Virus record (IMG/VR): IMGVR_UViG_3300028048_003124
Length of the DNA: 64,000 nt
Source of the DNA: a virus
Lineage: Duplodnaviria; Caudoviricetes
Reading direction: 5' to 3' (one strand)
Shown: in pieces, positions 1-64,000 of the stretch
Position numbering within the stretch: the stretch's first letter is position 1
How the letters are laid out: each line of letters begins with the position of its first letter
Notes under the pieces: generated by a model
Told to the model about the DNA's origin: nothing
Seen by the model: only the letters and a program-made list of their open reading frames with translations
Databases searched by the model: none
Position numbers and translations under genes: made by a program

Positions 1-1
1 G

Positions 2-2032
2 TATGACGACAGTTCGATATCCCAGCTTAAAGGCGCAGAGCGTGTAAGGTTGAGACCTGAAGCTCTATTGGGCAGTAGGGGTATTGACGGTGCAATCCAT
101 ACCATTCAGGAGATCATTGGTAATGCCACTGATGAAAAACTGGCAGGGTATGGAGATCAGCTCGACATTTGTTACCGCGAAGATGGGAGTATCTCTATCA
201 GAGATTATGGTAGAGGAGTACCTCTTGGTTGGAATGAGAAAGAGCAGGCTTGGAATTACAACCTAATTTATAACGAGTTGTATGCAGGCGGTAAGTACGC
301 TGATAACCAGCAGGTTCTCAGAGATATTGACGAGAGAAATGATTGGGAAGCCTTTAGAATGGAGGACCACCCATATTTGATTTCTATCGGTCTCAACGGT
401 CTTGGCGGAGCGGCTACTCAGTATAGTTCTAAGTACTTCATTGTAAAATCTTACCGTGATGGCGTAATGTCAGAGATGCAGTTCGAGAAGGGGTGTCCCA
501 TCCTTGATGAACTGATAGTCGAGAAAACAGATGAACCCAATGGTACTTATATTGAGTGGAAACCTGATGACGATGTTTTCACAGATACTGACATACCCGA
601 GAAGTGGTTTGAGAACACTTGCAAGGCATTGGCTTTTGTATCTGGTTTTAAGGTTAATCTGAATATCAAAGGTGAACAGTATACATTTAATGCAAGTTCT
701 ATTTCTAATGAGATGAAGGAGTCTGTTGGTGATTGTGTTTTTGGTCATAACTTTAAGCACATTGTTGACGGTACTGGTGATGTCTGTATTTGCGATGTAG
801 AGATTGCAATTGGACCTAACGGTAGAAATCAGGATTTTTACCACAATAAGGTAGCAATTAGAGGTGGAGCTCATGCAACTGGCGTATACACTGCCTTAAG
901 CCAGTTCTTCTATAAGGTAAGTCAGAATAACGGTATTAAGATTACAGAGAGGGACTACGCAGGAAAGTTTTCTGTAATTATTTCTACTCTTGCCAATAAG
1001 GCAAGTCTTAGAAACCAGACAAAAGATAGTATTGACGATATGTGGATTGCTAGTCTCATTGCAGATACTATGTTTAATCTGCTATCTACAGAGTACTCAA
1101 AGGGTACTCCATGGCTACAGGGTATTATCGATGAGGTTGTTGTAAACGCTCAAAACAGAATTGCTGTAGCTGAGATGTCTAAGAACTTAAAAGAAGTTCA
1201 GAAGGCTACAACTCGTCATAAGGCAAGTAACAAGTTTGTAACCTGTCGTTCTTATGAAGATGGAAAAAGAGCAGCAGAAACAGAATTCTTTATTACAGAG
1301 GGTGATTCTGCAGGTGGTAACGTCGTATTATCGAGAGATAGTGATTACCAGTGTCTTTTAAAAATTAGGGGTAAGTCTTTGAACGTATTCAAAGCTCCTT
1401 TGCAGAAACTCATCGCAAATAAAGAGATACTTGATATGATAAGTATCTTGGGCTGTGGTGTAGATCTGGGTATCGATGATTTTGAAACTTTTGATATAAA
1501 TAAGCTTAAGGTTGGTAAGATTATCTTTGCGACAGATGCCGACGTCGACGGAGCTCACATTCGCGTGTTACTTTTCCTTATTATTTACAGGCTCTTCCCG
1601 AAGCTTTTATCCTCAGGAAACATCTACGTTGCAGAGACCCCTCTGTACGTGCTGAATATGAAAAACAATGAGTCTATCTACTGCATGACCGAGGAAGAAA
1701 TGAGAGAAAAGAGTGCCGAGTTAAGCGGTCAGATACGTACAATCGACCGTTTTAAGGGCTTAGGCGAGTGTTCGACTAGCGTCCTTTGGTCAACGATGCT
1801 CAATCCTGAAACACGAAGCTTACGTCAAATCAAAATAGATCCTAATGACACAGATATCTATTCAGCTCTTGAGGTACTCTTTGGTAAGTCAACAGCGGAT
1901 AGAAAGAGGGCTATCCTCGGAAGTATGTTGGGTACTGACTTCGATGAGACTATTGAGAGTATCGACGATATTGCAAATTACATTGATGGTCTTGAGTTAA
2001 ATAATCTGGAAGTAGAAGACGTAGAATATTAA
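2..2032 (+). CDS. gyrB: Type IIA DNA topoisomerase subunit B (GyrB/ParE family), 5' end outside window
   Basis: Frame open from base 2 (YDDSSISQLKGAERVRLRP); GHKL motifs EIIGNATDE, DYGRGVP, GLNGLG; TOPRIM motifs EGDSA, DADVDGAHI, RFKGLGE. Confidence 0.93.
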   Translation, partial: YDDSSISQLKGAERVRLRPEALLGSRGIDGAIHTIQEIIGNATDEKLAGYGDQLDICYREDGSISIRDYGRGVPLGWNEKEQAWNYNLIYNELYAGGKYADNQQVLRDIDERNDWEAFRMEDHPYLISIGLNGLGGAATQYSSKYFIVKSYRDGVMSEMQFEKGCPILDELIVEKTDEPNGTYIEWKPDDDVFTDTDIPEKWFENTCKALAFVSGFKVNLNIKGEQYTFNASSISNEMKESVGDCVFGHNFKHIVDGTGDVCICDVEIAIGPNGRNQDFYHNKVAIRGGAHATGVYTALSQFFYKVSQNNGIKITERDYAGKFSVIISTLANKASLRNQTKDSIDDMWIASLIADTMFNLLSTEYSKGTPWLQGIIDEVVVNAQNRIAVAEMSKNLKEVQKATTRHKASNKFVTCRSYEDGKRAAETEFFITEGDSAGGNVVLSRDSDYQCLLKIRGKSLNVFKAPLQKLIANKEILDMISILGCGVDLGIDDFETFDINKLKVGKIIFATDADVDGAHIRVLLFLIIYRLFPKLLSSGNIYVAETPLYVLNMKNNESIYCMTEEEMREKSAELSGQIRTIDRFKGLGECSTSVLWSTMLNPETRSLRQIKIDPNDTDIYSALEVLFGKSTADRKRAILGSMLGTDFDETIESIDDIANYIDGLELNNLEVEDVEY

Positions 2033-2039
2033 AAGCTAA

Positions 2040-2069
2040 GGGTATGCTGATAGATATATTGGCATACCC
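2040..2069 (+). terminator. Stem-loop after gyrB
   Basis: GGGTATGC...GCATACCC inverted repeat right after the stop codon; weak U-tract. Confidence 0.55.
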
Positions 2070-2090
2070 ATAATTTATAGGAGGGTAATA

Positions 2091-2600
2091 GTGAATTGTT
2101 ATAGTCTTTCGATGTTAAGAAATATTTTAAATACTGTTAATATCGATATGGTGTCAAACAGATTTCCACCAAATAACAATACTTTTCTTGTTATAAACAA
2201 TGCCTGTAAGGTATGGTTTAAGGATGGTTATGCTCCAAAGGAGTTAGAGAAATATGTTATTTATAGATTTGATATGGGTTTATCTGTAGATAATATATCC
2301 AAAACTATGCAAGTAACAAACGCAAAAGTTTCTCGTTCTCTTAACCTGTTTGTAAAGAATGTCAGATGGGTATTAAGAGACTCTATTGCTAGTGGGGTTT
2401 ATAAAAGGCTCGTTAGTGAATTTCCTGAGATACTATACATGCCTAAGGTGTGTAAGGCTTTACATAGCTTTAATATCTTGGATACTTATGATATGGCTTT
2501 TTGTGATTTTGATGCTATATTAAAGTCTAAGAGGTTTTCTTCGAAAGATAAGTCAAAGTTAAAGGAAATTCGGTCAATTTGTGAAAGAAAGTATAATTAA
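2091..2600 (+). CDS. Degenerate sigma-70 region 4 HTH + RNAP alpha-CTD-like protein
   Basis: EKYVIYRFDMGLSVDNISKTMQVTNAKVSRSL (sigma4-like) followed by KALHSFNILDTYDM...ILKSKRFS (alphaCTD-like); GGAGG RBS. Confidence 0.55.
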   Translation: MNCYSLSMLRNILNTVNIDMVSNRFPPNNNTFLVINNACKVWFKDGYAPKELEKYVIYRFDMGLSVDNISKTMQVTNAKVSRSLNLFVKNVRWVLRDSIASGVYKRLVSEFPEILYMPKVCKALHSFNILDTYDMAFCDFDAILKSKRFSSKDKSKLKEIRSICERKYN

Positions 2601-3138
2601 GGGTTGTTTGTGTATGTGTTTTGATATAAATGGAAATGAGAAAAAGTTTTTATTAAATGTATATAACGGTATATTAAAAGTAGCTAAAAATAAAAAATTA
2701 TATACAAGTTTCTCAACAATGGAAATATTGAGTTGTCTAAAGAGAGTTATAGACACATCAGTCAGTAAGGGTATTTTAACAGATAGAGAGTATGCAACGT
2801 TATATTCAAAGTTTTGGAACGGTTTTTCAGATGCAAAGATTGCAAGTTTTGAGGGCATAAGTAACTCTATGATTTTTTATAGAGTTAAGTGGTCTATATT
2901 AAAAGTGCTTAACTTTGAGTTATTAAAAGAATTAAAAGCATTTCCAGATGGTGCTATAGAATATGTAAATATGTCTAAAAGGGCTTACAATGCCTTAAAA
3001 ATAAATGGTGTAAATACTGTAAGTGCTTTATGCGATATGTCAGATGATGTCATTTTGTCTAAAAAGCATATTGGTGAAACACTTGGTAGGGAAATTTGCG
3101 GTATTAAGGAGAGGTTAATACATGAGGAAGCTAAGTAA
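2581..3138 (+). CDS. Sigma-70 region 4 HTH + RNAP alpha-CTD-like protein
   Basis: LTDREYATLYSKFWNGFSDAKIASFEGIS plus IEYVNMSKRAYNALKINGVNTVSALCDMSDDVILSKKHIG; true start may be downstream. Confidence 0.7.
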   Translation: MKESIIKGCLCMCFDINGNEKKFLLNVYNGILKVAKNKKLYTSFSTMEILSCLKRVIDTSVSKGILTDREYATLYSKFWNGFSDAKIASFEGISNSMIFYRVKWSILKVLNFELLKELKAFPDGAIEYVNMSKRAYNALKINGVNTVSALCDMSDDVILSKKHIGETLGREICGIKERLIHEEAK

Positions 3139-3784
3139 TAAAGGTAAGAAAAACTTTAAAAAAGTTTTATATGTTGGTTTATACATAGTAATTATAAGCT
3201 GGATGGTTGTATCTGGTATTCAGTTATGGTTAGACTGTGCCATTTTAGATAATAACTACTCAAATATGTTGGTAGATAAGCAAGATGGTAGTATTACAGA
3301 GGTTGCTGATGTTTATAGTAATGGTGACTTTACTTTATCTGACGACGGTACAGTTCTAAAGTCAGATAGTGATATAAATAATTATGTAAGGGTACCAAGT
3401 TATGGTAGTTACTACTATAATAAAGAAAACAAGTCTTTCTTTGCGCCATTAACAAAGGTAGAAACAAGAAACCTAATGCTTAAGTTTGTATTGTTAGATA
3501 TGCTGAGTTTTATCATAATGATTATACTCCTTGTCCATAATAGGAATAAGGGTACTTGGTTAAAAGTAATTATATGGGTTTCAGAGCTTCTATATGCTTT
3601 TGGGACATACTTGGTATATGCAAACGCTCTAAGTGTACTTTACAGAGTAGAGAAAGGTGTATGGATTATACCTTTGGCTAAATTGGCGATATTATGTATT
3701 GTATTATTAATTGCATTTATAGTAGATGCAAGAAAAGATACAAAACTACCTTTAAGACTTCATAGGAGGAAGAAAGATGGTTAA
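3122..3784 (+). CDS. Membrane protein (about 4 TM segments)
   Basis: One N-terminal and three C-terminal hydrophobic stretches; overlaps both neighbours. Confidence 0.7.
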   Translation: MRKLSNKGKKNFKKVLYVGLYIVIISWMVVSGIQLWLDCAILDNNYSNMLVDKQDGSITEVADVYSNGDFTLSDDGTVLKSDSDINNYVRVPSYGSYYYNKENKSFFAPLTKVETRNLMLKFVLLDMLSFIIMIILLVHNRNKGTWLKVIIWVSELLYAFGTYLVYANALSVLYRVEKGVWIIPLAKLAILCIVLLIAFIVDARKDTKLPLRLHRRKKDG

Positions 3785-4730
3785 TTCAACATATAAGTAT
3801 GCTAAAGCAATGGGGTATGTATCTCGTATAGCGTCTACGATAGTATACATAGTAAACGGGAATATGTATGAGTATGGTGCTTGTGTACATTTTAAAATAT
3901 GTAGAAAAGATTTGTACTCTTTTTATTCTTTTAGTCGTAATGCGGCAAAAAAGTCAATAAGTACGCCAAAGACTCAAAGCAAAGAGGTTATTGCTCTTTG
4001 GTATGCTTCTTTGCTAACGAGGTCGGTAGAGGCTCTTGCAAATGGTGCAAGTATTTCCGTTATTGTAAACACGTTTGGGGTATCAAGATCTAATATAAAC
4101 TGGGTGGTCAGTAAGGCGATGAAAGAATATGTGAAAGATGATCCGCCTGAGTTAGATTTGTACAGGCTTGTCTTAGGTGGTGATATATCATCAAAAGATT
4201 TGCCTGTTGATTATAAAGAAACAGTAAAGTATCTTTTAGGTTTATTATCTCCTAGAAGAGAGATGGTTTTAAGGATGCGTATTGGTCTAGATAATAACAA
4301 GCATACTTTAGATCAGGTAGCAAGGGAGTTTAATGTAACTAAGGAAGTTGTAAGACGTATTGAGTCTCAGGCTCTAATGGAACTGCGTAGTTCTGGGAAA
4401 GTTGATATGTTAAAGCTCGGTATTAAAAAATACAATTCTCTTCCAACAACTAAGGAGATTGTTGGTAAAGACAAACCAATAGAGCAGTTTAATTTTTCTG
4501 TAAGGACATATAATTGTTTAAAAAGGGCAGGTTTTAATACTTTAAGTGATTTTAACGGTGTGTCAGTTTATAAGTTACTTCAGATACGCAATTTTAGAGA
4601 ATGGTGTGTAGAAGAGGTAATAAGCTCACTTAAAAAGTCCAAGTGTGTGAGTTTTTCAGGCAATGTGGATAATATTAGTTTAACTAAAAATGTAGATGCC
4701 CTGAGAGGTATTACTATTAAGATTTTGTGA
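3777..4730 (+). CDS. Sigma-70 region 4 + RNAP alpha-CTD fusion protein
   Basis: LSPRREMVLRMRIGLDNNKHTLDQVAREFNVTKEVVRRIESQALMELR (canonical sigma4) and FSVRTYNCLKRAGFNTLSD...IRNF (canonical alphaCTD). Confidence 0.85.
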   Translation: MVNSTYKYAKAMGYVSRIASTIVYIVNGNMYEYGACVHFKICRKDLYSFYSFSRNAAKKSISTPKTQSKEVIALWYASLLTRSVEALANGASISVIVNTFGVSRSNINWVVSKAMKEYVKDDPPELDLYRLVLGGDISSKDLPVDYKETVKYLLGLLSPRREMVLRMRIGLDNNKHTLDQVAREFNVTKEVVRRIESQALMELRSSGKVDMLKLGIKKYNSLPTTKEIVGKDKPIEQFNFSVRTYNCLKRAGFNTLSDFNGVSVYKLLQIRNFREWCVEEVISSLKKSKCVSFSGNVDNISLTKNVDALRGITIKIL

Positions 4731-4738
4731 GGTAAGCA

Positions 4739-5674
4739 ATGAGTAGCAGATTATCGCAAGAAAAAGCATCAGAAGGTATTAAGTATATTGGCAAGATATA
4801 CAATGCTTTATACGCAATAAAAAACAAAATGGTAGACGAATGGGTAGCCTGTAAAGCTGTTGGTATTTATAGAAAAGATCTTTGGTCTTTTTATAGAAAG
4901 GTTCAGAAACATACAGGAAGTTACTCTTTTTATAACAAGACCGCAGTTGCTTTAGGTTACTCAGGAAGGCTGATTAAGGCTTTAGAAAAGTTATCCTATG
5001 GTAATGATAGTAATAGGGTTTGTCAGATGTATAATGTACAGTGGTCTCACATTCTGTGGGCTATTGATAGAGCAAATGTTAAGTATGTATTCAACGATCC
5101 GCCTGAGTTAGACCTATATAAAGATTTGCTTGAAAATGATGCGTTAACTGTAAAGGATTTGCCTAAAGATTACAGAAATACCGTTGTTTACTGTTTATCT
5201 AAAGTCAAGTACAAGGATGCTAAAGACGTTTTAGAACATTATTACGGTATTTACGGTAATAAGATGTCATTAGGTGATCTAGATACAATGTTAAGTAAAC
5301 CAAAAGGTTCTAGCTCAGCTGCAAGAAGTCGTGGGCTAAACTTCTTAAGAAAGTATTTTATGCACCTGCTGACAACTGGTCTTGCAAGTGCGGATATCAT
5401 GGACCCAAACACTGTAAGTTTGGACAGCTTATTCGGTCAAAGAGTAGCAAGCAGTCTAAACGAAATGGGTATAAATTCATTAAAAGATATGAATGGAATG
5501 TCCTATGCAGATTTGATATACATTCGTAATTTCGGTGATGAGGTAGTGAAAAGCATTTTTGAAAGGTTAAGTATTTTGTCTTGTATTAGGTTTAGTAGGA
5601 AGATTGATTCCTATGATAAGCTGTGTGAAGAACCCTACACGAGGATTTTGGTATATTCGTGTCCTGATTGTTAG
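4739..5674 (+). CDS. Sigma4 + alpha-CTD fusion protein, paralog of 3777..4730
   Basis: Shares RKDL.SFY, DPPELDLY, KDLP.DY; degenerate HTH; LNEMGINSLKDM...IRNFG. Confidence 0.75.
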   Translation: MSSRLSQEKASEGIKYIGKIYNALYAIKNKMVDEWVACKAVGIYRKDLWSFYRKVQKHTGSYSFYNKTAVALGYSGRLIKALEKLSYGNDSNRVCQMYNVQWSHILWAIDRANVKYVFNDPPELDLYKDLLENDALTVKDLPKDYRNTVVYCLSKVKYKDAKDVLEHYYGIYGNKMSLGDLDTMLSKPKGSSSAARSRGLNFLRKYFMHLLTTGLASADIMDPNTVSLDSLFGQRVASSLNEMGINSLKDMNGMSYADLIYIRNFGDEVVKSIFERLSILSCIRFSRKIDSYDKLCEEPYTRILVYSCPDC

Positions 5675-5728
5675 TTAATTGTATATAACAATAAAGAATT
5701 AAATATTTACAAAATAGAAGGAGAACCT

Positions 5729-7795
5729 ATGGGTATTCATAAAAAGTACTTAACACCTCAACTTTATTGTAAAGATATTATAGATTTTTCTATGAAAGAA
5801 AAAGTTTATAATTGGGTAATAAATGGTGAAGAGTATTCTGGAACCTTATTAGATTTCTTCTCTGAGTATAGGTATAAAGATATTCAAGGAGATAGTTGTT
5901 GTGATGTAGAGTCTATAAAAAAGGGTTATAAAAATTTTATAAATTCTTTGAGTGGTATATACAGTCACGAGAGTGTTATAGCAGGTATATGCCCTGTTTG
6001 TAATATGTTTGCAACAGTATCTTGGTATAGATATAATAGTGGTGGTTTTAAATGTAAACAGTGTTCTACTGTGAAAGGTTTGTCAATTGCTGATAATGAG
6101 AAGGTTAAAGCTTTATATTTAAGAGCTAACAATATTTTCCCGCCAGAGTCTATACCCTTGTATTCTCAGAAGGATATAAAGTTTAAGTGTTCAGTAGGTC
6201 ATGAATTTTATAGACGCCCATCATCAATAGTGAGGAACGGTGTGATAGGCGAAGGTTGTCCTATTTGCAACAATTCGTTAAACGCCACAAATTTTCTTAA
6301 AGATAATCCTAAAGCGGCATCTATGTGGGATTATACAAGAAACGGTATAAATCCAGAAGATGTGGCAAGGAGTAGTGGTAAGTATTATTGGTTTGTATGC
6401 CCAGAAGGTCATAGTTTTCAATCTTCACCGAATATTTTAGATAGAAGAAGGAATAGTGTAGGTTTTGGTTGCCCTGAGTGTTATAGATTATATAAGTTAA
6501 ATACTTATAATTTAGCTTCAAGGTATCCAACAATATACAAGTATTGGGATGATCGAAATCCCGAAGACCCTGCTGATGTAATGTCAGACCCAGAGGGTAT
6601 AAATAGTGATAAATTATATTGGGTTCATTGTGATTTCGGTCATGTGTATAAACAGTCTGCATGTAAAATAGGTAAGAGTTTCAATAAAGATGGTATAAAG
6701 AGATGTCCAGTGTGTTCTGGGCAGTTCTTGCAGAGTGGTGTCAATGATTTGAAAACTTTAATGCCTAAGGTAGCAGAATGTTGGGATTATGAGAGGAATA
6801 CTTCTTTACCAGAAGACTATGCTCCATTTTCTCACAAGCCAGCATGGTTTAAGTGTGTAGTATGCGGTAGGAGTGTGTACTATAAGTCCATAAATGATAG
6901 AAGCAAGTCTGCAGGTTATTGCAAAGATTGCGCTTCTAAATTCAACCAATCATTAACAGAAAAGGAACTTATAAATTATGTAACAAGCCTAGGTTTCGAA
7001 GTAAAAACAGATAAGACTTTAGGCGATATGCACTACAAGTATGATATGTATATAGCTGAGATGGGGCTGTTAATAGAGTACAATGGTGTATATTACCACA
7101 GTGAGGCTGTTCATACTGATAAGATGCGACATTATAAGAAATATGCTGAGGCTAAAAACGCAGGTTTAGACTTATTTGTAATTTGGGAAGATGATTATAA
7201 AAGAAACCCAGATTTGATAAAGCGTATGTTGAGAAATAGATTAAACGTGTCTATTGAGAGTAAGGTTAACGCAAGAGATTGCATTGTTGTCTACCCAGAT
7301 ACAGTATCCGCAAAGGTTTTTCTAAATGAAAATCATATACAGATGTCTGGTGGGTTGAATACATACTTAGCTTTATCATTAAATGGGTTTTTTGTAGCTG
7401 TAATGGCATATTCCGTAAAAGATGGTGTTGCTACAATAAATAGATATGCAACATCTTGTAATGTTAGAGGTGGTTTTTCCAAATTATTAAAAGTTTTGAG
7501 CAGTAATGATGAACTTACGGCTATAGAGACTTTTTCAGATAATAGCATATCCGATGGAGATCTGTATAAAAACAGTGGTTTTGTTATTACTAAACATATA
7601 AAACCCGACTACAGTTATTTGTACAAGGGTAGGGAAAGGGTACATAAGTTTAATTTAAGAAAAAAAGCATTTCAAAAAGACGTAAATCTAGTTTATAAAG
7701 AGGGTATGTCTGAGGCAGAGTTGGCTGAGTTAAACGGTTTATATCGTATATGGGATTATGGTAAAAAGAAATGGAGACTAGATTTAACTTTGTAG
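5729..7795 (+). CDS. Hef-like free-standing homing endonuclease with repeated treble-clef zinc ribbons (DUF4379-like)
   Basis: Repeated W...N...W.C..GH...CP.C units; YDMYI...IEYNGVYYH...IWE nuclease core; C-terminal GGFSKLL/GDLY..SGF/RIWDYG domain. Confidence 0.75.
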   Translation: MGIHKKYLTPQLYCKDIIDFSMKEKVYNWVINGEEYSGTLLDFFSEYRYKDIQGDSCCDVESIKKGYKNFINSLSGIYSHESVIAGICPVCNMFATVSWYRYNSGGFKCKQCSTVKGLSIADNEKVKALYLRANNIFPPESIPLYSQKDIKFKCSVGHEFYRRPSSIVRNGVIGEGCPICNNSLNATNFLKDNPKAASMWDYTRNGINPEDVARSSGKYYWFVCPEGHSFQSSPNILDRRRNSVGFGCPECYRLYKLNTYNLASRYPTIYKYWDDRNPEDPADVMSDPEGINSDKLYWVHCDFGHVYKQSACKIGKSFNKDGIKRCPVCSGQFLQSGVNDLKTLMPKVAECWDYERNTSLPEDYAPFSHKPAWFKCVVCGRSVYYKSINDRSKSAGYCKDCASKFNQSLTEKELINYVTSLGFEVKTDKTLGDMHYKYDMYIAEMGLLIEYNGVYYHSEAVHTDKMRHYKKYAEAKNAGLDLFVIWEDDYKRNPDLIKRMLRNRLNVSIESKVNARDCIVVYPDTVSAKVFLNENHIQMSGGLNTYLALSLNGFFVAVMAYSVKDGVATINRYATSCNVRGGFSKLLKVLSSNDELTAIETFSDNSISDGDLYKNSGFVITKHIKPDYSYLYKGRERVHKFNLRKKAFQKDVNLVYKEGMSEAELAELNGLYRIWDYGKKKWRLDLTL

Positions 7796-7801
7796 ATATT
7801 A

Positions 7802-7830
7802 TTGCATATTTGGTAGAAATATGGTATAAT
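7802..7830 (+). promoter_or_regulatory. SigA-type extended -10 promoter for gyrA
   Basis: TTGCAT-N17-TATAAT with TGG before the -10. Confidence 0.8.
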
Positions 7831-7861
7831 ATATGTAGACCTAGAAATTTAGGAGGTTTAT

Positions 7862-10039
7862 ATGCAGAACGAAATTTATAATGGCGTTTCTGATGGTTTT
7901 AGCTTCTTAGTAGATGGGTATATGGATTACTCTAAAGAGGTAATAGCGAGACGTGCTATTCCTGATCTAAGAGATGGATTAAAACCTGTTCAGCGCAGAA
8001 TTATGTATGCAGCCAAGTTGGCTGATAAAGGTATGATGCAAAAGTGTGCAACCTTTGTTGCTGACTCTATGAAACTTCACCCGCACGGCGACTCCTCTGT
8101 GTATGGTGCTTTTGTTCTTATGACAGATGTTAACGGTTCATGGAACGTACCTGTTATTAAAGGTATGGGTAATCTTGGTAAGGTTTATTCTAAGAACCCT
8201 CCTGCAGCATATCGTTATCCTAAGGCTATGCTTCACGAGAACGCCAAGGAATATTTCAAGGAAAAAGACGTTTTTGACCTAGTCCAATCCGAAGAGGGTG
8301 ATGGTGTAGAGCCCGTCGTTCTGTACCCATCATACCCATCAGTTCTTGTAAACGGAACAGCAGGTATTGCAGTATCAGTTGGTACAAGAATTCCGTCATT
8401 CAATTTCATAGATGTCCTCGAGATGACTAAAAAGTTCATCCAACAGGGAAAATTAGATCCTGTTAAGGATATCATCTATCCTGATTTTCCGACAGGCGGT
8501 ATTCTCGTAAAGACTGATTCTGAGGTTGCTAAGATTATGGCAACTGGTATCGGTAAACTGAAAATCAGAGCGAAGGTAGAGATTAACGGTAACGAGATCA
8601 TAGTAAAGGAAGTACCCTACGGTAAAACAGTAGAGGGTATCGTAGAGCAGATTGAGTCCTCTGATATGAGGGAGATCAAGTCTGTTATGAATCTAACGGG
8701 TAATAACTCAGTCGGAAAGGTAGTTATCCAGTGTAGAAGCAAGAGGGTAGTTGAATGGGTACTCCTTGAGTTATACAGAAGAAATATCCTGCAAAATTAT
8801 TATGCAAGTAATATTCTTGTAATCAATGATGGTAAGCCCTATATTTACGGTGTTCATAAGATCGTAGAAGAATGGGTAAAGTTTAGAAGAAATGTAATAA
8901 TTAAAAAGTTCAATCATGAACTGGATGGGCTTTCTTCCGAACTATTAACTCTTGATTACTTTATTCGTTTAATCTCAAACACTGAGTGGAAAGATACTTA
9001 CGTTCAGAAAGCAACTAAGGTATCTAAGAAAGATGCGGATGTCTATCTTCATGAGATTTTTGATGATATTCCTCAGGATGTTTGTGATTGGATTAATGGT
9101 CGTGCGATTAGTGCTTTTAATAACGGCGGTCGGTATATGAACAGATATAACGACTTATCGGAGTATAAAAAGTATTGTGAAGATATGCACAATAATCCTG
9201 ATAAGTATATTTTAAATGAGCTCGACGAGCTTATATCAAAAAACAAGTCTTTACATCCTCGTAAGACCTTTATTTCTAACACTGATTACAAGTTTAGTAA
9301 GATCGTAGAAGCAGAGGGTATTGAGGACGATTCGCCTTGTGTATATACGCTAACTACTGATGGATTCCTATTTAAGACACGTGATGTGCCGAACATTAAC
9401 TCAAGCATCATGAACCAGTTTAAAGGTCAGGCAAACAGTGTACTTGTGGGATTTGATAAGTTTGGTCGTGTTTTACGATTAAGCGGATCTGAGGTAGCAT
9501 ATACTGCACCTGGCTCTAATGGATTGTATCTGCCGAAGGTATTTGATGCTTCTTTCCAAGAGGATTATCGCATCCTCTATATGGGTTTGTGTGATGGTAC
9601 TAAGCGTATGCTTGTTTATAGAGATGGCTTCATCGGCTTTTTGGATACATCAGAATGGGTAGGGAAGAAAGTCGTTAAGGTTATCTCCAAGGGTGTATGC
9701 TTGGCTGTTATGGATAAATTGCTTGAAGTATATGAGGAGGAAGATATTCCTCAGTGCTTGCTTCTTGCAGATGATTCTGGAAAGAAGATTAAGTTAGGTG
9801 TACTTCATTCAAACGAGATCCCAGTTAGGGGTAGAACCAGTAGGGCGAAGGTGTTTAATGGTAAAAACATTGACACTAAGTATATTAAGGGTTGTTCGTA
9901 TTTTGAGTTAGCAACTTATTTAAAGAATCCTGATAGGTACTACAATAAGTTAACAAAGATCGAGGAAGATGCTTTTATTGGTGACATCGAAGAGATGGCA
10001 GATGGTAAGTATCTTGAGTTCTGCACAGACTTAGAATAA
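7862..10039 (+). CDS. gyrA: Type IIA DNA topoisomerase subunit A (GyrA/ParC family)
   Basis: RAIPDLRDGLKPVQRRI, HPHGDSSVY, catalytic AAYRY, LVNGTAGIAV, PDFPTGG; no GyrA-box recognised. Confidence 0.93.
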   Translation: MQNEIYNGVSDGFSFLVDGYMDYSKEVIARRAIPDLRDGLKPVQRRIMYAAKLADKGMMQKCATFVADSMKLHPHGDSSVYGAFVLMTDVNGSWNVPVIKGMGNLGKVYSKNPPAAYRYPKAMLHENAKEYFKEKDVFDLVQSEEGDGVEPVVLYPSYPSVLVNGTAGIAVSVGTRIPSFNFIDVLEMTKKFIQQGKLDPVKDIIYPDFPTGGILVKTDSEVAKIMATGIGKLKIRAKVEINGNEIIVKEVPYGKTVEGIVEQIESSDMREIKSVMNLTGNNSVGKVVIQCRSKRVVEWVLLELYRRNILQNYYASNILVINDGKPYIYGVHKIVEEWVKFRRNVIIKKFNHELDGLSSELLTLDYFIRLISNTEWKDTYVQKATKVSKKDADVYLHEIFDDIPQDVCDWINGRAISAFNNGGRYMNRYNDLSEYKKYCEDMHNNPDKYILNELDELISKNKSLHPRKTFISNTDYKFSKIVEAEGIEDDSPCVYTLTTDGFLFKTRDVPNINSSIMNQFKGQANSVLVGFDKFGRVLRLSGSEVAYTAPGSNGLYLPKVFDASFQEDYRILYMGLCDGTKRMLVYRDGFIGFLDTSEWVGKKVVKVISKGVCLAVMDKLLEVYEEEDIPQCLLLADDSGKKIKLGVLHSNEIPVRGRTSRAKVFNGKNIDTKYIKGCSYFELATYLKNPDRYYNKLTKIEEDAFIGDIEEMADGKYLEFCTDLE

Positions 10040-10055
10040 GAAAGGGGTAGATATA

Positions 10056-11720
10056 GTGGCAACTGATGATAAAAACATCTATGAAGAAATGGATGAAGTA
10101 TCTTCAACCACTATACCTGCCGATTCTGATACCGACGAAGTTGAAGCCATAATTGAAAATGAAGATAGTCCAGTTTTGGATGTATCTGGAGTAGATTTGG
10201 GAGACTTTCAGGTAGACGAGTCGGAAGATAATGATGACGATGTAATCTCATCTGAGGAGCGGCTTAGACTGTTCTCAGATGAGATTTTATCCAGTTGTAT
10301 TCAGGGTAAATCTATTTCTCGCTATGCTTTAGAGAAGCTATTGTCTATTACAAATCCTAGGCTTTTTAGGGATGAGAATTATATTCTGTTCTCTATATAC
10401 TTCTTCTATAGGAGTAAGCTAAAGCTTATAACTATTGATTCGGAGTTTATCAAACTGTTTTTAACAAGAAATAGAAAGCTCTTAAAGAGGTCTAGAGGGT
10501 ACATAGATATCAATGCTTATGGCGAGGTCGATGGCTCTAACGAACTAGGGTATATTTCTGGAGTTATAAAGCATTTCAATAGGCTTAAGGCTATGCCAGA
10601 AATATCTGTAGATGAGTTTGAGACCTATTTTGAAAAATACCTTATAGAGTTCAAAGCAATTGAAGCAGCAAAGGTATATCGGCAGTGTCAACAGATATTA
10701 ACTGACGGGCTGAAGATAGGTCGCAAGACTTATGTAGGTTTTGAAGATAGTCAAAGCTATTGTAAAAAGTGCCTTGCTGAGATAGAAGGTCTTGTGGATA
10801 CCAACATGGGTACTGGTTTTGTCAAAATGTCGGAGGTACTTTTAGACGAGAAGCCTGATAACAAAAAGCCTGTTAAAATAGGCGATTTTGGGCGTATTGC
10901 TCCGTTAAACGAAGCATACGGGGGTATATATACAGGAATGTTTTATTCCTTTATAGCACCTCCAAAATCGGGCAAATCGAAGCTATCTGCACGTATTTGT
11001 CATAACGTAGCTGTTGTAGCAGGAAACAATGTGACGGTATGGGCACAGGAGGGTGGTCATGAGATGTGGACAGCCCAGATGAGGGCTATACATTTTGACT
11101 ACATTTATAATACTGGTGTTGATGTTGTTAGCAGAAAGTTCGGTGTAACACAGGAAGTGATTATGCACGATTCTTTCAAATCTGATGAATTAAGGCAGTT
11201 AGAGCTGTCTAGTAAGTTAGACCTTGCTACAAATCAAGATTATGGAAGTATCGACTACATAGATAGACCTTTCAACGTCGAGACTTTTATAGAGGATATA
11301 GACACCTCGGTAAAAGAAAACAATAGTAAGTTGGTTATTATTGACTATTTACAGTTGATAGGTTCAGCCAACGGGGTATCTGAAAGAGAAAGAATTGCTA
11401 ATGCTTATAAAGAACTATTAAAGTATTGTAAGCAGAGTAATGTTGCCGTGATAAGTCCTGCACAGTTCAAGCAGGAGTCTTTTAACGATCTTATAAGCAA
11501 GAAAACCGTGGACGGAAGTGATCTGCGTACAGCAGCAGGTGGTTCATCAGAGGTATTAAGAACACCTGATATTCTATTTGCATTGTGGGCAAGTGTTACA
11601 GACTTGCAGAACAATAGTATGAAGATTATTTCTCTCCCATCTCGTATGAACAAAACTTTCCCGAATATAGATATGAGGATTGATTTAGCGACGTGTCAAT
11701 TCATATCTGTAGATGGGTAA
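10056..11720 (+). CDS. dnaB: DnaB-like replicative helicase with acidic N-terminal extension
   Basis: Walker A APPKSGKS; LVIIDYLQLI; SPAQ motif. Confidence 0.85.
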   Translation: MATDDKNIYEEMDEVSSTTIPADSDTDEVEAIIENEDSPVLDVSGVDLGDFQVDESEDNDDDVISSEERLRLFSDEILSSCIQGKSISRYALEKLLSITNPRLFRDENYILFSIYFFYRSKLKLITIDSEFIKLFLTRNRKLLKRSRGYIDINAYGEVDGSNELGYISGVIKHFNRLKAMPEISVDEFETYFEKYLIEFKAIEAAKVYRQCQQILTDGLKIGRKTYVGFEDSQSYCKKCLAEIEGLVDTNMGTGFVKMSEVLLDEKPDNKKPVKIGDFGRIAPLNEAYGGIYTGMFYSFIAPPKSGKSKLSARICHNVAVVAGNNVTVWAQEGGHEMWTAQMRAIHFDYIYNTGVDVVSRKFGVTQEVIMHDSFKSDELRQLELSSKLDLATNQDYGSIDYIDRPFNVETFIEDIDTSVKENNSKLVIIDYLQLIGSANGVSERERIANAYKELLKYCKQSNVAVISPAQFKQESFNDLISKKTVDGSDLRTAAGGSSEVLRTPDILFALWASVTDLQNNSMKIISLPSRMNKTFPNIDMRIDLATCQFISVDG

Positions 11721-11733
11721 TATTCAGTTAACG

Positions 11734-11778
11734 AAATGCCGTTTAACTTTGATTATTAAAAGTTAAACGGCATTTTTT
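11734..11778 (+). terminator. Rho-independent terminator
   Basis: AAATGCCGTTTAACTTT / AAAGTTAAACGGCATTT perfect stem plus T-run. Confidence 0.9.
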
Positions 11779-11818
11779 ATATTTATATTTATATAGCCAT
11801 CAAGGGGGTTGCTCGTAA

Positions 11819-12358
11819 ATGTTTAATAAACAAGCAATAAAGATTATAGTTATTATAGCAATATTTCTTTTAGTATGTGTTGGTGTGTTTTTTATCTCTA
11901 AGAGTATTGTATATCATACCAGTACAAAGGACGCTTTAAGGACTGTTGTGGAATTACCAACAGAGAAAGAAATCTCAAGGGTAGATATTGTAAATAATAC
12001 TAGTCTCAAGGATGTAAAAGACTATTGGGGTAGTAAGATTTCAATAGAAAGTGATAAAGATGTTATATATGATGTAGCAAGTAAGTATTCAGTTATGTTA
12101 TTAAGTTGTAATGAATCTCCTTATAAAGAAATAGGAGATAGTTATGATATATATGAGAAAGACAGTTCTATAGTTGTAGCAATAGATTGCGGTAGTTATG
12201 GAAAGATAGAGGTAATGTGTTCTACATACTCTGGAGTACCTATGGGTTTTGTAAGGAATGGTAGTTTTTCAGATGATGAATTGGATTTCATCAGCCTATA
12301 CTTGGGTAATAAGGCTATAGTAAAGAAGTTAGACGGTGATGTTTATGGTGCATGGTAA
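11819..12358 (+). CDS. N-terminally membrane-anchored protein (partner of lysozyme copy 1)
   Basis: N-terminal TM; paralogous to 13556..14086 (SPY, YD.Y, V.CS..., DG.Y). Confidence 0.75.
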   Translation: MFNKQAIKIIVIIAIFLLVCVGVFFISKSIVYHTSTKDALRTVVELPTEKEISRVDIVNNTSLKDVKDYWGSKISIESDKDVIYDVASKYSVMLLSCNESPYKEIGDSYDIYEKDSSIVVAIDCGSYGKIEVMCSTYSGVPMGFVRNGSFSDDELDFISLYLGNKAIVKKLDGDVYGAW

Positions 12359-13538
12359 ATGTTTAAAAGCGGCATGTATAATGTTATTTCTAATGATATT
12401 GTTTGTACTTTTAATTACTCAAGTAGGCGCTATGAATTTATATTGTGCAGGTAATACATATACAGGTAAATACGATTTATCGAAGCCCCACGAGGTAAAT
12501 GTTCACTCAGATGAGGAGACAAGGAACAATAATATGAAGGCATGGTACCAACAGATGCTAGCATGGGGTTACACAGAAGAAGGGGCAGCTGCTGTGTTAG
12601 GAAACTGCGCCAGAGAGTGTGGTTTCGGTGAAGCTGATATAACGCAAGGTGGCGTAGATTGGGAAGACTTTGTTTATGGAGGAACAGGTCTGGGTATGTG
12701 CCAGTGGACTTTTTATGCTCGTCAAGACTTGCTTTTTGATACTGCATATGATATGGGTAAACAGTGGACGGACTTGGGGGTACAATTAGTAGTTTTTGAT
12801 AAGGAGTTTAATGGTAGCTCAACTGTAGAGGAGTTTAAAACATCTCATGATTTATATGCTTTAACTGTACGCTTTTGTGATGACTATGAAAACCCTAAGA
12901 ATGATGATGGTTCAGAGTACCCAAGAAGATATGAATACGCCCAACAGTATTTAGATATGTGTAAGGGTTTAAAGGCTAAGGATTATGATGGAGTATTTGA
13001 TACATCAAGTACATCATCAAGTGAAGGAAAAGCAGATACATCAATAGGCATACTAAGTGAATGGGAGTTAACGGGTATGCCTGTTAAAAGTGGGTTAACT
13101 GCTAATATCGGGACTTTGGAATTAGGGGATAGAAGTAGCTTAAACGCAACTGATATGGTAAATATAGCATCAATAGGTGACGATATATCTTTGACAAAAA
13201 CTTATAACGCATGGACAACGGTTAGGGTAATTATAGTGTTTGTAGGTTTATTGATGTTGATTTATGCCTTGATGCTTATGTTAGCATTGTTTGTAGACAA
13301 ATTTAACAATATATTTGATTTTTCTATGATAGGTATAATTACTTTTGGTGCTATTCATTTTTCTGATGATAAGTATTCTAGCAATGGAGAAGAAGATGTG
13401 GTAAGAACAACAGATACAAAAAGAATGGTGATATTGATAATTGCAATAGCACTGATAGGTGGTATATTGGTGTCTGGCGGTGTTTTGCCTTTCATATTAA
13501 GGGCTGTATACAAAGTAACCAGTGCAATAACTGGGTAA
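12336..13538 (+). CDS. Phage tail lysozyme-like (Phage_lysozyme2) muramidase with signal peptide and C-terminal TM helices
   Basis: AAAVLGNCARE, G.GMCQWT, YENP...R...A; hydrophobic N-terminus; 2-3 C-terminal TM segments; start may be ATG 12345. Confidence 0.8.
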   Translation: MMFMVHGKCLKAACIMLFLMILFVLLITQVGAMNLYCAGNTYTGKYDLSKPHEVNVHSDEETRNNNMKAWYQQMLAWGYTEEGAAAVLGNCARECGFGEADITQGGVDWEDFVYGGTGLGMCQWTFYARQDLLFDTAYDMGKQWTDLGVQLVVFDKEFNGSSTVEEFKTSHDLYALTVRFCDDYENPKNDDGSEYPRRYEYAQQYLDMCKGLKAKDYDGVFDTSSTSSSEGKADTSIGILSEWELTGMPVKSGLTANIGTLELGDRSSLNATDMVNIASIGDDISLTKTYNAWTTVRVIIVFVGLLMLIYALMLMLALFVDKFNNIFDFSMIGIITFGAIHFSDDKYSSNGEEDVVRTTDTKRMVILIIAIALIGGILVSGGVLPFILRAVYKVTSAITG

Positions 13539-13555
13539 TTTTAAGGGGTGTTATT

Positions 13556-14086
13556 ATGGATGAAAAAAGGAAGAAAATACTAATAAAGGTGGGATTAGCT
13601 CTGATACTCATAGCCTTAATAGGCTTGGTAGCAAATGCAATAACACGCAGTGTAATGGAAAGGAGTTATTCTACATCAAAAGAGTTTCGTGATGATGCTG
13701 TCGAAGATGTAAAGGTAGTTAATGGTAAGGATAAGGATGAGGTTCTTGCAAAAATAAATAGTGGAGTTTATGGAGAAATAGATGATATAGGAAAGGCTTG
13801 TGAGGAGAATACGCTAAGCTTTTTATCAATAGTAGGATCGCCGTACTTAAAGTATATAGCGGATTGTACTTATGACGTGTATAAAATAAAAGCAGGGTAT
13901 GCTATAAAAATATCATTTAGTGAAGGTAATGAGTTGAAGGTACTATGTTCCGATACAACTGCCATCCCTGTTAACTTTATAAAAGAAAAAGAGTTCTCCG
14001 AGGAAGAGAAAAAGTTCTTCCATAGTATAGGAAAATGTTGGGAGGTGCCTTTACCTGATGGTACATACTCAATCCAATATAGGTAA
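13556..14086 (+). CDS. N-terminally membrane-anchored protein (partner of lysozyme copy 2)
   Basis: N-terminal TM; paralog of 11819..12358. Confidence 0.75.
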   Translation: MDEKRKKILIKVGLALILIALIGLVANAITRSVMERSYSTSKEFRDDAVEDVKVVNGKDKDEVLAKINSGVYGEIDDIGKACEENTLSFLSIVGSPYLKYIADCTYDVYKIKAGYAIKISFSEGNELKVLCSDTTAIPVNFIKEKEFSEEEKKFFHSIGKCWEVPLPDGTYSIQYR

Positions 14087-15278
14087 TATATCAAAAAGGG
14101 TATTATCTTTTATACTTGTATTTTTAATAATAGGTATAATGACTGCCCAATACTGTAGTGTCGGTGCTGTAAATAAAGGCTCTTATAGTGGTAAGTATGA
14201 TTTAGATGCTCCTCATGTTGTAAATATGCAATACAATCCATATACAAATACATACGATGAGGCTAAATGTGATGCGAACTTAGCAGCTTGTTATCAACAG
14301 TTTTTAGCGTGGGGTTTAACAAAGAATGCAGCTATAGCCATAGTTGGTAACTTTAGGGCAGAAGGTTGCGGTGGTACAGATACAACGGAGGGTTGGTCTG
14401 ACTGGGATGATTTTACATTCGGCTCAACGGGTATAGGCTTGATGGGCTTTACTTGGTGGGAATTACAGGAATTGCTATTCGATAATGCCTATGATATGGG
14501 TGTACAGTGGATGGATGTTGGAGCACAGTTAAAAACAATAAAAGATTATTATTTCCCCTTAAAGGATATGTACTATGAAGAAGGGTACAGTATAGATGAG
14601 TTAGCGGCTGATTTTTGTATAGCTTATGAGAGACCTGCGGTTAACAACACATCAGATAGAGCTAGTTATGCCCTCCAGTATTTTGATAAATTTAAAGACC
14701 TACCAGCAAAGGACTATGATGGTTCATTAGCAGATTATTCCGCAAATGGTAAAACTACAGAAAGCGGTACATTGACTGGCGATGGTTCAACAGAGTGGGA
14801 CTTAGTGGGTATGCCTGCAAAAAGTAACTTAACTGCAGAGGCAGCATTAGGTGATGTGAAGTTTGTCACTGTAGATAATATAGAAGATGTAACGCAAAGG
14901 TATAGTGTTGCGGTTATAAAAGAAGATATAGAATCTCTCAAGAGCTTTAATGCATGGACAACTGCTAGGACTATTGTTGTCTTTTTCGGTTTATTGTTGC
15001 TAATATATTCATTATTGTTATTGTTGGCTATGCTTTTTGATAAGCTAAACAATATAATAGATATATCCCTAGTAGGGGTACTTACCTTTGGGTTAATAAA
15101 GTTTTCAGATGATAAAGAGATTGGTGAAGAAAGTGAGGCGAAGGGCAATTTTATAAATACAAGGAAGATGGTTATAGTGATAATTGTTATTGCTTTTGTA
15201 GGCGGTGTTTTAGTAGCCGGAGGTGTAGTACCTTTCATAATGAAGAGCGTATATAAAATCACCAACGGGCTAAGTTAG
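14058..15278 (+). CDS. Phage tail lysozyme-like protein, membrane-anchored, copy 2
   Basis: AIAIVGNFRAE, YERP..R..YA; shares GKYDL..PH.VN, EW.L.GMP.KS.LTA, NAWTT.R with copy 1. Confidence 0.8.
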   Translation: MVHTQSNIGNISKRVLSFILVFLIIGIMTAQYCSVGAVNKGSYSGKYDLDAPHVVNMQYNPYTNTYDEAKCDANLAACYQQFLAWGLTKNAAIAIVGNFRAEGCGGTDTTEGWSDWDDFTFGSTGIGLMGFTWWELQELLFDNAYDMGVQWMDVGAQLKTIKDYYFPLKDMYYEEGYSIDELAADFCIAYERPAVNNTSDRASYALQYFDKFKDLPAKDYDGSLADYSANGKTTESGTLTGDGSTEWDLVGMPAKSNLTAEAALGDVKFVTVDNIEDVTQRYSVAVIKEDIESLKSFNAWTTARTIVVFFGLLLLIYSLLLLLAMLFDKLNNIIDISLVGVLTFGLIKFSDDKEIGEESEAKGNFINTRKMVIVIIVIAFVGGVLVAGGVVPFIMKSVYKITNGLS

Positions 15279-15383
15279 TATTACAGAAGTCAGGTTATTT
15301 TTTGTGATATGAGACCCTAGATGGGTAACTTATATAAATATCTATGTAGGTTAAAATTATTTTATTTTTGGAGGAGATATATT

Positions 15384-16019
15384 ATGCCAAATAATGAAGC
15401 GTTAATGGCAGCAGCTCAACAGTTTGCAAACAATCTGAGTAAGTATCCTGAAGAGGAGCAGATGGCGGTTTCTTTAATTTCAAAGAACGTGCTTAATGGA
15501 TGCTCTTGGGAGCTCACTAGAAACAATGGTGATATCAGAAAGATGAGAGACAGTTTCCTCAGCAATCCCAATACTGACATCAAGGAGATTACCTATAGTC
15601 ACAGCAAGAAGATTACAGGTTTTCTGGTATATATGAAGCTTGATAGATTGATTGGTATTCTCCAGAAGGAAGCTCTGGGGGTATTCGATAAGAAGGCTCT
15701 CGATGGCGCAATGAACCATAGAAGAGAAGCTGTAGCTTCGTGTGCAAAGTTAATGGATAAGGGTTACAAGGGAAGAATTGGTATGTTCTGCACTAATGAT
15801 TCCAAGACAATCACTGTAGATGGTCGTTCTTATCCTGCATTTGCCCTTACTCTTGACGAGTTGTGTTCCATTTGTGCAAACAAGGGATATGGTTTTGCGG
15901 TAGGAAGTACTGTTAGAACTCCTGACGAGGTTAGAGCCCATTTGGATGCGGTACTCAAGGCTTGTATCGTTGCACCGAGTAGTAATGCTGTTTTCATTGA
16001 TATCGCTCCGATGAGATGA
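15384..16019 (+). CDS. Hypothetical protein, probably highly expressed
   Basis: GGAGGAG RBS before ATG 15384 (preferred over 15321); C-ending codon bias; terminator follows. Confidence 0.75.
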   Translation: MPNNEALMAAAQQFANNLSKYPEEEQMAVSLISKNVLNGCSWELTRNNGDIRKMRDSFLSNPNTDIKEITYSHSKKITGFLVYMKLDRLIGILQKEALGVFDKKALDGAMNHRREAVASCAKLMDKGYKGRIGMFCTNDSKTITVDGRSYPAFALTLDELCSICANKGYGFAVGSTVRTPDEVRAHLDAVLKACIVAPSSNAVFIDIAPMR

Positions 16020-16031
16020 TTATTACCTATG

Positions 16032-16065
16032 ATAAGCCATCACTATATGTGATGGCTTATTTTTT
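16032..16065 (+). terminator. Rho-independent terminator
   Basis: ATAAGCCATCAC / GTGATGGCTTAT plus T-run. Confidence 0.9.
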
Positions 16066-16086
16066 ATTTGTTATAAATTTAAGGGG

Positions 16087-16614
16087 TTGTATTTGTACAT
16101 GGAGAAAACTACTTTAAGTACATATTTTTCTATAGTAGAGTACTATAAAAAGGTTGTACAGCCGTTAAATCCTGCTCACTACAGAATAAAATCAGATAAA
16201 ATGATGGTATGTCCTCTTCACGATGATGTAAACCCATCAATGGGTATAATTCTGAATGGAAAAGGTGAGGAATTATACCATTGCTTTGGTTGCAATAGAT
16301 GGGGTAATATTGTAGAGTTGCATAAAGCTGTAAGCAGAAGATTATTCAAAAAGTATTTATCTGATGATGAGGCTCTAAAAGACTTATGTAGGGTATTTAA
16401 TGTTGACTATGTTTTAGTTTCTGATAGCATACAAGAGTCTGAAAAGGATGAAGATATTCGTCAAGAGGTTGCTATACGTGAAGCGATGGATCGCTTTGAT
16501 ATTGCCGATTATCAGAGGATGTTTACGGAGGGTAAACTGAAGAAAAAACCCATTGCGTATTTTAATACGCTAACTATGATGATGATAGCTGAGATGAAGG
16601 AGTCCGAGTCTTGA
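16087..16614 (+). CDS. Stand-alone CHC2 zinc-finger protein (DnaG primase N-terminal module)
   Basis: CPLHDDVNPSM...YHCFGCNRWGNIV; no TOPRIM domain. Confidence 0.85.
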   Translation: MYLYMEKTTLSTYFSIVEYYKKVVQPLNPAHYRIKSDKMMVCPLHDDVNPSMGIILNGKGEELYHCFGCNRWGNIVELHKAVSRRLFKKYLSDDEALKDLCRVFNVDYVLVSDSIQESEKDEDIRQEVAIREAMDRFDIADYQRMFTEGKLKKKPIAYFNTLTMMMIAEMKESES

Positions 16615-16832
16615 ATATAAACATTAAAAAGTACAGGTTAAACAATAATTACTTTATAAAGTGTTCAGAAGTCAAAATAAAGAGTGGTAGCTCTTTGTAC
16701 GCAGTTGAGGTTTTCTGTCATGGAGAAGTAGTAGACGGAAGGTCTGGGATTGCTTGAAAAGATATAGCAAATGATGTGTTTTGTAGGTTAAGGGATAAAT
16801 ACATACACAAGATAAATATTGGTGTAGCGTAA
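16611..16832 (+). pseudogene. Small ORF (73 codons) interrupted by one in-frame TGA at 16755-16757
   Basis: AAGGAG RBS, TTG start overlapping the previous stop; frame continues past the TGA to a TAA that fills the gap to the next gene. Confidence 0.5.
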
Positions 16833-16839
16833 TTTATAG

Positions 16840-17835
16840 GTGATTGTTATGGATGATATTACAATGGATTTCAGTATAGATGATATTTTAAAAGATGAGC
16901 AGGAAGATTCCGATACAGAGGATGTACAAGATGGGGAAACTGTTTCCTTTTCTGAATTATCGGAGGATGTAATAGTGCCAAAGAAAGGTGTATTCTTGGG
17001 GCTAGATATATCTCAAAACTCATCGGGTATTTGCTTATATGTGGATGGTATTAAAACCACGTTCAATGCATCAGTAGAATACAAAGAGGGTAACCCTCAT
17101 GCTGAGGCTTTGATGAGAAAACAGTTAAAGGAAGATTTACTGGAAGTAATAGAGGGTCGACAGTTAGACTTAATCGTTATAGAGGACGTATTTGAGGGAA
17201 GCAATGCTGAGGTTGTAAGAAAGTTATATGCCTTAAACACTGCTATAGATGATTTAATTCTAGATGGTAAAGTTTCTTGCAAAGAGTTTGTAAGGGTACA
17301 GAATGGTACTTGGAAGAGTTGGCTTTCGGTAGTAGATAGCTCAGGAGAGTTTAAGGGCTTTAATGATAAAGAGAAAATCAAAGGGTACTTAAGTATGCTA
17401 GGGGTTGTAGAAGAAGGTAAAGGTTTTCAAGATAGATTAGATGCCACGGGTATGCTAATAGGATATTTCTTAAAAAAATCTGAGGGAGATATTGAGAAGT
17501 CCTCAAAAAAGAAAGGAATACGAGTAAACTTAAAGGATATTTCTTCTGCCTACGAAGTAGACCCTGATTTAATAGTAATGGAGGCTGCTTACGGCGAGGA
17601 AGATGCAAAGGTAATTTACATAAATGATAAAAAACTAACGAAGAAATCAATAGTAGAGTATATGTCCTCGGATATTTCTGCCATTTTTGTATCTAGTAAT
17701 CCTATAAAAATAGGGTTATTGGCTGATACTTTAAACCTACCCACAATTGAAGAAGGTGGGTACTTTGGTTTTTGGTTGGATAGTAAGGCGAGGAAAAAGT
17801 ATCAGAAAAGATTAGATAAACTTAAAGAGAGTTGA
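16840..17835 (+). CDS. ruvC: RuvC-like Holliday junction resolvase with acidic N-terminus and C-terminal extension
   Basis: FLGLDISQNSSG, LIVIED, TWKS, DRLDA. Confidence 0.75.
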   Translation: MIVMDDITMDFSIDDILKDEQEDSDTEDVQDGETVSFSELSEDVIVPKKGVFLGLDISQNSSGICLYVDGIKTTFNASVEYKEGNPHAEALMRKQLKEDLLEVIEGRQLDLIVIEDVFEGSNAEVVRKLYALNTAIDDLILDGKVSCKEFVRVQNGTWKSWLSVVDSSGEFKGFNDKEKIKGYLSMLGVVEEGKGFQDRLDATGMLIGYFLKKSEGDIEKSSKKKGIRVNLKDISSAYEVDPDLIVMEAAYGEEDAKVIYINDKKLTKKSIVEYMSSDISAIFVSSNPIKIGLLADTLNLPTIEEGGYFGFWLDSKARKKYQKRLDKLKES

Positions 17836-17841
17836 TATTTT

Positions 17842-18381
17842 ATGAGGTTTGTGGTGTGTACCTATACAAACCAAGATACCTATGTAAAATTAGAACCCAC
17901 CTCTTGTTGTAGGTTAGAAGATTATAGAATAGCTTTAAAAGAAGCATCCTCATCGGGTATTTTTTATGCTAAGACAATATATGATAGCTTTCAAGATAAA
18001 ATAGTTTTTATAAACAAGTATGTATCAGAGTTGGGCAGGTATTTAGGAATAAATCTAATTAATGGCAATGAGAAGGAGAGGTTAGGTTTTATACTAAATT
18101 CTTTCTTTGTTAAGATAGGTGATAGTGCTTGTTTAAAAAGCAAGAGACCTATTGGTATAGATTTAATATACTACGATAAGGAAGGCAACAAGATCTGTAC
18201 TGATCTAGAGGATTTTAAATCTACACGAAAAGATGTATCTTTTTTAGTAGATGGTGTATTAGATGTTTGCAGTTCTATGTATGGAAATGTAAATTCTATT
18301 TATTGGGATTCCTATGGTGATGACGTAGGGTATAGCTTAATTAATGATGAAGTTATAATACGCAAAGGTCATATTTTATAA
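17842..18381 (+). CDS. Hypothetical protein
   Basis: 179-aa ORF closely packed in the operon. Confidence 0.65.
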   Translation: MRFVVCTYTNQDTYVKLEPTSCCRLEDYRIALKEASSSGIFYAKTIYDSFQDKIVFINKYVSELGRYLGINLINGNEKERLGFILNSFFVKIGDSACLKSKRPIGIDLIYYDKEGNKICTDLEDFKSTRKDVSFLVDGVLDVCSSMYGNVNSIYWDSYGDDVGYSLINDEVIIRKGHIL

Positions 18382-18409
18382 ATTTTAAAAGAATTGGAGA
18401 AGTGTAAAA

Positions 18410-18865
18410 ATGGCTGAGAGTAGATTTTGTCAAAACTGCGGTAATAAGGTGGTGAGCGGAGTTCGATTTTGCTCGAATTGCGGGGCTGATTTAGGAGTTC
18501 AGTCTGGTGTAGGCTCTGATAACGTAAATAACGGTAATTTCGTTAATAATAATTTTAATCCTTATTCACAACCGACTAATTATGGGGAGCCTTTTGTATA
18601 TAATGAAACGGTTAATACGTCTTTAGAAAAGGCTAATGACTGGGCGACGTTAGCGTTGGTATTCTCCATATTAGGAATATGGTTTTTACCTTTTACAATA
18701 ACGGGCACTGTTTTTAATGTGAAGGCAAGAAAGGCTAGATCCACAAAGACTGGTTTTCTGATTGCGGCAACTATTTTGAATGTAATAGGTTACATCTTTG
18801 CTTTAATGTGGGCTATAGCTATATCATTCTTTATAGCTCTAATGGTAAATGGACCTTACTATTAA
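18410..18865 (+). CDS. Zinc-ribbon + 2 TM membrane protein
   Basis: FCQNCG...FCSNCG; N-rich linker; two hydrophobic helices. Confidence 0.8.
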   Translation: MAESRFCQNCGNKVVSGVRFCSNCGADLGVQSGVGSDNVNNGNFVNNNFNPYSQPTNYGEPFVYNETVNTSLEKANDWATLALVFSILGIWFLPFTITGTVFNVKARKARSTKTGFLIAATILNVIGYIFALMWAIAISFFIALMVNGPYY

Positions 18866-18889
18866 TAAGTGAGTGAGTGGTGTCGGTAA

Positions 18890-19327
18890 ATGTATGATTA
18901 CAATAATATGAATTACTTGACAGACCAAAATGGGTATTCTCTAGACCCGAATATGGGTATGTATGGCTATCCAGAGGATATAAATCTTGGGATGCCCTAC
19001 CCCATGGGTAATATGCAGGGAATGGCAGGCATGCAAGGCATGCAGGGTGGCTACCCCCAGAACAATGATAACATGGGTGGAATAGCTCCAACCCAGCAGA
19101 GCATAAAGGATTATGTGTGCTTGGCTTCTGGTTGTTACTCTGTAGATGTAGTTGACGAGTTCGAAACTCTTAGGGCGAGACATATATGTGAGGGTACTAA
19201 GTTGATACAGGTATTAAACAGAACTTTTATACCTGTGCCAACAACAAAGGGTATGGTTAATGTTGAGGTATTTTTCTGTCCTATGTGTAGGAAGTTAATC
19301 ATTAATAAGTCCAGCATGATACTCTAA
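18890..19327 (+). CDS. Protein with M/G/Q/N/Y low-complexity N-terminus and Cys-containing C-terminal domain
   Basis: MGNMQGMAGMQGMQGG; C-terminal HIC...FCPMC. Confidence 0.7.
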   Translation: MYDYNNMNYLTDQNGYSLDPNMGMYGYPEDINLGMPYPMGNMQGMAGMQGMQGGYPQNNDNMGGIAPTQQSIKDYVCLASGCYSVDVVDEFETLRARHICEGTKLIQVLNRTFIPVPTTKGMVNVEVFFCPMCRKLIINKSSMIL

Positions 19328-19376
19328 GAAGCTTAGATTTTATTTTTCTGATAAATCAAAAACTTTTTAGAAGGTC

Positions 19377-19405
19377 TTGCAAAATAGAATGATATATGGT
19401 AAGAT
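19377..19405 (+). promoter_or_regulatory. SigA-type extended -10 promoter
   Basis: TTGCAA-N17-TAAGAT with TGG. Confidence 0.7.
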
Positions 19406-19450
19406 AGCATCACAAAATCAATTTAGTTGGTTTTGTGGTGCTTACTTTAT
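19406..19450 (+). terminator. Stem-loop overlapping the predicted transcription start
   Basis: AGCATCACAAAATCAA / TTGGTTTTGTGGTGCT (G-U pairs) followed by TACTTTAT. Confidence 0.55.
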
Positions 19451-19478
19451 TAAAAACAGAAACAAGGAGAAATGACAA

Positions 19479-20159
19479 ATGAAAAGAGCAAGAATTACCA
19501 TGTATCGCGAGAATATCGTCGAGGACTTAAGCATTGTTGATGACGCCATCAGCAATGGGGCTGTTTTAAACAGGGAAGAATGGTTTGACTTTGTATTTAA
19601 GATGGCTTTTGTTGGGAAGTTAAATAAAAATATTTTTAAGTATTACCTCTTTAATAAGAGGTTGGTATGGTTGGCAGAAGCGTATGCAGATGCATTACAT
19701 AGTGTAACAACTATTATCAACAATGGCTTCACCAAAACAGGGTATGAGAGAATGGTAAGCCGTGTTGCATCCAACATGAATAAGTTGGTCTACCGTAAAA
19801 ATCCTTTCACTTGTATCGGCTGTGATAGGGACGGAGTGAACTACATTAGGGTATATGCTGACGAAGAGCGCGTTGGTGTTTTTCCTGTAAGATCTAAAAA
19901 AGAAGCCGTTAAGGGAATTGTTGTATTGACTAGATATTTCTCTTCGATTGCAGATGGTGTTCCGCATGATGTAGAGTTTGTTAATTTTCTCGATGGTTTT
20001 CTTTCGGCGGAGTTGGATAGAATCCTCTTCAACGAGAGACCAACTCCGTATGTATGCTTAAATGATTCTGATAGGTTGGCTTGCCAGCTAAGTAGAGCAG
20101 GGTACAATTATTACGGAGATGAGAAAGTAATACCGATTGTACGAGCTGTTTCTTGGTAA
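19479..20159 (+). CDS. Hypothetical protein (monocistronic unit)
   Basis: AAGGAG RBS, own promoter and downstream hairpin. Confidence 0.75.
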   Translation: MKRARITMYRENIVEDLSIVDDAISNGAVLNREEWFDFVFKMAFVGKLNKNIFKYYLFNKRLVWLAEAYADALHSVTTIINNGFTKTGYERMVSRVASNMNKLVYRKNPFTCIGCDRDGVNYIRVYADEERVGVFPVRSKKEAVKGIVVLTRYFSSIADGVPHDVEFVNFLDGFLSAELDRILFNERPTPYVCLNDSDRLACQLSRAGYNYYGDEKVIPIVRAVSW

Positions 20160-20170
20160 TAAATATGTAG

Positions 20171-20210
20171 CACCTCATACAGTCGGGTAAGATTGTATGA
20201 GGTGTTTTAT
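20171..20210 (+). terminator. Hairpin/terminator containing the RBS of the next gene
   Basis: CACCTCATACAGTC / GATTGTATGAGGTG plus TTTTAT. Confidence 0.7.
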
Positions 20211-20211
20211 T

Positions 20212-21741
20212 ATGGCTAAAAATTATTCTGATGAGTTTGTAGAAGATACTTTTGAAGAAGATACTTACGATGAGTATGAAGATGATTACCCCGAGGAGTA
20301 TGATGAAGAGTATGACGAGGAATACGATGAGGATACTGAATGGTCTGAGGAAGATAGCGGTTTTGTAAGTGAAGAAGATTTAAATTATCAGGAAGATTAC
20401 GGTGATGAAGATCGTGTCGATGATATTGAGGATGCCAAAGATGCTGATGACGCTATGGCTAGAGCTCTACATATCGACAAGGGTAGTTTTTCAATATCAA
20501 TGGGTACAATTAGTATAGATGATATTGTTATTCCAACTCCTATAAAAGATAGCAGGAAAGAGACATACTTAGGTCTAATGCGGTCTGTCGAAGAGTTAGG
20601 GGTACTATACCCTATCCACGTAATGATACTAGAGGGGTATGCTGACTATGTAGAAGATAACGGTTCAGACGAGGGGTATGAGGGACCTAAGTACTTACTA
20701 CTCGATGGTCTAAGGCGTATTTTTGCGTCCAAAAAGAATGGTATAAACAGAGTTAATGCTGTTATATATGATTTTGTAGACAAAGAAAAAGGCTCCGATA
20801 TGGTAAATATACTAAGCCTTATTCTAAATAAAACACAGAGAAAGTCTTGGGCAGAAGTCTGGTATATGCAACAGGTACTTGAAGGTCAGTCTGACTTATC
20901 TCCAGGTAATGTAGAGTATCTGTTACAATTAGAACCAGGCGATGCTATGAAGTTAAAAGAGGTAATGTCGCGAAGATCTGAGTTTCCTGAACCTGCTGAG
21001 GATCTTTTAAGTAAAAAGAAAACACTACAACAGGCTTATAATATGCTAAATAAGCAAATGAAGGAGCAGGATCAGCTCGCCAAGGAAGATGTTAGTGGTG
21101 TAAGTGAGTTAGATGAGGCAGAAGGCGTGGTAGAAGAGGGTACAGATGACGGAAAATTGTCTGATGATGAAGTAAAAGAAATTCTAGATATGGAGAGTTC
21201 CTTTGAGGGTGATTTATCAGATGATGAGTTTGATGAACTAATGGGTAATAATATACCAAATGAACGTCAGACAGTTGGTGAGAGACATCCGCTTGATCCA
21301 GCATTAAGAGCAGCAGTACTTGCAAGAGATGGTTATTGTTGTCAGGTAACAGGTAGAGGAAAAGATTTACCTGCTCCTATCGCACTAAGTATACTTAATG
21401 TTCATCATAAAATACCAGTATCGGATGGTGGAGAGGATACACTTGAAAACTTAATAACGGTAGAGCTTAGTGTTCATACTTTAATTCACGTTATACAAAG
21501 AAATGGCGGCAAGTTGGGTATGTCTAAAGAAAAGTTTGATGCTCTAGATGAGGAAGAGAAGAAATTTATAACAGGTGTAATGAAGCTTGCTCGAATTGCC
21601 GTAGAAGCTGATAGACGTACTGGTAAAACTAAAGATCAGGTAAGAAAAGATACGTCAGATGCTGTTCGTTTTAAGATGCCAGGTTTAGTGCAAAGGGAGA
21701 ATATGGAAGCCATAGCTAAGGCTAAAATTAAAGAAGGTTAG
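20212..21741 (+). CDS. ParB/Srx-like N-terminal domain + HNH endonuclease fusion with acidic N-terminus
   Basis: LMRSVEELGVLYPI...LLDGLRRI (ParB-like); VLARDGYCCQV...VHHKIPVSDGGEDTLENL...H..IH (HNH); start at ATG 20212 after GAGGTG. Confidence 0.8.
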   Translation: MAKNYSDEFVEDTFEEDTYDEYEDDYPEEYDEEYDEEYDEDTEWSEEDSGFVSEEDLNYQEDYGDEDRVDDIEDAKDADDAMARALHIDKGSFSISMGTISIDDIVIPTPIKDSRKETYLGLMRSVEELGVLYPIHVMILEGYADYVEDNGSDEGYEGPKYLLLDGLRRIFASKKNGINRVNAVIYDFVDKEKGSDMVNILSLILNKTQRKSWAEVWYMQQVLEGQSDLSPGNVEYLLQLEPGDAMKLKEVMSRRSEFPEPAEDLLSKKKTLQQAYNMLNKQMKEQDQLAKEDVSGVSELDEAEGVVEEGTDDGKLSDDEVKEILDMESSFEGDLSDDEFDELMGNNIPNERQTVGERHPLDPALRAAVLARDGYCCQVTGRGKDLPAPIALSILNVHHKIPVSDGGEDTLENLITVELSVHTLIHVIQRNGGKLGMSKEKFDALDEEEKKFITGVMKLARIAVEADRRTGKTKDQVRKDTSDAVRFKMPGLVQRENMEAIAKAKIKEG

Positions 21742-21743
21742 TC

Positions 21744-21782
21744 GTACATTAAAAGTACATAGAAAGTGCATAACGAGTATGT
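21744..21782 (+). repeat. Phased direct repeats (GTRCAT, 11-bp period)
   Basis: GTACAT 21744, GTACAT 21755, GTGCAT 21766, GTATGT 21777. Confidence 0.5.
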
Positions 21783-21899
21783 TATATTGTTAAGTATTTA
21801 TGGTATATTTTCTATAAAACAGGCATAATAACAATATGTTTCAAGTTTAGGCTGTAGTACATTCATATTCGATAATAAACAACGACGGGGGTAATTAAC

Positions 21900-22688
21900 A
21901 TGATTTTTAGGACAGATGGGTTACTAACTTCTAAGGATATGCAAGATGCTTTATTTAATATATTAAGTAAAGGACTAAAGGGTGATTCAAAGTATGCATT
22001 CAAGGGAGGGTACATTGTATCTAATTTTCTAACAAAAAATATGAGGGCTACAAAGGATATAGATATGTCTGTTGTAGACAAGCAGACATATCTAAAAGTA
22101 GTGGAGTTGGTAAAGCCATTATTAGAAGAGTGGAAGGCAGAGGGGCAAATATTCGGGTATGACACCAAGCCGCCAGTAGTAACTGAAACAAAAAGAACTA
22201 GCGGTTTTGTTAAGATGTACCGTAAAACTAGTGATAATACGCCTAAAAGAAAAATTTGTGGTATAGATATAAGTGAACATAGTTTGACATTCGGTATAGT
22301 ATCTATAAACAATGGGGTAAATGTCTTTTCTGTTGAGAGAATGTTATCAGATAAGCTTGCGGTTGTTTTTTCAAATCCTGTAAAGTTAAAGAAGCGTTGT
22401 AGAGATTTGTATGATATTTATCTATTTGACCTAATAGGTGCAAAGATTGATGTAGATGTGCTAAGAAGTGGCTTAAATTATCATAACATAGATATCTTCA
22501 GTATATCGGCATTAGAGAGAATGGTTTTAACTGATATATCGGAACTATTGTATGCGTTGGAAATTATGTTAAAGGGTGGGCAGAGAGTACCATTAAATGA
22601 GAAAGGCTTGTCTACCGTAACACCAGAGGTATTAGTTTCGGAGAATATAAGAATACTTGACCTGCTAAGGAGTTGGTTTATGTGCTGA
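21900..22688 (+). CDS. AbiEii-family nucleotidyltransferase toxin
   Basis: AFKGG, RATKDID, DKL, RCRDLYDIY. Confidence 0.85.
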   Translation: MIFRTDGLLTSKDMQDALFNILSKGLKGDSKYAFKGGYIVSNFLTKNMRATKDIDMSVVDKQTYLKVVELVKPLLEEWKAEGQIFGYDTKPPVVTETKRTSGFVKMYRKTSDNTPKRKICGIDISEHSLTFGIVSINNGVNVFSVERMLSDKLAVVFSNPVKLKKRCRDLYDIYLFDLIGAKIDVDVLRSGLNYHNIDIFSISALERMVLTDISELLYALEIMLKGGQRVPLNEKGLSTVTPEVLVSENIRILDLLRSWFMC

Positions 22689-23134
22689 GATCTAGAAATC
22701 TTAAGGATATTAGTGTTTGCAATGATTATTGGTTGGATAGAATATCCAGTTTCAGTTCTATTATCGGAGAGACAGCCGCTATATACAATGGGTATTCTTA
22801 TGGAGATCCAAATAATACAATGTTATGTAGAACAAATGTAAGATGGTTAAATGGTTTCTTTACTGGATTAAGGCGTTTTGTGTATCTTGAAAATTATGAT
22901 GACGTCAAGGGTATATATAATGGTTTTCCATCAAAGGAACGAACGATTTGTGATTTCTTAATGTATCCAAAGGAATTAGGGGCAGAGCTATATCTAATTG
23001 ATACATTAAATGGGTATAGCGAGGAAAATGACGGTGATTTTAGCAAGGTCTATGAAATGATGGCAGAGCTTGGTATCGAGAGAGGTAAGCTTGACTACTG
23101 GTTAGATCATTTAGATGATTATAGTGATGAATAG
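22673..23134 (+). CDS. Putative AbiEi-like antitoxin (C-terminal domain only)
   Basis: ETAAIYNG...ERTICDFL motif; overlaps the AbiEii gene. Confidence 0.55.
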   Translation: MVYVLRSRNLKDISVCNDYWLDRISSFSSIIGETAAIYNGYSYGDPNNTMLCRTNVRWLNGFFTGLRRFVYLENYDDVKGIYNGFPSKERTICDFLMYPKELGAELYLIDTLNGYSEENDGDFSKVYEMMAELGIERGKLDYWLDHLDDYSDE

Positions 23135-23145
23135 CAGGTGTTTTT

Positions 23146-23973
23146 ATGTTATTAACTACAAATATTAGTAGTAGAGATGCTTTTTTATTGTCCTCAACTT
23201 CAAGGGGAGTACAGAAGAAATGGGTAAAGTCGGGATATTATTACAAAGCTGATACATTTGGGTATGAGTGTATATCCGAGGCACTTGCAAGTCAATTGTG
23301 TTACAATATTGCTGGTTTCAGAGAGGGTATAGACTACGCAGATTACAGCTTATGTAATATACGTCTTGATGGTGAGCTTTTGTGTGGCTGTTATAGTAAA
23401 AATTTTTTAGGTAACGGGGAGAGTATAATATCTTTTGCAAAAGTATTAGAGTCTGTATTAACAAAAGAAGATTGTCAGAGGCTGTTCTCCAACTCGAATA
23501 AAGGTAAACCCTTACTAGAGGATATTGTGTCTGTATGTTCTATGGGTACAGGTGTTAGTGAAGATGCCATTAAGTCTTATTTAGCCAGGGTGCTACAATT
23601 AGATGCTATAATTCTAAACCCTGATAGGCATCTAAATAATCTTGCATTTATACGAAGTAAGAGTGGTACTTATCGGCTTGCACCTATTTATGATAATGGG
23701 CTAGCTTTTCTTGCAGATACTATAACATTCGGCTTTGAGAGAAAGATGCAGCAAATGGTGCGGTCTGTAAAATCCAAGCCGTTTAGTAATTCATTTAAGA
23801 AACAGGTGGGCTACATTACAGATTATGGTTTATTGCCCATAAGTATAAAAGGTTTATATAATGATTTAAAAAATTATTCACCGCCTTTTAAGCATAAAGG
23901 CTATAGAAGAGCTTGTAAAGTATTAGAAATGCGATTAAAAGAATTGGAGGGTATAGCATGGAGAAGGGTGTAA
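23146..23973 (+). CDS. HipA/CtkA-like kinase (catalytic domain)
   Basis: SRGVQKKW, YKAD..GYE..SE, DRHLNN, LAPIYDNG. Confidence 0.85.
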   Translation: MLLTTNISSRDAFLLSSTSRGVQKKWVKSGYYYKADTFGYECISEALASQLCYNIAGFREGIDYADYSLCNIRLDGELLCGCYSKNFLGNGESIISFAKVLESVLTKEDCQRLFSNSNKGKPLLEDIVSVCSMGTGVSEDAIKSYLARVLQLDAIILNPDRHLNNLAFIRSKSGTYRLAPIYDNGLAFLADTITFGFERKMQQMVRSVKSKPFSNSFKKQVGYITDYGLLPISIKGLYNDLKNYSPPFKHKGYRRACKVLEMRLKELEGIAWRRV

Positions 23974-24323
23974 ATTATAGCAAGTTTCAATATTTGTATG
24001 AAGATACGATATTTGCTGATGTAACGATAAAAGATGATGGGGTATATTTTGTAAACTACGCAAATAACCCCATAGATTGTCCATTCGGTGTATCAAGGAG
24101 TCCTGTGTCAAAAGAAAAGTTAATTGCCTTTTTTAAGACACGAACAATACCTGAGACGAGAGCCAATTTGCAGGATGTGCTGGAGTCAGGAGGGTTTTTG
24201 TATTATGATGCGCCAAATCTTATAAAAAGAAACCATGGGGTAATGTCTGACGACTGCTACTGGATTAGGTTTGAGGGAGAAAACTTAACTTGGGATGACG
24301 TAAAACATTTGCGTGGGGTATAA
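23958..24323 (+). CDS. Stand-alone HipA N-terminal-like domain (HipS-like)
   Basis: FFKTRTIPETRAN...G...DDCYWIRF...TWDDV parallels the N-terminus of 29667..30818. Confidence 0.7.
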   Translation: MEKGVNYSKFQYLYEDTIFADVTIKDDGVYFVNYANNPIDCPFGVSRSPVSKEKLIAFFKTRTIPETRANLQDVLESGGFLYYDAPNLIKRNHGVMSDDCYWIRFEGENLTWDDVKHLRGV

Positions 24324-24348
24324 AGGCAAGAAGATAAATAGTTTAATT

Positions 24349-24379
24349 AAAAGCATACATATTATAATGTATGCTTTTT
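24349..24379 (+). terminator. Rho-independent terminator
   Basis: AAAAGCATACAT / ATGTATGCTTTT. Confidence 0.8.
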
Positions 24380-24509
24380 GTTTTAGAGTAGGTACACAAT
24401 TATTGACTTAAAAATTTTAATAGGTTTCTATTTATATATTAACTTAGAAGTTATTAAATAGTATGTGTTTATTTAAATCTTATTTATTTGTTATATTTGG
24501 AGATATATT

Positions 24510-25274
24510 ATGAGAAGGTTGTTGATTGGCTCATATTTTTTGGTAATTGCTTATTGTTATATGTTTCTACTTTCAGGGTGTGGTTTGCTTAACAGTAAGT
24601 TAAGCAATGAAGTAGAAACCTATGCTATAGAGACATATAGCGAAGATAGAAAAACAGAGGTATTAGAAAAAGAAGGACTATCAGAGAGCTCTTTAAACCT
24701 ATATCAACAGTCTGTTGTAGAATCTGCATTAAGTATTTTTAATTATATAGATTATAAATACCCAAACAATAATTTTAAATATATTTGTATTACCCCATCT
24801 GAGTTGTTAAATGGTAATACAGCTACTTTAGAGGTACAAAGTGAGTATGGTGTAGTAAAAGCTAAGAGAAGTTATAATGGTGAAAAGCTTGAGTTTTCGG
24901 ATAACTATGACGAAGTAAAAGCAGGGTATAGTGCTAAGGTAGATGTAGAAGAGTTTCTTTCAGAATATATACAAAAGGGTTATTTTTTCGTGAAAGTATA
25001 TCCCACAAATGGCTCGAATGAGAGCAAATGGGGTACTTGTGGTTCTATTTATTTTTATGCAGATGGTAGCAGTATATCTGTGGATGATTTCAAAGAATAT
25101 ATACAAGTATTAGAAGATTTTTCGAAGAAGTTACCAGTGAATTACGAAGTCTTTGGGTACTTAACTGTAGATAGGAATACCCTAAGTTACTATATGTTAG
25201 ACACAAAAGGTAATTATGATTCTAGAGATTTTATCTTAGAGTATAGTTTTAAAGAGTACAGTACAAAGAATTAA
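24510..25274 (+). CDS. Putative lipoprotein
   Basis: Signal peptide with LSGC lipobox. Confidence 0.65.
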   Translation: MRRLLIGSYFLVIAYCYMFLLSGCGLLNSKLSNEVETYAIETYSEDRKTEVLEKEGLSESSLNLYQQSVVESALSIFNYIDYKYPNNNFKYICITPSELLNGNTATLEVQSEYGVVKAKRSYNGEKLEFSDNYDEVKAGYSAKVDVEEFLSEYIQKGYFFVKVYPTNGSNESKWGTCGSIYFYADGSSISVDDFKEYIQVLEDFSKKLPVNYEVFGYLTVDRNTLSYYMLDTKGNYDSRDFILEYSFKEYSTKN

Positions 25275-25281
25275 GATATTA

Positions 25282-25310
25282 TTGTATAAAATACAGATTT
25301 ATGGTAAAAT
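25282..25310 (+). promoter_or_regulatory. SigA-type extended -10 promoter
   Basis: TTGTAT-N17-TAAAAT with TATGG. Confidence 0.75.
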
Positions 25311-25340
25311 ATAAACGATATAGATAGGTGGTAGTTATTT

Positions 25341-25598
25341 ATGATTAATAAAATATTGGTAGAGCAGCTAACTGTATATTATCCTGCTATATTAGAGAGA
25401 GCAAAGATGGATGGCATAAAGATTGAAACACCACTAAACAGGGTAATAAGTGACGGTGTTTTGTCTATGCGTAAAGAGTATTCTTTATCTAGCTTTGATA
25501 AAATATTATTGTTATTGAATAAGGCAGGTTTTATATGGGAAGTATGGGGTAATAATTACTTCACATACACAATAGTAATAAGAGGGTACTTAGCTTAA
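25341..25598 (+). CDS. Hypothetical protein
   Basis: 85-aa ORF after promoter, AGGTGG RBS. Confidence 0.65.
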   Translation: MINKILVEQLTVYYPAILERAKMDGIKIETPLNRVISDGVLSMRKEYSLSSFDKILLLLNKAGFIWEVWGNNYFTYTIVIRGYLA

Positions 25599-25617
25599 AT
25601 AAAAAGGGGTTGTAAAT

Positions 25618-26058
25618 TTGAAAAGGATTTCAAAAGATAAGTATTATTTAAATATCGCTTTTGCTGTATGTAAGAGGTCTAATTGTCTTAAGAGGCATTA
25701 TGGTGCAGTAATTGTAAAAGATGATGTCATAGTAGCTACAGGGTACAATGGATCACCAAGAGGAGAGGAAAACTGCTGTGATGTAGGTTTTTGTAATAGG
25801 TTATCTGTGCCGAGTAATTATGGTGATTATTCGGGATGTCATTCAGTACATGCTGAGCAGAATGCTTTACTTGCCACAGATAGGTCTAAGCTGATAGGAG
25901 CTACGCTTTATCTTGCAGGTGAAGAATATCTTGAAGATATGATATACGATGTTGGTTTTGTTTATAAAAGGATGGATAAATGTGTACCTTGTCCTATCTG
26001 CAAGAGAATGATAGATAATGCTGGTATAGCAAGGGTTGTAGGTGAGTTAAATGAGTAA
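25618..26058 (+). CDS. dCMP deaminase (ComEB/cytidine deaminase family)
   Basis: RSNC..R.YGAVIV, TGYNG.P, HAEQNA, PCPIC. Confidence 0.9.
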   Translation: MKRISKDKYYLNIAFAVCKRSNCLKRHYGAVIVKDDVIVATGYNGSPRGEENCCDVGFCNRLSVPSNYGDYSGCHSVHAEQNALLATDRSKLIGATLYLAGEEYLEDMIYDVGFVYKRMDKCVPCPICKRMIDNAGIARVVGELNE

Positions 26059-26416
26059 TGTCTTTGAAAACAAACCACTGTTAACAGAATTAATGAAGGG
26101 CGAAGAGGGTAAGTTAACCTCTTTGGTAGATGATATAAAAGCTGTATCTTGGTGCTTTGAGGATAATCCTAACAAAGTGGCAGGCGGTTATATAAAAGTA
26201 ACAATGTATTGCTACTTTAATGTTTATAAGGATATAAAAACTGTAGAGGAGTATTTTCATATATTCTTGAGAAGCACAAGATCTAACAAATACGTTGGTG
26301 TTAAGAGTTTCGTGTATTGGAAATTCATAGGGAATAACACAGGTATTGCTAAAGAGATATTAAACTTGATCGAAAATAGTGGAACTGATGGAAGCTATAT
26401 GGTAACTATATGGTAA
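26051..26416 (+). CDS. Hypothetical protein
   Basis: ORF overlapping the upstream stop. Confidence 0.65.
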   Translation: MSNVFENKPLLTELMKGEEGKLTSLVDDIKAVSWCFEDNPNKVAGGYIKVTMYCYFNVYKDIKTVEEYFHIFLRSTRSNKYVGVKSFVYWKFIGNNTGIAKEILNLIENSGTDGSYMVTIW

Positions 26417-26437
26417 TTAATAATAAATAGGTGGAGG

Positions 26438-27346
26438 TTGTTTATGTTTGTCACTGATATAAAAGAAGATTACGGTATGTTAGGGTTGCCTGAAAGATTT
26501 GCCGATATACTACCAGAGTTTTGTGATACTTGTGGTGCACCAATGGAGATTAGTGATACGTTGACTGGGTTGCATTGCAGTAATCCAAGATGCAGCAATA
26601 AAATGGTAATGAGGATAAGAACTCTGTGCCAAGACTTAGGTATTCTGCGTTTTGGAGAGAGTACTATAGAGAAGTTCATAGATTATTATGGACCAACAAG
26701 CCCCATGGATATATTTGAACTGGAAGAGGGTATGTGCTTAGCTCCTGATGTATCTCCAAAAATCTCCGCTGATGTCATATCTCAGATTAAGAAAAGCCGT
26801 AAGATGCAGTTATGGGAGTATGTAATGTTCTCTAACATACCTTTCGTAAGGACGTCAGCAATGAAGATCTTCTCAGGGTACAAGACTATTGAAGATGCTT
26901 TTGCAGATATCGAATCAGGGGGTATTGCCTTTATCCAGAAAAAGTTAGACTTATCTGATTTAACGGTATCTGTTCAGGCTATAAAGGTGTACAACAGTCT
27001 TATGGAGTATAAGGATGATCTAATTGCAGGTGTAAAAGACGTAGAGATAATTGATATGTCTGATAAAATTACACTAAAGGTAGTATGCTCTGATCAAGTA
27101 GGTGGTAGGTTTAATAAGAAAGCTGAGTTTTATGCCTATGTAAACAATACTTTTGCAGATAAACTACATTGTGACTTCTTGCCGAGTGTCAATAAAAATA
27201 TTGACTATCTTGTATGGGCAGGGGCTGACGGCTCAGCAGCAAGATATACAAGTAAGGTAAAGAAGGTAGAAGGGTATAACGCAAAAGGTTGTAACATACC
27301 TATTGTAACAGCTGAGCAGTTCATAAAGATTGTTGAAGATCTTTAA
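26438..27346 (+). CDS. NAD-dependent DNA ligase C-terminal half (Zn finger, HhH, BRCT-like)
   Basis: PEFCDTCG...CSNPRC, LGILRFGESTIEK, IPFV...A, SVNKNIDYLV...SKVKK...IPIVTAEQF. Confidence 0.8.
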   Translation: MFMFVTDIKEDYGMLGLPERFADILPEFCDTCGAPMEISDTLTGLHCSNPRCSNKMVMRIRTLCQDLGILRFGESTIEKFIDYYGPTSPMDIFELEEGMCLAPDVSPKISADVISQIKKSRKMQLWEYVMFSNIPFVRTSAMKIFSGYKTIEDAFADIESGGIAFIQKKLDLSDLTVSVQAIKVYNSLMEYKDDLIAGVKDVEIIDMSDKITLKVVCSDQVGGRFNKKAEFYAYVNNTFADKLHCDFLPSVNKNIDYLVWAGADGSAARYTSKVKKVEGYNAKGCNIPIVTAEQFIKIVEDL

Positions 27347-27416
27347 GATGTAGTGTCTTATTTACAGTTAACTAGGATAAATGATTTAATAATAGAGAGG
27401 GCGTAAGAGTTTAATT

Positions 27417-28013
27417 ATGGTATCTATAACAAATAAGCGTGATTTTGCATGGTTGCTGTATCTTGTAAACGAGTGTAAGTCCGATGAGATTCTTGCTAAT
27501 GATATGTGGGATATTTTTGAGGGTTTGGTTATGTATGCATCAGACTTTATGGGTGACGCTGTAACTATAAAGAGTTACCAAATAAAAAGAAGAAGGAACA
27601 AGGTGCGTTTGGTAATGAACCCAGGGTATGTAGATATGCTAATATCCTCTATACATGGTGGTAAAGAACTCTGTTATATGAGCATATATCCTAGTAAAAT
27701 AGATATAAAATTTCCAACAGTTACAAATTCTACGCTAACGCCAAAAGCTGATTTAATGTGGCTAATAGATATCTTAGAGGGTATCTATGAGGATGGTGTT
27801 GATTACCTTAAGGCTTTTAAGATTAAAGAGTCGAATTCCAGCTATGGTATCAGTCCTATAGTAAAGGCATCTACTTTGCTAAAGAGAATGATGTTTTCGG
27901 AAGGCAAGACTTTAGGGTTTTCAGTAGAATTTTTACAAAATCAGGGGTTCACCGATAAAGTTATTTACAATGCTATATGCAACGTACTTAAAGAAACAAG
28001 TTATGTAGAATGA
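27417..28013 (+). CDS. Hypothetical protein, conserved C-terminal module family (member 1)
   Basis: Ends GFTDKVIYNAICNVLKETSYVE. Confidence 0.75.
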   Translation: MVSITNKRDFAWLLYLVNECKSDEILANDMWDIFEGLVMYASDFMGDAVTIKSYQIKRRRNKVRLVMNPGYVDMLISSIHGGKELCYMSIYPSKIDIKFPTVTNSTLTPKADLMWLIDILEGIYEDGVDYLKAFKIKESNSSYGISPIVKASTLLKRMMFSEGKTLGFSVEFLQNQGFTDKVIYNAICNVLKETSYVE

Positions 28014-28023
28014 GGTGTTTTAA

Positions 28024-28776
28024 TTGGGATTAAACAAAAGTAGTATAAGAAAATATGACTCGATAGTGTATAACCTGAAAAATACTAAAGAGTTATCAGA
28101 GGTTGTTAAAGATAGTATCTTAGAGGTACTTACAAGTATAGTTGACTATTTTGAGCTAAGAGATAGCTTAAAAGATGGTATTTGTATAACGGATATATCT
28201 TTAAGAGATGTTGGTGAGAGCTTCAGACTAAAGGTATGTGGATATGCAGGACCGAGTGTTAATGAAGATGGAACTGGTAATGATTTGGAAGAGTGCAGTG
28301 TAACTGTCTATTTAAAACCAACAGATTTGAGTATTCTGATCGGTGATTTACAGAAAGCAGAGGTAACTGTAAGTGGGGATTTATACCCTTATGATGGTGA
28401 TATAGGTGTAAACCTTGTCCCAGATGCTAGCATAAAAGAGACTCTAGAGTGGTGTATTAATGCTTTGGAGAATTACGGAAAACCAGTAATGGGTATTGAT
28501 TTTCATGTAACGGGTATTAACGAGACTAGTTATTCTGTTGATTATGAGAAGCCTTTTACTGAAACACATACTGAGGTAGATTGGAACAGAGAGGAGCATT
28601 TCGGTGCTTCGGCTGAGGCTTGGATAGATGTTAAGTTGGCATTAAATGATGTAGAAGCGGAAGAGGCTATAAAAAAGGGTGACTTTATCTTTGGCACCCA
28701 TGTAGTTAAAGAAAAAGAAACAGATGATAAAACTGCTGTAGGCGCAGAGTACTTATACATTGAGTTAAACGGGTAA
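28024..28776 (+). CDS. Hypothetical acidic protein
   Basis: GAGGTG RBS, 250-aa ORF. Confidence 0.7.
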   Translation: MGLNKSSIRKYDSIVYNLKNTKELSEVVKDSILEVLTSIVDYFELRDSLKDGICITDISLRDVGESFRLKVCGYAGPSVNEDGTGNDLEECSVTVYLKPTDLSILIGDLQKAEVTVSGDLYPYDGDIGVNLVPDASIKETLEWCINALENYGKPVMGIDFHVTGINETSYSVDYEKPFTETHTEVDWNREEHFGASAEAWIDVKLALNDVEAEEAIKKGDFIFGTHVVKEKETDDKTAVGAEYLYIELNG

Positions 28777-28790
28777 GGGGTGGATTTGGC

Positions 28791-29072
28791 TTGAAACAGT
28801 TTATATTAAGAAAACTTATAAGATGGGACAATGGTCGTATTTATGCAGTAGAGGTGCCTGTTCAGTTTAAGGTTGTTGTTGCACCAAACGCTGTTAAAGC
28901 TTGTAGTATGTTGGTATCAGAGGCAAATAATTTTAAAAGGAAACCAGCAAATAGAAGTATAAACCCAGGAGAAGGTTGTGCAGAGATAGAGAACATTTAC
29001 AATGGTCATAAATCTTATATAATGTTCGATTGTTTAGATTATGAGGAAGTTCGAAGTATATTTTTGAGGTAA
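28791..29072 (+). CDS. Hypothetical protein
   Basis: GGGGTG RBS, TTG start. Confidence 0.65.
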   Translation: MKQFILRKLIRWDNGRIYAVEVPVQFKVVVAPNAVKACSMLVSEANNFKRKPANRSINPGEGCAEIENIYNGHKSYIMFDCLDYEEVRSIFLR

Positions 29073-29090
29073 AGAGGTGTGTAGTAGTTA

Positions 29091-29351
29091 ATGGTAGGTG
29101 TTAGAAGAATACAGTGTCTTTCCATGGCTAAAGAGGATGAAAAATGGTATGGCAAGAAGGCTTTGGTAGGCGACACTATAAGGGTATTTACAAAGTTAGG
29201 AGTAGTATCTGGTGTTTTAAAGAAAATAAACAGTGTTAAGGTAGAGGTATTATGTGATAAGGGTAGAGTTGCTTGCTTACCATTATCAGAAATATCCAGT
29301 TTTGAGGTTGTTTACAGAGGGGATAACGCTATAAGATTTTTTAGTAGGTGA
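29091..29351 (+). CDS. Small beta-rich protein, possibly Sm/LSm-like; paralog of the next gene
   Basis: KALVGDTIRVFT..G.V.G.L..I pattern. Confidence 0.65.
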   Translation: MVGVRRIQCLSMAKEDEKWYGKKALVGDTIRVFTKLGVVSGVLKKINSVKVEVLCDKGRVACLPLSEISSFEVVYRGDNAIRFFSR

Positions 29352-29355
29352 TTTA

Positions 29356-29610
29356 ATGGTCGAAGTAAAGAGGGTATCGTGTATTTCTATTCCTGAAGAG
29401 CCTTTTCCTAGGAATAGAACAGTAAGAACAAAAGCATTTGTAGGAGATACCGTAGATTTGTACACATCAAGCGGTTTTGTCCGTGGAGAGATACGTAGTA
29501 TAGGTTCTAATGTAGAGTTGTATGTACAGGGTTCTATTGTGAGGATTCCGATATCCTCTATAAGGAACTTTGTAATAGCTGGTAGAGGAAAGTTATACAG
29601 TAGTTTCTAA
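29356..29610 (+). CDS. Small beta-rich protein, possibly Sm/LSm-like; paralog of the previous gene
   Basis: KAFVGDTVDLYT..G.V.G.I..I...IP.S.I..F. Confidence 0.65.
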   Translation: MVEVKRVSCISIPEEPFPRNRTVRTKAFVGDTVDLYTSSGFVRGEIRSIGSNVELYVQGSIVRIPISSIRNFVIAGRGKLYSSF

Positions 29611-29666
29611 TAGGTACTAAAGTGCAGATAGAAGCTTATTTAATTTATAAAGGTTGGTGCTAAGGT

Positions 29667-30818
29667 ATGGATTTTTTAATAATGAATAAAGACGTCCCTA
29701 TCTTAAGGTTCGGAAGCACTACACAAAAGGGTATCTCAACGGGTATTGTCATAAAAGAGGTTTATAGTAATACTATACCTCTGACCTTCTCAATGGGGCG
29801 AATTATAGATATAAACGAGTGGCTCAAGGGTAGATTAGTCCTAAGCCACAGGAGAGATATACTAAAACAATTAGAGTTTATTGGAATAGTAAAGATATTT
29901 GATATCATATCTGTTACAAATTGTATATCTTTAAACGACACTTACTGGGTAAAACAAGTAGGTAGTAAAATAAATTGGGATAGGGTATCACCTTATAGAA
30001 ATCCATTAAATTCTGCGATAGCTGACTATGCAATAGGGAGCGGAAGGAGTTTTAACGGTAAGAAAATTTCATCATCACCAGATTTTTCTACTGGTGGTAG
30101 TTTTCCAAAATGTTGGAAAAGGGTAAATGGTGTTATATATTTATATAAGACGGGTAGCCCAGGGTTTTCTAATTCTGGGATAGAGCCCTATTCAGAAATC
30201 TATGCATCAAAATTAATGGAAAAATTAGATATACCGCACATTACATACGAGTTAGTCAATTATAAAAATCGTCTTGCGACAAGGTGTCCATGTATGTGTA
30301 GTGAGAAAATTGGTTTATACCAAGTAGGAGATTTAACTGTAATACGAGAAGGGTATGAAGATTTAGTAAAACAGGGTTTTGTAAGTCCAGAATATTTATC
30401 TGAAATGCTTTTGGTAGATTATTTATCACTAAACATAGATAGACATCTAGGAAACATAGGTATATTGGTTGATAACGATAGTCAGGTTTTATTGAAAGGT
30501 TCTCCAATTTATGATAATAACATGTCTTTTGTACCATATTTTGTACCAGACAATTCAAAAAAACTATCTCAAAGTTTAGAGGAGTATATTATAGGTGCAG
30601 ATAGCAATGGTGATATTTTAAGGGCTTCTGACGGTTCTACCTTTGAGGACATTTTTAGGCTCTCCTTAAAATTGGGAGGGAATAAGATAGTGTCAAAGGT
30701 TAAAAATCTAAGGGGTTTTAGGTTTAAAACATCTATGCCACGTGATAGAGTTGCAAATGCTGTGTTAGATAGGCAGTTGACGATAGCAAATAAAATACTC
30801 AATAGTTATAAGAGGTGA
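29667..30818 (+). CDS. Full-length HipA-like kinase (N-domain fused)
   Basis: SLNDTYWVK; GSFPKCW, LYK.G, EPYSE, DRHLGNIG, PIYDN. Confidence 0.85.
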   Translation: MDFLIMNKDVPILRFGSTTQKGISTGIVIKEVYSNTIPLTFSMGRIIDINEWLKGRLVLSHRRDILKQLEFIGIVKIFDIISVTNCISLNDTYWVKQVGSKINWDRVSPYRNPLNSAIADYAIGSGRSFNGKKISSSPDFSTGGSFPKCWKRVNGVIYLYKTGSPGFSNSGIEPYSEIYASKLMEKLDIPHITYELVNYKNRLATRCPCMCSEKIGLYQVGDLTVIREGYEDLVKQGFVSPEYLSEMLLVDYLSLNIDRHLGNIGILVDNDSQVLLKGSPIYDNNMSFVPYFVPDNSKKLSQSLEEYIIGADSNGDILRASDGSTFEDIFRLSLKLGGNKIVSKVKNLRGFRFKTSMPRDRVANAVLDRQLTIANKILNSYKR

Positions 30819-31204
30819 GTCCGATACAATCATACAGACAAGCGTTCATAAGGGCAAACCCAGGGGTAAGACTACCAGGGTATGCAGGTTATTGGTATCG
30901 GTGTTCAAACTGTGGTAAGTGGTGTGGCAGACCAGGACGAGATAGGATAAAGATACCAGATAGCTGTAAAATGGAAGTAGATCACATAAAACCGTGGAGT
31001 CAAGGTGGTAGTGATGAGGTATGGAATTTACAACCTATGTGTAAACCTTGTAATAGAGCAAAGTCCAATGGAGTAACTATATCAGATAGGGGAAAGATAT
31101 TAAAAAATGATATACTTCACGGAGATATAGTAACTGGGTATTTGAGAAGAAAGTTTAGGCAAAACAAGGTACTTAAGGTACTAGGTATTAATAAAAGGAG
31201 ATAA
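30815..31204 (+). CDS. HNH endonuclease
   Basis: CSNCG...VDHIKPWSQGGSDEVWNLQPMCKPCNRAK. Confidence 0.88.
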   Translation: MSPIQSYRQAFIRANPGVRLPGYAGYWYRCSNCGKWCGRPGRDRIKIPDSCKMEVDHIKPWSQGGSDEVWNLQPMCKPCNRAKSNGVTISDRGKILKNDILHGDIVTGYLRRKFRQNKVLKVLGINKRR

Positions 31205-31212
31205 GATAGAAT

Positions 31213-31995
31213 ATGAAAAAAGTTGTATTTAATGATGAGTTGTCTTTTTCAACATTTGTTTTGGGATTAGAAAAACTTTATTGGGGTAAGAGTTTCAATT
31301 TTGAAGTTGAGAGTGACAGAGTTATTGATATGTATAATTATTTAACTGATATGACATACCGTTTAGCTTCTTACTCTGGAAGTGAGAAGACTGTAGTTAT
31401 TCTCCCATCATTTGAAACTATTGGTAGTGAAAAAGGCAAGGTCTCATATTACTATAAGGTAACAGTTGAGAGTGGCGGAGCAATTAATATCTATATGTAT
31501 AACGTTGATATGGACTTGTATGCAGTACAAGGGATTGATGATGAAGATACTGTTGCTGAAGCAGAAGAATATGATGATGTTGTATTCTATTCTGTAAGTG
31601 ATATGCTTAATAATATAGAAAAGATACCTGTTTCAGATAAAGATAAGTCATTATGCCTCAGGGTATATGATGGCATAATAGTCTACTCCGATGATGCAGA
31701 AGATATAAGAGATATGTATGAAACTTTTGCAAATTGTGTAGATCATATATTAACAGACGGTTATGATGAGTTTATTGATGAAGATAATTTTCTTAGATTA
31801 AAGGAATCAAAAGGTAATCAGAGAAGACCTTTTAATAAGGTAAGATATATATGTAAAGAGTTTGATAAGCTCTTCAAAAAGGGAAATATCTCTGTAAATG
31901 AGGTAATAGAAGATCTAAAATTTAGAGGCTTTGATGAGGAAGATGTAAATAAGGCTGTTTTGATGTCTATAGGTTCAACAGTATGGAAAGACTAA
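31213..31995 (+). CDS. Hypothetical protein, C-terminal module family (member 2)
   Basis: Ends GFDEEDVNKAVLMSIGSTVWKD. Confidence 0.75.
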   Translation: MKKVVFNDELSFSTFVLGLEKLYWGKSFNFEVESDRVIDMYNYLTDMTYRLASYSGSEKTVVILPSFETIGSEKGKVSYYYKVTVESGGAINIYMYNVDMDLYAVQGIDDEDTVAEAEEYDDVVFYSVSDMLNNIEKIPVSDKDKSLCLRVYDGIIVYSDDAEDIRDMYETFANCVDHILTDGYDEFIDEDNFLRLKESKGNQRRPFNKVRYICKEFDKLFKKGNISVNEVIEDLKFRGFDEEDVNKAVLMSIGSTVWKD

Positions 31996-32014
31996 TCTAG
32001 AGGGTAGTGGTTAT

Positions 32015-32581
32015 ATGATTTCTATTGAAAAAATACATACGAGTGTAGATATTTCAGATATTGATATATCAGGTAACAGAAAAGAAAGGTTAAAGTCAGC
32101 CCTAGAGGGTACTTTGTTAAGATTGATTTCTCAGATGCCTAAGGTAGATGTTATACAAGACGTACCTAAACATACTTATAAGTTGTGGGAGGTTTCATAT
32201 CTTTCAGGTGGGTTATTGTCTATAAAGAAGACAGGAAGTCGTTTTTATGTGTATTTAAGGAAAAATGGTGCAGAAGTTAGTTACTCTAAAAGGTTGTCAT
32301 TCCTTGCAAGAGATGCCATAGACTTTGTGCAGTCTGAGGGGGACATTCAAGATTTTATCAGTAGATTGAGAGATATTGCTGTTAAAGAGGAGTCATTGAT
32401 TTCAGAAGCTGGTTTAGATTATAATAAGGAAAGTGCTTCAGATTTCTTTAAGGTTAATTTCTTAAACACTGGTAAAACTTTAAAAGAGGTAATATCTTTA
32501 ATGAGAAGTAAAGGTTACTCATCTACAAGCACTCTTCAGGCTGTTGTAGATGTACTCAAAGACACAACTTGGGTAGAGTAG
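32015..32581 (+). CDS. Hypothetical protein, C-terminal module family (member 3)
   Basis: Ends GYSSTSTLQAVVDVLKDTTWVE. Confidence 0.75.
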   Translation: MISIEKIHTSVDISDIDISGNRKERLKSALEGTLLRLISQMPKVDVIQDVPKHTYKLWEVSYLSGGLLSIKKTGSRFYVYLRKNGAEVSYSKRLSFLARDAIDFVQSEGDIQDFISRLRDIAVKEESLISEAGLDYNKESASDFFKVNFLNTGKTLKEVISLMRSKGYSSTSTLQAVVDVLKDTTWVE

Positions 32582-32596
32582 AGAAGGAGGGTTCTT

Positions 32597-32899
32597 ATGC
32601 ATACATTTTATGTTCAATCTCTTAAGATAAATGGCACTAGGTGCTTAACGCCAGATTTGGCTCAGTTAGGTCTTTTGGGAAGTCACAATGGTTGTGGACC
32701 TGTTTTAGTTGCAAAGAGAATGCTGGGGTTTATAGGAAAGAATTTTAGGAAAGTATCAAAAAGAGATGTATTTGGGTCGGTAAATTCTGGCTACAAGACA
32801 AACCCAGATGAGCAAGAGAAGACATGGGTGTCTTTGGTTGATGAGAATAACAAATGTTTTTATATTGCGTTTGATTTAGTATCTAGGAGGCATATGTAG
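32597..32899 (+). CDS. Hypothetical protein, paralog of 34389..34688
   Basis: LKINGT, GP...AK..LG..G.NF...RDVFG, LVDE...F.AFD. Confidence 0.75.
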   Translation: MHTFYVQSLKINGTRCLTPDLAQLGLLGSHNGCGPVLVAKRMLGFIGKNFRKVSKRDVFGSVNSGYKTNPDEQEKTWVSLVDENNKCFYIAFDLVSRRHM

Positions 32900-33522
32900 T
32901 GGAATCAAAGATAGCTTTTTATAGTAGCGGTGTTTTTTGTGAATGTCTTTCTAATTATTCAAATGGTTCTTCTTGGGGTTTTACATCCGATAAAGAGGGC
33001 TTTAATACTATTTATGAGGCGTTAACAAGTAGTGCAGAAACTTTATTGAAATACCACGGAGTAGAACAGTCCGCTCACAGATTTCCAGTAGATTATGATG
33101 AAGCTATAAAAATAGATTTAGATATAAGAGTTGGAAGGGGTTATGTTTCTTTATATGAGATACAAATAGATGGTAGTACAGAGAATGAGACTTTGCTGCT
33201 CAAGGCATATAAAGATCAAATAGAGGTTTATACGCAGGGTTATGGATCAGAGGATGCTTCTCTCGTAGTTTTAGTGAATATGCTAACAACAAAGGGTATG
33301 TTAATTTCTGATGAGTATACTATTACTAGTGTGGCTAATTCTGGTGCCTTAGGAGATAAGGCTAAATCGGTTGTTATGTACAGAGAGTTTGACAAGTTAT
33401 TCAAGTCTGGTAAGCACTCACTAAATACGGTAGTAGACATCTTCAAGAAAAGAGGGTATTCTGATAAACAGATATATCAGGCTATAATGAATACTCTAGG
33501 TTCTGCTGTTTGGGAGGATTAG
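32899..33522 (+). CDS. Hypothetical protein, C-terminal module family (member 4)
   Basis: Ends GYSDKQIYQAIMNTLGSAVWED. Confidence 0.75.
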   Translation: MESKIAFYSSGVFCECLSNYSNGSSWGFTSDKEGFNTIYEALTSSAETLLKYHGVEQSAHRFPVDYDEAIKIDLDIRVGRGYVSLYEIQIDGSTENETLLLKAYKDQIEVYTQGYGSEDASLVVLVNMLTTKGMLISDEYTITSVANSGALGDKAKSVVMYREFDKLFKSGKHSLNTVVDIFKKRGYSDKQIYQAIMNTLGSAVWED

Positions 33523-33567
33523 TCGTAAGTATTTAAATATTGTGGTACAAAGTCAAAGGGGTATATT

Positions 33568-33777
33568 ATGGATAAGTTAAAAGATCTTTATTGTTCTGTT
33601 TTTGATGAAAATGGTGAAATTAAACTTTGTGGCAGAGAGGCTTGTAAAAGGCTAATTGTTGAAATGAAGTGCTATACAAGTGTTGATGTAGGTGATGAAG
33701 ACTCTGGATTTATGAATGTAGATAACATGAAAAAAGAGTATAAAAGGTTAGTGGAAGAGGGTATTAATAATGATTAA
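33568..33777 (+). CDS. Small hypothetical protein
   Basis: 69-aa ORF with RBS; overlaps the next start. Confidence 0.65.
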   Translation: MDKLKDLYCSVFDENGEIKLCGREACKRLIVEMKCYTSVDVGDEDSGFMNVDNMKKEYKRLVEEGINND

Positions 33778-34369
33778 ATGCTATGATGAAAACAGTTTTG
33801 ATTTTTTATTTACTCCTATTAAAGATATGATACCTTTTGGTAGTAAGAGTATGTATAAAGATTTTTACAATTTAGTTACAGGTTTAGCTAAAGGTGTGAA
33901 CAATTATAACGGCTCAACAAAAGATATAGTAGTTGATAAAAAGAGAACAGATAATGATTTCCATGATATAGTGATAAAGGTTGGTTCTTGCAGGTTAGTT
34001 CTTGTAGAAGTACTCTATGATTATGAGATGAATGTGTCTGGAGAATTTTTAATGGCGTCAATTTTCCCAGATAGTATAGAGGTAATTGCAAGAGATGGCG
34101 ATTATCTTTCCCATATACGCTCACTTGGGTATCTCATAGTAGTGTGTATGCGAAATCAGAAAAAGTTGTCCGCTAAGAAGATAGAAACATTGATTAAGAG
34201 TGATAAAAACAGTACCATAACTGCTATGAGCTTGTTTAGTGAATGTTTCATGAAAAACGGTTTAAGCTATGATACTTCAATAAAAAGATTAAAAAGTGCT
34301 GGTTTTTCTGATAAACAGATTTATAGAGCGGTAAGTGATGTATTAGGATCATCAGTGTGGGTAGATTAA
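33770..34369 (+). CDS. Hypothetical protein, C-terminal module family (member 5)
   Basis: Ends GFSDKQIYRAVSDVLGSSVWVD. Confidence 0.75.
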   Translation: MIKCYDENSFDFLFTPIKDMIPFGSKSMYKDFYNLVTGLAKGVNNYNGSTKDIVVDKKRTDNDFHDIVIKVGSCRLVLVEVLYDYEMNVSGEFLMASIFPDSIEVIARDGDYLSHIRSLGYLIVVCMRNQKKLSAKKIETLIKSDKNSTITAMSLFSECFMKNGLSYDTSIKRLKSAGFSDKQIYRAVSDVLGSSVWVD

Positions 34370-34388
34370 AAATAAGGAGGAGAGTTTT

Positions 34389-34688
34389 ATGTCTCATAGG
34401 TTTATAGTATGGGGTTTAAAGGTCAATGGCACTCAGTATAATGGGAGTGCTTTTAATAAAGCAGGGTACATGGCTAAAGGACCTATAACAGCAGCAAAAC
34501 AGATCTTGGGAAACAAGGGCAGAAATTTTCATATTGCTACACAAAGGGATGTATTTGGAAAGTATTGGGCTTCAAACAATCCATCAAGGGTTGTTGCCGC
34601 CGATGTACAACCTGCAATAGAGCAAACATATATTCAGTTGGTAGATGAGACAGGCAAGCATTATTTTGTTGCCTTTGATGCGATATAA
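34389..34688 (+). CDS. Hypothetical protein, paralog of 32597..32899
   Basis: LKVNGT, GPITAAKQILG, RDVFG, LVDETG...AFD; AGGAGG RBS. Confidence 0.75.
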   Translation: MSHRFIVWGLKVNGTQYNGSAFNKAGYMAKGPITAAKQILGNKGRNFHIATQRDVFGKYWASNNPSRVVAADVQPAIEQTYIQLVDETGKHYFVAFDAI

Positions 34689-34703
34689 GGAGTATGATTA
34701 TTT

Positions 34704-35420
34704 ATGAAAATGTACCATGAGTTAGCGCAAGTAAAAGAAGGTAATAAGAGAGTTGGTTGGCTTGTTTCTTCTTACTCTGATTTAAAGAATGCGATGTTTT
34801 ACCCTTTAGAGTATTTACCCGAAGATACTTTTATAAGCTGTGTAGATAGGGGATTAGTACAGTATTTTACTATTAAGAATGGTAATTTGGCTATTGAGTA
34901 CACAGATGAAGAGCTACTAGAGTTTAAAAAGGTAGGAATTAAGAAAGTGCCTACCACTGATTTAAGGGAATACTTAAGTATGGATGTGAGTCTACAGCAT
35001 AAACCTTTGTTTGAAGCTTTTAATGGTGGTAAACCTTATGTATATGGTATATCTGCAAGGAAGTTGTACGGCAGAATATTCTGCCAAGTATGGGTATTTT
35101 GTGAAGCTCCCTCCGTTGTTTCGATTAGGCTTTTTCATCAAAATCTACTTACCAAGGCAGATAACAGTATTCTAGCGATAGCAACGACGATGGGTACTGT
35201 AAAGACAGGTGTAAATTGTGTATATGGTATGCCCTCGATAAGTTTAATGGAGCTTTGGAAAAGGTATGATATGGCAAACATTTCTATGAAATCAGCAAAA
35301 ACTGCATTACGGACGGCTAAGAAGTTTGCTGAGGGTGATGCCAAAAAGACTAAAAGGGTAAATAAACTGTATTCTGGAGAGGAATTAGAAGAAATAATTA
35401 GACGTGTAGAGACTATATAA
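34704..35420 (+). CDS. Hypothetical protein
   Basis: AAGGAG RBS, 238 aa. Confidence 0.7.
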   Translation: MKMYHELAQVKEGNKRVGWLVSSYSDLKNAMFYPLEYLPEDTFISCVDRGLVQYFTIKNGNLAIEYTDEELLEFKKVGIKKVPTTDLREYLSMDVSLQHKPLFEAFNGGKPYVYGISARKLYGRIFCQVWVFCEAPSVVSIRLFHQNLLTKADNSILAIATTMGTVKTGVNCVYGMPSISLMELWKRYDMANISMKSAKTALRTAKKFAEGDAKKTKRVNKLYSGEELEEIIRRVETI

Positions 35421-35441
35421 GTTTTAAAAAGGTGGTATATT

Positions 35442-36149
35442 ATGTTTGATCTTTCTTTGTCTGTTGTTGGTAATGCAAAGCGCATGCCGACGGTAATGGT
35501 ACTTAGCGTTGTTTTGTTTTCAACAAACATAGATGCTAAAGAGAGCATAAAGATTTTGTCAGAGAGGTATAATTCTCTATTAACTTCTGTTAAAGGTATT
35601 ATCGGTGAGTGTGGTAATATCAAGAAAGGGGTTATTTCTACTTCTGCTAGATATAAGAACGTAGAGAAAAAGAATAGCAATGGAACAAAAGTAAGTACTA
35701 GCGAGTTCTCCCATTATTACTCTACGCAAAGTATGGTAATATCTGATATGGATATAAACATTGATACATTGATTCTGTTGATGAACGAAGCCTATTCAAG
35801 CGAAGGGGTAAGTTCTTGTGACTTTTCTTTTTCTTTAAAAGAAGACGAGATGTATGCTTTAAGAGAAGAAGCTATAAGAAAAGCATTTGAGGAAGCCACG
35901 CATAAGGCAGAGCTGTTCAGTATAATGAATAAAAGTGCTGGAAAGTTTAAACTTAAAGACGTAAACATGAATTCCTCGGTATCATCGAGAAACGCTAAGA
36001 TGAAGGCAGGGATTGACAGCTCCGTTTTTGATAATTTAGATTTTGGGGCAGTTGAGAATACTGGTCTTGTATTGTTAAGAGATAATATTGATGTAAAAGA
36101 AGTAAGTGTTTCTCAAACTATTTCTTTTACTTTTGAGATAGGTGAGTAG
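35442..36149 (+). CDS. SIMPL (DUF541) domain protein
   Basis: LSVVGNA...P; FSL......LREEAIRKAFEEATHKAE; VSVSQTISFTFEI. Confidence 0.6.
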   Translation: MFDLSLSVVGNAKRMPTVMVLSVVLFSTNIDAKESIKILSERYNSLLTSVKGIIGECGNIKKGVISTSARYKNVEKKNSNGTKVSTSEFSHYYSTQSMVISDMDINIDTLILLMNEAYSSEGVSSCDFSFSLKEDEMYALREEAIRKAFEEATHKAELFSIMNKSAGKFKLKDVNMNSSVSSRNAKMKAGIDSSVFDNLDFGAVENTGLVLLRDNIDVKEVSVSQTISFTFEIGE

Positions 36150-36151
36150 GG

Positions 36152-36667
36152 ATGTTACAATATCGTGGGAAGGCTGCTACTGACAAACCATTTATCGCAA
36201 CAGATACGATAAGCGTTAGTACAAAAGAAGTTGAAGATATTTGTAAAGACCTAATACTTGCTTTAAGAAAAGTCAATATTCGCAGTATTTCCGATCTTGT
36301 ACTATCATCCGTAGAAGGAAAAGGGTACATCTCTTTAGATATAGCAAATAATAGTAAGGATTTAAACATTCATATCTATTTTAAAGATGCAGATTGTAGT
36401 ATCATAAACATCTCTGCTGACAATGGTAATTATAAAGAGTTTATACAAAAATCTGGTAATGAAGACTTATCTAAAGCTATTGAGAATACCTTAAAGAAAA
36501 TAACGAAATACTTTGGTAACATTGTACATAGCATACGACTGTCAAGCAAAACAAGATCGGGTATCTATATATCATCCGAAAGATTTTGGAACAGTAAATT
36601 ACGAATATTAAGATTACATGATGTGTGCAACAAGGAGTACATAAACGTACTAATAAAAAGTATATAG
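36152..36667 (+). CDS. Hypothetical protein
   Basis: Closely packed ORF. Confidence 0.65.
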   Translation: MLQYRGKAATDKPFIATDTISVSTKEVEDICKDLILALRKVNIRSISDLVLSSVEGKGYISLDIANNSKDLNIHIYFKDADCSIINISADNGNYKEFIQKSGNEDLSKAIENTLKKITKYFGNIVHSIRLSSKTRSGIYISSERFWNSKLRILRLHDVCNKEYINVLIKSI

Positions 36668-36681
36668 GAGGTGCATTGGTA

Positions 36682-36858
36682 ATGGCTAGATCTCGTTCTA
36701 TAAATTTAAAGACTTATGTTGTTGTGTGCAGACATAAGATTAATAAAAATGATATAAAGAGTGTACCTGTTTATGCTCCATCCAAACAATGGATTCGGGC
36801 TAATTGGTACTCCCTTATAGGTAGATCAGACTATACAATTATAAGTATAAACGGGTAA
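36682..36858 (+). CDS. Small basic hypothetical protein
   Basis: GGAGGTG RBS favours ATG 36682 (MARSRSINLK) over 36625. Confidence 0.6.
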   Translation: MARSRSINLKTYVVVCRHKINKNDIKSVPVYAPSKQWIRANWYSLIGRSDYTIISING

Positions 36859-36866
36859 TTACATTA

Positions 36867-36905
36867 AGGCTAGGCTTATATAATGTAAGTCTAGCCTAAT
36901 TTTTT
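36867..36905 (+). terminator. Rho-independent terminator
   Basis: AGGCTAGGCTTATA / TGTAAGTCTAGCCT plus T-run. Confidence 0.8.
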
Positions 36906-36915
36906 ACAGAGTTTA

Positions 36916-36944
36916 TTGCTAAAATATACAATGTATGGTAAAAT
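36916..36944 (+). promoter_or_regulatory. SigA-type extended -10 promoter
   Basis: TTGCTA-N17-TAAAAT with TATGG. Confidence 0.75.
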
Positions 36945-36978
36945 TATTACATAAAAATAAAAAGGGGTTTAATGTGCT

Positions 36979-37353
36979 ATGAGTAATATGGTCGTTTCTT
37001 TGTACCTTGGTTTGACTTGGCAGGATGTGTTAAGGTATAGAGATATTATGCTCAACAAGTCTGATAAAGAAATAAAGGAAGGAAATTGTTTCACAAGAGC
37101 AGTAAACGCAGATACATATTCTGTTGAGTTATCTCTGGTAGATAGGGTAACAGATAATAGTGGGTTGGTTAGCCCAGTAGTTACAATCTCTGTACGTACA
37201 GGGGGTGTAGAGGTAGCAAAGGATATGTTCACTGGTACTGGTTTGAAGTTTGATGCTCATACCGAGGATTCAATTTGTCGGCTTTTTGTGTTACAACAAG
37301 GTTCAGATGTTACCTATCACGTAAATGTTAACATCGTAGATGATACAATGTAA
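36979..37353 (+). CDS. Hypothetical protein
   Basis: ORF directly after promoter. Confidence 0.65.
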   Translation: MSNMVVSLYLGLTWQDVLRYRDIMLNKSDKEIKEGNCFTRAVNADTYSVELSLVDRVTDNSGLVSPVVTISVRTGGVEVAKDMFTGTGLKFDAHTEDSICRLFVLQQGSDVTYHVNVNIVDDTM

Positions 37354-37368
37354 GGAGTAATACATAGC

Positions 37369-37548
37369 ATGAGAAGTACTAAAAAACTAAACAGAACTCA
37401 GAGAAATCTTTTATCTAAGTGTGGCTATACTGGTGATCTGAGCGGTATTCAGTATCTTAAAGAAGATAAGGACTATTTGTACTTTTTTGTTCTGGAGGAC
37501 AATACTGTTTTGAAGTATAATAAGTCTTTAAGAGAAATAGAACCTTAA
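37369..37548 (+). CDS. Small hypothetical protein (59 aa, not in ORF track)
   Basis: AAGGAG RBS; MRSTKKLNRTQRNLLSKCG...; fills the intergenic gap. Confidence 0.65.
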   Translation: MRSTKKLNRTQRNLLSKCGYTGDLSGIQYLKEDKDYLYFFVLEDNTVLKYNKSLREIEP

Positions 37549-37560
37549 GGGTATATCGGT

Positions 37561-37992
37561 ATGAATTACAATAAAAAATTAAAAGAGTTTACTGTATTTA
37601 ACGTTATTGATTTGATACGTTTTAGGGATCATTTACAGAAGATGCGTGGTATCTCTGTAGATGATTTCTTTTTGAATTTTATGAAGAAAGGTGTCTCATA
37701 TTTAACTATCCTAGAGAAGGGTAATGGTTCATATGATTACTTTATCTCTGAGAGTATAAGAGAAGCTTTTTTGAAAAATAGAAGTAATGATGTAGAGATA
37801 CACATGTCTAAGTCTTTTAGCAATGGAAAAATGTTGAGTAATGTTGAAAAATCGGAGACTACTGGTAAGTATAATTCATACATCATTCCTTTATCAAAAG
37901 AAGATTATGATAGAGAAGGTATTACTACTTATGGTTTGGAGTGTGTTGCGATTTCGTTGCTTATTAAGATATTAGGTGGTGTAAATAAGTGA
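37561..37992 (+). CDS. Hypothetical protein
   Basis: Closely packed ORF. Confidence 0.65.
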   Translation: MNYNKKLKEFTVFNVIDLIRFRDHLQKMRGISVDDFFLNFMKKGVSYLTILEKGNGSYDYFISESIREAFLKNRSNDVEIHMSKSFSNGKMLSNVEKSETTGKYNSYIIPLSKEDYDREGITTYGLECVAISLLIKILGGVNK

Positions 37993-38444
37993 GATTTGCA
38001 TCAGACAGGTCTAATAGTATTTTACGCGAGGACTTCTACCTAAATAACGTAAAAACGAACAAGGGCACATTATTAAATAATACATCAGATTATGCTATCA
38101 CCAATTATATTGCGCCATCTAATAACTATATAGTTTATACGCCTGATGTTGCTATATTTCATGGGTGTGAGTATATTGTTGTTCACAGCATAAACTCTTT
38201 ATGCGCTAGATATTATAATACTAATGTGTATATTGAGGATGGCTTTATAAACGGGGATATGCTAAAGTGCTTAGAGCACTCAAGTGTATATCCTTACAAA
38301 TATTGTTCGTATATTTTAAGTTTAGGTGATATAGAGTACAAAAACTTTCTCTTTAATGAAAAGCGAGGGTATAAAGAAGTTGTAAGTTGGTTATCCGAAA
38401 AAGTTATTCAGGCTATAGATTATAAGGCTTCAAAAGGTTTCTAA
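37989..38444 (+). CDS. Hypothetical protein
   Basis: GTGA start/stop overlap. Confidence 0.6.
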   Translation: MRFASDRSNSILREDFYLNNVKTNKGTLLNNTSDYAITNYIAPSNNYIVYTPDVAIFHGCEYIVVHSINSLCARYYNTNVYIEDGFINGDMLKCLEHSSVYPYKYCSYILSLGDIEYKNFLFNEKRGYKEVVSWLSEKVIQAIDYKASKGF

Positions 38445-38466
38445 TTGCCAAGTATGGAGGGCGTTT

Positions 38467-39780
38467 ATGTCAGACAAATTAACTCTAAGAATTGAGGGTA
38501 TGCTAAGTTTTATAGATATGAATGGCGAATCTGGTTTTGATGATTCAAAGGTAGAGGAGCTAGAGTCTATTATCCTTGAGTGCAACTCTAATATGTCAGG
38601 AACTGCTACAAATGCAGTTGCAGATAGTATCTATGACACTCTTTATGATATGTTAAAGATGGTAGCTCCTGAAAGCAAGGTATTAAGCGAGATTTGGGAA
38701 GATGATGGGGAGATTTCTGAGTATACTGATTTACTCATAAAGAATCCTATGATGTCTATTGAGACAGCGAAATCATATTCATGCAAGGCTTTATCTAATT
38801 TCATAGCCAGAATGCCCGAAGAAACGGGGTACTTTGCTTCTTATAAGATCAATGGTCACGGTATCAGGGTAGTATATAAAAATGGAGAGCTTGTGTCTGC
38901 AACAAGTAGAGCTAGAAGTTCAGCAGGAAGAGACCTAACGCATCATATGAGGGTTTTGTTAGGCGATAGGAATGATAGTTTAGCTGAGTATGATCTTGTT
39001 GAGTTGAGAGGTGAACTATGCTTACCTGTTAATAAGTTAGATGATGCTAGAAGTTTCAATGCAGGTTTGAAGTCTGCATTTTCTGCTGTATCTTCTCTGA
39101 TAAGACCGTCAGCGACTGATGAGGAAATTTCTTTGTTGGATTTCCTTTGCTATGGTTTTATCATGGATGGTGTGTCTTTTGATACAAGAGAAGATGAGTT
39201 TCAACAGATTGAGTCTGTTGGTTTTACTACTCCGCAGTATCTACTCATTGAGTCTACTAACAAAGATGAGTTACTAGCGGTCATCAAGGACGTTGTTACT
39301 GCTTTTGAAGAGCAGTATGAAGAGTTTGGCTACTTCTGCGATGGTGTTGTATTTGAGTGCAACGACAGGGGCTTGTTTGCAGAGCTAGGTACAGAAGGAA
39401 ACCATAATAATGGTAACATTGCTCTTAAAGTAGGAGTTTGGGAGCAAGTAAGCTACAGTGGGTATGTCCAGAAGATACTGTGGACTAGGGGTAAGACTAA
39501 ACTTTCACCTGTTGCTATTGTTGCAGATAATGCCGATATGATGATAGAGGACGATAGTGGTGAAATCGTAAACTGGGATGATTTAGGAGTTTTAACAGCT
39601 CAGGGTAATAAGGTCAGAAGAGTACCTTTGTATGAGCCAAAGAATATTCTTATTCTTGATGCGTATCCAGGTGAGGTTATATACTTTAGATACGGCGGAG
39701 AAGCTGGAGTTGTGCCTTGTTTCCCAGATGGAAGGCTTCTAAAAGAAGATGCAGCTTTAGACATCTTGTTGGGTGAATAA
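38467..39780 (+). CDS. ligA: NAD-dependent DNA ligase N-terminal half (Ia, adenylation, OB domains)
   Basis: ADSIYDTL (Ia), PMMSI, motif I YKING, ATSR...GRD.T, ELRGE, DGVV, IALK, TKLSPVA; lacks Zn finger/HhH/BRCT. Confidence 0.88.
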   Translation: MSDKLTLRIEGMLSFIDMNGESGFDDSKVEELESIILECNSNMSGTATNAVADSIYDTLYDMLKMVAPESKVLSEIWEDDGEISEYTDLLIKNPMMSIETAKSYSCKALSNFIARMPEETGYFASYKINGHGIRVVYKNGELVSATSRARSSAGRDLTHHMRVLLGDRNDSLAEYDLVELRGELCLPVNKLDDARSFNAGLKSAFSAVSSLIRPSATDEEISLLDFLCYGFIMDGVSFDTREDEFQQIESVGFTTPQYLLIESTNKDELLAVIKDVVTAFEEQYEEFGYFCDGVVFECNDRGLFAELGTEGNHNNGNIALKVGVWEQVSYSGYVQKILWTRGKTKLSPVAIVADNADMMIEDDSGEIVNWDDLGVLTAQGNKVRRVPLYEPKNILILDAYPGEVIYFRYGGEAGVVPCFPDGRLLKEDAALDILLGE

Positions 39781-39790
39781 CTAATAAAGA

Positions 39791-40534
39791 TTGGCGGTTG
39801 TAATTATGTATAGAGAGGTAAGTGAGATACCAAACACTATTGCTAAGAATACTTTTCTTGTCTTAGAGAGGATAATTAAGTCTAATGGAGTTAGTGGAAA
39901 TTTTAAGGGACCTTTTACCTTTGGTATAAATGATAACAAGGATTTTGTAATGAATCTCTCATATACAAAAGAGGTGAAAAAGTTTTCAACACCGCTATCT
40001 TTTGAAAGAGTGGAGTATCTGTTATACAGTGATGTAAGGGAGATTGTATACGAATGCGGTTTAGATGTAGAGAAGTCTTTCTCTGATGGAAAGATTAGAG
40101 ATAACTTATGGGAGTGTATAAGCTATATAAGAAAAAACTCCCCTCAAGGAAGGGTACATGGATATGTAGTTTTCGGAGAGGTAAGTTCTACAGTAAAACC
40201 GACGAGCATAATCCTAAGATCTGGATACTTCCTTAACGCTGAGAATGTTAGTAATAACGGCAATAGCCTGTGGTTATATTTAAGAGAGATTGGTGATAAA
40301 AAGATTGAGAAGATCTCTTACTATCCTGATACTGGAGAATTACTTGTACACGGTAGGGGTAGATGTGCTTCTGTAGAGTTTTATAGAAAAGGAATTTATG
40401 CCTACAAAAAACTAAAGAAGCTGTTTCTAAACGATTTCTGCTGTTTAGGGTATAGAATGGTTGTGTTTAACCGAAAAAACAATAAGTTTTCTACGCTAGA
40501 TGTACCCAGAAAGAGGGGTAAGTCTGCGGTATAA
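39791..40534 (+). CDS. Hypothetical protein
   Basis: 247-aa ORF; true start may be a few codons downstream. Confidence 0.65.
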   Translation: MAVVIMYREVSEIPNTIAKNTFLVLERIIKSNGVSGNFKGPFTFGINDNKDFVMNLSYTKEVKKFSTPLSFERVEYLLYSDVREIVYECGLDVEKSFSDGKIRDNLWECISYIRKNSPQGRVHGYVVFGEVSSTVKPTSIILRSGYFLNAENVSNNGNSLWLYLREIGDKKIEKISYYPDTGELLVHGRGRCASVEFYRKGIYAYKKLKKLFLNDFCCLGYRMVVFNRKNNKFSTLDVPRKRGKSAV

Positions 40535-40603
40535 TGCTTTAACTCTTACTTTTAGTAGAGTTGCATTTAAAAATGTAAGAAAACAGGTAATTTAAGACAG
40601 TCT

Positions 40604-41338
40604 TTGTATGAGGCTGTCTTATTGTTTAGTCTTATTTTTCTAGAGTTACTCTGTAGTTTTTGGAAGTGGTTTGTTTTGGGCAAGACAAAAGTAACCTTAA
40701 AAAGTAAAGAAGAGATTGCTATGCAAGAGTACCAAGACTTATATGATGAGGAAGGTAATTTTATAGAGTCCGAGTACGACAAGCTAACATCAGATACCAA
40801 ATGTACAAAGAAGAGTACTAATTTCATAGTAGAGTTGCTAAAAATGTCTTTAATAATTATTTTACTGTGTGGTATATTTTTCTCTTTATTTGTAAATGCT
40901 GAGATACCAAGTGAGTCAATGGAACCAACAATAAACGTAGGAGATAGGATACTAGGTTTTCGTTGGTTTAAAGATATAACTCGTGGGGATATAGTAATAT
41001 TTCATTCTCCTGATAATGGAAAACTTTTTATCAAAAGGGTAATAGGCTTGCCAGGAGATCATATTTCAATAGATAGAGGTTTTGTAAAAATAAACGGTGA
41101 GGTTATAGATGAACCGTGGTTGCCTGTAGATGTTGTTGGTCAGACTTTTTATGACGGTGATAAAGATATAGGTGAGGTTCCAAACAATTGTTATTTCGTA
41201 CTAGGGGATAACAGGACAAACTCACATGATAGTCGATACTTTAGTACAACATGGGTTGAGAGGAAAGCTATTGTTGCTAAGGCTGTTTGTAGGTATTTTC
41301 CTTTTAATAAGATGTGTACTTTTACTAAGGAGGGTTAA
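40604..41338 (+). CDS. lepB: Signal peptidase I
   Basis: IPSESMEPT, RGDIVIF, FIKRVIGLPGD, GDNRTNSHDSR; TM segment before the catalytic Ser. Confidence 0.92.
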   Translation: MYEAVLLFSLIFLELLCSFWKWFVLGKTKVTLKSKEEIAMQEYQDLYDEEGNFIESEYDKLTSDTKCTKKSTNFIVELLKMSLIIILLCGIFFSLFVNAEIPSESMEPTINVGDRILGFRWFKDITRGDIVIFHSPDNGKLFIKRVIGLPGDHISIDRGFVKINGEVIDEPWLPVDVVGQTFYDGDKDIGEVPNNCYFVLGDNRTNSHDSRYFSTTWVERKAIVAKAVCRYFPFNKMCTFTKEG

Positions 41339-41341
41339 TAT

Positions 41342-41770
41342 ATGAATTATAAGGTGAGTGTATACGCAGGAAGACCAGAGGGCAAGAGATGTTATTTATT
41401 AGAAGTAGATGGTAGGCGTGTGTCAGAGAAGGTAAGTACTTTCAAGGGTGACAATATAAAAGAAAATGCCTTAGAGTGTGTACTTCAGGGGTTGACAGCT
41501 TGTAAGCCTTTGGTAACTCATCATGATTATGTTGTTGTAGAGGTTCAGAACAGGCATTTAAATGATTGGCTAAATGATTTCAGCCAATCAACAGGGTATG
41601 AAAACTATGATAACATATTAGACAAGATCTTTGAGGTTTTAGATAACCTTGATTGCAGATACAAGTTTGTATTTGTAAAGAACTCGTATGTAAAAAAGTT
41701 TTTACATACTGCTAAGTTGTCTGAGGTAAAGGTTAGTAGTGTAGACAGTTTAATGAGTGAGTTTAAGTAA
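41342..41770 (+). CDS. Degenerate RNase H-like fold protein
   Basis: N..E.VLQGL, V.VEVQN.HL..W pattern as in RNase HI; catalytic acidic residues not clearly retained. Confidence 0.4.
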   Translation: MNYKVSVYAGRPEGKRCYLLEVDGRRVSEKVSTFKGDNIKENALECVLQGLTACKPLVTHHDYVVVEVQNRHLNDWLNDFSQSTGYENYDNILDKIFEVLDNLDCRYKFVFVKNSYVKKFLHTAKLSEVKVSSVDSLMSEFK

Positions 41771-41796
41771 CTAATTTATTTGGAGGTTGTAGTAGC

Positions 41797-43374
41797 ATGA
41801 AGAATACTATTGATGCTATAAAGTATGGTTTAGAGACCTTGGATGTAAGTCCAAAGGAGCTTTTTAAGCTAATAGAATCCTCGAAGGATTACGAGGGTAG
41901 TGACTATAAAAGGTGGCTATCCAGAGAAATAATTGCCCTTGCAGAGAATGATGGAATAGGTTATTCTCAGCTACTTGCAAAGTGGTTTAACTTGATACAG
42001 AATATCATTGACGAGTATGCCGATGGCTCTGTAAAAGAGTTCTTTGCAAACTACATAAAGAATTTATGTTTAGGCGATGTCTACACGGTTGGTATTGAAT
42101 CTGGTGAAGATGGTAGCAACATTTTTGGCAAAAGCGCCGATGAAGAAGATTGGGTATCTAAGGTTGATATGCCTTATAACTATGATTTCTTAGATACCTT
42201 GAGTGAGGATATGTCTACCTCTATAAAAGATGATAATCCTATTACGATTATCTATCGTGGAAATCCTAAAGCTTCTTTTAAAAAGAACTGTGATTTGGTA
42301 GTAGATTCAAAGATTTCGGGTATTCCTGTAAGAAACTATGATGCTTTGTTTCTCTATAGAATGTGTACCATAGTCAGAGCTCTTGGGGATGGTTGTGCTA
42401 ATCTTAGATTTATTTTTATCACAGATACTAAATTTCTTTATTCTAAAGATAATGAAGAAATTATCAAGTACTTACTAACATTCTTTAAATATGATGAGAC
42501 TTCTTGTGTTGTAAACACAAAAGACCTATATGAGGGTTCTTTCACTTCTGAAGATTATGCAGTTTGTATGTTCTCAGTAAGGGGAGAGAGTGACTCATAT
42601 CAGGATGGTATTGTGCTTAAAACCATGGAGATGGTTGATGGAGAATACTCTCAGTCCAAAAAGGCTAAGCGTTATTCTGTTGGTAAGGATATGTTGGAAG
42701 CTCTGTACGAAAAGTACAATGAGGCGGACTATACAGATAATGTACCCCTGCTGAATAGATCAATGGATAGCGTTGTAAGGGCTACCAAGGGTATCAAAAC
42801 AGCTCTTGGGTATATGTGTAAAGGTAATACAGATAGAAGTGTATTTTTATCTTGCTATCCTGTAGAGAATACTAGGTATATTGCAATAACAAAAGATAAT
42901 CTTTATGAGTTAATTGCCTATTATGGAGTAACTCAGTCGATGGATAATGCAGGAATGTTCTTGGGTATCAATGAGATTATAGATGGTCACCCAGATTACA
43001 TGAATTTAGTTTGTAATTGCATACCGATCTTCCTCTTTGATGTGAACAGTAAGTTTTGTAGCATAGGCTCGGTTGTATTGCCAAATGGTAAATCTGCTGT
43101 ACTGCAAAACAGGTTTGATGTTGTTTCATCTAAGGTGGTAACAAAGCTATTAGATGTAGGCTCAGTATATTTTAGTTATGAGGCTAAAGAGTTAATACAG
43201 GTTTGTAAAGGCTTGTTAGACTATTTTAAGGAGAACTTCGGAGAGGACTTAACTGGTCGTACTTTTGAGGAGATTCGTAAGGAAGCTTCTAATGAGAACC
43301 TAAATAGGGCTTATCTAAATGCTCTTTCCAGTTGTAAAGAGTTTGTAAGCTCTGCATATAGACAAATGTCATAA
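41797..43374 (+). CDS. Large hypothetical protein, possibly a degenerate DNA methyltransferase-like fold
   Basis: GGAGG RBS; IIYRGNPKAS resembles GNPP; no intact motifs. Confidence 0.6.
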   Translation: MKNTIDAIKYGLETLDVSPKELFKLIESSKDYEGSDYKRWLSREIIALAENDGIGYSQLLAKWFNLIQNIIDEYADGSVKEFFANYIKNLCLGDVYTVGIESGEDGSNIFGKSADEEDWVSKVDMPYNYDFLDTLSEDMSTSIKDDNPITIIYRGNPKASFKKNCDLVVDSKISGIPVRNYDALFLYRMCTIVRALGDGCANLRFIFITDTKFLYSKDNEEIIKYLLTFFKYDETSCVVNTKDLYEGSFTSEDYAVCMFSVRGESDSYQDGIVLKTMEMVDGEYSQSKKAKRYSVGKDMLEALYEKYNEADYTDNVPLLNRSMDSVVRATKGIKTALGYMCKGNTDRSVFLSCYPVENTRYIAITKDNLYELIAYYGVTQSMDNAGMFLGINEIIDGHPDYMNLVCNCIPIFLFDVNSKFCSIGSVVLPNGKSAVLQNRFDVVSSKVVTKLLDVGSVYFSYEAKELIQVCKGLLDYFKENFGEDLTGRTFEEIRKEASNENLNRAYLNALSSCKEFVSSAYRQMS

Positions 43375-43384
43375 GGAGGTATCT

Positions 43385-43564
43385 GTGGTGAAATACTCTT
43401 ACGGTAGAAAAAGAATGAGAGACAATCATTACAAAGATGAAGATTTCTGCGATTACACAGGAGATTTGTGTAAGAAGGTAGAACAGTGTGGTAGCGGTAG
43501 TAATGATGGAGACTGTGTAGGTTGCCCATGTTTTGAAGCTTATGCAATAGGGGATGATTTTTAA
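43385..43564 (+). CDS. Small six-cysteine protein (59 aa, not in ORF track)
   Basis: AAGGAGGT RBS, GTG start, stop overlaps the next ATG; CDYTGDLCKKVEQC...DCVGCPC. Confidence 0.7.
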   Translation: MVKYSYGRKRMRDNHYKDEDFCDYTGDLCKKVEQCGSGSNDGDCVGCPCFEAYAIGDDF

Positions 43565-44532
43565 TGGGTTCTCTAGTAGAGTTAAAAGACCCATCAAAGC
43601 AGGTACATTTGCTATTAGCTTCTTCTAACTTGGCTGAAATATATGTATATGATACTCTTAAAAGTAGATGCAATGCTACGTTAGAGAGTATTATGGATGT
43701 AAACTCTACATCTTCTTTCAAGGCTATGTTAGAGTTAGTAAACATACAGCCAAATCTTGCTGACAAGTGGCTATTCGTAATAGATTATAAGAAGGTTAGA
43801 AGTTTAATAAAGAAAACGATGGGTATCTTTCAATCTGATACATCGGTATTCTTGTTAAAGGTAAATACTTATAAGGATTTTAAAGAGGTAAAAGAGCTTG
43901 ATATAGATTTAAATGATCTTTATCTGGAGACTATAAGAAAACAGGAAGTCCAAAACCTGTTAAGGGGCTATAAGATATCTCCAAAAGTTGTTGACTTTGT
44001 AGCTTCTTCTTATTACAGAGATCCTGAAAAGGTGTTTGCTCTCAGAAAAGAGCTTGATAACGGAGCAGATGTAAATTCGCCAAAAGATGTAACGGCTTTG
44101 TGTGGTGAGAGTCTGGGAAGTGTTCAGAAGTTTGCCATGCAGTTATTAACTGATAAACCGAAAACTGAGATGTTTTTGAAGCGAAGTTATAAGAAACGTG
44201 TAAACGTTCTTTGTGATTTATGTGATACTTTTGGTAGTTCTACCGCTTATAATTATATAAAGGCTGCTGTCAAAGATATTCTCTATATAAAAATGTTGTA
44301 CATGGAGGGTACTATCTATAACCGTATAAGAGAGCTACCTGATTGCTTTGATGAGAAAAAATTATCGAAATATAATCATAGCTTAAGGGATATAGAGTTT
44401 GAGTTACAGTATGTAAAAATACTCCACTTGTATAATCTAATGAGTTCGACAGGAAGATGGAGAAATAGTCAGGATGGGGTATTGTTCTTGTATCAGTATT
44501 ATTTAGAGTTGATACACGTTTGGAATGATTAG
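43564..44532 (+). CDS. DNA polymerase III delta (HolA)-like clamp loader subunit
   Basis: Size about 320 aa; VHLLL...; ELVNIQPNLADKWLFVID resembles the HolA T.PFF..RRLV.V segment; helical C-terminus. Confidence 0.5.
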   Translation: MGSLVELKDPSKQVHLLLASSNLAEIYVYDTLKSRCNATLESIMDVNSTSSFKAMLELVNIQPNLADKWLFVIDYKKVRSLIKKTMGIFQSDTSVFLLKVNTYKDFKEVKELDIDLNDLYLETIRKQEVQNLLRGYKISPKVVDFVASSYYRDPEKVFALRKELDNGADVNSPKDVTALCGESLGSVQKFAMQLLTDKPKTEMFLKRSYKKRVNVLCDLCDTFGSSTAYNYIKAAVKDILYIKMLYMEGTIYNRIRELPDCFDEKKLSKYNHSLRDIEFELQYVKILHLYNLMSSTGRWRNSQDGVLFLYQYYLELIHVWND

Positions 44533-44543
44533 GAGGTTGTATT

Positions 44544-45200
44544 GTGGAAATATTAGCCAGTTGTTCTTTAGAAGATAGTTTAAAGTATGACGGAAGCAAA
44601 CTAGTAATAGACCGTGAAGATGGTGGAAAGCCTGATAAGGTTGTACTAAATATAGTAGTGAGTGACGGTAACGTTGATACACTAAATAATATTAATTCAA
44701 ATGTTAAGTGTGTAACATTTGATACAGATGTTGCAGACTTTTCTGGGGTTGATTTATCTGAAGTTAAGGCAGACATCTTTCAAGAGTATTCTTTGGATGA
44801 TGAAATACACGAAGTAGATGGGGTAACTCCTTTAATAAGAGTACCAGATGGATACTCTAATATGAGAGCTCTTTGGGATGTGTGTAGGCGGCACCCAACA
44901 GCAAGGGTAATTGGGGGTAACTTACTGCAAGTTAGGGGTGTAAACATAGGAAGGTATGCAGCTGGAAAAGATAAAGGCTCTCCTGTGTATAACGGTATAT
45001 ATGATCAGTTCTTAGAAGTACCTCTAATAGAAATCGGAAATCTTCATGAGGTAGTTAAAAAGGCTAGAAAGAAGTTAGAGGGGGTTTCTACAGAAAAGAG
45101 ATCTAAAACTCCTAAAGAGAAGAAACAGGTTGCAAAAAAGAAAGATGTGTCTAAATCTTTTAGTTCGCTTTTTTCTGACATAGAGGAGGAAGATTTCTAA
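44544..45200 (+). CDS. Hypothetical protein
   Basis: AGGAGG RBS; Lys-rich then acidic tail EEEDF. Confidence 0.7.
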   Translation: MEILASCSLEDSLKYDGSKLVIDREDGGKPDKVVLNIVVSDGNVDTLNNINSNVKCVTFDTDVADFSGVDLSEVKADIFQEYSLDDEIHEVDGVTPLIRVPDGYSNMRALWDVCRRHPTARVIGGNLLQVRGVNIGRYAAGKDKGSPVYNGIYDQFLEVPLIEIGNLHEVVKKARKKLEGVSTEKRSKTPKEKKQVAKKKDVSKSFSSLFSDIEEEDF

Positions 45201-45616
45201 TGAGAGTATTTTTGTTTATAGGTTTAGCTGTACTGTTGGCTATAATTGTACTTATTCTTTTACTAAAAGTAATTAAGGGCTTGGTATTAAAGATTGTTGT
45301 AGTAATTGTGGCTGTAATGTTATTCTTTGGCGGTGGTCAGGTTATAAACTTGAATACCTTGTCCCCAAGCGTCGAATCAAAGATATCCGAGGTAACTGAT
45401 AGGGTTGGTAGCAGCTCTATAAAAACCGAAGGAAACAGGGTATTTGTAAAGCTTGATAATGAGTGGTACGATGTATCAAAACTATCTTTAGTTGATAAGA
45501 CTTCTGATAGTATCAAGTTAAGGTATGAAGGAAAAGAAATTTATATAGGTAAATCTGGTGCCTCTAATACTATTAAAGTTCTTGAAGATTTAGGTTTTCT
45601 TGGAAAGGAAAAATAA
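45200..45616 (+). CDS. Membrane protein
   Basis: Two N-terminal hydrophobic segments. Confidence 0.7.
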   Translation: MRVFLFIGLAVLLAIIVLILLLKVIKGLVLKIVVVIVAVMLFFGGGQVINLNTLSPSVESKISEVTDRVGSSSIKTEGNRVFVKLDNEWYDVSKLSLVDKTSDSIKLRYEGKEIYIGKSGASNTIKVLEDLGFLGKEK

Positions 45617-45627
45617 TATAGAGCTTG

Positions 45628-45656
45628 TTGCATTTTACCACTTTTTATGGTAAAAT
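45628..45656 (+). promoter_or_regulatory. SigA-type extended -10 promoter
   Basis: TTGCAT-N17-TAAAAT with TATGG. Confidence 0.8.
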
Positions 45657-45689
45657 ATAATAAATAAAAAATTTATTAGGGGGCTTTCC

Positions 45690-46298
45690 GTGAATTACTT
45701 TAAATATCAAAACTCGAAACCGATGTCTAAGGTGTGGGCGTTATTCAGAGACTTAGGCGATGTACCGCATGATAAGTTAGCAAATCTTTACTCGACAAGT
45801 GATTATTCTCATACGCTTGAGATTGTCAGATCCGCATTAAACGGCTCTATCTCCTTAACGAAAGAGGATATAGATGATTTTAATCTAAAGGCTTATGAAA
45901 TTGCTTGTTCTACTAACGACAAGAACAACAGGCGAAAGATGGCATCCAAGTCATTAAACATTGTTGATGTTGATAGCTCAGAGGACGACATCAGAGTAGG
46001 TTATGGTGAGGTATCTTCAAGAACTTTGGCTTCTATCGAAGATTCATTTGAAGAGGTAATGAGCTCTAAAAACTTTGAAGAAAATATAAGAGAGTTGTAC
46101 GGAATTAGGTCTAAGTACATCATAGAAAAAGGTGTAGACGTGGTAAGTGTCTTAGCCAGCTCACTAAAGGGTATTCCCGAAGCAATTCAGGAGTTGAAAT
46201 CCCTGATGCTGGATACCGTTTTAAAGGATCTTATAACTTCCTTGTGTGAGGATAGCAGGGACGGTGAGCTTTTGAGAAGGCTGGAAACCGTAAACTAA
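45690..46298 (+). CDS. Hypothetical protein (first gene of the polymerase operon)
   Basis: AGGGGG RBS, GTG start. Confidence 0.7.
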   Translation: MNYFKYQNSKPMSKVWALFRDLGDVPHDKLANLYSTSDYSHTLEIVRSALNGSISLTKEDIDDFNLKAYEIACSTNDKNNRRKMASKSLNIVDVDSSEDDIRVGYGEVSSRTLASIEDSFEEVMSSKNFEENIRELYGIRSKYIIEKGVDVVSVLASSLKGIPEAIQELKSLMLDTVLKDLITSLCEDSRDGELLRRLETVN

Positions 46299-46317
46299 AA
46301 TAAAAAAATAAAGCAGG

Positions 46318-47349
46318 TTGCATATGAGATATTATAAGTATGTACGAATGCAAGATCAGGTGTTCGTATTTAGGGTACATAAGGCTGTTCAGGCTTGTAA
46401 AGCAATGGCGATACTAAAGTATAGATCCCGTTGGGAGGATGCTTTAGATGACGCCTACTTTCACATAATTAAGAACTTTGATGATAGTAAAGGTTCTTTA
46501 GAGCATTATGCTATGAGTATTGTAAGCACTATCTACTTGAATAAGTATTCTAAGGAGGTAGGCTCTGAGACGGTACTCGAAATAGAGTCTGAGAGAAAAG
46601 CGATGGAAAGTGTACGAGTTAGTAACCCATATGACGATTTGTTAGACGCTTTAGAGGAAGAGGGTACTGACTACGATGAAGAGATTCATCAATGTATAAA
46701 GTATCTTCTTCCTCTTTTTATTAAGGACTATGAAATGTTTAGGAGTAAAGATAGTTCTGATAGAAAAATGAAGTACAGCGGATTGTTCGATATGTTCTCT
46801 TTTAAGGTCATAAGTTCCGCTGTTAAGATATTAGCAGATGACTATTATGATGATGCCAAGTATATAAATACATTATCTAAAAACTGCCATGTGAAAAACT
46901 TCAAAGAGGATAGGTATAAAAGTAGCTTAGATAAAACTTTATCCTACATCAGCAGAATTGATGACATTGTACGTTGCAAGGCAATAGGGGTAAAAAGGAA
47001 AAAGTATGCTTACCTCATAGATATTGTGGATGTACTATCTAAGATATTCAGTATGTTTTATGATAAGGAAGGCGTAGCCCAGAGAGAGATAGATGGTGTA
47101 CCTATATATTGCTCATTGTCAGGTCAGATACTTTTATCTAAAGATGAGTTATTTGAGACTTTGGAGAGGGAGATAGTAGGTACTCTGTTAGCTTTGAGGA
47201 CTAACTTAAAGGTACTTAACTATGAGAGAGGAAAAGAACTGGTTGTAACGTCAACTAGGGTATACGAACCAGAGGTTATAATTCAGATGTTCCAAGCAGG
47301 AGTTCACATACCGATGAAAAAGTTGATGATAGGAAGGGTAATAAGGTAA
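46318..47349 (+). CDS. Protein with sigma-70 region 2-like N-terminal domain
   Basis: WEDALDDAYFHIIKNFDDSKGSLEHYAMSIV resembles region 2.2-2.4 (DL......FD..KG..F..YA); no region 4 HTH seen. Confidence 0.55.
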   Translation: MHMRYYKYVRMQDQVFVFRVHKAVQACKAMAILKYRSRWEDALDDAYFHIIKNFDDSKGSLEHYAMSIVSTIYLNKYSKEVGSETVLEIESERKAMESVRVSNPYDDLLDALEEEGTDYDEEIHQCIKYLLPLFIKDYEMFRSKDSSDRKMKYSGLFDMFSFKVISSAVKILADDYYDDAKYINTLSKNCHVKNFKEDRYKSSLDKTLSYISRIDDIVRCKAIGVKRKKYAYLIDIVDVLSKIFSMFYDKEGVAQREIDGVPIYCSLSGQILLSKDELFETLEREIVGTLLALRTNLKVLNYERGKELVVTSTRVYEPEVIIQMFQAGVHIPMKKLMIGRVIR

Positions 47350-50300
47350 TGTTATCGGGAACTTATAACTATAAAGGTCATATATATGGAGTAGAGGCTT
47401 ACGATTTTGGTGACAATATCGTAGCCTTTTTATGTCCAAATACTTCTAAGGACAGGCAATATCTTGATAAGGGTATTCATACTGAAGATTTAGATCTTCC
47501 TGCTCAGTGGGAAAAGTTGTATGTTAAGGTAGGAATTGGTGCTATTTACGCTAGTTGTTACGTCTATGAAGATACTGATGACACTGGTAATAAGATAAAA
47601 TATAAAAATGAGCTAAACCACGAAGTACTAACAAAGTTTGGCTCTATTTTAAGGGGTATGAAAGACTCATGCAACAATAACAAGGTAACGGATGACTTGT
47701 TTGAGACTTTTAACCCTACAAAAATAATCAGATATAAGTTTCCATACGGTATTATGGATCTTGAAATAAGAGTTATAAGACACGTTGAGTATAGGACAGA
47801 GGATGTATTCCTAAACTTAGATGAGGATTATTCCTATGAGACTAAAATCTTCCAGAGCACAAATGTAAACCATAAGTATGCTCTGGATTTATCTGAGTTT
47901 GTTCATAAAAAAGAAGATACAGACTGGGATTTTACTGGTGATGAGGATACCGTTTTCAGTCTTGCAGATATTATTAAGGCTAACCCAGATAAGAGCTATA
48001 AATGGCTTTGGGCAAGAAAGTATTACATTGTAAATGATTTAGAGCAGGCAAAACAGGTCTGTAAGAAGATATGGGACCACAAGGGTATAGTCGCTTTTGA
48101 TACTGAGACCACAGGTCTTGCAGTTAACATCACAAGTAGACAGGGTATTGGCGATAGGCTTGTAGGAATGGTATTTAGTATCAAACCAGGAGTGGCATGG
48201 TATTTTCCGATTAGGCACAAGCTTTTTAAGAACCTGTGTACCGATGCTGACGAAGATGCAATAATTAACAAGTACTTCAAACCTATTTTAGAGGAGAAGG
48301 AGATCCTGTGTCATAATGGTTCTTTCGATTGGAAGGTAATGTACAATTATGGTATCTTCTTGAATTTGGTACAAGATACTATGATACTGTTTAAGATGAC
48401 TATGTGGAATGATCATAGAGATATGAGTCTTGGTCTTAAAAATCTTACGCATACTTTCTTAAATAGGGATAGCTTTGAACTATCAGACTTTGTAAAGGGT
48501 AAGTTTGGAAGCAACAATATTAAGTTCTGGGACTTAGACGAAGAAAGTACAAAGTACTATGCTTGTCCAGATACAGATAATCTAATAGAGTTGTACCAGT
48601 GGTGCTTAGATAACAATCTTTTAAGCAAGTATGGTGCAAAAAAGGTATATCAGATAGAGGTAAACTTTTCTATAGTAATAGCTTATCAAGAGTACTATGG
48701 TCATTGTGTAGATATGTCTAAGATTGGTGCCTTAGTAGAAGACATTAAGAAGACCAAGGAAGATGAGTACCGTGCTATGGTAGCTTTAACTGGTCATGAT
48801 TTTAATCCAAGAAGTAATAAAGAGTTACCCCAGATTATGTACACTGAGCTAGGATACCCGATACTAGGGTATACAAACACGGGTAACCCCTCTTGTGGTA
48901 AAAAGGTAAGGGCTAAGCTGATGGGTGAATATGATGAAAAAGGAGAACCGAAATATCCTTTTGTACATCATTTACATAGATACCTTGAGTCGTGTACTCT
49001 GGAGTCTAACTTTACAAAAAATATCAGTAAGTTTGCAACAGAAGATGGTTTGATGTTCTCTGAGGTACAGCAGTTTTTGGAGACTGGTCGAGTAAGTGTA
49101 TCAAATCCCAACTACCAATCATACAGTGATGTGGTAAAGAAGTACATTGTACCTAGAAACGGCTTCTTTGCTTTGGATGCTGACTATTCTTCTGTTGAAG
49201 CCCGAATAATGGTAAGCATGGCAGGATGTATGGATATGGTCGAGAGAATGAAGGACCCTGACATGGATTATCATACTTTAAAGGCTTCTCAGATGTTTGG
49301 GATTCCTTATGAGTTAGTATCTCACAAACAGAGAAAGATGTCTAAAGGTGTAAACTTTGGTATTCTGTATGGACTTGGTGATCCTAACCTTGGAGCTACT
49401 CTGTATGGTGAAAAGACTCCTGAAAACACTAGGAAGGCGAAAAAGCAAAAAGAGTTGTATTTTAAAGGTATGGAGGAACTGAGAAGCTTTATAGACATTA
49501 GTAAAGCGCAGGGTACATCTCAGCACTTTTCTACAACTCATTTTGGTAGAAGGCGTTATTTTGATCCAAGAAAGGTAAGAACAGACACCATAGAACGCCA
49601 ATCTTGTAATGCTCGAATCCAGGGTACTGCGGCAGACATTTACAAGATTGCTATGGTAAGACTGCTACATCAAGTCAGGAAACTGGATTGGATGGGTAAG
49701 GTTCTTATTTCCGCTTTTGTACATGATGAGTGTTTTCTTGAGGTAAGCAAGTCGTTAGATCCAATTGTTGTACTAAGTGTATTGAGAAAGTGCATGATGC
49801 TTGATAATGATGGATGGTGTCCGTTGTTCATAGGCTGTGGTTTTGGAAGAAACTGGTATGAAGCAAAGAACACAGAGATACCTATTCAAGTGCAAGAGAG
49901 TCTTATTAACAGTTATGGGACTGATGGTTTATCTTGGTGGAATGGTAATACTGCTGAGCTTTGTGATTTCGTAGTAAACGAGATCAATCTCTATGGAAAG
50001 AACAGGGTATTAAATTACTTAAAAGATGAGAACAATAAAGGTAAGGTTTTAAACCCAGCTGTAAACAGTCTTGCTCACGATGTTATAGGAGCGATTAAGT
50101 CTGGTGCTAAAATTGAAGGTTGTGTAGATACTAATATAGAGGAAAAGGAAGATGTAATAGAAAATCTTTTCGAGTTTGGAAAGGCTTTTGGTTGCATTGA
50201 TCTTGTTGAGAAAGCAAACATTTCTAAGCCCAGTCATTCTGAGACTGTTGTAGAGACTTCTGAATACGAAGAAACTGATGAGGTTGAAGAATCCTCTTGG

Positions 50301-50570
50301 AAAGATACTATGATGATGTATATAAATACTATAGGTGTTTATTACAGGCATGGTTCTTTAGATGAGGAAGAGCAAGATGGTATTTACTTCAGATATAAAG
50401 ATACAGAAAAGCCCTTAGTGACATTTTTGTATTCTTATGTTAAGAAGCACACTGGAGATGTACCTATGTTTGCAGTAAAACCTGACGGTACCATATACAA
50501 TGCTAATATGTTGGTGGATAAGCGTGTTTATCCTGAGTTAATAAAAATATATGCAAAACTGAGTAAATAG
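47349..50570 (+). CDS. polA: Family A DNA polymerase with 3'-5' exonuclease and N- and C-terminal extensions
   Basis: Exo motifs AFDTETTGL, HNGSFD, YACPD; polymerase motifs DADYSSVEARI, RKMSKGVNFGILYG, VHDE. Confidence 0.95.
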   Translation: MLSGTYNYKGHIYGVEAYDFGDNIVAFLCPNTSKDRQYLDKGIHTEDLDLPAQWEKLYVKVGIGAIYASCYVYEDTDDTGNKIKYKNELNHEVLTKFGSILRGMKDSCNNNKVTDDLFETFNPTKIIRYKFPYGIMDLEIRVIRHVEYRTEDVFLNLDEDYSYETKIFQSTNVNHKYALDLSEFVHKKEDTDWDFTGDEDTVFSLADIIKANPDKSYKWLWARKYYIVNDLEQAKQVCKKIWDHKGIVAFDTETTGLAVNITSRQGIGDRLVGMVFSIKPGVAWYFPIRHKLFKNLCTDADEDAIINKYFKPILEEKEILCHNGSFDWKVMYNYGIFLNLVQDTMILFKMTMWNDHRDMSLGLKNLTHTFLNRDSFELSDFVKGKFGSNNIKFWDLDEESTKYYACPDTDNLIELYQWCLDNNLLSKYGAKKVYQIEVNFSIVIAYQEYYGHCVDMSKIGALVEDIKKTKEDEYRAMVALTGHDFNPRSNKELPQIMYTELGYPILGYTNTGNPSCGKKVRAKLMGEYDEKGEPKYPFVHHLHRYLESCTLESNFTKNISKFATEDGLMFSEVQQFLETGRVSVSNPNYQSYSDVVKKYIVPRNGFFALDADYSSVEARIMVSMAGCMDMVERMKDPDMDYHTLKASQMFGIPYELVSHKQRKMSKGVNFGILYGLGDPNLGATLYGEKTPENTRKAKKQKELYFKGMEELRSFIDISKAQGTSQHFSTTHFGRRRYFDPRKVRTDTIERQSCNARIQGTAADIYKIAMVRLLHQVRKLDWMGKVLISAFVHDECFLEVSKSLDPIVVLSVLRKCMMLDNDGWCPLFIGCGFGRNWYEAKNTEIPIQVQESLINSYGTDGLSWWNGNTAELCDFVVNEINLYGKNRVLNYLKDENNKGKVLNPAVNSLAHDVIGAIKSGAKIEGCVDTNIEEKEDVIENLFEFGKAFGCIDLVEKANISKPSHSETVVETSEYEETDEVEESSWKDTMMMYINTIGVYYRHGSLDEEEQDGIYFRYKDTEKPLVTFLYSYVKKHTGDVPMFAVKPDGTIYNANMLVDKRVYPELIKIYAKLSK

Positions 50571-50581
50571 GCGGTGAGGTT

Positions 50582-50971
50582 GTGTCTAATGTAAACTTTA
50601 ACGAAAAGATCTATGACGGGTATGATGAGGAAGAGTCTGTTAAAGATATAAAAGGTATTACAGACAAGGTAACAGATTATACTTTTACCGATATTTCTTT
50701 TCCTTGTGTTATATTTAAAAGCGGTTTGCGTTTGGAGAAACATAAGGTAAAGGTAATAAGTAATATGGTAAAGTCAACAACTGGTAGTTTGGGAAAGGAC
50801 ATAACTTTGTACTTTTCTAAAGGAGACAAGCAGTTATACAAGATGGGTATGTTAAGTGGTATTCAGATTAGTTCTTTAATAGAGATTGTTGGTCTTGATA
50901 ACTTAGATGCCTTTTATGACGAGAATACTAGATTAGCTGGAAGTCTGATATACACTTTATGCACCATTTAA
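50582..50971 (+). CDS. Hypothetical protein immediately after the DNA polymerase
   Basis: GAGG RBS, GTG start. Confidence 0.65.
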   Translation: MSNVNFNEKIYDGYDEEESVKDIKGITDKVTDYTFTDISFPCVIFKSGLRLEKHKVKVISNMVKSTTGSLGKDITLYFSKGDKQLYKMGMLSGIQISSLIEIVGLDNLDAFYDENTRLAGSLIYTLCTI

Positions 50972-51254
50972 TTTTATTTTAGCAAGTTTAAGAATTTTTA
51001 ATTAATTCTAAGACTTTAAATCTTGCCGAATTTGAGCTCATTTTTGTATATAAAATACACTGCGATTACGTTCCGATTTTTCCAGATTTTAGGGCTAATT
51101 TTTTGAATGAGTTCTTCTTCGTCCTGTAATTTTTAAAAGTGTTATTTTAGCAAAAATGTATATTAACGTAATAAGAAGATTATATAATACAGTATGCTTT
51201 CAAGAGATCTCTTATTGATTTCTTATAAGTATATAAATAAGTATTGTAATCATA

Positions 51255-51283
51255 TTGACTTTATGTGAGATTTTTGTTAAAAT
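51255..51283 (+). promoter_or_regulatory. SigA-type extended -10 promoter
   Basis: TTGACT-N17-TAAAAT with TG. Confidence 0.75.
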
Positions 51284-51302
51284 ATAGTTAGGTAGAAATG
51301 TT

Positions 51303-52292
51303 ATGGCTATAAGAACAGACATTATAAAAAAGAAAATAGAAAAGAGTGATGGTATGGATATTTTAAAGAGGGATTCTTTGTTAAAACTCAATGAAGGCAT
51401 CATCGTAAAAGGGTATGCGCTGATAACTGGGTATCAGCTCAACCCTCAAAAGAATGGTGGTTTCTATATATCGGGCAATATGCAGGCAGTAGGTCAGGTA
51501 CCTTTTAAAGTATGGTCAGACACGAAACAGGGTAGTCCTTTTATGGAGATGTCCTCTAATTTAGAGGCTTTTAAGGGTGTAATCTGTTATGTCGAGGGAA
51601 AGGTAGATAGGTACAGCGGTACAACTTCTCTTGTTTTGATTGATATAAGAGCTGTAGATGCTGATAATCTTGGTTTGCTTGTATCAGACTTCTTGGAAGA
51701 TGTATATGACATCAATACTTACTGGCAAGCTTTGGTTGGTGTTATAAAGAAAAATTGCGATGAGGATGTACTTGATATGTTCAACAAGATAGTAGATCCC
51801 ATCAGAGAGAAATTTATTACTGAGTTTGCAGCAATCTGGCACCATGATAATTGTAAGTCTGGGCTACTTGCTCATTCTGCAAAGGTAGCGAGAATAGCTA
51901 CTCTTTTGAAGATGTACCCTAATATTATGAAGAGGATTTCCCCCAATATTTTGTATGTGTCTTGTGCATTACATGATATTGGTAAGGTATATGAGTATGC
52001 AACTGGTGCTATCTCATCTGAAGGAACTATGATCTCCCACCATACATTTGGTGTAATCACCTGTGTAAGGAATGAGGAATTGATAACAAGAGTATTAGGA
52101 AGAGATGGTTATCTTACCTTGTTGTCAGTTATTGAGCAACATCATGGTGAGTACGGCGAGAGACCTAGGACTGTAGCCGCTTATGTGGTACATCTTATTG
52201 ACTCGTTGGAAGCCAAGTTAGCGACTGTCGAATCTTTAGTCAAAGATAGTAATGGCGCTCAAATTCAGTACGAGGGTTATAAGCTATCTTAA
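51303..52292 (+). CDS. yhaM: OB-fold + HD domain 3'-5' exonuclease (YhaM/Cbf1 family)
   Basis: AA.WHH....GLLAHS, LHDIGKVYEY, HHG. Confidence 0.85.
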   Translation: MAIRTDIIKKKIEKSDGMDILKRDSLLKLNEGIIVKGYALITGYQLNPQKNGGFYISGNMQAVGQVPFKVWSDTKQGSPFMEMSSNLEAFKGVICYVEGKVDRYSGTTSLVLIDIRAVDADNLGLLVSDFLEDVYDINTYWQALVGVIKKNCDEDVLDMFNKIVDPIREKFITEFAAIWHHDNCKSGLLAHSAKVARIATLLKMYPNIMKRISPNILYVSCALHDIGKVYEYATGAISSEGTMISHHTFGVITCVRNEELITRVLGRDGYLTLLSVIEQHHGEYGERPRTVAAYVVHLIDSLEAKLATVESLVKDSNGAQIQYEGYKLS

Positions 52293-52318
52293 AGTAATTG
52301 AAAGAGGTGTAAACATCA

Positions 52319-55300
52319 ATGTCAGATGCAAATGTACTTGGTGCTTTAGACAAACAGAGCGGTGGCTATAAAAGACCAAGCTTGAATAACATCTTGATAT
52401 ATGGTAGAGTGCGTTGCATAATAAACAGACCAGCTTTAGTTGGAGATTCGATTATTGATGGTGATGGTTTTTATGCTATACTAGATGCTTATGCCTTTAA
52501 GTGCTTAGGTGAGGATTATTTCAGAGATAGTTATTCGTATGATGTTAATAGTATCTACTTTACAAAAGGTAGTATTTTAATATACATTTCAGACCCAACA
52601 TTAGTTGGTAAAGATGTGAAAGTCTATGGTAAGTCTAAGTCTTTTGGTGCAACGATTAGAAGGCAGGCTTCTAGTAATCCCGAAGAGGGTATTTCTGCGT
52701 TTATGTTTGGAGCTCCTCAAAAGTCTTGGAGGGGTAGGACAGTATATCAAATTGTACCTAATACAGTTATTAGGTTGAACGTAAAAGACCCAGACGCAAG
52801 GGGTACTGATTTAGAAGACTTTATAGTGTCTGTATTTGCTATGCAGGGTGGTGAGATACCGTACCCTAAGACATTAGATAGCATTATACCTTATACTGGT
52901 GCAAATATTTACACTGAGATAAGTGTTGACGACATAAAAAGAGCTTCTAAAGGCAAAACAAAAGAGAAAGAGAGAAAGAGCTCTCCATATATCTTTTCTA
53001 CTGGAGATGTTGACGTATCTAAAATAGATATGAAGTTAACTTTCCATTTACAGGGGCAGGAGAGATCTCAGTTTTATGAACCTTTTAAAGAGGATATACA
53101 GTTAAACGCAAAAGCAAGAAAAGATTTTGCTAAAGAAGCTATTTTTGAACTAAGTGAACGAATGAGTTCATACGAGGGTAGCGATTTTTACTGGTTAAAA
53201 GACTCTTTTATAAAAAACATTGTTGATCACCCAGAGAAGAGACTTGGTATAACAAGAACATTGTGCAAACAATACATTCTTGATTTTGTTGATAACTGTT
53301 ATACGGGTGTTTCATTATCCGAAGAGAAGCAGGGTACGAGATATTCAGACGGTCAACTGAGAATGATCAAAGATGGTATAGATAAACTCAAGAAGGGTAT
53401 TCTCTCAGATGCTTCATTATTGTATGGAGACTCAGGAGAGGACGGTATAGACGATATACCTATGCTTTCTGATGATTTTGCTTTTGTGCTGAATGTTATT
53501 TCAGTTTGTTCTGGCATACCTTTTTCCACTATCAGTGGAAACTACTTATACAGTGGTAGAATGGCTGGAATTAACAGAAATTTGTATTTATACTCTTTAT
53601 TAAGATGTCCTTATATTTTAGGAATGATAGGTGTAGGGTTATCTGTAAGTGATTGTGATGTTCTTTACTATTCCTTTGGAAAGGTATTTGGAGCATCAGA
53701 AGACGAAGATTTAAATACTAAATACAGGTCTTATATGATTATGCTAGATACGCTTAGTAATTGTATGGTTGGCGTCTATAAGAAGTATAACAGAGCAGGT
53801 CAGGTAAATACCTTTGTAAAGAGGAAGGACTATGCAAGAGCTGATAAGTGTTATTCTAATAAGGCATTAGGTTTTCTAAGCAGGTATGACTTTGTATCTA
53901 AGCCTGAAAATAAGGCTCTGCTTGAAATGCTATTAGGTAATAAGGTAGAGATCAAGGGTACTGATCTAAACTATATCTTAGATAATAAGTGGTACAGCAA
54001 TGACTTATTTGATGAGCTTGTATCAGCAGGTATCGTAAATACTCTTGACGACTATTGCGCTTTAGAAAGGGTAATTGAGCAAGAGTTTCTAATCTACGAA
54101 ACATTTGAAAGAATGGGTAAGTTGCCTACAGGAATAGTAGATTATACAATAAATGAGGTAATTGATGACTTTGAGAAGGATAGAGGTTTTAAGCTAGAAA
54201 GCCTACAGCGAGAGGGTATTAAACTCTGTAAGTATAGAGCAGGAGTTCTGAGTGGTTGTGCTGGAAGTGGCAAGACGACAACCAGTGATTGTATGACAGA
54301 GGTTTTAAAGACTTTAGGTGATAAGAAGATTATTTATTGCGCACCTACTGGAAAAGCAAGTAGACGTTTAGCTGAGGTCGTACATGGTACTGTAAAGACT
54401 ATACACTCTCAGTTTAATGTAAATATTGGAGGTTCATCATATCTACAGGGTGCTTATAAAAGAAAAGAAGATACACCTGGAGATGGTTCAATATACATTC
54501 TAGATGAGATGGCTATGTGTAGCACTGATTTAATGTACAATATAGCTAAAAATATTACCGAGAAGGATATAATTTACTTCTTAGGTGATGTAAAACAGTT
54601 ACCGCCTATAGGGGGAGGTTGTCCTTTTAAGACTCTAATGACAATATTGCCCTGTGTAGAGCTTGGTGTTAGTAAAAGAGCTGCCGAGGGTAGTCTTGTG
54701 AACTATAATACATCTCTGATAAATTTCATGTCTGATGACGTGGTAGCAGATTTGAAATATGATGGAAAAACATTTATAGATAAGAGTTGCCACGATGTAG
54801 ACATCGCCAATACTGTTAAGTCTGTATTTATCTCTTTCATGGATGGTACTTTAAATGGTATTAAGTATGATGAGGACGATATTCAGGTGATAACAGGGTA
54901 TCAGAAGAAAGAAAAGTTTTCTTCGACATATAGGTTAAATGCGCCAATTCAGGAGTTCCTTAGGAAGAATGATAAGGTCTTATACTACAGAGAGACTAGG
55001 GAACAAGGTGAAAGAAATATTCCTTATTATAAGAACGAAAGAGTTATCTATGTAAATAAAAACAGCTACGATATATGTAGGTATGTACTAGATGATAAGG
55101 GAGTGTTTCACCAAGTACCCACTTTTGGTTGTGTAAACGGAGAAATGGGTAAGTTGGTAGGTATTGTTAATTCTGAACATGCAAACATTGAGGAGTTTGT
55201 TAAAGAGAACACAGTAGCAGGAGAAGGTTTTTATTCAAATGTTTCTGATGAGGACTTAGAAGCAATTGTTGACAGATTTGAATCTCGCCAAGATAGTATG

Positions 55301-55723
55301 CGTGTGGACTCCAGCTTATCTCACAAAGATCATTATTTCTTGCTTATGCAGGTATATGATAGTGACTTAAGACGTGATGTCATCTGCCTGCTTAGGGGTA
55401 GAGCTCATGTTGCTATTACTGGTGAAGTATGTTTATCTGGTACAGATTTAGATAATTTAGCTTTAGCCTATGCTTTAACTTGTCATAAAATGCAAGGTAG
55501 CCAGAGCAAGGTTGTTATTGCTGTATTTGAATCTACTGGAAACCCTGATTTTATAAACAGAAATATGATAAACACCATCATAACTAGAAGTCAGGGTGTT
55601 GTATGTTGTGTAGGATCTGTATCTGGGCAAGACTCAATGCTAAACAGAGGTAGAAGAAAGGTCAGTAAAACTGATAGTAGGGATGTTTTATCTGTATTAT
55701 CGGGTACTGATGATTGGTTATAA
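52319..55723 (+). CDS. recD2: RecD2-like SF1B helicase with long N-terminal region
   Basis: GCAGSGKT, APTGKASRRL, TIHS, DEMAM, GDVKQLPPIG, AYALTCHKMQGSQ, TIITRS. Confidence 0.88.
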   Translation: MSDANVLGALDKQSGGYKRPSLNNILIYGRVRCIINRPALVGDSIIDGDGFYAILDAYAFKCLGEDYFRDSYSYDVNSIYFTKGSILIYISDPTLVGKDVKVYGKSKSFGATIRRQASSNPEEGISAFMFGAPQKSWRGRTVYQIVPNTVIRLNVKDPDARGTDLEDFIVSVFAMQGGEIPYPKTLDSIIPYTGANIYTEISVDDIKRASKGKTKEKERKSSPYIFSTGDVDVSKIDMKLTFHLQGQERSQFYEPFKEDIQLNAKARKDFAKEAIFELSERMSSYEGSDFYWLKDSFIKNIVDHPEKRLGITRTLCKQYILDFVDNCYTGVSLSEEKQGTRYSDGQLRMIKDGIDKLKKGILSDASLLYGDSGEDGIDDIPMLSDDFAFVLNVISVCSGIPFSTISGNYLYSGRMAGINRNLYLYSLLRCPYILGMIGVGLSVSDCDVLYYSFGKVFGASEDEDLNTKYRSYMIMLDTLSNCMVGVYKKYNRAGQVNTFVKRKDYARADKCYSNKALGFLSRYDFVSKPENKALLEMLLGNKVEIKGTDLNYILDNKWYSNDLFDELVSAGIVNTLDDYCALERVIEQEFLIYETFERMGKLPTGIVDYTINEVIDDFEKDRGFKLESLQREGIKLCKYRAGVLSGCAGSGKTTTSDCMTEVLKTLGDKKIIYCAPTGKASRRLAEVVHGTVKTIHSQFNVNIGGSSYLQGAYKRKEDTPGDGSIYILDEMAMCSTDLMYNIAKNITEKDIIYFLGDVKQLPPIGGGCPFKTLMTILPCVELGVSKRAAEGSLVNYNTSLINFMSDDVVADLKYDGKTFIDKSCHDVDIANTVKSVFISFMDGTLNGIKYDEDDIQVITGYQKKEKFSSTYRLNAPIQEFLRKNDKVLYYRETREQGERNIPYYKNERVIYVNKNSYDICRYVLDDKGVFHQVPTFGCVNGEMGKLVGIVNSEHANIEEFVKENTVAGEGFYSNVSDEDLEAIVDRFESRQDSMRVDSSLSHKDHYFLLMQVYDSDLRRDVICLLRGRAHVAITGEVCLSGTDLDNLALAYALTCHKMQGSQSKVVIAVFESTGNPDFINRNMINTIITRSQGVVCCVGSVSGQDSMLNRGRRKVSKTDSRDVLSVLSGTDDWL

Positions 55724-55732
55724 GGTGTTATT

Positions 55733-55978
55733 ATGCTCTCTAGGAAACAAAGAATAGCGAAAAGAAAGGCTAGAATAGCCAAATGGGATGCCTACTGGAA
55801 TGACCCTTATAAAGTTGAATCTATGTCCAACAGTGAGGTATTAGAGAAAAAGAGGGGTTTATTGATACGAGGCATTGTTAGAATAATACTTGGTTTGCTT
55901 ATAATAGCTTTGGTTGTAATTGGATTAGCAATGTTTTGGAATGACATTTTTTATAATCCAAATGGGTGGTTTTTCTAA
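55733..55978 (+). CDS. Small membrane protein
   Basis: Basic N-terminus, one TM helix. Confidence 0.65.
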   Translation: MLSRKQRIAKRKARIAKWDAYWNDPYKVESMSNSEVLEKKRGLLIRGIVRIILGLLIIALVVIGLAMFWNDIFYNPNGWFF

Positions 55979-56739
55979 TGAGTTTATTGTCAAGAGAAGA
56001 ATATCGTGATTATTGTAAGAGGTTTGATATTGTTTGGAAGTACTTGTCCTCTTGTAGTTATGAAGTTAACTCAGTGGTTGAGAAGATATGCGAGTTAAGG
56101 GGTTATAGTCTTGAAGGTAGTATGCCAGAAACTTTAAAAAATATAGGTTTTCTGTATCTTGATAAGGAAGTTTTTGATGAGCAAAAGTTAAAACTGGTTG
56201 ATGCTAAGGGTGACCTAGGGCTGTACTCAACAGAGGGTAAATTCTTATTAACAACCAGATTTATCTTTCCAGTGAAAGATATGTTAGGAAATATTATCGC
56301 CTTGATTGGTTGGTTTCCTGACGAGAAGAAGTATATAACAACTCCCAGCAGGTTATTCAGTAAGCAGGGAATATTTTTCGGGATGGAGCAGCTAAGTGAA
56401 ACTGGAATAGGAAAGAAGTACTTTTTAGTAGAGGGTATTTTTGACTGCATTTCGATTAGGTCTTTAGGTTTTAACTGTGTAGCCTTAATGGGTATTTCTG
56501 CAAACAATAATTCAAAAGTTTTATATACATTATTTAGTAGGTTGGTAGCGATACCTGATAATGATAAACAAGGAAGAAAAGTCATAGAGAATGATTTATG
56601 GGGTATACCAACGAATGCCAGTTATTTACGTTGGAAAAACAACGTAAAGGATATAGATGATATGATAAAATTTTATGACATGTCAAATACTCTATCAGAT
56701 GCTTTAAAAGAAAAAGATAGGGTTTTGGTTATTGACTAG
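55966..56739 (+). CDS. dnaG: DnaG primase catalytic core (RPD/TOPRIM) lacking the zinc finger
   Basis: RFIFPV.D..G.II...G, KY..TP, LVEGIFDCI, VALMG, PDNDKQG, KDIDD. Confidence 0.85.
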   Translation: MVFLMSLLSREEYRDYCKRFDIVWKYLSSCSYEVNSVVEKICELRGYSLEGSMPETLKNIGFLYLDKEVFDEQKLKLVDAKGDLGLYSTEGKFLLTTRFIFPVKDMLGNIIALIGWFPDEKKYITTPSRLFSKQGIFFGMEQLSETGIGKKYFLVEGIFDCISIRSLGFNCVALMGISANNNSKVLYTLFSRLVAIPDNDKQGRKVIENDLWGIPTNASYLRWKNNVKDIDDMIKFYDMSNTLSDALKEKDRVLVID

Positions 56740-56744
56740 GAGGA

Positions 56745-57080
56745 ATGTTGATGAGAGGTAATATTGTCACTGAACTAAGAAATTTCGTGGAGACTGCTTA
56801 CGCTGAAGGTCTTAATGAGATTTTCAGTTTCTCTATAATTGATGGAAAGGATGGTGTTGAGGTAGAGGTAGCTGACTTCAATCTTGACTTTGCTAAACTA
56901 CCAGACACATACGCAAATGCCTACAGAGTAGCGGATACTTGTATGCAGCTCGCGAAGAGCAGATACTCTGATTGCAAAAGTATTAATGCTCTAATTTGCG
57001 ATGAGGTAAAAGAGGAAGTAGTATACATGAAACCCCTATTAAGGGTATTTAATCTAAATGTACCGTTGAAAGAAGGTTGA
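56745..57080 (+). CDS. Hypothetical protein
   Basis: GGAGG RBS. Confidence 0.65.
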   Translation: MLMRGNIVTELRNFVETAYAEGLNEIFSFSIIDGKDGVEVEVADFNLDFAKLPDTYANAYRVADTCMQLAKSRYSDCKSINALICDEVKEEVVYMKPLLRVFNLNVPLKEG

Positions 57081-57610
57081 TTATGGCTATTAAGGGAGAC
57101 GCAATTCTAATAGATGTGCCAGCAAAAGCGGCAACGTATGTTATGAGGCAAGCATTAGATTTGAGTAATCGGATTACGCCTTTATTCACAGATGCATTGC
57201 TCAGGGGAGAGATCTTTCCAGATGTAGGAAATGAAGGCTTCATTAGGGTAAATATACTTGCTTGTAATGAGGAAGGTTCTTTCAAATTACATAGGTTTAG
57301 TATCGATGCCAACAACAGAAGGGTATATACTACAAAACCTACAAAAAACGCTTATGTTGATGCTGCTTCTGGGGTGAAGTTGATGAGAGCTGTATTTGCT
57401 TTCATTGATAGCATAGATGGCAAACTTCCTGCTATAAGTACTGTAAGGTTTGATCTAGGTGTTAGACGATATTTGTCTGCGAAGTACACAGCAGCGACAA
57501 GGGAAGATAATGCGTATGATTTACATATCTGTGCATACTCAAACCAGATAAAGGATGATTATGACTTTTCATCTGCGCAGAAGCTTGCAGGTGTTTTAGC
57601 GATATTCTAA
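57077..57610 (+). CDS. Hypothetical protein
   Basis: Coupled ORF. Confidence 0.65.
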   Translation: MIMAIKGDAILIDVPAKAATYVMRQALDLSNRITPLFTDALLRGEIFPDVGNEGFIRVNILACNEEGSFKLHRFSIDANNRRVYTTKPTKNAYVDAASGVKLMRAVFAFIDSIDGKLPAISTVRFDLGVRRYLSAKYTAATREDNAYDLHICAYSNQIKDDYDFSSAQKLAGVLAIF

Positions 57611-57626
57611 GAGAAGGTGATAACTA

Positions 57627-57857
57627 ATGAATGATTTCATGGCGTATTGGGCAGAAAACTACCAATTGGGTATTGGTTTACTCTTTGGTATTGTTTTTCT
57701 GATATACATTACTGTTTCGGTATTAGCGATACGCTCCAAATGGAAGAGAACTGGCGATATTTCTGTATTAGGGATGTTGCCTTTGGTAAATATTGCATTG
57801 TTCTTTACAGGAAAGAAAAAGGTAAAAGAGGAAGCTATTGCCGATGATATGTTCTAA
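57627..57857 (+). CDS. Small membrane protein
   Basis: AAGGTG RBS, hydrophobic segments. Confidence 0.65.
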   Translation: MNDFMAYWAENYQLGIGLLFGIVFLIYITVSVLAIRSKWKRTGDISVLGMLPLVNIALFFTGKKKVKEEAIADDMF

Positions 57858-57871
57858 TTAGGGGTGATATT

Positions 57872-58168
57872 ATGAAAATTTGTAATAACTGCAATGTTGA
57901 AATAGATAGCGGTTGCGGTAAATGCCCTTACTGTAATGGCACATCCTTTACGAACATAGTGGGGTATGGTATAGCAGATAGAGTTAATGCAGATAAGGAT
58001 AGGAAAAAGAAAATGATAATCGGTGTTATCATTTGTGTTATATTGTTCTTATTAATTATAGCATACGCTGTAATTAGAGTTACTTATTTTGATCCGTATT
58101 CTGCATATTATAGAGGAGACATTACTTTTCCGAGTAGTGACGGAAGACCAGTGGGGTATTTTTTATAA
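57872..58168 (+). CDS. Zinc-ribbon + TM protein
   Basis: CNNC...CPYC; one TM helix. Confidence 0.7.
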   Translation: MKICNNCNVEIDSGCGKCPYCNGTSFTNIVGYGIADRVNADKDRKKKMIIGVIICVILFLLIIAYAVIRVTYFDPYSAYYRGDITFPSSDGRPVGYFL

Positions 58169-58335
58169 AACCTAGCAGCTTAATGATTTTAATTACAGAA
58201 TATAGTTTATAGTATGTATTTTCAAGGGCGGAGTATATCTTCGATATTGTGGAGTAGTATTGAGGAGCTACAAGACCTTTGTGAATATAAATCAGGTAAA
58301 AACCTAAAAACTAAATTGTAAAGGAGAAAACTTAA

Positions 58336-59415
58336 ATGCCTATTAGAAGACCTGAACCTATTAAGTTAACTGGCGCAGCTGCAAAGTCTGTGCAAAGCCA
58401 GCTTGGTGTACAGAATACATCAAGAGTTGCTCCGAAGAGCACTGATCCGAACTTCCCTGTTTTTGAGGTACCTCTGAATAAGAGAGTGCTTATCTATGTT
58501 CCCAACCATGTGGTTGATGACGAGAACGGAGAACCCACTCTTCGTATGGACAAGCCTCTTATCCATGCTGTACAGGATGGTAAGCGTTTCCTTTATTTCC
58601 GTTGCGTAAACGGTCTCGAAGTAAAGGACGATGACGGTAATATCCTTTATGACGGCAACTGTCCTCTGTGTGAGGGTACAAGCATTCCTTGGGATCTCGC
58701 AAATCTCAAGATTAAGCAGAAGTGTGCTTCTCTCGGTCTGGATCCTGAGGATAAGACAAACGATTCCGTAAAGTCTGTTCGTTCTGCTGAGTTCTCTGGA
58801 CGTGTTCTTAAGGAGTCCAACCGCTATTACACGTTCCCGATCGTTGTCATTGAGACTGAAAATGATGACGGCAAGACAATCAAGAAGGACGAGAACAATA
58901 AGCCTGTTTTCCATCCGATGTGGTATCACATTTCTGAGTCGCTGTACACCCAGAAGTGGCTCCCCACTCTCGAGGGTCTCGAGGATGAGCCTACCCATCC
59001 AGGTGGTCATTTCTTCGTTCTGAACTTCATCTACGATACAAAGGGTAAGGAACCCAACAAGAGAGATGCAGCTCGTAACGTGAATGTTATCTCCAGAACG
59101 ATTAAGCAGAGCGAGAAGCTGAGAGCTTATCTCGACAACGTAACTGAGGAATGGACTCCTGAGAAGGCGCAGTCCGTTGTACTCACTAACCAGCTGTATT
59201 CGATGGATGAGCTCCAGAATATTGCTGACAAGGTTCTTGAGAGTTCCAAAGATATGATTGCTCTGCTCGAAGCAGCTGAAGCGAGTGGTACTTCGGCGGT
59301 ATCGACTGGTTTCAACCTGACTCCCCCTGAAGAGAACAAGGCTCTTGGAGAGGGTACTGTCGCGATGGATGAAACAGACGAAGATGATAACTTTGGAGAT
59401 ATCGATCTCGGATAA
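58336..59415 (+). CDS. gp32-like single-stranded DNA-binding protein
   Basis: H...C...CPLC putative Zn site, RYYTFPIV, acidic tail DETDEDDNFGDIDLG, high-expression codon bias, position next to sbcC. Confidence 0.65.
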   Translation: MPIRRPEPIKLTGAAAKSVQSQLGVQNTSRVAPKSTDPNFPVFEVPLNKRVLIYVPNHVVDDENGEPTLRMDKPLIHAVQDGKRFLYFRCVNGLEVKDDDGNILYDGNCPLCEGTSIPWDLANLKIKQKCASLGLDPEDKTNDSVKSVRSAEFSGRVLKESNRYYTFPIVVIETENDDGKTIKKDENNKPVFHPMWYHISESLYTQKWLPTLEGLEDEPTHPGGHFFVLNFIYDTKGKEPNKRDAARNVNVISRTIKQSEKLRAYLDNVTEEWTPEKAQSVVLTNQLYSMDELQNIADKVLESSKDMIALLEAAEASGTSAVSTGFNLTPPEENKALGEGTVAMDETDEDDNFGDIDLG

Positions 59416-59445
59416 TTACCTTTTAAGTAGGGGTTAGTTTTTATT

Positions 59446-59490
59446 GGCGAGCATTGTGCTTCATAAAGAGTATAATGCTCGCCGTATTTT
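59446..59490 (+). terminator. Rho-independent terminator after the SSB gene
   Basis: GGCGAGCATT / AATGCTCGCC stem plus GTATTTT. Confidence 0.75.
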
Positions 59491-59512
59491 ATATAATAAG
59501 GTGAGTTGTGCT

Positions 59513-60655
59513 ATGTATAGTAGAATAGTTTCTGTTGAGGTTTTTAACTTCATGGTATATAACCACGCTGTTATTAGTTTCGATGAAGAAAATATTATAA
59601 ACATAAAAGGGTATAATAGCGGAGGTAAATCAACGATGCTTAAGGCTATCGCAGTTTGCCTAACTAATATGTATCCCAAAGCTCAGACGAAGTTCATTCG
59701 TCATGGAGAGAAGTACTTTCGTATTGTTGTAAAGTTTGAAGATGGCGTGAGCATTGTTCGCGATAAATATATAACAGGTCAGTCCCTCTACGAGATTTAT
59801 AAAGATGATAAGTGTGAGTTTACTACAAAAGAGGGCGGAAAACTTACAAAGGTAGATGCAGTACCTGATATTATTAGCAACTATCTTGGTTTGTGTGTAG
59901 TAAGTACTGGATGTCTTAATTATCAGGTACGTCAAGACCCCTTGTGGTTGATTGAAACAACGGGTAGTGAGAACTACAACAGTCTTAATGAAATTCTCAG
60001 AACTGAGGAAATTTCCAGGGCTGGAGCTATGCTAAACAGTGATAAGAACAAGCTAAACTCTGAAATAACTGGTATTGAGGCAAGCCTACAGGAGACAAGA
60101 TTTTCATTAAAAGAAATCAGTGGGTATTCTGCTGAACTGTTACAGGAGTTAGAAAAGAGGGAAGCTTTATGTAAGAGTTTGGTAGCTAAGTACAATAAGG
60201 TAGCCAGTATTTATGATACAGCTTACCAGCTAACTACGATTGAGGATATTCCTGATGTTTCTTTAATTGATGATAGAAGGTATAACAATATACTATCTGT
60301 TTCTAAGACTATTGATGACGTTGATAATACACCGTTCCTACCTGAGATTTCTTTAGTAGATGATAACAGGTTTGTTAAATTATCTGGTATCTTAGAAACA
60401 GTAAAAAATTTATCAGAAGTCAGAAAACCTTGCCCTGTTATAGATGCTGTAGATGTTTCTGCTGATAAGAGGATTGTAGGAATATCTTCTACTCTTGATG
60501 AGTTAAGGTCTGTTATGCATGATATAAAGGCTTTAGATACTGAGGAGAAGTCTGTAAAGGCTAAGTTAACATCTATTGTGGAAAAAGCAAGAGAAAAGGG
60601 TATTAAGTTCGTACAGTGTGATAACTGTGGAACATATATAGAGGTTGGAGTATAA
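59513..60655 (+). CDS. sbcC: SbcC/Rad50-like ATPase, N-terminal half only
   Basis: V.V.NF, Walker A GYNSGGKS, Q-loop RQ, coiled coil, ends CDNCG; start ATG 59513 after AAGGTG (the TTG at 59444 overlaps the terminator). Confidence 0.8.
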   Translation: MYSRIVSVEVFNFMVYNHAVISFDEENIINIKGYNSGGKSTMLKAIAVCLTNMYPKAQTKFIRHGEKYFRIVVKFEDGVSIVRDKYITGQSLYEIYKDDKCEFTTKEGGKLTKVDAVPDIISNYLGLCVVSTGCLNYQVRQDPLWLIETTGSENYNSLNEILRTEEISRAGAMLNSDKNKLNSEITGIEASLQETRFSLKEISGYSAELLQELEKREALCKSLVAKYNKVASIYDTAYQLTTIEDIPDVSLIDDRRYNNILSVSKTIDDVDNTPFLPEISLVDDNRFVKLSGILETVKNLSEVRKPCPVIDAVDVSADKRIVGISSTLDELRSVMHDIKALDTEEKSVKAKLTSIVEKAREKGIKFVQCDNCGTYIEVGV

Positions 60656-60680
60656 TATTTAAATCTCGAGGTGTTAGTGT

Positions 60681-61715
60681 ATGCCAGAATCATTAAAGGG
60701 TATTAAGTGTCCTTACTGTGGGGGAAGTGTACAAGTAAAAGAGGGCGATATGTTTGCAACTTGTCCTTTCTGTGGCTCTCAGTTTGAGGTAGATGCTAAA
60801 TCTACAGAGCAGAAGGCTTATGAGGCTTTTAAGGGTAGGTATAAAGCTGAAGCTGAATTTAATGAGGCTGAACGGAAAGCGAAGCAGGAATATGAGAAGG
60901 AGCAGTATAAACAATCAGAGCGTAGAGCAAGGAAAAAAAGAGTTAAAGCCAAGGTAGGAGGAGCAATAGGTTGTTTAACGCCTATTCTGATTTTTATCAT
61001 TATTGGCATCGTGGTTGTGAACTTCGGACCTAGTTGGATTGAAAAGATCGATTCAAAACTTGTAAACCCATCTACTTATATTGATGTATCTTTTGAAGGT
61101 CTTAATGGAAAGGGTAAGGTTGTTTACGCACTAAAAGAGGACGCTCCTTTTGAGATGTCTGATATTTCAACAAGTTGTTATAGGGACGGTGAGTTGGAAA
61201 ATGGTGAAAAGGTACAGGTACATTTTTCTCCTGTTGATAGCAACTCTCTTATTAAGAGTGTAGAAAAGTCCTATACTGTTTCTGGGTTAAAGGGTGCTGA
61301 GAAGAATTTGGACGATTTTACAGATAGCACATATGCTTCTATTGAAAGCAGTAGTAAAGCTCTATTAAAAGATGCTCTTGATGTTAATGAGAAGTCTTTC
61401 AATGGTATGTCAAGAGAAGCAGTATATTTAAGATATGATCCAGATACTGATACAAATGTTTTATATGATGTCTATAAGTTACATATAATTGGGGAGACCA
61501 GAGATCTCGGTACTTACATTGTTGGTGTTTGGTATGAAGATGCGACAATAAAATCAAATGGCGAATTGTCTTATAGTAGGAGCAGACAGTTTGGTGATTA
61601 TCATAGCTATACTTTCTCTAATGCTATATGGTGTTACAATTCAATAGATGAGTTTATATCCAACATGAAAAACAATAAGATAGATAGTCCAATATACTCC
61701 GAGAAGAGTTTTTAA
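60681..61715 (+). CDS. Zinc-ribbon, coiled-coil, single-TM membrane protein
   Basis: CPYCG...CPFCG; TM ILIFIIIGIVVV; extracellular domain. Confidence 0.75.
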   Translation: MPESLKGIKCPYCGGSVQVKEGDMFATCPFCGSQFEVDAKSTEQKAYEAFKGRYKAEAEFNEAERKAKQEYEKEQYKQSERRARKKRVKAKVGGAIGCLTPILIFIIIGIVVVNFGPSWIEKIDSKLVNPSTYIDVSFEGLNGKGKVVYALKEDAPFEMSDISTSCYRDGELENGEKVQVHFSPVDSNSLIKSVEKSYTVSGLKGAEKNLDDFTDSTYASIESSSKALLKDALDVNEKSFNGMSREAVYLRYDPDTDTNVLYDVYKLHIIGETRDLGTYIVGVWYEDATIKSNGELSYSRSRQFGDYHSYTFSNAIWCYNSIDEFISNMKNNKIDSPIYSEKSF

Positions 61716-61723
61716 GATAAAAT

Positions 61724-61912
61724 ATGATACAAGATTCCGCTAAGGTATTAAGGTTAAGGAACGAGATTGGTATGTCTCAAAAAGACCTAGCAAACAGGTT
61801 AGGGGTACAAGAAGATATAATCAAAAGTTGGGAGAGGGGGTGGAGAACCCCTCCCCAACATATGTTAAATAAAATAAGGAGGTTGCGTATAGGGTGTCTA
61901 ACGAACAGATAA
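61724..61912 (+). CDS. XRE-family HTH regulator
   Basis: LRNEIGMSQKDLANRLGV......WERG.R.P. Confidence 0.85.
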   Translation: MIQDSAKVLRLRNEIGMSQKDLANRLGVQEDIIKSWERGWRTPPQHMLNKIRRLRIGCLTNR

Positions 61913-62439
61913 GGATATATGACTTGGATGGTATTTTATACAGGCAGTATTGCGAAAAAGGTCTAGACGGTGTATTCTCTTTAATAAAGAGTGTAGGAAG
62001 TTCTCACAAAGATGTTTTTTATTTTGTAGATGATAAAGAGTATTATCGTACCTTGTTTGAAGAGAATCTATGCGTAGTAGCTTTAGATAAGGGTAAGGTG
62101 GTAGCTTCGTGTTGTTGTCTTATCGGTTCTAATATGCCAAAAGACGTAGTAGATGTTATTGGTGAGAGTGACATAGAATCGTCTATGCTATTAAAATCCT
62201 ATCAAGTACAAGAAGATTACCGTGGCAAAGGTATTGGTAAAAATATCATTAAGGTATTGCTACGAGAGGTAAGAATTAGTGGCTATAAGATAAAAAATGT
62301 TTACGCAACCGTTCATCCAGATAACATCCCCTGCCAGAGGGTATTAAAGGCTTGTGGTTTTGAAAGGATTGCCTACTCGGAAGATTTGTATGTAGGAGAA
62401 CCGAGGGATATTTTAAAACTCAGTATTGATGAGGTATAA
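61894..62439 (+). CDS. GNAT acetyltransferase
   Basis: VQEDYRGKGIG; TVHPDN.PCQRVLKACGF. Confidence 0.85.
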   Translation: MSNEQIRIYDLDGILYRQYCEKGLDGVFSLIKSVGSSHKDVFYFVDDKEYYRTLFEENLCVVALDKGKVVASCCCLIGSNMPKDVVDVIGESDIESSMLLKSYQVQEDYRGKGIGKNIIKVLLREVRISGYKIKNVYATVHPDNIPCQRVLKACGFERIAYSEDLYVGEPRDILKLSIDEV

Positions 62440-62929
62440 ACTTATGAGTAAGAAGAAGGTTTTGCTTGTCGTTGACTTGCAAAAACAGTTTGCAGATGGA
62501 AACGATAATGTTAGCTGTGAAAATATTGCAAACTACATAAAAGATAATGAGAAGGATTATGATTACGTTATTGTGACTATATTCTCTCAAGAGATTTATG
62601 GTTATAAAAATGATCTTTTTTCTGATAAGCTACACTGGGATGAGTGTGCTTCTTGTGGTGTAGATGATCTGCTAATAAATACTAACAAGAAATTAGTGCT
62701 ACTGAAAAACTCTTACGGAATAACATTAAAGGGTATTTTAGAGCGTGAAGATATAACTGTAGATCTTGTTGGTTGTAACGCAGATGCCAGCATATTAGCT
62801 ATATGTTTTAGGCTATGGGATAACCAATACGACTTCAGGGTATTATCAGATTACATATATTCAAAGAATACAGATAAGGGTGCATTGGTATCTTTGTTGA
62901 AGAGAAATTTCGGAGATTGTGTGGTTTAA
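62426..62929 (+). CDS. Isochorismatase/cysteine hydrolase family protein
   Basis: LLVVDLQKQF, K.SYG, LVGCNADASI. Confidence 0.8.
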   Translation: MMRYKLMSKKKVLLVVDLQKQFADGNDNVSCENIANYIKDNEKDYDYVIVTIFSQEIYGYKNDLFSDKLHWDECASCGVDDLLINTNKKLVLLKNSYGITLKGILEREDITVDLVGCNADASILAICFRLWDNQYDFRVLSDYIYSKNTDKGALVSLLKRNFGDCVV

Positions 62930-63449
62930 CATGGATAGGTATATGCTTAGAAGTGCTACAAAAGATGATATAAAAAGTATCTATAGATTGATACAGCTTG
63001 TTGGTGAAGCCGCTGATAGTGAGATGTTCAGCTACAGTAAGAGCTACTCTTATTATGAAAAGATTATAGCTGAGAATCCTGTAGTTGTAGCTGTTCTAAA
63101 TGATGAGATTGTTGGCGCATTTCTATCTTACATACAAGATGATGATCCTTTAGGTGTTTATAAAGAGCTGGGTATCAAAAACCCAGTAGGTGTAGCTTCT
63201 TTAGAAGAGTGTGTGGTTGATGAAAAACATAGAGGTCATAAGCTGGAGCAACGTATGGGTGTACGCTTAATTGATCATATAAAAGCTATGAGTAAGTATT
63301 ACTATTATAACATACATAGGGTATATGTTACAGTACATCCTAAAAATACGCCAAGTGTAAGATCTCTAGATAATATAGGTTTTAAGCTAGCAAAAAAGAC
63401 TAAGCTATATGGTGAAAAGACACGGTATATACTGGTTATGAATATATAA
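62919..63449 (+). CDS. GNAT acetyltransferase (paralog of 61894..62439)
   Basis: VDEKHRGHKL; TVHPKNTPS...GF...LY...R.IL. Confidence 0.85.
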   Translation: MWFNMDRYMLRSATKDDIKSIYRLIQLVGEAADSEMFSYSKSYSYYEKIIAENPVVVAVLNDEIVGAFLSYIQDDDPLGVYKELGIKNPVGVASLEECVVDEKHRGHKLEQRMGVRLIDHIKAMSKYYYYNIHRVYVTVHPKNTPSVRSLDNIGFKLAKKTKLYGEKTRYILVMNI

Positions 63450-63554
63450 ATACTGTTATTGAAAAGTAATGTTTTCTTGAAGATTTTTTGAGATACGTTA
63501 TTTTGTAGTATCTGTTATTTATGTTTAATAGGTTAGGAAGGTGAAGATATATTT

Positions 63555-64000
63555 ATGAGCCGTATTGAAAGCTATGACATTCATGGTGGCAAAATCCTTT
63601 TGTTTGGAGATTTGCATATCAGTAGCTCATTTGTAGGGCAGCATAAGAATTATGTATATGAATGTTATAAGGCTATGGACCTTATTAAAGAAAAGGTAGC
63701 TAAAGAGAATGCAAGTGCTGTTATTTTCTTAGGTGATTTATTTGGTGTATCTGAGAAGAACATTAGAGACAGACAGTTTTTGATGCGTACACACAATTTT
63801 TTCAAGTTGTTGAATCAGTCTACCAACGGTAACGTGTTTAGCGTAAAAGGTAACCACGATATGGGTGATTTCACTGATTTTGATTACTTCGAGGGTACTG
63901 GTTTAATTAAAAACCCTCAGTACATAAACTATTATGGTAGAAAACCAGGAAGTAAAGTCGATGACGGTCTTGAGGTACGTTTTCATCTCGTTAATTATGG
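63555..64000 (+). CDS. sbcD: SbcD/Mre11-like metallophosphoesterase nuclease (runs off the window end)
   Basis: Translated by hand: FGDLH, FLGDLF, KGNHD. Confidence 0.85.
   Translation, partial: MSRIESYDIHGGKILLFGDLHISSSFVGQHKNYVYECYKAMDLIKEKVAKENASAVIFLGDLFGVSEKNIRDRQFLMRTHNFFKLLNQSTNGNVFSVKGNHDMGDFTDFDYFEGTGLIKNPQYINYYGRKPGSKVDDGLEVRFHLVNY

Follow-up and report, generated by a model that had tools for sequence, protein, structure and literature searches.

ORF4, one protein of a phage gene cluster lying between gyrB and gyrA, combines a genuine sigma-70 region 4 with a genuine RNAP alpha-CTD in a single chain. This design, sigma-4 then alpha-CTD, is found again in hundreds of protein clusters from metagenomes, most of them phage. 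Considering the domains of the four related proteins together, we find it somewhat probable that ORF1, ORF2, ORF4 and ORF5 are phage transcription regulators built from RNAP-derived DNA-reading heads, which would bind DNA and act on RNAP.

Gene cluster between the topoisomerase genes

The window, the whole 64-kb stretch of DNA that was analysed out of ~229 kb, belongs to a giant rumen phage, the source of the sigma4-alphaCTD gene cluster. The initial annotation placed four plus-strand ORFs between gyrB and gyrA, and all four were present at its coordinates, with Pfam identifying the flanking genes as type IIA topoisomerase B and A subunits (Table 1). Between ORF2 and ORF4 lies a fifth ORF (ORF3), which encodes a membrane protein and overlaps the genes on either side; it has no homologs, and Pfam and PHROG searches of it gave no match.

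Table 1. Features of the gyrB–gyrA region and their basis.
Feature	Position (nt)	Strand	Length or residues	Description and basis
Type IIA topoisomerase B subunit (gyrB-like)	2..2032	+		Upstream flank; Pfam DNA_gyraseB, Toprim, DNA_gyraseB_C; begins beyond window start
Hairpin	2040..2069	+	13 bp	3′ of gyrB; terminator-like with poor T run
ORF1	2091..2600	+	169 aa	N-terminal half with sigma-4-like HTH fold
ORF2	2581..3138	+	185 aa	alpha-CTD at residues 116-179 (nt 2926-3117); weak sigma-4-like HTH upstream of it
ORF3	3122..3784	+	220 aa	Membrane protein; at least 3 hydrophobic segments (hydropathy scan)
ORF4	3777..4730	+	317 aa	N-terminal helical domain, sigma region 4, alpha-CTD, short low-confidence tail
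ORF4 N-terminal domain	3777..4181	+	1-135	AF2 pLDDT 85; common to ORF5 and P0045 family
17-nt stretch, first copy	4140..4156	+		Encodes conserved DPPELD linker motif
ORF4 sigma-70 region 4	4209..4412	+	145-212	Pfam, RpoD models, PDB 1tty E 1.9e-10
ORF4 alpha-CTD	4458..4658	+	228-294	Pfam; VIA
ORF5	4739..5674	+	311 aa	Full-length ORF4 paralog
17-nt stretch, second copy	5096..5112	+		Identical to 4140-4156
ORF5 decayed region 4	5144..5356	+	136-206	Custom HMM 5.5e-4; hhalign P 3e-5
ORF5 alpha-CTD	5432..5587	+	232-283	Custom HMM 2e-8; hhalign 8e-8
Free-standing homing endonuclease	5729..7795	+		Three DUF4379 zinc ribbons and nuclease; Pfam DUF4379 8.5e-26; phrog_559 7.7e-71; phrog_3339 1.2e-69
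Type IIA topoisomerase A subunit (gyrA-like)	7862..10039	+		Downstream flank; Pfam DNA_topoisoIV 9.6e-78

The gap of 5.8 kb between gyrB and gyrA is filled by the tightly packed ORF1-5 and by the homing endonuclease gene, which is context and lies outside the sigma4-alphaCTD family. In one distant relative (L082), gyrB and gyrA abut, and the cluster between them here is an insertion specific to the lineage. Its genes overlap or stand 8 nt apart, all frames are intact, and a Shine-Dalgarno-like motif precedes each ORF. No sigma-A-type promoter was visible in the 58 nt upstream of ORF1, and a promoter read placed one belonging to gyrA itself at 7796-7861. The cluster is probably co-transcribed with gyrB. 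Variants of the cluster genes with 86-97% identity were present on other contigs.

Domains of ORF4

Both domains scored above the Pfam curated cut-offs (Sigma70_r4 24.1 bits, RNA_pol_A_CTD 23.8, Sigma70_ECF 21.1) in ORF4, with Sigma70_r4 (PF04545) at residues 154-204 (44.0 bits) and RNA_pol_A_CTD (PF03118) at residues 232-286 (56.3 bits), and PDB sequence matches were confined to RpoD region 4 and RpoA CTD. In comparisons of the AF2 model (pLDDT 86.3), region 4 showed the four-helix fold with the HTH of region 4.2, matching 7vpd_F (VIA Z 9.3), 8jzt_A (Z 8.2, rmsd 1.0) and 1rio_H (Foldseek TMt 0.87). It is nearest to the region 4 of primary sigma factors, with a PDB sequence match to 3n97_A (E 4.3e-9) and 44% identity with domain 4 of S. 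aureus SigA (4g6d_A). The alpha-CTD of the model has the compact helical fold with two helix-hairpin-helix motifs, and 66 of the 67 residues of the B. subtilis alpha-CTD 1z3e_B were aligned to it (VIA Z 11.7, rmsd 1.4 A).

The N-terminal domain holds a second sigma-4-like HTH at about residues 82-121 (hhalign against the sigma-4 profile, P 1.5e-6), which is present in both long proteins, ORF4 and ORF5. The domain as a whole gave no known-fold match, the best specific VIA Z being at most 5.4 apart from a helical-repeat model, and outside ORF4 and ORF5 it occurred only in close variants of these two (P0001, P0002, P0019) and in the P0045 cluster. An extra N-terminal region common to the two long ORFs had already been annotated and was confirmed by BLASTP; the 17-nt identical stretch reported for the same pair was also recovered, with two matches against 0 expected.

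In line with the initial claim that region 2 is missing, none was detectable in ORF1-5 (Pfam Sigma70_r2, no match at E≤1). Folded alone, the ORF4 N-terminal domain gave no sigma-2 or sigma-3 match, and the whole ORF4 model aligned to sigma-A chains by Foldseek at TM 0.21. With no detectable sigma region 2/3 and no alpha N-terminal domain, such a sigma4-alphaCTD chain would not itself join the core or open DNA. No sigma-2-like partner was found within the 64-kb window; one candidate for a sigma-2-only partner, at 46318-47349, gained no support, having no sigma match in Pfam, PHROGs or PDB sequence search.

ORF5, ORF2 and ORF1

All four ORFs had been described as paralogs, each with sigma4 and alphaCTD. 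The HMM scan placed both domains above cut-off in ORF4, the alpha-CTD alone in ORF2 and ORF5, and neither in ORF1. The paralogy stood only for ORF4 and ORF5, which are homologous over the full length (30% identity, E 5e-34, BLASTP). The alpha-CTD of ORF5 was barely over its cut-off (24.8 bits) and Pfam gave no sigma match, and both domains were detected through homology to ORF4 and by the profile comparisons given in Table 1. Judged from its sequence, ORF5 is a diverged ORF4 duplicate in which the alpha-CTD is present and region 4 has decayed.

For ORF2, start-codon context points to ATG 2614 as the more likely start, giving 174 aa. Only its alpha-CTD was clear (Pfam 35.9 bits; custom HMM 3e-10), with no Pfam sigma match and a weak similarity to the sigma-4 profile (hhalign P 0.008), and its nearest ESM Atlas clusters (feature neighbours, 0.92-0.93) carried alpha-CTD and Sigma70_r4. 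The homolog search returned none other than ORF2 itself, and its similarity with ORF4 was limited to the alpha-CTD domain (E 1e-4).

ORF1 retained a sigma-4-like fold only. Its best Pfam match, Sigma70_ECF with 13.5 bits, was under the cut-off, and the sigma-4 signal was E 0.038 with the custom HMM (among 232 frames) and P 0.009 with hhalign; in the Atlas model (pLDDT 0.88), residues 1-105 matched Sigma70_r4 clusters in 10 of 10 rows (TM 0.44-0.72 by row). The C-terminal half showed no significant alpha-CTD signal (Pfam none; hhalign P 0.55; custom HMM E 6.6), and pairwise comparison with the other cluster ORFs found no similarity. Besides itself, one 86% identical variant on another contig was the only relative. 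ORF1 and ORF2 are short and evolve fast, and only their domains relate them to the long proteins; a sigma-4-then-alpha-CTD anatomy for these two short proteins is plausible but unproven.

The wider sigma-4/alpha-CTD family

The family search returned 8069 representatives at E≤1e-3 and 225 at E≤1e-10. Among 169 sequences with mapped domain, 70 had the architecture sigma4-alphaCTD and 22 sigma4-alphaCTD-alphaCTD. RNA_pol_A_CTD was found in 104/110 and Sigma70_r4 in 87/110 of the matches scanned, which were drawn from the 149 below the top match P0002. Sixteen of the 80 kept IMG/VR loci had both domains in one frame, and Atlas clusters with both domains were labelled 75-100% viral. The module may be preceded by another HTH, of Cro/CI type in L002 and L007, HTH_17 in L015 and MerR/HTH_17 (MerR/Xis-type) in P0007, and some members are fused to helicase domains (ResIII/DEAD, 4/110), others to AlkZ-related domains. 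Gene neighbourhood was not conserved at other loci of the family, and the 16 viral family loci shared no conserved link to endonucleases or topoisomerases.

The proteins of the window cluster are probably members or derivatives of this family. The cluster resembles the family in the domain order of ORF4 and ORF5, in size (~180-330 aa) and in occurring mostly on phage contigs. It differs in having four genes in a row, whereas each of 16 IMG/VR loci had one copy within ±6 kb, and in its own N-terminal domain and diverged contact residues. The sigma4-alphaCTD design is not special to this phage, unlike in the first reading. We found no publications on it, and the family has no name; database labels include 'DNA directed RNA polymerase subunit' and 'sigma factor-like HTH DNA-binding protein'.

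DNA-contact residues

Conservation was counted over 85 family sigma4-alphaCTD modules. The recognition helix kept R in 75/85, a further R in 71/85 and Q in 79/85; the alpha-CTD kept R in 84/85, N in 78/85 and the hairpin G in 80/85. At the sequence level, the family consensus keeps the DNA-contact residues of both modules, and the copies in the window are changed at several of them.

The ORF4 recognition helix reads K-E-V-V-R-R, against R-E-R-I-R-Q in the family consensus and RpoD. At the five -35 contact positions of primary sigma, which we take to be E. coli R584, E585, R586, R588 and Q589, ORF4 has two residues unchanged, one conservative and two changed, and so does not carry the primary-sigma contact set. 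Its deviations from the family are V for R (75/85), R for Q (79/85) and R for the hairpin G (80/85). For the alpha-CTD, we assume the '265 determinant' to be E. coli R265, N268, C269, G296, K298 and S299. The R265 equivalent was kept in ORF4, ORF5 and ORF2, the N and C equivalents only in ORF4, and the hairpin G in ORF5 and ORF2; the K/R and S/C after the hairpin G were missing in all three. Given these altered recognition residues, the window copies probably recognise sites that differ from the canonical -35. The losses may instead have weakened DNA binding without retargeting it, which would favour a protein-binding role.

Possible function

In the holoenzyme upstream reader (PDB 3N97, 1KU7, 1RIO), region 4 of primary sigma lies on the -35 and an adjoining alpha-CTD on the proximal UP element. 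ORF4 has the same two folds and the family consensus keeps the contact residues; the differences are that both modules stand in one free-standing polypeptide and that the ORF4 specificity residues are off consensus. A chain in which alpha-CTD comes after region 4 would mimic this side-by-side pair on -35 and UP-element DNA. The protein would bind promoter-upstream DNA, with its HTHs on the major groove and its alpha-CTD reading an A/T-rich minor groove through the helix-hairpin-helix, and would shift the promoter choice of the host RNAP, either through promoter occupation or by standing in for region 4 of sigma-A at the beta flap. The sigma-A-type promoters read in the window gave no sign of dependence on a sigma4-alphaCTD factor. 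Of the functions first proposed, namely redirection of host RNAP, decoys for host activators and interchangeable -35 readers, none was supported or contradicted by the computed results.

A doubtful alternative is that the proteins are decoys, binding RNAP or its factors without sequence-specific DNA contact and shutting down or rewiring host transcription. The region 4 copy would compete with host sigma-A for the beta-flap tip, or the domains would soak up activators, anti-sigma factors or Spx-like proteins. Region 4 and alpha-CTD are well-known protein-docking surfaces, region 4.1 of ORF4 aligns closely with RpoD, and several DNA-contact positions conserved across the family are lost in ORF4, ORF5 and ORF2, all of which argue for decoys. 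However, those positions are very strongly kept in the family at large, and family members often add DNA-binding HTHs, which a pure decoy would not need. The added sigma-4-like HTH of ORF4 and ORF5, together with the Cro/CI- and MerR/Xis-type HTHs in the family, makes a regulator with several DNA-binding heads likelier than a pure decoy.

A more specific form of action, that the proteins are trans-acting region 4 surrogates docking on the host RNAP beta flap and bringing a private alpha-CTD and extra HTH, seems unlikely to us. Comparable factors are known in phage and Bacillus, such as T4 gp33 with gp55, AsiA with MotA, and the B. subtilis two-part sigma SigO-RsoA; such small proteins act in place of sigma region 4 or occupy its docking site, and the host RNAP is retargeted. 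The likeness to gp33/AsiA/RsoA-type factors concerns a possible mode of action only, since the cluster proteins have no sequence relationship to gp33, AsiA or MotA, none of which, to our knowledge, contains an alpha-CTD. Both gp33 and the minimal single-HTH sigma of jumbo phages are described in a review (PMC7824862). A likeness to ORF2 was found in Bacillus phage vB_BmeM-Goe8, whose 'RNA polymerase subunit alpha' (Goe8_c00050, 210 aa) has only a C-terminal alpha-CTD (Pfam 4.3e-22); it stands in single copy among small genes at the left end of the genome. Unlike the window ORFs it comes from an isolated Herelleviridae phage, it has no Pfam region 4, and we found no characterisation of it.

Distinctly improbable is a DNA-binding role outside transcription, in which the domains would be generic DNA-binding modules and the proteins cargo or helpers of a homing-endonuclease cassette, or replication or topoisomerase accessory factors. 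The insertion hot spot adjoins a homing endonuclease and lies between topoisomerase genes, the family includes the helicase and AlkZ-related fusions mentioned above, and in BREX proteins sigma-HTH-like and alpha-CTD-like modules serve as accessory domains that bind DNA, according to PMC12839542. Against this role, Pfam revealed no nuclease or other enzymatic domain in ORF1-5, and the family loci lack a conserved endonuclease or topoisomerase link. A homing-endonuclease DNA-binding remnant was also considered and rejected, since at E≤1 Pfam matched ORF1-5 to no nuclease, NUMOD or IENR family; PHROG endonuclease rows for ORF4 reached only E 0.06, over the HTH.

It is very improbable that ORF4 is the sole working gene and ORF1, ORF2 and perhaps ORF5 decaying duplicates with little or no function: the canonical-to-degenerate gradient across the ORFs (Pfam, custom HMM, hhalign), the lack of homologs of ORF1 and ORF2 except near-identical variants, and the GC of only 30.8% over 2001-4000 suggest decay, but the intact frames, Shine-Dalgarno motifs, tight packing, confident ORF1 model and its conservation on another contig argue against it.

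Phage take-over of host transcription is known from few model factors (such as AsiA/MotA, gp33/gp55, gp67, P7 and gp39). The present family joins precisely those host modules, region 4 and alpha-CTD, with which the upstream promoter half is recognised, in their order on DNA. If the surrogate reading were true, the phage could exchange everything with which the host enzyme reads the upstream promoter, four promoter classes would be served by the four diverged copies, and a widespread, so far undescribed sigma appropriation would exist in hundreds of phage lineages. Proteins of this kind would be a simple, general shut-off device if they sit on host promoters, and a new means of reprogramming RNAP if they dock on it. 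The locus itself is a natural series from canonical to degenerate copies, useful for asking which residues matter.

Gene layout between gyrB and gyrA

All long ORFs of the window are located on the + strand, and the sequence has a GC content of about 31–41% with a strongly positive GC skew. The gene content includes type IIA topoisomerase B and A subunits, DnaB-like and UvrD-like helicases, an NAD-dependent ligase, a family A DNA polymerase and tail lysozymes. Among GenBank phages the window had no DNA match. A sequence identical to ORF1 has been recorded from a 228,994 bp contig, and the element is treated here as a jumbo phage. In the region 61721–63449, a small Cro/CI-type HTH gene (61721–61909) is followed by a GNAT acetyltransferase gene, an isochorismatase-like gene and a second GNAT gene.

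Six genes fill the interval between gyrB and gyrA. ORF1 to ORF5 overlap or are separated by at most 8 nt, and a Shine-Dalgarno-like motif precedes each of them. The GC content falls to 30.8% in 2001–4000 (ORF1–ORF3), compared with 41% in gyrB and 39% in gyrA, which is compatible with fast-evolving or recently acquired genes. The ORF3 product contains three or more hydrophobic segments, and the gene overlaps both neighbours within the regulator cluster; the protein showed no Pfam or PHROG match and no cytoplasmic N-terminal domain like that of anti-sigma proteins.

A sigma-A-like promoter, TTGCAt-N(~14-15)-TATGGTAaAAT with an extended -10, was recognised by eye, without statistics, in five intergenic regions, before gyrA and four other genes, and the phage replication genes seem to use the host sigma-A holoenzyme. 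No promoter of this kind was found in the 58 nt upstream of ORF1, therefore the ORF cluster is probably transcribed by read-through from gyrB. A 13-bp hairpin is located 3' of gyrB.

Features of the gyrB–gyrA region and sigma-A-like promoter regions, with E-values of the custom HMMs for sigma-70 region 4 (sigma-4) and the RNA polymerase alpha C-terminal domain (alpha-CTD); n.s., not significant
Feature	Position	Strand	Remark	Sigma-4	Alpha-CTD
gyrB (topoisomerase B subunit)	ends 2032	+
ORF1	2091-2600	+		0.038	n.s.
ORF2	2581-3138	+	in-frame ATG at 2614 is the likelier start	n.s.	3e-10
ORF3	3122-3784	+	220-aa membrane protein
ORF4	3777-4730	+		8e-26	2e-25
ORF5	4739-5674	+		5.5e-4 (first half only)	2e-8
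Homing endonuclease	5729-7795	+	688 aa; three DUF4379 zinc ribbons; directly 5' of gyrA
gyrA (topoisomerase A subunit)	starts 7862	+
Sigma-A-like promoter regions	7796-7861, 19328-19478, 25275-25340, 36859-36978, 45617-45689

Domains and predicted fold of ORF4

ORF4 carries both domains in one chain, with Pfam scores of 44.0 bits for Sigma70_r4 (cut-off 24.1) and 56.3 bits for RNA_pol_A_CTD (cut-off 23.8). Against NCBIfam, its region 4 aligned to the extreme C-terminal end of RpoD models, and the last domain of the protein to the C-terminal end of RpoA models; these partial matches were far below the cut-offs, and no dedicated model was found there. The PDB sequence search returned only RpoD/SigA region 4 and RpoA CTD chains (76 sequences, E<=1e-3). 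The AlphaFold2 model from a 70-sequence alignment reached a mean pLDDT of 86.3. In this model, residues 228-294 matched the Bacillus subtilis alpha-CTD (1z3e_B; Z 11.7, rmsd 1.4 Å over 66 residues) and residues 137-216 matched region 4 of both primary and ECF sigmas, with Z from 9.3 down to 7.0; the region 4 is 44% identical to domain 4 of Staphylococcus aureus SigA (4g6d_A).

Residues 1-135 are shared with ORF5, with two near-identical ORF4 variants (P0001, 97%; P0002, 89%) and with the P0045 cluster, a separate 315-aa family whose 22 members come from contigs as long as 209,773 bp. Folded alone, this N-terminal domain was confidently helical (pLDDT 85.3). The structure search gave only a nuclear-pore model with helical repeats, at Z 9.6, and a next best match at Z 5.4; no structural match was convincing. 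Profile–profile comparison aligned residues ~82-121 with the sigma-4 profile (P 1.5e-6, probability 90%), which marks these residues as a second sigma-4-like HTH. Pfam detected neither region 2 nor region 3 of sigma in this domain, whole-chain Foldseek alignments of ORF4 to sigma-A gave a TM of 0.21, and neither these searches nor the fold gave any sign of region 2. The ORF at 46318-47349 was considered as a region-2-only partner; no sigma match was found for it in Pfam, PHROGs or PDB sequences, and Pfam gave only a weak TcaA NTF2-like match (E 9e-4).

The variant P0002, 89% identical, stops at 246 aa right at the start of the alpha-CTD, and the longest of the related contigs is 1,798 bp; the short end could be a natural truncation or an artefact of a contig end or frameshift.

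Occurrence of the fusion family

With ORF4 as query, exhaustive HMMER searching recovered 8069 cluster representatives at E<=1e-3, of which 225 remained at E<=1e-10. When the ORF4 domains were mapped on 169 sequences, 70 had sigma-4 followed by alpha-CTD, 22 had sigma-4 with two alpha-CTDs, and many of the remaining ones contained repeated alpha-CTDs or repeated sigma-4 domains. Pfam, run on 110 of the 149 matches below the top match P0002, detected RNA_pol_A_CTD in 104 and Sigma70_r4 in 87, with occasional extra domains (ResIII/DEAD helicase in four, HARE-HTH in three, Spo0A_C in one). The matched proteins P0020-P0133 include long ones, up to 1579 aa, that join several copies of alpha-CTD and/or sigma-4 with ResIII/DEAD helicase, HARE-HTH, Spo0A_C, LRR or integrase SAM-like domains.

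The family is largely viral. ESM Atlas clusters with both domains carried mostly viral labels, and a further Pfam HTH (Cro/CI-type or HTH_17) preceded the domains in three of six viral fusion proteins scanned; a MerR-type HTH occurred in the protein P0007 and an AlkZ-related domain in P0003. The IMG/VR scan with ten canonical members gave 268 relatives, of which 80 were kept; 16 of these loci, on contigs of 4.6-259 kb, had both domains in one frame, with a single copy per locus. Because of these single copies, the tandem array in the window is unusual. The 16 loci had no other gene in common with the window, and ORF4, gyrA and the protein P0167 had no relatives in IMG/VR. Ten genes flanking five fusion loci, each of them on one of the eight longer contigs, included a radical SAM gene, a weak M48 peptidase match, an HNH endonuclease and a DNA methylase, and the other six had no match. 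Among the matches listed on bacterial genome contigs, 80 loci were kept, all of them rpoA- or rpoD-like and none a fusion.

In GenBank phages, none of 36 records reached a coverage of at least 80% with ORF4 as query. With the family member P0149 one of 51 did, an unannotated faecal contig that holds the sole full module among GenBank phages. BFVD gave no match at E<=0.001. Bacillus phage vB_BmeM-Goe8 (MN043729.1, 1959-2591) encodes Goe8_c00050, annotated as 'RNA polymerase subunit alpha' and located among small genes at the left end of the genome; like ORF2, this 210-aa protein has a C-terminal alpha-CTD only. We found no study of a sigma-4/alpha-CTD fusion in the literature, and the supplementary transcription-factor tables of PMC7824862 might list such proteins. 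In the portion of this jumbo-phage review available to us, minimal single-HTH sigmas and gp33 are described and an alpha-CTD fusion is not (PMC7824862). In BREX proteins, modules resembling the sigma HTH and the alpha-CTD are described, each by itself, as accessory DNA-binding domains (PMC12839542).

The weaker copies

ORF5 is 30% identical to ORF4 across 298 residues (E 5e-34), and judged by this alignment the two are true paralogs. Custom HMMs were built from 85 sigma-4/alpha-CTD modules among the database matches and run on all 232 stop-to-stop frames of at least 60 aa in the window; outside ORF2, ORF4 and ORF5 the alpha-CTD model was significant in no further frame. Pfam scored RNA_pol_A_CTD at 35.9 bits in ORF2 and 24.8 bits in ORF5, and found in ORF1 only a sub-threshold Sigma70_ECF (13.5 bits). 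Against the sigma-4 profile, hhalign gave P values of 3e-5 for ORF5, 0.008 for ORF2 and 0.009 for ORF1, compared with 0.27 for the control ORF3; ORF1 against alpha-CTD gave 0.55. The middle segment of ORF5 is a decayed region 4.

The ESM Atlas model of ORF1 was confident (pLDDT 0.88), and its residues 1-105 matched Sigma70_r4 clusters in all ten rows. The nearest feature neighbours of ORF2 in the Atlas were clusters with both domains (0.92-0.93). Beyond their own sequences, the only homolog of ORF1 or ORF2 was an ORF1 variant at 86% identity. The alpha-CTD tree of 267 domains, from which a coverage filter left out the ORF5 domain, was of no help in judging a local duplication of ORF2; ORF2 was not placed with ORF4, their shared clade having 100 leaves and a support of 0.62. 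The initial annotation had described four fusion paralogs in this cluster. The similarity of ORF2 to ORF4 is confined to the alpha-CTD (14 of 26 residues) and ORF1 had nothing in common with the other ORFs pairwise, therefore the description holds only in part: ORF4 and ORF5 stand, a third gene is likely and the fourth is half-supported. The gene cluster itself is real, and partly over-counted.

Sequence comparison also bore out a 17-nt stretch identical in the two long ORFs. The motif encoded there, DPPELD, is the best conserved in the linker and lies within otherwise diverged DNA. The codon is the same at 46 of the 91 identical ORF4/ORF5 residues, and five identical codons, given identical amino acids and the codon usage of the window, have a P of about 0.01. 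The identity is thus mildly unlikely by chance, yet needs no special explanation; a DNA-level element was rejected, since the flanks are diverged and a conserved peptide motif with codon bias suffices.

Contact residues and possible role

In the 85 family modules, the recognition helix and region 4 tail are of the primary-sigma type (R in 75, R in 71 and Q in 79, then LRHP.R), and the alpha-CTD keeps R in 84, N in 78, C in 69 and the hairpin G in 80. By E. coli numbering, these positions correspond to the -35 contacts of region 4 and, in the alpha-CTD, to the '265 determinant'; with them conserved, the family as a whole looks built for UP/-35-type DNA binding. ORF4 has V, R and M/E at the R, Q and R/K positions of the family, and its hairpin G is replaced by R; none of the three alpha-CTDs of the window has the basic and small residues that follow the glycine in the family. 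Judged from these residues, the divergence at this locus would reflect either a retargeting of DNA binding or the loss of contacts to DNA.

We lean slightly towards the ORF set being phage transcription regulators. Their RNAP-derived heads would bind promoter-upstream DNA, and the regulators would act either by occluding promoters or by taking the place of sigma-A region 4 on the beta flap. The alternative of protein-binding decoys seems rather unlikely.

In a distant relative (L082, 7157-10594; 29–30% identity; the one relative with both genes compared) gyrB and gyrA abut, so the 5.8-kb block is an insertion, of which the homing endonuclease makes up part. With this endonuclease before gyrA and the adjoining genes of the relative, the interval is thus an insertion hot spot. 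Non-transcriptional DNA binders linked to the mobile cassette or to replication are an improbable reading. That the short genes are decaying duplicates is hardly probable. For the transcription regulators favoured here the design, though unstudied, is recurrent in phages; new at this locus are the tandem array, the extra sigma-4-like N-terminal domain and the diverged contact residues.

Follow-up and report, generated by a model that had tools for sequence, protein, structure and literature searches.

Tail-bearing genes in a variable island of a large phage

The window, as we call the whole 64,000-nucleotide stretch of DNA analysed here, corresponds to the replication-gene region of a large and very divergent phage, contigs of which reach 229 kb and are found in bovine and sheep gut runs. 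It contains a variable island bordered by genes for two parts of an NAD-dependent DNA ligase. All five genes that a first-pass annotation had picked out in this island are present, on the + strand, and their products share a C-terminal module (the tail) behind differing N-terminal parts (the heads).

26438..27346, + strand: DNA ligase subunit B-like gene (C-terminal half of an NAD-dependent ligase), left border of the island
27417..28013, + strand: tail-bearing gene 1, ORF 27417, 198 aa (open reading frame plus tail profile, E 5.6e-25)
27879-28010, + strand: tail of ORF 27417 (last 44 codons), end S-Y-V-E-stop
31213..31995, + strand: tail-bearing gene 2, ORF 31213, 260 aa
31861-31992, + strand: tail of ORF 31213, end V-W-K-D-stop
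32015..32581, + strand: tail-bearing gene 3, ORF 32015, 188 aa
32447-32578, + strand: tail of ORF 32015, end T-W-V-E-stop
32899..33522, + strand: tail-bearing gene 4, ORF 32899, 207 aa, GTG start
33388-33519, + strand: tail of ORF 32899, end V-W-E-D-stop
33770..34369, + strand: tail-bearing gene 5, ORF 33770, 199 aa
34235-34366, + strand: tail of ORF 33770, end V-W-V-D-stop
38467..39780, + strand: adenylation (N-terminal) half of an NAD-dependent ligase, right border of the island

The last 50 residues of all five proteins align without a gap, defining a module of 44-50 aa with pairwise identities of 25-44%. The chain ends in W-x-(D/E)-stop in four of the five and in Y-V-E-stop in ORF 27417, in line with the (W/Y)x(D/E) ending described originally. 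When a 45-column tail profile was run on all 512 stop-to-stop frames of at least 40 aa on both window strands, it retrieved exactly these five ORFs (E 4e-27 to 1e-23; next frame E 0.16). Leave-one-out profiles recover every member (E 1e-7 for ORF 27417, 2e-8 for 31213, 8e-9 for 32015, 2e-17 for 32899 and 3e-14 for 33770), with the best unrelated frame at E 0.044 or worse. The five-gene C-terminal module is real and specific.

The ligase subunit B-like gene matches TIGR00575 (positions 391-634, E 9e-10) and the PDB chain 9hu3_B, 'DNA ligase subunit B' (E 9e-4). It is 78% identical in the related loci L001-L006 and, while outside the tail family, fixes the slot of the island. At the other border, the adenylation half matches PF01653 (E 4.6e-16) and TIGR00575 (positions 15-330, E 7e-21). 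An HNH nuclease does lie within the array, as first annotated (PF01844, 48.1 bits; cutoff 21.4). The supposed HipA kinase, ORF 29667, is HipA-like by its matches to phrog_8728 (6.7e-8) and PADLOC PDC-M03A (7e-10), but its HipA_C score (PF07804, 14.7 bits) falls below the cutoff of 30.5; its paralog, ORF 23146, reaches 27.6 bits.

The ORF 27417 product is identical to protein P0005, which is found on contigs of up to 229,201 bases. The head of ORF 31213 is strongly acidic (net charge -18, computed in the near-identical P0004) and carries an internal direct repeat, seen in the DNA as repeat D1 at 31305-31353 and 31464-31512. The GTG start of ORF 32899 overlaps the stop of ORF 32597. Among the five paralogs, ORF 32015 alone has a recognisable counterpart in related phages (L005 15611-16225; BLASTP, 24% identity over 187 aa, E 4e-9).

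RNA-library contigs cover 27297-28298 (ORF 27417; identical to the window), 31825-32980 (ORF 32015) and 33259-34417 (ORF 33770), and cannot show transcription because such libraries may contain DNA; in runs X2 and X20, bins without cover are uninformative. Rfam families and tRNAs were not found in the region, and sites resembling promoters or terminators do not exceed the shuffle expectation. Since no DNA repeat joins the five tails, we rejected a mobile DNA cassette encoding the tail.

One tail on many heads

In several comparisons the heads proved poorly similar, as the first reading had it, and mostly showed no detectable relationship. In a phmmer search of the five heads against 86 + strand frames each head finds itself alone, and the best BLASTP cross-pair is a 25-residue stretch (E 0.01 in a five-sequence database). 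When heads were compared as profiles with the tails removed, one of 325 pairs exceeded 20% probability. The head of ORF 32015 matches those of P0038 and P0053 (89% probability, E 2e-6), and the heads of ORFs 32899 and 33770 show a weak colinear similarity (15.8% probability, 81 columns). Reading the sequences, we see the order helix, beta-strands, helix in all five ORFs, as in the one head modelled (pLDDT 60-68), and the five heads may share one unrecognised fold.

The same tail occurs on clearly different domains in relatives. P0036 combines it with a BspA-type leucine-rich repeat (LRR) head (PF13306 LRR_5, 260.5 bits against a cutoff of 27.7, E 2.6e-78), and this combination recurs in complete ORFs of the syntenic loci L001-L007 (217.2 bits at L006 9542-10330); Pfam finds no LRR_5 in the five window heads. 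LRRs are protein-binding scaffolds. Small heads of about 80 aa precede the tail in P0032, P0049 and P0103, and P0013 carries two tail modules, the internal copy lacking the W. Free-standing tails of 54-74 aa are also present in the family and could be truncated gene calls. Judged from the LRR heads, the ~80-aa heads, the double copy and the mostly undetectable relationship between heads, the tail is independent of the head. The first-pass description of a constant C-terminal module on variable domains thus holds, and the objection that the proteins are simply full-length homologs of one known fold fails on the LRR heads, the ~80-aa heads and the P0013 double copy.

Within related pairs, the tail is usually better conserved than the head. 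P0019 and P0017 share 93% of tail residues against 32% of head residues, and P0044 and P0094 59% against 19%; for P0003 and P0009, the latter a distant ortholog of ORF 33770, the figures are 61% against 30%. The tail is kept no better than the head between P0032 and P0049 (41% against 50%) and between P0004 and P0007 (77% against 85%). Most of the conserved tail residues are structural on reading the alignment (helix caps, turn glycines and core hydrophobics), so conservation alone could reflect folding rather than an interface. Of 40 family proteins, 31 have the stop codon directly after [WYF]-x-[DE], and the other nine end otherwise. Extensions beyond the motif, of seven residues in P0007 (the ORF 31213 ortholog) and five in P0013, indicate that a free terminus exactly at the motif is not obligatory.

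The tail module is wider than one phage. A profile search of the kind proposed with the first-pass annotation, run exhaustively on 1.84 billion representatives, returned 119 matches, 38 of them tail-bearing clusters, that is, short proteins with a single match over most or all of the profile, reaching the C-terminus or stopping a few residues short of it; the objection that a tail profile has no other hits therefore fails. A word-indexed search with a wider tail alignment (A8) gave at least 12 proteins, none with precomputed Pfam domains, and one locus was found by an IMG/VR scan with alignment A4, with no relative in the scans with ORF 32899, ORF 33770 or alignment A7. Copy number and head type differ among syntenic relatives: the fetched flanks of L002, L004 and L005 hold two tail copies each against five in the window, and the IMG/VR record of L001 (estimated 73% complete) holds one strong copy and one weak (E 1e-3). 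Among GenBank phages, 27000-35000 has no DNA match, and tblastn with ORF 32899 and with P0019 finds nothing at E up to 1. In 185,579 species genomes, no carrier turned up in two pattern scans; as each scan used one or two peptide patterns, they weakly support absence from bacterial chromosomes.

We also searched for the tail among catalogued families. Pfam-A has no match above cutoff for the five ORFs and none on the tail in 28 family proteins, PHROGs v4 yields no family for the five ORFs, NCBIfam 20 nothing on the tail of the five ORFs, P0019 or P0037, and PADLOC 2.0 no tail match. PF00627 (UBA/TS-N) is absent from the five tails (E up to 0.1) and from 28 family proteins (E up to 0.001), occurring in the unrelated multi-stretch proteins P0018, P0022 and P0033 alone. 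The titles and abstract openings retrieved in a literature search hold nothing describing the module. By these comparisons the tail is an uncatalogued family in large gut-phage proteins, as its first description as an unrecognised family had suggested.

PDB sequences match the tail in DotG repeats and designed proteins alone (positions 18-43), and give it no family. Decapeptide-repeat proteins (PF25296; DotG/IcmE of the Legionella Dot/Icm system) share with the tail the word L-K-x-x-G-(F/Y)-S-x-K-(D/E), located at its helix 2 to helix 3 turn, which explains the multi-stretch matches in the profile and PDB searches. In these proteins, however, the match is confined to profile positions ~16-38 and recurs over and over (in 7muc_AG, 19 stretches, each below significance); they lack helix 1 and the W-x-D/E end, and the stretches are not C-terminal, whereas each tail has a single copy of the word and PF25296 is absent from the five ORFs and 28 family proteins. 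Of five long tail-profile matches scanned for PF25296, out of 81 long or multi-stretch matches, two pass its cutoff and one falls below it. PPR repeats as the source of the multi-stretch matches were rejected, as Pfam shows decapeptide repeats.

A predicted three-helix bundle

The AlphaFold model of P0001, which differs by one residue from the ORF 32899 product, consists of a head (helix 31-52, strands 59-111, helix 118-131; pLDDT 60-68), a linker at 133-152 (pLDDT below 50) and three tail helices at 151-169, 175-184 and 189-200 (pLDDT 89-95). The tail is thus confidently predicted to be a compact three-helix bundle behind a disordered linker. We found no known fold for the modelled head with Foldseek against the PDB or with the VIA search, and no usable match in Atlas; in a wide VIA search, a weak probe of this head, the best rows (a vaccinia entry-complex chain, a StART-like domain, Atp11 and TipC2) reach Z 4.7-5.0. 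Tyrosine-phosphatase rows from Foldseek with the full model against the PDB are meaningless (E 0.019 or worse, TM ~0.2).

Fold matches are generic (Z 6.3 or less, Foldseek E 0.019 or worse) and include DNA-binding helix-turn-helix domains. Pex14 (5aon_A; Z 6.1, rmsd 1.6 A over 48 residues) and RecX (3d5l_B; Z 5.8, rmsd 2.0 A over 50 residues) both score in the range of unrelated helical models. Pex14 chains top the Foldseek list for the tail-only model (E 1.3), and RecX, the Rpa2 winged-helix, DeoR and AhrC (Z 5-5.8 or Foldseek E 1.8-5.6) fall in the tools' stated chance range. Like the tail, the Pex14 N-terminal domain and RecX repeats are small right-handed three-helix bundles of ~50 residues, but identity is 8-23%, neither Pfam family matches at the thresholds used, and those domains are N-terminal or repeated whereas the tail is a C-terminal end module.

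The tail is roughly neutral. The mean net charge of 37 tails is -0.8, and that of helix 3 is -0.3; columns 32 and 34 are predominantly D/E, and helix 3 of ORF 31213 starts D-E-E-D. Near-neutral charge fits protein binding better than DNA binding. Columns 36 and 40 of helix 3 (mostly Y/V/L) form a second hydrophobic stripe besides the core face, in a domain rich in aromatics.

A putative docking handle

The module exists, is head-independent, is conserved beyond the head and is positionally fixed at the C-terminus. Docking or oligomerisation by the tail, as first proposed, is a reasonable reading; the effector-like array proposed with it found no support. The account we prefer, whose chance we put a little short of even, is that the tail may be a constant protein-docking handle tethering variable heads to one common putative partner. 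These would be three-part proteins: a fast-evolving or swapped N-terminal head, a ~20-residue disordered linker and a ~44-residue three-helix domain that closes with aromatic-x-acidic-COOH. Targets would differ from head to head, and through the common tail every one of these proteins would be tied to a single partner, a phage or host machine.

Alternatively, the tails may bind each other, so that the paralogs, and the LRR form in relatives, would build one homo- or hetero-oligomer displaying different heads. An excerpted account of the stressosome offers a parallel, in which RsbR paralogs with variable heads assemble via a conserved C-terminal domain (PMC11821858). The several carriers per genome (five in the window, two each in L002, L004 and L005) agree with such an assembly, as do the second stripe on helix 3 and the wealth of aromatics. 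The Pex14 N-domain, the best structural look-alike, binds aromatic peptide motifs, so the terminal W of the tail could dock in trans. We nevertheless hold co-assembly to be unlikely: in a bundle of 44 residues most of the hydrophobic residues are needed to fill the core, and the copy count of L001 indicates that a multi-paralog assembly is not universal.

It is rather improbable that the tail is a C-terminal helix-turn-helix (HTH) nucleic-acid-binding domain, and the family a group of regulators whose sensor or effector heads vary. The genes do lie among replication and transcription genes, the fold lists contain RecX repeats, DeoR, the arginine repressor, the Trp repressor and winged-helix cores, and a language-model search ranks a 'Mor transcription activator domain' cluster first (0.79). 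Yet every one of these scores lies in the tools' own chance range (Z under 8, Foldseek E over 1, Atlas under 0.8). Neither Pfam nor NCBIfam gives an HTH match for the five tails or the scanned family proteins, and hhalign of alignment A8 with the window's sigma-4/alpha-CTD protein gives 0.4% probability. The tail is also neutral to acidic, without the net positive charge and the basic or polar recognition helix of such domains. In classical HTH motifs a hydrophobic residue precedes the turn glycine, a position occupied in the tail by variable charged residues.

There is a similarly small chance that the tail has no shared function, the genes being an old, fast-diverging paralog family whose bundle is the most constrained element and was occasionally recombined onto other genes. 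The mostly structural nature of the conserved positions, the common order of elements read in the five heads, and the head similarities noted above (weak between ORFs 32899 and 33770, strong between ORF 32015 and P0038) speak for it. Against it, the same tail follows LRR and small heads, which are plainly distinct domains, tail identity is 93% where head identity is 32%, 31 of 40 proteins end at the fixed position, and P0013 has a tandem copy. Least probable is a signal targeting varied cargo to the particle (capsid or ejection apparatus) or for export, the export/packaging tag of the first-pass annotation: its logic, a constant terminal tag on varied cargo, is that of encapsulin cargo-loading peptides and P22 scaffold-domain fusions, strict C-terminal placement is consistent with it, and the modularity evidence applies to it too as a special case of docking, but the genes lie in the replication region between two ligase subunit genes rather than among structural genes, with no adjacent capsid, portal or secretion gene and no signal peptide or transmembrane segment noticed on reading the sequences by eye.

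For the docking handle, there are precedents in known systems: the predicted architecture resembles those of SspB-type adaptors, poxvirus ankyrin/PRANC proteins and dockerin-bearing enzymes. SspB-type AAA+ protease adaptors have a substrate-binding domain, a flexible linker and a short C-terminal ClpX-binding element, so the order of folded head, ~20-residue disordered linker and extreme C-terminal element is common to both; there is no sequence relation, the phage proteins end in a folded bundle of 44 residues where the adaptors have a short peptide, and they form a family of several paralogs whose heads are swapped. Poxvirus ankyrin-repeat proteins, which bear a C-terminal PRANC/F-box-like domain, are likewise a viral multigene family with variable protein-binding repeat heads, a small constant helical C-terminal domain and a copy number that varies between related viruses. 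The host domain of life differs, however, the phage proteins scanned have no Pfam F-box or PRANC match, and to our knowledge bacteria lack the SCF ligase that PRANC recruits.

A bolder version of the docking handle, which we regard as a long shot, is that a group of giant rumen and gut phages would use the tail as a universal handle for recruitment, with each head capturing a different host protein and the tail, with its W-x-D/E terminus, delivering it to one machine such as an AAA+ protease. The captive might be, for example, a defence or housekeeping factor, and the machine one of host or phage; the heads would be the acidic alpha/beta domains in the window phage and LRRs in relatives. If true, this would be a bacterial-virus counterpart of the poxvirus ankyrin/PRANC substrate adaptors, with head turnover driven by an arms race.

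The tail is a well-defined new domain family, and its putative role is plausible. If it is a portable 44-residue docking tag, it would be a compact tool for cargo tethering. In giant gut and rumen phages hundreds of genes have no known function, and a recurrent small domain gives a rare handle on them; identifying the partner of the tail would place a whole set of orphan proteins in one pathway.

A C-terminal tail family beyond the window

The five tail-bearing ORFs (27417, 31213, 32015, 32899 and 33770, named by start position, all on the + strand) exist as the first-pass annotation described them, and their last 50 residues align without gaps at pairwise tail identities of 25-44%. Searched against all 512 window frames of at least 40 aa, a 45-column tail profile recovered the five ORFs at E values of 4e-27 to 1e-23, with the next best frame at 0.16, and leave-one-out profiles regained the omitted tail at 1e-7 to 2e-17 against noise of 0.044 or worse. 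The heads, N-terminal of the tails, are as dissimilar as had been claimed: phmmer matches each of the five to itself only.

Word-indexed searches found this lineage alone (2 proteins and 7 proteins). An HMM of the five tails, as the annotation had proposed, does match beyond the window: of 1.84 billion cluster representatives searched exhaustively with the profile, 119 matched at E up to 1e-3. Thirty-eight of these are short proteins of 54-335 aa with a single match over most or all of the profile, at the C-terminus or a few residues short of it; five of the 38 clusters represent the window's own paralogs. The remaining 81 are long or multi-stretch proteins matched at profile positions about 16-38 only. 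A Pfam scan of five of them placed two above the cutoff of PF25296, the decapeptide-repeat family, one below it and two with other families, and a PDB sequence search found the same short word reiterated in DotG/IcmE. On the strength of these five, we treated all 81 as probable carriers of a common short word rather than as relatives.

Across A3, an alignment of 37 family proteins, the tail consensus reads F-x-x-L-(Y/F)-(K/H)-N-T-G-K-T-L-x-x-V-(V/I)-x-x-(L/M)-K-x-x-G-(Y/F)-S-x-K-(E/D)-I-x-x-A-(I/V)-x-x-V-L-G-D-x-x-W-x-(D/E). The stop follows directly after [WYF]-x-[DE] in 31 of 40 family proteins. Five deviate in the last one or two positions (public clusters P0035, P0025, P0071, P0069 and P0112), two extend past the motif (P0007 by seven residues, P0013 by five), P0091 stops at the aromatic residue and P0067 has a divergent end.

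The annotation had not recognised the family, and no catalogued family in Pfam, PHROGs, PADLOC, NCBIfam or PDB sequences covers the tail. For ten clusters checked, the sole name in any source is 'hypothetical protein', and the result entries of a full-text literature search describe no such domain. The tail is a clean new, uncatalogued domain family; its architecture is of a familiar kind. The largest contig with a tail carrier measures 212 kb. For P0013 and for P0025 the longest contig is 3,623 bases, so the two may be neighbours on one contig; similarly, a contig of 135,678 bases is given for P0136 (P0034-type) and for P0153 (P0064-type). From these matching sizes, other phages probably carry several tail-bearing genes per genome too.

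Relation of the tail to its heads

By sequence comparison, the tail is an independent module: it occurs on leucine-rich repeat (LRR) heads, on heads of about 80 residues (P0032, P0049 and P0103) and on heads that mostly show no detectable relation to one another, twice in P0013 (whose internal module lacks the W), and in five family proteins of 54-74 aa that are barely more than tail. The idea of a constant tail on variable domains is thereby borne out. The 54-74-aa proteins may be truncated gene calls, and the P0036 cluster has two short members from 1.3-kb contigs that seem to be fragments.

The LRR heads come from seven loci in other assemblies (L001-L007; contigs of 2 to 186 kb) that are syntenic with the window and share with it HNH (76%), dCMP deaminase (66-69%), ligase-B-like (78%) and HipA-like (43-47%) genes. 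There the tail carrier is a complete ORF of about 265-277 aa with a BspA-type LRR head (217 bits). It immediately precedes the ligase-B-like gene; in the window the first tail gene immediately follows that gene. The flanks retrieved for L002, L004 and L005 each contain two tail copies, one in the LRR form and one 32015-like, and the IMG/VR record from which L001 comes (140 kb, completeness estimated at 73%) has one strong and one weak copy; the window has five copies, without the LRR form. Downstream of the HNH gene in L001 (3145-3714) and L004 (721-1290), an ORF of 190 aa matches the tail weakly, at E 0.02 and 0.008 (1e-3 in the IMG/VR record scan), the match covering profile positions 13-46 and ending three residues ahead of the stop. 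This ORF may be a degenerate tail copy; the L006 ORF at the corresponding place has an LRR_5 head.

Once the tails had been cut off, 26 head groups were compared profile to profile (325 pairs). A single relation was clear, between the 32015 group and P0038/P0053 (probability 89%, E 2e-6), and one was weak, between 32899 and 33770 (15.8%, 81 colinear columns); all other pairs fell below 10%. Where two proteins are related, conservation is usually higher in the tail than in the head, judging by identities of 93% vs 32%, 61% vs 30% and 59% vs 19%, with exceptions in the P0032 group (41% vs 50%) and P0004/P0007 (77% vs 85%). For this comparison P0001, P0003 and P0004, near-identical but not identical, stood in for ORFs 32899, 33770 and 31213, and P0005 and P0006 are exact matches to window proteins.

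Several heads carry a strongly negative net charge: -18 in P0004, -20 in P0046, -17 in P0043 and -10 in P0001. An acidic stretch in ORF 31213 reads D-D-E-D-T-V-A-E-A-E-E-Y-D-D. Some acidic phage proteins act as DNA mimics. The ORF 31213 head also holds a 49-nt direct repeat (73% identity), which yields two similar peptide stretches, V-E-S-...-I-x-x-Y-x-Y, and may be a small internal duplication:
31305-31353 and 31464-31512: the two repeat copies

An AlphaFold2 model of P0001, one residue off ORF 32899, was built from a 35-row alignment (mean pLDDT 62.7). The tail is predicted to form three helices (151-169, 175-184 and 189-200; pLDDT 89-95), followed by a final block (201-207) of mean pLDDT 66. 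A linker (133-152, pLDDT below 50) precedes it, and the head is modelled as a helix (31-52), four to five antiparallel strands (59-111) and a helix (118-131) at pLDDT 60-68. The model of the free-standing P0037 has the same three helices (mean pLDDT 76.7). In the VIA fold search, matches at Z 5-6.3 were to cullin winged-helix B, the Pex14 N-domain, RecX repeats and the Rpa2 winged helix; the Pex14 match (Z 6.1, with 48 residues superposed at rmsd 1.6 A) is in the chance range for helical models. Foldseek found nothing significant with the full model (best E 0.019), and its best E with the tail model was 1.3 in PDB and 0.29 in BFVD. By the tools' own calibration, the matches to the modelled tail are common helical arrangements, and fold searches of the P0001 model assigned no fold to the head.

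Among the conserved tail columns, T17 and S31, each followed by an acid at the third position, resemble helix N-caps, N13, G15 and G29 look like helix ends, and the i/i+3/i+4/i+7 hydrophobics would form the core, judging by column statistics. With these roles set aside, the candidates for an interface are D45, W48, the terminal acid and, on helix 3, a second hydrophobic stripe at columns 36 and 40.

A variable island between two ligase halves

The window is the part of a large, very divergent ruminant-gut phage in which the replication genes lie, as judged from gene content, polymerase identity, contig sizes and sample origin. Pfam matches include gyrase/topoisomerase subunits, a DnaB-like helicase, a family A DNA polymerase, a UvrD-like helicase, dCMP deaminase, phage tail lysozyme domains and sigma-4/alpha-CTD proteins. 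The polymerase reaches at most about 27% identity to any of 50,697 GenBank phage records, and GenBank phages have no DNA match to the region of the five tail genes. The longest contig with a protein identical to a window ORF has 229,201 bases, and 27417-34369 is present in 14 studies, in runs with bovine or sheep gut as their label. The window has all its long ORFs on the + strand, a G+C of about 35% and, along its whole length, a strongly positive GC skew.

Two genes, 11 kb apart and in reversed order, encode the halves of a split NAD-dependent DNA ligase and bound a hypervariable island. Besides the five tail genes, this island holds HipA-like and HNH genes, two small paralog pairs, a SIMPL/DUF541 protein and several matchless ORFs. 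The annotation had placed an HNH nuclease and a HipA kinase among the tail genes; the nuclease stands, and the second is a HipA-like gene only.

Genes in and around the island
21900-22688, +: AbiEii-type nucleotidyltransferase-like gene (PF08843 6.7e-12; PADLOC AbiEii 1.7e-9)
23146-23973, +: second HipA-like gene (PADLOC PDC-M03A 1.1e-13)
26438-27346, +: DNA ligase subunit-B-like gene (LigA positions 391-634; 9hu3_B 'DNA ligase subunit B', E 9e-4)
29091-29351 and 29356-29610: small paralogous ORFs of 86 and 84 aa (E 4e-11), ahead of the HipA-like gene at 29667-30818
32597-32899 and 34389-34688: paralogous ORFs of 100 and 99 aa (phmmer E 2.5e-14)
35442-36149, +: SIMPL/DUF541 ORF (PF04402 6.3e-11, 43.3 bits vs cutoff 25.2)
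38467-39780, +: ligase adenylation half (positions 15-330)

ORFs 32597 and 34389 each lie directly downstream of a tail gene (32015 and 33770, respectively), have no family match in Pfam, PHROGs or PADLOC and no BLASTP counterpart at E 1e-4 in L001-L007, and could be partners of the tail proteins or co-duplicated passengers. In L005 (13629-15050) a single homolog of the 86/84-aa ORFs directly precedes the HipA-like gene, which suggests that small protein and kinase-like protein form a conserved pair, a layout reminiscent of toxin-antitoxin systems. The AbiEii-type and second HipA-like genes carry defence- or toxin-type domains within a phage replication region. SIMPL/DUF541 proteins are usually bacterial periplasmic or secreted proteins, so one is unexpected here.

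In a sheep-gut run, one contig of about 96% identity is colinear with the window over 29182-35659 (252 differences and 10 gaps over 6.5 kb), so that a related strain has four tail genes on a single contig. The listed insertions within ORF 31213 total three bases, and the other listed indels fall in intergenic or overlap zones. A separate contig (27672-29071) covers most of the remaining tail gene, ORF 27417. Window-identical RNA-library contigs span 27297-28298, 31825-32980 and 33259-34417, among others; since DNA carry-over is possible, they are only a hint of tail-gene transcription.

Possible roles of the tail

We tentatively favour a tethering or adaptor family in which the tail docks all members on one common partner. 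Varied heads, which in relatives are of a known protein-binding type (LRR), would each be joined by a flexible tether to a constant folded end, and the tail, with its positionally fixed aromatic-acidic terminus, would dock onto the partner, a host or phage machine. The multiple copies and the turnover of heads, in a variable island between conserved genes, would fit such a family. Putative self-association of the tails into a mixed complex seems rather unlikely by comparison. We consider it improbable that the tail is a helix-turn-helix (HTH) binder of nucleic acid, as its charge is neutral to acidic with acidic residues at the start of helix 3, Pfam scans of the five ORFs and family proteins and NCBIfam gave no HTH profile match, and comparison with the phage's own sigma-4 protein scored 0.4%. 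It is equally doubtful that the tails have no common function beyond structure. A particle or export targeting tag is the least probable, the gene neighbourhood lending it no support. Docking as the role of the tail family is testable, and its interest would be moderate until the partner is found.
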